From NCBI GenBank assembly GCA_031370645.1, contig JANMQV010000195.1, positions 1-10,201 on the forward strand: 10,201 nucleotides of DNA, given 5' to 3'. The translations under genes and the position numbers were made by a program. The number at the start of each line of letters is the position of its first letter. Within the stretch, counting starts at the first letter, position 1. The DNA comes from Candidatus Eiseniibacteriota bacterium (GTDB lineage Bacteria > Eisenbacteria > RBG-16-71-46 > SZUA-252). Shown here one piece after another: positions 1 to 10,201 of this stretch. Under the pieces are notes generated by a model. It saw only the letters and a list, made by a program, of their open reading frames with translations. It searched no databases and was not told the DNA's origin.

Positions 1-146
1 TCCTTCCCCTGGATGATGCGGAGATAACGCGGCCCGTTGATCTTCAGTTCGTTCAGCGTGGCGAACGCCACGAGACCGAAGAGGACGAACCCCGCGAGCG
101 CAAGAAGCGCGCTGCCGAGGAGCTGGCGCCGGATCGTGAACTTCAT
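1..146 (-). CDS. Methyl-accepting chemotaxis protein, 5' end only (runs off the window)
   Basis: ATG at 146-144 with AGGAG (160-156) upstream. Translates MKFTIRRQLLGSALLALAGFVLFGLVAFATLNELKINGPRYLRIIQGK: basic N-terminus, one TM helix, start of a periplasmic domain. Lies directly downstream of cheA-cheW. The signalling domain is not visible, so the product is inferred. Not in the ORF track. Confidence 0.75.
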   Translation of the reverse strand, partial: MKFTIRRQLLGSALLALAGFVLFGLVAFATLNELKINGPRYLRIIQGK

Positions 147-194
147 GACAACGGACTCCTTCCGTGACGCCCGGCCGCGCCGGGTCCGTGATTC

Positions 195-632
195 CTACGC
201 ATACGCCACCCGCAACACCTCTCCGAGTTCGAGTTCGAGGAGCAAGCGGTCGTGAAGAGGGAACACTCCATGAATCAATTGACGCGCGATGCCGTGCACC
301 GTCTCCGGCGCCCGCTCCCGCGACGATTCCGTCACCTGAACGACATCGCCGATTTCGTCCACCAGAAGGCTCGCGGCCGCGTCCTCGCGCCCGCGCACCA
401 CGATCGTCGCGCGATCCTCGCCGCTCACCGCGGCCGGCAGATCGAGGCAGCAGCGGAGATCGACCGCGGGGACGATGTGCCCGCGCAGATTGATGATTCC
501 GCGCACGGCCGGCGACGAGAGCGGAAGACGCGTGATCTGCTGGCGCCGGAGCACTTCCTGGACGAAGGCGATGTCGAGACCCAGGAGGTGGTCCGCCACT
601 TGAAACGTGCAGAGCAGCCGTACTTCCGCCAT
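195..632 (-). CDS. cheW: Chemotaxis coupling protein CheW (145 aa)
   Basis: Motifs LCTFQV, GLDIAFVQEVL, ITRLPLSSPAVRGIINLRGHIVPAVDLR and LLVDEIGDV; starts 3 nt after the cheA stop. Confidence 0.96.
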   Translation of the reverse strand: MAEVRLLCTFQVADHLLGLDIAFVQEVLRRQQITRLPLSSPAVRGIINLRGHIVPAVDLRCCLDLPAAVSGEDRATIVVRGREDAAASLLVDEIGDVVQVTESSRERAPETVHGIARQLIHGVFPLHDRLLLELELGEVLRVAYA

Positions 633-635
633 GGC

Positions 636-2822
636 TCAGGCCCCTTTCCCGGCGTGGGCCGGAACGAAATCGCGGCCGATGGCCGACGAACCGAGGAGTC
701 GCTCGAGGTCGAGGAGTTCCGTCACCGAACCGCGAACGACCACCGCGCCCGCGAATCCGGCGCGAGCCCCGGGCGATGCCGTGACGGCCATCCGCTCCTC
801 CACGATTTCCACGATCGACTCGACCACGAGACCGAGCGACCGGCCGCCGTGATCGTGAACGACCACCGCGAGCGGATCCCGATCACCCAGCCACTCCGCG
901 TCCGCCGACTTCGCGGAGCCGCTCAGGTCGAGAATGGCGCCGAGCGAGACGAGCGGGAGGATTCCGCCGCGGTACTGCACCATCGCGCGTTCGCCGATCC
1001 GCTCCACCAAGCGGCGCGGAATCTCTTCCAGGCGCGCGATCTGCTCTTGGGGAATGGCGACCGTCCAGCGTGCACCGGCGTGACAGAGCACGATCGTCCG
1101 AAGCGGCACCGATGGCGAGTCCGGGACAAGCTTCTGGACCGGGAGAGGAGCGCCGCCGGAGCGGACGCTGATCCCCGCGTGACGCGCCAGTCCGGGGACA
1201 TCGAGAATGAGCGCCACCGCGCCGTCGCCGAGGATCGTCGCTCCTGCGAAGACGGCGATCTGTCGAAGTTGCTCGATGAGCGGTTTGACGACGATTTCCT
1301 GCGACGCCACGATCGAATCGACCACGAGCCCTAGGGTGACGCCGTCGGCGTGAACCACGGCGATGGAGGTGGCCTCGTTCTGCCGCTCCGTGGAGGGGAA
1401 ACCCGGTACCCGGAGCACCTCCCTGAGATCGAGGAGGGGAAGAAGCCCGTCGCGATAGCGGAGCACCGGCGCGTCGAAGGCGACCGGGAGGCGAATGGCG
1501 GCCTCCGCCGCTTCGACACGGATCAGTTCGGTCAGGTTCACCTGAGGAATGGCGTAGCGCTCACCGCCGGCCGTCACGATCAGGGCCGGAACGATGGCCA
1601 GCGTGAGGGGAATTCGAATCCGCACCGCCATGCCTTGCCCAGGGCGCGATTCGACCTCGATAGCGCCGCCGATTCGCTCCACGTTGTTCCTCACGACGTC
1701 CATGCCGACGCCCCGCCCCGAAACGCTCGTCACGCGCTCGGCGGTCGAAAAGCCGGGAAGGAAGATCACGTTCGCCAAGTCGCGGTCGGACATGTGCGGC
1801 GCGCGCTCGGCCGAAATCAACTGCTGCTGGAGGGCGCGCTCGCGGATTCGGTCCAAGGGAAGCCCGGCGCCGTCATCCGTGATTTCGACGTGCACCTTTC
1901 CGCCCTCGTGGAACGCGCGGAGGAGAAGCCGCCCCTCGGCGGGCTTTCCCTTCGCGGTCCGCTCGGCCGGCGATTCGATGCCGTGATCGATCGCGTTTCG
2001 CACCAGATGCGTGATCGGATCGCGCATCGCCTCGATGATCGAGCGATCGAGCTCCGTCTCAGCACCCTCCAGGTCAAGCCGAACGCTCTTGCCGCACGAC
2101 GCGGCGACGTCGCGCGTCAGGCGGGGGAGCTTGCTCCAGAGGTTTCCGATCGCTTGCATGCGGGTCTTCATGACCTGTTCCTGAAGGTCGGTCGTCACGT
2201 GATTCAGGCGCTGCGCGGTGGCGGGAAGATCGACGGCGTTGCCCGAAGCGACTTCGAGAAGGAGCTGGTTCCGGGCGAGCACGAGCTCCCCGACGAGATT
2301 CATGAGGCGATCGAGGAGATGGACGTCGACTCGAACGCTCGATTCGACAGGGGCGGCGGATTCGGAGGACTCGACGGGGGCCGCCAACTCGGAGTTCTCG
2401 ACGGGTGCGGCCGGCTCGGGCGCCACGTCCGGCTCCCCGGCATCGAGTTGATTTAGCCGCGCGATCAGCGGCTCGTAGGTCTCGTCACCCTCCTCCTGCG
2501 TCGCGTTGATCCGCGCGAGAATGGCGCGAACCGCATCGACGAGCGCAAGGAGCGCGTTCGCGACTTCCGGCGTGTGCGCTCGCTCGCCGCTCCGCAAGCG
2601 GCCGAGGAGGTTCTCGCCCGCGTGGGTTACCGCCGCGAGCTTCGTAAATCCGAAGAAGCCGCACGTCCCCTTGATGGAGTGAACGGCGCGGAAGAGCGTG
2701 CCGATCCGCTTCAGATCGCCAGGTTCGCGCTCCAGCGCGACGAGCTCCTGCTCGACGCGTTCCGCGTTTTCGAGGCTCTCCGAGAGAAACTCCCGAAGAA
2801 TGCCTTCGTCCATCGTTCCCAT
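636..2822 (-). CDS. cheA: Chemotaxis histidine kinase CheA (Hpt, dimerisation, HATPase, two CheW-like domains)
   Basis: Hpt LFRAVHSIKG; SVRVDVHLLDRLMNLVGELVLARNQL; N box HLVRNAIDHGIE; G1 DDGAG; F box IFLPGFST; G2 SGRGVGMDVV; two CheW-like C-terminal domains. GAGAGGA precedes ATG 2822 (alternative ATG 2813). Confidence 0.97.
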   Translation of the reverse strand: MGTMDEGILREFLSESLENAERVEQELVALEREPGDLKRIGTLFRAVHSIKGTCGFFGFTKLAAVTHAGENLLGRLRSGERAHTPEVANALLALVDAVRAILARINATQEEGDETYEPLIARLNQLDAGEPDVAPEPAAPVENSELAAPVESSESAAPVESSVRVDVHLLDRLMNLVGELVLARNQLLLEVASGNAVDLPATAQRLNHVTTDLQEQVMKTRMQAIGNLWSKLPRLTRDVAASCGKSVRLDLEGAETELDRSIIEAMRDPITHLVRNAIDHGIESPAERTAKGKPAEGRLLLRAFHEGGKVHVEITDDGAGLPLDRIRERALQQQLISAERAPHMSDRDLANVIFLPGFSTAERVTSVSGRGVGMDVVRNNVERIGGAIEVESRPGQGMAVRIRIPLTLAIVPALIVTAGGERYAIPQVNLTELIRVEAAEAAIRLPVAFDAPVLRYRDGLLPLLDLREVLRVPGFPSTERQNEATSIAVVHADGVTLGLVVDSIVASQEIVVKPLIEQLRQIAVFAGATILGDGAVALILDVPGLARHAGISVRSGGAPLPVQKLVPDSPSVPLRTIVLCHAGARWTVAIPQEQIARLEEIPRRLVERIGERAMVQYRGGILPLVSLGAILDLSGSAKSADAEWLGDRDPLAVVVHDHGGRSLGLVVESIVEIVEERMAVTASPGARAGFAGAVVVRGSVTELLDLERLLGSSAIGRDFVPAHAGKGA
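2337..2411 (-). repeat. In-frame tandem repeat, 27-bp period, about 3 copies, in the CheA P1-P3 linker
   Basis: Encodes AAPVENSEL-AAPVESSES-AAPVESS; plus-strand cores tcgac(a/g)gg(g/t)gc at 2344, 2371 and 2398. Confidence 0.9.
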
Positions 2823-2957
2823 GCGGCGAATTCCTCTCGATTGGCGCGCCGAAGCGCGGAAACCCCACCTCGCGTCACCAATCGGCGCGCGGGGTGGCGT
2901 TCTTGAGCAAATCGTTGCAGGGCTAGGAGGATGCGGGCGGCAAGTGACGCGGGGAAA

Positions 2958-4502
2958 CTAGTGCTTCAGGCGGCCGAGCCAGGTCCAAGCCTGGTCCCGT
3001 TCGGGGCCGGGCGGCGCGTAGAGGAGGTACTGGCGGGCTGCTGAGATGGCTGCCTCGCGGCGCGCCGCACTCGGCTCCGCCGCCCACGCCTGGAATCGCG
3101 CCTGAGCCCACTCCCGGCGCGCGACGGCGAGCTGTTCGGGGGCGCTCTGGAGAAGCGGGATCGCCCGCTCCCACGCTTCCGACGACCGGTCGAATGCGGC
3201 GGGAGTCTTCGATTTCGCCGCCTCAAGGCTTGCGCCCTTTGCGTCGCGCATGGCGGCCGCGCCCGGGTCGGGTTTGGTGAGCGCGTTCGACAGGTTGGCC
3301 GGGGCGGGCGCGTCGCGCTCTGCGGCCGGCGCGACGTCCGTCCCAGAGATGACCGTCTCCGAGATGACCGTCCGAACGGGGACGAAGTTCGTCGTCGCCC
3401 GCTCGACCAGGCGTTCCGGCGGAGGAGCCGGCGTCGTCGCGGGCGTCGGCTTCGGAGTCGGTACCGGCTTCTTCTTCGATTGCGGCGGCGAGGCGATTGC
3501 GGCGGCGATGGCCGGCTCGGTTTTGACGGGCGCCGGAGTCTCGATCGTCGGCACATTGTTCTCGCGCGGCGCGAGATCCGGCGTCTCCACTTCGATCTGC
3601 TCGGGCTCCGGGGCCAAATCGTTGGACTCCGCCATCTGCGGAGCCGGTGCTTCCTCCGCTTCCGTTACCGGAGCGGGTGGGGCGGATCGGTCGAGGAGTT
3701 CTTCGGGCGTCGGCGCCGATGCCTTCGCGGGCGTCGCGCCCGTCGTCGCGCCCTCGACTTTCGCCGATGGGATCGCGCCATTTGGCCCGTTGTCGCGAGG
3801 ACGAAGCGTGACCCAAGCGATGCTCCCCGCCACGAGACAGCAGGCGACGGCGACGATCGCGGCGGCGCGAGGGCTGAGCCCATGCGGGGATGGGTCCTCG
3901 GCACGGCGCTGGGGCCGGACCATCGACCGGCGCGTGGGCCGCGCGGGCACCGGCGTCCCACGCGCCGGACGCTCCGGGCGAACGACCGCGGGCTCTTCGC
4001 GCATGAGTCGTTCCGCGCGCCCGACCACGTGCTCCTCACGAACCGGCGGGGCCGGCGTCTCGGCCACCGGAAGAACCGGCGCTGCCTCCACGGGAACAAC
4101 CGGTTCCGCGTGCGGCGGCGCGATCGGCTCATCCCACGTAGGAGCCGCGGAGACTTCGCGTCGCTCGGGCGCGGGCTTCTGTCTCGGCTCCGGAGTGATC
4201 TTCGCTCTGGCTTTCCGCTTCGCATCCTTCTTCGACGTCGGCTTCGTCTCCGGCACCGGAACGCGCCGCTCCACGGGGTCGGGCTGACCCAGCGAAATCG
4301 AAGCGCAGAGCTGTTGGAAGAATGCGTCGTCGGGCTCGTCGCTGAGAATGCGGACGAGCGACTCTTCCTGTGCCTCGAGCCGCGCGAATCGCTCGGTACA
4401 TTCGAGGCACTCGGAGAGATGCCGGCGAACGAGCTCGGCCGAGGCTTCGGCGAGTTCGTCGTCGAGGAAGGCGCAGAGCTGCGGCAGGGTGACGTGAATC
4501 AC
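2958..4502 (-). CDS. Zinc-binding (ZAS/zf-HC2) membrane anti-sigma factor, 514 aa
   Basis: H3-x24-H28-x3-C32-x2-C35 at the N-terminus; single TM at about aa 213-233; Pro/Ala-rich linkers either side; helical C-terminal domain. GTG start overlaps the sigma TGA stop (GTGA). Confidence 0.88.
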   Translation of the reverse strand: MIHVTLPQLCAFLDDELAEASAELVRRHLSECLECTERFARLEAQEESLVRILSDEPDDAFFQQLCASISLGQPDPVERRVPVPETKPTSKKDAKRKARAKITPEPRQKPAPERREVSAAPTWDEPIAPPHAEPVVPVEAAPVLPVAETPAPPVREEHVVGRAERLMREEPAVVRPERPARGTPVPARPTRRSMVRPQRRAEDPSPHGLSPRAAAIVAVACCLVAGSIAWVTLRPRDNGPNGAIPSAKVEGATTGATPAKASAPTPEELLDRSAPPAPVTEAEEAPAPQMAESNDLAPEPEQIEVETPDLAPRENNVPTIETPAPVKTEPAIAAAIASPPQSKKKPVPTPKPTPATTPAPPPERLVERATTNFVPVRTVISETVISGTDVAPAAERDAPAPANLSNALTKPDPGAAAMRDAKGASLEAAKSKTPAAFDRSSEAWERAIPLLQSAPEQLAVARREWAQARFQAWAAEPSAARREAAISAARQYLLYAPPGPERDQAWTWLGRLKH

Positions 4503-5077
4503 GCGGTGCCCTCGCCCTTCGCGGCGGCCTCGATGCCGCGCTGCAGCAGATACCCGCGAGCCGAGGAGAGACGCGCGAGCGCGATCACCGAGGGCTGATC
4601 GAGGAGCGTCCCGATCTGCTCGTGCGGAAGATGTTCCACGACGCGGAGGGCGAGCGCAGCCTGCTCGTCGGGCCTAAGCGCGCGGATCGCTTCCCGAATC
4701 GCGCGTTCCACGACCGCCTCTTCACGATCTTCTTCCGAGAGGTCGGCGGCGAGGTCGGGATGGACCGAGGCCACGCCGGCGTGACGCCGCGCGTACGCGA
4801 TCGAGAGATTGCGAGCGAGGTGAAGCACCCAGGGGAAGAACCGCTTCCCCTCGGGGATTCCCTTGAGCCCGAACCATGCACGGCTGAACGACTCGCGTGT
4901 GATCCCGGACGCGGCTTCCCGATCGCGCGTGAGCGCGAAGACGTGACGATAGACGGGCTTCACGTAGTGGTCGGCGAGCGCGAGAAACGCCTGACGATTC
5001 CCCTGCAACGACGAGCGCATGAGTCCCTTCTCCTCGGACTCGCTCAGCCAGGTGAACCGCGGCTCGCGGGCGCTCAT
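4499..5077 (-). CDS. ECF-type sigma-70 family RNA polymerase sigma factor (192 aa), divergent
   Basis: Region 2 (AFLALADHYVKPVYRH...FFPWVLHLARN) and region 4 (AIRALRPDEQAALALRVVEHLPHEQIGTLL...RLSSAR). ATG 5077 preferred over the track start 5140 because AAGGAGGAAGGC precedes it. Confidence 0.88.
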   Translation of the reverse strand: MSAREPRFTWLSESEEKGLMRSSLQGNRQAFLALADHYVKPVYRHVFALTRDREAASGITRESFSRAWFGLKGIPEGKRFFPWVLHLARNLSIAYARRHAGVASVHPDLAADLSEEDREEAVVERAIREAIRALRPDEQAALALRVVEHLPHEQIGTLLDQPSVIALARLSSARGYLLQRGIEAAAKGEGTA

Positions 5078-5380
5078 GCCTTCCTCCTTGTACGGTGGCC
5101 GTCTCGTCCTCCCCGGAGATGCCGGGGGGAGATGGCTCACCGGCGACTATCGGCGTAATCGAGAGCGTTCTGTGGCCCTGATCAAGGGAGCGGGCGCGGG
5201 GGAAGGGAGGCGCTTCGGTGACGCTGGCGTCTCCGAGCGGTGTCATCTTGTAAGTAATTATGGGAATACAACTTAGTCGTCGATTTCACTCCAGCGACGA
5301 GATCGCCGGGGCCTGGCGGTTACGCGGACCCTCGTCCGGGACGACGCCCGAGTCCTGCGGGTCGTCCATATCAGCCTATA

Positions 5381-5393
5381 AACAAACGAGTTA
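5381..5393 (+). promoter_or_regulatory. IHF-like binding site
   Basis: AACAAACGAGTTA matches 7 of 9 specified positions of WATCAANNNNTTR, in an AT-rich island about 30 bp upstream of a sigma54-like -24 element. Confidence 0.45.
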
Positions 5394-5420
5394 TGCGATT
5401 GTCCCCACCGCCGCATCCTG

Positions 5421-5436
5421 CGGCACGCCTCCTGCC
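5421..5436 (+). promoter_or_regulatory. Sigma54-type -24/-12 promoter candidate
   Basis: CGGCACGCCTCCTGCC versus consensus TGGCACG-N4-TTGCW; exact GG(5422-23)-N10-GC(5434-35) spacing; predicted +1 near 5447. Confidence 0.5.
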
Positions 5437-5446
5437 ATCCCTCACT

Positions 5447-5648
5447 CCTGTCCGCGGCAACGCGGAAGTGACTGCAACGGAATGAATTGGCGGGGCGTCC
5501 TCTGTATGGGGGAGAGCACTGCGGAGTCGGGGCCGCGGTGTGGTGAAGCCGAGGAGGCGAAGAGGCGTCCCGCCATCAAGTTAGGGGCCTGCGCGGCCCG
5601 CCCAGTGGTGCCTTCGAGCGCCCGGGCCGGGCTCGGCGCGGCCCCTTT
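5447..5648 (+). ncRNA. Candidate structured non-coding RNA or leader RNA of unknown family
   Basis: Hairpin TCCGCG-GCAA-CGCGGA (5451-5466, GNRA loop); stem 5488-5503/5561-5575; inner stem 5516-5524/5533-5541; terminal stem 5583-5594/5636-5646 followed by a short T run. G-U pairs form on the + strand only. No convincing ORF. Confidence 0.4.
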
Positions 5649-5703
5649 CGTCATCTATATAGTACGGAGGCGCACCGCAAGCAATCGCCGGGCCTAATTC
5701 CGG

Positions 5704-5733
5704 TTGACCCTCAAAGCACCCGTCGAGTACCTT
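5704..5733 (+). promoter_or_regulatory. Sigma70-type promoter of the atp operon
   Basis: TTGACC (5704-5709), 18 nt spacer, TACCTT (5728-5733), about 90 bp upstream of the first atp gene. Confidence 0.6.
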
Positions 5734-5823
5734 TCCTGGCTCGAGGTCGTCACCTCGACTCGATGCGTCCTTTCGAACCGCGCTCATCCGAGCGCGGCGG
5801 GTGTCAGCGACGCGGAGGCAACC

Positions 5824-6054
5824 GTGACCGAGAAGGAACCGAACAAGGTCACGGGTTGGCGCCAAATCGGAGTCTTGTCGGCGATCCCGTTCATCCTCGC
5901 TCTCGCACCGATCATCGGGTACTTCCTCGGGACCTATCTCGATAAGAAGTTCCGAACCACGCCCTGGCTCTCGTACGTGCTGCTCGGGCTCGGTTTCGTG
6001 GCGGGTGTGCGCGAGACGATCAACTTGGTGAAGCTGGCTCAGCGGGAGGACTAG
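5824..6054 (+). CDS. atpZ: AtpZ / ATPase gene 1 family membrane protein (76 aa)
   Basis: GGAGG (5814-5818) then GTG 5824; two TM helices with the family pattern IIGYFLGTYLDKKFRTTPW...LLGLGFVAG; first gene of the atp operon. Confidence 0.88.
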   Translation: MTEKEPNKVTGWRQIGVLSAIPFILALAPIIGYFLGTYLDKKFRTTPWLSYVLLGLGFVAGVRETINLVKLAQRED

Positions 6055-6087
6055 ATCCTGCTCCGTACCACCGACAACTCGACGAAC

Positions 6088-7506
6088 TTGCTCGCGCGCT
6101 CCCTTCGCGTGTCGTGGGTCATGTCCGCGGCGTTCGCCGCGATCTGGCTCCCCGCGAATCCGAACGCCGCGATCTCGCTCGCCGCGGGACAGATCCTGTC
6201 GGCGCTCAACTTCTTCTTTCTCGCCCGGCTTGTGAAACTCTTCACAGGTTCGGCGCGGATGGAAGATCGCGGAACCGCGGAATCGATGCGCGGGAAGGGC
6301 CTCCTTCTCGGCGGCGCGAAGCTCGCCGTCGTCTACGGCGGCGCGTTCGCCGTGACCCGCTGGCGCGGCATCGAATACCTCCCGCTCATGCTCGGTCTCT
6401 CCATGCCGCTCCTCGCCATCTTCCTCAAATCGATCATGCTGGCCCTTCCGGCCGGCGCCGCGAAATTCTCGCGGCGGGCAACTTCAACGGCCTCTCCCTC
6501 GCGGAGCCAGGCTAAGCTCGCCGCGTCCATTCTCCTCGTGGGCGCGCTTACGCTCCCGCTCGCGCTTCTTGGGCCGGCTCGCGCGTTCGCGAACGACCCG
6601 CCCGCCGCCGCGACCGCCGCCGAAGCGGGCCACGCAGACGGGAGCGCCGCCGCGACGACCGCCGAAGCGGGACAGGGCGAGGCCGCGCACGGGGAAGAAG
6701 GAAAGGGCGAAAGCGGCGAAGCGCACCTTCCGAATTGGATCACCATCGCGAACGACTACGCGCCGAACAATCCAGTCGTTCACTGGATGCACGAGAACGA
6801 ATTCCTCGTCTTCGCCTGGCTCGCCGGCGCGATCTTCCTGATTCTCGTGAAGGTCGTCATGAAGAGATCCGCGCCCGTGCCCGGCCACCTGCAGAACGCC
6901 ATCGAGTGGATCGTCGAGAGCATGGAGGACGTCTGCGGCGGGATGCTCGGAAAGCATCTTCCGAAGTACTTCCCCTTCATCATGGCGATCTTCTTCTACA
7001 TCCTCTTCATGAACCTGATCGGCATCATCCCCGGCTTCAAGTCCTCGACCTCCAACGTCGACGTCACGCTCGCCCTGGCGCTCGTGACGTTCCTCTCGGT
7101 GCAGGTTTCGGGAATGATCAATCTCGGGCCGCTCGGCTACCTCGACCACCTTGCCGGCTCGCCGCGCGACGTGATCGGGTTCTGCATGCTCCCCGTCATG
7201 ATCCCGGTGCACGTGCTGGGCGAACTCGTGAAGCCGGTCAGCCTCTCGTGCCGTCTTTTCGGCAACATCTTCGGCGAAGACACGCTCATCGTCGTCTTCG
7301 TCGGCGTCGCGGCGTTCTGCCTGAAGGCAAGCCTCCTGGCGCTCGCGGTCCCGCCAATGGCGGGAATCACCGCGCTCTTCATGCTGCTCCAGACGCTCAC
7401 CGCCATCGTGCAGGCGCTGATCTTCTCGCTCCTGACGACCGTCTACCTCTACATGATGATTCCACACGAATCGCATGCGCACGAGGAGGGCGGCCATGCT
7501 CACTGA
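6088..7506 (+). CDS. atpB: F0 subunit a fused C-terminally to an AtpI-like membrane domain; true start may be 6055 or 6058
   Basis: aa ~215-460 are subunit a (PGHLQNAIE, FFYILFMNLIGIIPG, TSNVDVTLALA, KPVSLSCRLFGN with the essential Arg, VQALIFSLLTTVY). aa 1-120 carry four hydrophobic segments with G-x-ILSALNFFFL, AKLAV and MLGLS, like AtpI, at the atpI position. No stop between the two parts. Confidence 0.92.
   Translation: MLARSLRVSWVMSAAFAAIWLPANPNAAISLAAGQILSALNFFFLARLVKLFTGSARMEDRGTAESMRGKGLLLGGAKLAVVYGGAFAVTRWRGIEYLPLMLGLSMPLLAIFLKSIMLALPAGAAKFSRRATSTASPSRSQAKLAASILLVGALTLPLALLGPARAFANDPPAAATAAEAGHADGSAAATTAEAGQGEAAHGEEGKGESGEAHLPNWITIANDYAPNNPVVHWMHENEFLVFAWLAGAIFLILVKVVMKRSAPVPGHLQNAIEWIVESMEDVCGGMLGKHLPKYFPFIMAIFFYILFMNLIGIIPGFKSSTSNVDVTLALALVTFLSVQVSGMINLGPLGYLDHLAGSPRDVIGFCMLPVMIPVHVLGELVKPVSLSCRLFGNIFGEDTLIVVFVGVAAFCLKASLLALAVPPMAGITALFMLLQTLTAIVQALIFSLLTTVYLYMMIPHESHAHEEGGHAH
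6604..6671 (+). repeat. Imperfect direct repeat (26 bp x2, 42-bp period) in the linker before subunit a
   Basis: gccgccgcgaccgccgccgaagcggg (6604-6629) and gccgccgcgacgaccgccgaagcggg (6646-6671), encoding AAATAAEAG and AAATTAEAG. Confidence 0.8.
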
Positions 7507-7554
7507 TGTTGAAAACCCTGTGTCCCACGCGTCACGTCTCCAGGAGGTGAACCA

Positions 7555-7788
7555 ATGAATTTCGCCGCTACTCTCGGTCTTGCGCTTCCGATCGGCATCG
7601 GTCTCGCCGCCATCGGCTCCGGAATCGGCCTCGGCTTCATGGGCCGCGGTGCCATGGAGGCCATGGGTCGTCAGCCCGAAGTGCTTCCGAAGATCCAGGT
7701 CGCGATGATCATCGGCTTCGGCTTCATCGAAGCCCTCACGATCTACGCATTCGTCACCATGTTCATTCTTTCGGGAAAGATTCAGTAA
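7555..7788 (+). CDS. atpE: F0 subunit c (77 aa), H+-type signature
   Basis: GSGIGLG glycine motif, RQPE loop, ion-binding Glu in FIEALTIY; strong SD AGGAGGTG upstream. Confidence 0.98.
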   Translation: MNFAATLGLALPIGIGLAAIGSGIGLGFMGRGAMEAMGRQPEVLPKIQVAMIIGFGFIEALTIYAFVTMFILSGKIQ

Positions 7789-7801
7789 GGCGACGGAGGC
7801 A

Positions 7802-7826
7802 GCGTCCGGTCCCCTAGGCCGGACGC
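7802..7826 (+). other. Intergenic stem-loop between atpE and atpF
   Basis: GCGTCCGGTC (7802-7811) pairs with GGCCGGACGC (7817-7826): 10 bp with one G-U, 5-nt loop, no U tract. Confidence 0.65.
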
Positions 7827-7848
7827 CCCCGCGGCCCGAGGCCACGAC

Positions 7849-8337
7849 ATGAATCTCATTCACTGGAATCAGCTGCTCGCGCACGCGATCTCGTTCGTCA
7901 TCTTCTTCTTCCTCGTGCGCGGCGCCTTCATGGCGATCATCTACCCGCCCATGCAGGAGCGCCGCGAGCGGATCAAGGCGGAATACGAGCGCATCGAGCA
8001 GGAGAAGAAGGCCGTCGCGGACATGAAGTCGCAGTACGAGGGCCATCTCAAGCGGATCGAGGCCGAGAGCCGCGATCGGATCCAGGCGGCGGTGGCGGAA
8101 GGCCAGCGCATCGGGACCGAATTGCGCGATCTCGCACGGAAGGAAGCGCAGGAGACGCTGACCCGCGCCCGCGAGGAGATCGGACTCGAGCGCGACAAGG
8201 CTCGGATCACGCTTCGCGACGACGTCGTGAAACTGGCGATGGATATCGCGAGCAAGGTGGTTCATGAAGAGCTGAACGCCGAGAAACACAAGAAGTTGGT
8301 CGACGGCTTCCTCAAGGAAGTGGAGTCGGCGCGGTGA
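7849..8337 (+). CDS. atpF: F0 subunit b (162 aa)
   Basis: N-terminal TM, YPPMQERRERI, long charged coiled coil, C-terminal LAMDIASKVV...HKKLVDGFL; GAGG upstream. Confidence 0.96.
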   Translation: MNLIHWNQLLAHAISFVIFFFLVRGAFMAIIYPPMQERRERIKAEYERIEQEKKAVADMKSQYEGHLKRIEAESRDRIQAAVAEGQRIGTELRDLARKEAQETLTRAREEIGLERDKARITLRDDVVKLAMDIASKVVHEELNAEKHKKLVDGFLKEVESAR

Positions 8338-8885
8338 TCTCGGTCAGCCTCTCGCGCCGCTACGCGCGGGCCCTTCTGTCGCTGTCACAGCGCCGGGGCG
8401 ATTTGGAACGCACTCAGGGCGAGCTTCGCGAGTTGGCGGCGCTTTTCGCCCGGGACGTTCGCGTGCGGCGCTTCTTCGAGACGCCGAACATCGCGCGTTC
8501 GGAGAAGCTCGAGTTCCTGGAGGAGCGGTGGAGGCCGAAGTTCGGCGCCGCCGTGTATGGCCTCCTGATGGTGCTGTTGCGGCGCCGGCGGCTGGATCAT
8601 CTGGTCAGCATCGCGGAGGAGTTTCACAAACTTTCGGAGCAGGCCCAGGGAATCGTGCGCGCCACCGTGCGGAGCGCCGTGCCCCTCGACGAGGCGCAGG
8701 CGGACCGCTTGGTCGCCGTGCTCGGCCGCCGCTCCGGACTTCGAGTCGTGCTCACGAGAGAGACCGACGCCGGCGTCATCGGCGGCGCGGTCGTCTCCAT
8801 GGATCATCAAGTCATCGACGGCACCCTCGCCACGGAGTTCTGGCGCATCCGGCGTCAGCTCCTCCAGACGCGGGTCCACGGTTAA
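8334..8885 (+). CDS. atpH: F1 subunit delta (183 aa)
   Basis: SRRYARAL, ATVRSAVPL, DAGVIGGAVV and VIDGT motifs; GTG start overlaps the atpF stop (GTGA). Confidence 0.95.
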   Translation: MISVSLSRRYARALLSLSQRRGDLERTQGELRELAALFARDVRVRRFFETPNIARSEKLEFLEERWRPKFGAAVYGLLMVLLRRRRLDHLVSIAEEFHKLSEQAQGIVRATVRSAVPLDEAQADRLVAVLGRRSGLRVVLTRETDAGVIGGAVVSMDHQVIDGTLATEFWRIRRQLLQTRVHG

Positions 8886-8901
8886 CGGTTAGGGGAGCGG
8901 C

Positions 8902-10201
8902 ATGGCCTTCAAGCCCGAGGAAGTCAGTTCAGTACTCGAGCAGGAACTCGAGAAATACGAGTCCCGGCTCAAGATGGAAAGCGTCGGCACGGTGCTCCAG
9001 ACCGGGGACGGTATCGCCCGCGTCTGGGGGCTGGACGACGCGATGTCGGGCGAGCTGGTGCTTTTCCCGGGCGACGTCACCGGCGTCGTGCTGAACCTGG
9101 AAGAGGACAACGTCGGCGTCGCGCTCTTCGGCTCCGCGGAGCAGATCAAGCAGGGCGACACGGTACGCCGCACCGGGAAACTCGCCTCCGTTCCGGTCGG
9201 CGACGCGATGGCCGGCCGGGTGATCAACGCGATCGGACTCCCCATCGACGGCAAGGGCCCCATCGTCACCGACAAGTCGCGTCCGCTCGAGGGTGGCGCT
9301 CCCGGCGTGGTGGATCGGCAGCCCGTGAATCAGCCGGTGCAGACCGGCCTCAAGGCCATCGACTCGATGATTCCGATCGGACGCGGCCAGCGCGAGCTCA
9401 TCATCGGCGACCGCCAGACGGGGAAGACCGCCGTCGCGATCGACATGATCATCAATCAGAAGGGCACCGGCATCCGCTGCATCTACGTCGCCGTCGGACA
9501 AAAAGATTACACGGTCGCGAAGGTCGTGAAGATTCTCGAAGACCGCGGCGCCATGGAATTCACCACCGTCGTCGCGGCCGGCGCTTCCGAATCGGCGCCG
9601 CTTCAGTACATCGCGCCCTTCACCGGTTGTTCGATCGGCGAGGACGTCCGCGACCGCGGCGGCCACGCGCTCGTGATCTACGACGATCTCTCGAAGCACG
9701 CGGCCGCGTACCGCCAGCTATCGCTTCTGCTCCGCCGTCCGCCGGGCCGCGAGGCGTTCCCCGGAGACGTCTTCTATCTCCACTCGCGCCTCCTCGAGCG
9801 CGCCGCCAAACTGAACGATCAGTTGGGCGCGGGCTCGCTCACGGCCATTCCGATCATCGAAACGCAGGCCGGCGACGTCTCGTCCTACATTCCGACGAAC
9901 GTCATCTCGATCACGGACGGACAGATCTTCCTCGAGACCGACCTTTTCTACTCGGGCGTTCGCCCGGCCATCAACGTCGGCATTTCGGTTTCGCGCGTCG
10001 GCGGCAAGGCGCAGACGAAGGCCATGAAAAAGGTGGCCGGCCGTCTCCGTCTCGACCTCGCGCAGTACCGCGAATTGGCGGCCTTCTCGCAGTTCGGCTC
10101 CGACCTCGACAAGGCGACGCAGGAACAGCTGACGCGCGGCGAGCGGATGGTGGAACTCCTGAAGCAGGGCCAGTACCAGCCGCTTTCGGTGGAGCGCCAG
10201 G
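8902..10201 (+). CDS. atpA: F1 subunit alpha, 3' truncated by the window
   Basis: GGGGAG then ATG 8902: [12 protein letters not shown]...GDGIARV...LNLEEDNVG; Walker A GDRQTGKT at 9406-9429; [45 protein letters not shown]. Frame open to the window end. Not in the ORF track. Confidence 0.99.

Follow-up and report, generated by a model that had tools for sequence, protein, structure and literature searches.

Of all products of the atp operon, AtpI is the one understood least. As a rule it is substoichiometric, and while some species can do without it, others depend on it to assemble the c-ring. FbcH of Bradyrhizobium japonicum, a cytochrome b-c1 precursor, is said to be split at an internal signal peptide, the cleavage having reportedly been shown experimentally, and one gene there gives rise to two subunits of a bioenergetic complex. 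Subunit a of organellar ATP synthases is also made as a precursor, the presequence of yeast Atp6 being processed by Atp23 and that of chloroplast subunit IV being likewise cleaved. Atp23 is described as an F0 assembly factor, and the same source describes UncI as supporting c-ring formation (PMC4383579); the c-ring of A. woodii is reported to require AtpI (PMC8904574). Membrane proteins that depend on both Sec and Tat and have their twin-arginine motif inside the chain (dual Sec-Tat proteins) have been described as well (PMC5449189, PMC3471235), and signal peptidase I follows an Ala-X-Ala rule (PMC9360617).

The locus described here holds, in one frame, a polytopic membrane protein, an internal signal-peptide-like segment and a second membrane protein, and thus resembles FbcH, in which a polytopic membrane protein likewise stands upstream of a signal-peptide-bearing partner. 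It differs from FbcH in that it belongs to another complex, its cleavage is our inference, and its upstream part is an assembly factor rather than a subunit. Organellar subunit a is similar in that its precursor loses an N-terminal extension as the enzyme is assembled, but the organellar presequences are short, are not signal peptidase I signal peptides and carry no AtpI domain. Our window, by which we mean the whole analysed stretch of 10,201 nucleotides (contig JANMQV010000195.1 of a Candidatus Eiseniibacteriota bacterium), contains on its forward strand a single uninterrupted frame of 472 codons plus a stop codon at 6088-7506. In this frame atpI and atpB are united, as a sequence-only reading had claimed, and residues are numbered below by the 472-residue reading. 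A Pfam search of the window's ORFs gives the operon order atpZ / atpI::atpB / atpE / atpF / atpH / atpA. The first is an atpZ-like gene at 5824-6054 (+; PF09527, ATPase_gene1, E = 3.7e-12 on a mechanical ORF of 5704-6054), which matches TIGR02230 weakly, below its cut-off; its start is probably GTG 5824, preceded by GGAGG at 5814-5818, rather than the mechanical 5704. Downstream of the fused gene, the operon part at 7555-10200 (+) comprises atpE (subunit c, 7555-7788, PF00137, with GGAGG 7 nt before ATG 7555), atpF (b, 7849-8337, PF00430), atpH (delta, 8334-8885, PF00213) and atpA (alpha, from 8902 to the window end, PF00006 with its flanking domains).

The frame does run unbroken to 7506 as first read, but TTG 6088, from which it had been read, is probably not its start. 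Between 6045 and 6060 (+) lie a GGAGG (6045-6049), the atpZ stop codon TAG (6052-6054), one codon and CTG 6058-6060, and, by comparison of family loci, the fused gene probably starts at this non-canonical codon, giving a protein of 482 residues. CTG 6058 is preferred over TTG 6088 because GGAGG-N8-CTG is conserved: upstream of the fused gene in 19 family loci it occurs in 11, GGAGG-N10-CTG occurs in 3, and 4 have an ATG at the homologous place. Neither TTG 6088 nor ATG 6121 is conserved among the family loci, while the peptide upstream of both is conserved. A triple fusion including atpZ was considered and rejected, as none of 82 AtpZ matches shares the ORF of subunit a; where some relatives have long frames standing open upstream, this is due to chance.

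The two halves belong to the families that had been proposed for them, each scoring above its Pfam cut-off. The AtpI domain (6088-6447, +; residues 1-120) matches ATP-synt_I (PF03899) at residues 6-105 with E = 1.8e-6 and 28.7 bits against a cut-off of 25.1, and the score rises to 31.8 bits when residues 1-168 are scanned alone and to 33.3 bits in a six-frame search of the genome, in which the fused gene is the sole PF03899 match. Subunit a also has one match in the genome. AlphaFold2 predicts four confident transmembrane helices in the AtpI half (2-20, 25-57, 61-91 and 97-119; pLDDT 90-97, at its widest 85-97), from which both the N- and the C-terminus of the domain are predicted to be cytoplasmic, and the family alignment shows G34, V49, K50, T53, K78, Y83 and G103 to be invariant. 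Searches with the AtpI model brought no solved relative: Foldseek gave no match at E ≤ 0.001, and VIA-align gave Z scores of at most 7.7, all to generic helical hairpins; an ESM Atlas search with residues 1-215 gave no usable match. The domain resembles stand-alone AtpI/UncI (PF03899), encoded by the first gene of many atp operons, in its family match above the cut-off, its four helices and its place directly upstream of subunit a; unlike the stand-alone protein it has no stop codon but runs on into subunit a, and it would also carry a fifth helix, whether the chain is cut or not. Any role of this part in c-ring assembly is carried over by analogy from other bacteria.

The subunit a half begins with a conserved N-terminal segment, predicted to be periplasmic, ahead of the first membrane helix (6724-6801, +; residues 213-238). 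Here P215, N216, P226, W233 and N237 are invariant in the alignment, and AlphaFold2 places two short helices at 217-224 and 229-236 (pLDDT 66-92). The core (6808-7449, +; residues 241-454) matches ATP-synt_A (PF00119) with E = 3e-50 and 171.5 bits against a cut-off of 33.9, and the half also matches TIGR01131 (126.3 bits, cut-off 102.6); solved subunit a chains match residues 219-465 only. Arg389 (7252-7254) is the same in all 80 sequences aligned and lies inside an invariant block of 14 residues; we take it to be the counterpart of E. coli Arg210, the conserved arginine that the penultimate helix presents to the c-ring. The protein ends in a conserved His-rich C-terminal tail (7462-7506 including the stop codon, +; residues 459-472), in which P459 and H460 are invariant and E461, H463 and H472 are at least 90% conserved.

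In DNA with a G+C content of 61-73% and many long spurious frames among its ORFs, an open frame of this kind might be an artefact, either an indel of assembly or sequencing or a pseudogene in a high-GC genome. We consider this extremely improbable. Independent Logan contigs from two studies span 6144-6930 with no gap across the junction (X1, record 1, 5700-6930; X5, record 14, 6144-6930) and show neither a stop nor a frameshift at 6440-6600, which answers the earlier call for a check of the junction sequence. Furthermore, although the linker differs in length, it leaves the frame intact in over 100 proteins and, by a hand count of the places listed, in about 97 genomes, and invariant residues are kept in both halves. 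Three short contigs of a metatranscriptome run (X15), at 90-99% similarity (two at 95-99%, one at 90-95%), cover only 6989-7799; they stop short of the junction and have no bearing on expression of the fusion. Of the 120 proteins listed, which are 58-99% identical, 112 span 90% or more of the query as a single chain. In the window's family all 24 other genomes, and 39 of 40 in a wider scan, match in a single frame without an internal stop, and across the phylum about 97 of the 150 places listed run stop-free from query residue ≤ 30 to ≥ 465 (hand count). The relatives that have names are labelled Candidatus Eisenbacteria, and the fusion is kept over deep divergence, at identities down to 34-40%.

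In a tree of subunit a, one clade holds 71 fused forms, 11 cut by contig ends and 2 unfused, and no fewer than 4 changes of state are needed to account for the 101 rows scored. Relatives found with the AtpI profile are mostly stand-alone, 134 of the best 150 being no longer than 186 residues. One fused form, P0192, is nearest to Krumholzibacteriota, yet a search with it brought up 8 species genomes in which the genes are all unfused and atpI occupies a different frame. P0192 must reflect either an independent fusion or a frameshift in a contig from a metagenome, and we do not count it as evidence for fusion in Krumholzibacteriota. The fusion also accounts for the annotation of these proteins of 450-500 residues as "subunit A" alone; the precomputed Pfam column gives PF03899 for just 10 of the 120 proteins listed. 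A search of the literature for a fusion of atpI with subunit a found no description.

The two halves are joined by a segment with the anatomy of a Sec signal peptide: a basic n-region, a hydrophobic h-region, and a c-region in which a helix breaker is combined with small residues in positions -3 and -1. Its first part is a basic, polar linker (6448-6516, +; residues 121-143), predicted to be cytoplasmic and a candidate n-region, which ends at K143; R129, R130 and K143 are at least 90% conserved, and residues 128-138 are disordered in the AlphaFold2 model (pLDDT < 50). The hydrophobic core follows (6517-6573, +; residues 144-162), an uncharged stretch that starts at L144, has the strongest hydropathy peak between the AtpI and subunit a domains (2.23) and is predicted to cross the membrane from inside to outside; AlphaFold2 models a fifth helix here at 140-160 with pLDDT of about 67. 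The argument of the earlier reading that four transmembrane helices return the chain to the cytoplasm and that a fifth segment leads it out agrees with the charge distribution and with the predicted helices. The putative c-region (6574-6591, +; residues 163-168) contains Pro163 and ends in Ala166-Phe167-Ala168, before Asn169, so that the residue numbers first given for the motif hold and the proposed signal peptidase I cut would fall after Ala168, between nucleotides 6591 and 6592. Beyond it lies a low-complexity tail of 45 residues rich in Ala, Gly, Glu and His (6592-6726, +; residues 169-213), predicted to be periplasmic. This tail varies from 7 to 80 residues in relatives (median 49; A 28%, G 16%, E 12%, H 10%), its alignment is gappy and yet the frame is always kept, and residues 162-212 are disordered in the model (pLDDT < 50). 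The genome has two Peptidase_S26 genes, which speak for no more than the means of such a cut.

The correspondence of this fifth segment to a signal peptide becomes apparent in relatives in which the two genes are separate. Unfused subunit a of sister Eisenbacteria families and of Krumholzibacteriota (8 of 8 loci) has a basic n-region, a hydrophobic core, a small-x-small motif and a tract rich in His and acidic residues, that is, the same order of parts from the basic region to the subunit a core, including the motif before helix 1. These relatives differ in that a stop codon ends their atpI or a change of frame separates it from subunit a, which leaves the signal peptide at the N-terminus. By sequence comparison, the hydrophobic core of the window protein corresponds in position to the h-region of these N-terminal signal peptides, which upholds the proposal that the fifth segment is signal-peptide-like. 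In addition, positions 26-342 of the 346-position subunit A model NF009953 (NCBIfam) align to residues 168-470, that is, from the predicted cut; the window protein scores 140.9 bits against a cut-off of 460 for this long form of subunit a and is thus not a member of the NF009953 equivalog.

A Tat signal was also considered for this segment. Dual Sec-Tat proteins share with the window protein an internal targeting signal after earlier transmembrane helices, and the window's family has a conserved Arg-Arg pair. The Tat reading was rejected on position: R129-R130 lies 13 residues before the hydrophobic core instead of bordering it, and the other fused clade has no such pair. Moreover, the segment is followed by a disordered tail and five more membrane helices, not by a folded cofactor domain as in dual Sec-Tat proteins.

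Could subunit a instead be made mainly from an internal start just before the hydrophobic segment, with the read-through fusion a minor by-product of the lost stop codon? The organism does use strong Shine-Dalgarno sites, with GGAGG before atpZ, the fused gene and atpE, and there is a GGAG at 6503-6506 and an in-frame GTG at 6538 within the core. But that GGAG has no start codon at a usable distance, and GTG 6538 is not conserved, relatives having Ala there. Between the end of AtpI and the core, 25 of 74 fused frames have no ATG, GTG or TTG, and ATG occurs in only 9; within the window's genus, 7 of 8 loci have no start codon there (L001-L005, L007 and L008). Since no stop codon intervenes, ribosomes from the upstream start would in any case still make the fusion, and we regard this explanation as very unlikely.

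Whether the chain is cut is best approached through the conservation of the putative site. We applied a positional rule (-1 = A/G/S; -3 = A/G/S/V/T) and compared it with 1000 shuffles; because the sequences are related, the shuffle counts overstate independence. For the window's family, the rule holds in 95 of 120 proteins, where the shuffles give 25.6 ± 4.4 and never more than 40; 101 of 120 have a proline within -8 to -2, the uncharged stretch having a median length of 19. When distinct stretches of this family (f1) are counted, 16 of 18 conform, where 4.3 ± 1.7 are expected from shuffling and none of 1000 shuffles reaches 16. The other fused clade, made up mostly of family f9, shows no enrichment: of its 51 distinct stretches 14 conform, the shuffled mean being 14.0, and 544 of 1000 shuffles reach that number. 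A looser test, accepting any rule-obeying site within 20 residues, is at chance level (f1, 17 of 17 vs 13.5; others, 47 of 51 vs 43.4). What information there is comes from the positional test, and there from family f1 alone. The comparison with relatives that had been called for therefore came out in part as predicted: the fusion is conserved and the -3/-1 residues are kept in the window's family, but the other fused clade shows no enrichment. As the -3/-1 rule and the nearby proline are retained in the window's family while the sequence of the segment drifts, and as the segment corresponds to a signal peptide, cleavage by signal peptidase I after Ala168 is plausible for the window protein, and on this comparative evidence we rate it slightly better than even. 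It cannot be assumed for the fusion generally, because the f9-type clade, which holds most of the fused forms sampled, is unenriched, and its segment could be a plain membrane anchor.

The main rival to cleavage is a fusion that is never cut. In it the fifth segment is a permanent transmembrane linker that serves solely to lead the chain from the cytoplasmic end of AtpI to the periplasmic start of subunit a, and AtpI stays tethered by the flexible tail; it would then act as an assembly factor that is part of the chain or be a stoichiometric addition to the stator. Cut or uncut, the chain needs a connecting helix for its topology, the uncharged stretches have medians of 19-21 residues and suffice to span the membrane, and a disordered tail of 7-80 residues would leave a tethered domain free to move. 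In the f9-like clade small-x-small motifs occur at chance, and there are conserved aromatic pairs there, which are typical of anchors. The window protein's own uncharged stretch is long for a signal peptide (25 residues from K143 to Ala168), and the cytoplasmic linker is more conserved than an n-region requires, suggesting a function beyond targeting. However, a mere linker leaves unexplained why the -3/-1 pattern and the proline lie far above shuffles in the window's family, some relatives have just 7-17 residues from the segment to the conserved start of subunit a, and AtpI is not confidently packed onto subunit a in the AlphaFold2 model (pTM 0.39). For the window protein we take permanent tethering to be possible but less likely than cleavage.

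On balance, we lean modestly towards an account in which the gene is merged, a former signal peptide lies inside the chain and signal peptidase I cuts after Ala168; the topology, the cleavage and the assembly role in it are what we infer. The genes atpI and atpB would have merged through loss of the atpI stop codon, and the product would be a membrane protein of about eleven helices, beginning with the four of AtpI, both of whose ends would be cytoplasmic, and a basic loop. The fifth hydrophobic segment, formerly the N-terminal signal peptide of subunit a and now in mid-chain, would cross outward and lead through the disordered, acidic, His-rich periplasmic tail into subunit a, which would keep its usual periplasmic N-terminus. 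In the window's family signal peptidase I would still recognise this segment and cut after Ala168, yielding AtpI with the old signal peptide as its fifth helix and mature subunit a from Asn169. AtpI and subunit a would then arise 1:1 at the same membrane site, where AtpI could help to build the c-ring beside the stator. A more far-reaching version of this account has perhaps a little less than an even chance: a true ATP-synthase polyprotein, in which signal peptidase I would cut at a formerly N-terminal and now internal signal peptide, this peptide being retained as the fifth helix of AtpI and the two products being delivered 1:1 at one membrane site. The sister fused clade, having lost the cleavage pattern, would keep its AtpI permanently attached.

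The deep conservation of the fusion argues, in the Rosetta-stone sense, that AtpI works beside subunit a and that a 1:1 dose of it is tolerated or useful. A chain that is cut would represent, to judge by the literature searched, both an undescribed bacterial ATP-synthase polyprotein and an undescribed reuse of a signal peptide as a helix of another protein. The natural series of unfused forms, fused forms with the cleavage pattern and fused forms without it is well suited to testing the role of AtpI. If the polyprotein account is true, a single phylum would hold unfused, fused-and-cut and fused-and-uncut forms of one assembly step.

The frame at 6088-7506 (+) is stop-free over 472 codons and joins AtpI to subunit a in one chain, as the sequence-only reading had proposed. 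Its N-terminal half is indeed AtpI, with a Pfam match to ATP-synt_I above the cut-off (aa 6-105, E 1.8e-6, 28.7 bits against 25.1), and the C-terminal part matches ATP-synt_A (aa 241-454, E 3e-50); the fused protein also scores 126.3 with TIGR01131, whose cut-off is 102.6. By Pfam, the surrounding F-type operon is ordinary, running from an AtpZ-like gene (PF09527) through the fused gene, c, b and delta to the start of alpha, and neither another AtpI match nor a second subunit a was found in the window's genome. Logan contigs from two studies span the junction without gaps, one (X1 record 1, 5700-6930) possibly from the source sample and the other (X5 record 14, 6144-6930) from an independent one. 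Moreover, the fusion is conserved among related genomes, both in the window's family, f1, and elsewhere in the phylum. The other 24 family genomes all give a one-frame match with no stop, a few of these matches ending at contig ends or falling into two same-frame alignments. A scan of the phylum matched 197 of 206 genomes, all of one class, and about 97 among the 150 matches listed (hand count) extend stop-free from query residue 30 or earlier to 465 or later; such full-span matches belong to families f1 and f9, with f15 and f17 contributing in part. These tallies include the unpublished genome G099, which adds one genome to f17 and on which no other result depends. In a search of 5.8 billion proteins, 112 of the best 120 reach at least 90% query coverage (58-99% identity, 396-527 aa), and relatives at 60-81% identity carry the NCBI label Candidatus Eisenbacteria. 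The low-complexity tail ranges from 7 to 80 residues across relatives, always in frame. An assembly or sequencing artefact is excluded by the gap-free contigs and by the frame kept in relatives despite this variable tail.

Divergent from the operon and upstream of it, on the minus strand, lie genes for CheA (636-2822), a zf-HC2 anti-sigma-like protein (2958-4502) and an ECF sigma factor (4499-5140). A 145-codon ORF at 5260-5697, without family and with an odd Cys/Arg/Ser-rich translation, is probably non-coding and part of the leader or promoter region ahead of atp. The AtpZ-like ORF (5704-6054) probably begins too far upstream; initiation at GTG 5824, which GGAGG precedes at 5814-5818, yields an AtpZ-like protein of 76 residues containing the entire PF09527 match. 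The c subunit (7555-7788) has Glu59 within Phe-Ile-Glu-Ala-Leu-Thr and a Gly-rich first-helix motif without Gln; judged against Na+-binding signatures, it looks proton-coupled.

The fused gene likely starts at a non-canonical CTG at 6058, which would give a product of 482 residues, because TTG 6088 and ATG 6121 are not conserved among relatives while the peptide 5' of both is, and because the arrangement around CTG recurs. In the window, GGAGG (6045-6049) precedes the atpZ stop TAG, after which come a single codon and CTG 6058; of 19 loci compared in the family, 11 have GGAGG-N8-CTG, 3 have GGAGG-N10-CTG, and 4 have ATG at the homologous position. The distance from GGAGG to the start is 5 nt for atpZ and 7 nt for atpE, which also supports the CTG. 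Gene callers in public data place the start of these proteins further in, at codons that are not conserved (461-aa versions).

In sister families, atpI and atpB are separate, and subunit a opens with a classical signal peptide that leads into a His/acid-rich tract. Inspection by eye showed this start in genomes G029, G030, G037, G038, G035, G031 and G036; it was less clear in G028 and absent in G040 and G033. The same start is found in 8/8 Krumholzibacteriota loci, where atpI occupies a frame of its own immediately upstream, and is absent from Armatimonadota subunit a. Because unfused subunit a in sister families and Krumholzibacteriota already starts with a signal peptide, we infer that the fusion put AtpI ahead of a pre-existing subunit a precursor. 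A tree built from the subunit a core has 113 rows and Armatimonadota as its root; a row with a short match and two duplicate rows were left out. In it, one clade of 84 rows comprises 71 fused, 11 ending at contig ends and 2 unfused, proportions biased toward fused forms since loci were gathered by similarity to two fused queries. One further fused form lies outside this clade, and the 101 rows scored require no fewer than 4 changes of state. The branch that carries subunit a of the window's family (L001-L020) measures 1.4 changes per column (support 100) and greatly exceeds neighbouring branches in length, reflecting either fast evolution after the family split or a different ATP synthase history. 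Four fused genes nested in the Eisenbacteria fused clade (L046, L048, L079 and L084) lie on contigs labelled Methylomirabilota, Verrucomicrobiia, Acidiferrales and Saccharimonadaceae, and these bin labels look doubtful. Among fused protein representatives, P0226 belongs to f17, and P0192 (474 aa) is nearest to Krumholzibacteriota; the species genomes found with P0192 (L037-L044) are unfused in 8/8 cases, with atpI in a separate frame, so P0192 either arose by a fusion of its own or reflects a frameshift within its metagenome contig.

An AlphaFold2 model built with an 80-sequence alignment places helices at 2-20, 25-57, 61-91 and 97-119 (pLDDT 90-97), then a disordered basic loop, a fifth helix at 140-160 (pLDDT ~67), a disordered region at 162-212 and subunit a; the hydropathy profile agrees on the order of parts. 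Positive charges lie at the N-terminus, in the loop joining helix 2 to helix 3, and beyond helix 4. By the positive-inside rule, this fits an AtpI whose two ends are both cytoplasmic, so that the fifth segment would have to cross outward, in agreement with subunit a having its N-terminus in the periplasm. The residue numbering first assigned to this segment is right: K143, an uncharged run from L144, Pro163, Ala166-Phe167-Ala168 and Asn169 at nt 6592. The linker at 6472-6516 (aa 129-143) opens with Arg-Arg, is then Thr/Ser/Ala-rich and ends in Ala-Lys; five linker positions (R129, R130, K143, A145 and A146) are at least 90% conserved over 80 sequences, and no role was found for the conserved motif at aa 129-143. 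One His/Glu-rich tail of subunit a, on the periplasmic side (6592-6726), is variable (10% His and 12% Glu over relatives), and a second, C-terminal one (7462-7503) is conserved, with P459 and H460 invariant; a function as proton antenna or metal binder is speculation. No solved structure covering aa 1-215 was found, and fold comparisons starting from the AtpI model returned generic helical matches only.

Whether the chain is cut was approached through the Ala-X-Ala rule for signal peptidase I, as set out in PMC9360617; the window's genome encodes two homologues of this enzyme. The positions tested were those directly preceding the first residue past the hydrophobic core that is charged or an amide, in 120 of the 121 proteins taken from the protein search (one without the anchor motif was left out). 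Ala, Gly or Ser at -1 together with Ala, Gly, Ser, Val or Thr at -3 occurs in 95/120, against 25.6 ± 4.4 in 1000 within-stretch shuffles (maximum 40), and in 73 of the 97 distinct stretches; as the sequences are kin, what this documents is position-specific conservation rather than independent events. A proline is present at -8 to -2 in 101/120. Counted on genome loci, the -1/-3 pattern holds in f1, with 16/18 distinct stretches against 4.3 ± 1.7 (reached by 0/1000 shuffles), and shows no enrichment in the other fused clades, with 14/51 against 14.0; a looser site test says little in these Ala/Gly/Ser-rich sequences. Internal initiation of subunit a is unlikely, as the region from AtpI to the core has no conserved start codon: 25/74 frames contain none there, nor do 7 of 8 loci from the window's genus, and ATG occurs in 9/74. 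A chain that is never cut, with AtpI permanently tethered to subunit a, is the rival to take seriously, though the less probable: a connecting helix is required either way, the uncharged stretch (median length 19) is long enough to span the membrane, and the loop with R129, R130, K143, A145 and A146 is more constrained than an n-region requires. On balance, cleavage after Ala168 is the best reading for the window's protein and family, if only slightly more likely than not, and the fusions typical of f9, which dominates the other fused clade, may well be uncut. The interpretation offered by the sequence-only reading finds partial support. The nearest mechanistic precedent is presumably the FbcH cytochrome b-c1 precursor.

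An AtpI profile searched against 1.84 billion representatives gave 734 matches at E ≤ 0.001; among the best 150 of these, 134 do not exceed 186 aa, 6 (453-474 aa) are complete fusions that all contain ATP-synt_A, and several entries of 190-350 aa are fragments aligning with the window's protein past AtpI. UncI/AtpI is described as a c-ring assembly factor in PMC4383579 and PMC8904574. The literature searched, mostly without subscription journals, yielded no paper describing AtpI fused to subunit a or the ATP synthase of Eisenbacteria. The fusion of these two known ATP synthase components through a retained signal peptide is conserved and previously unremarked.
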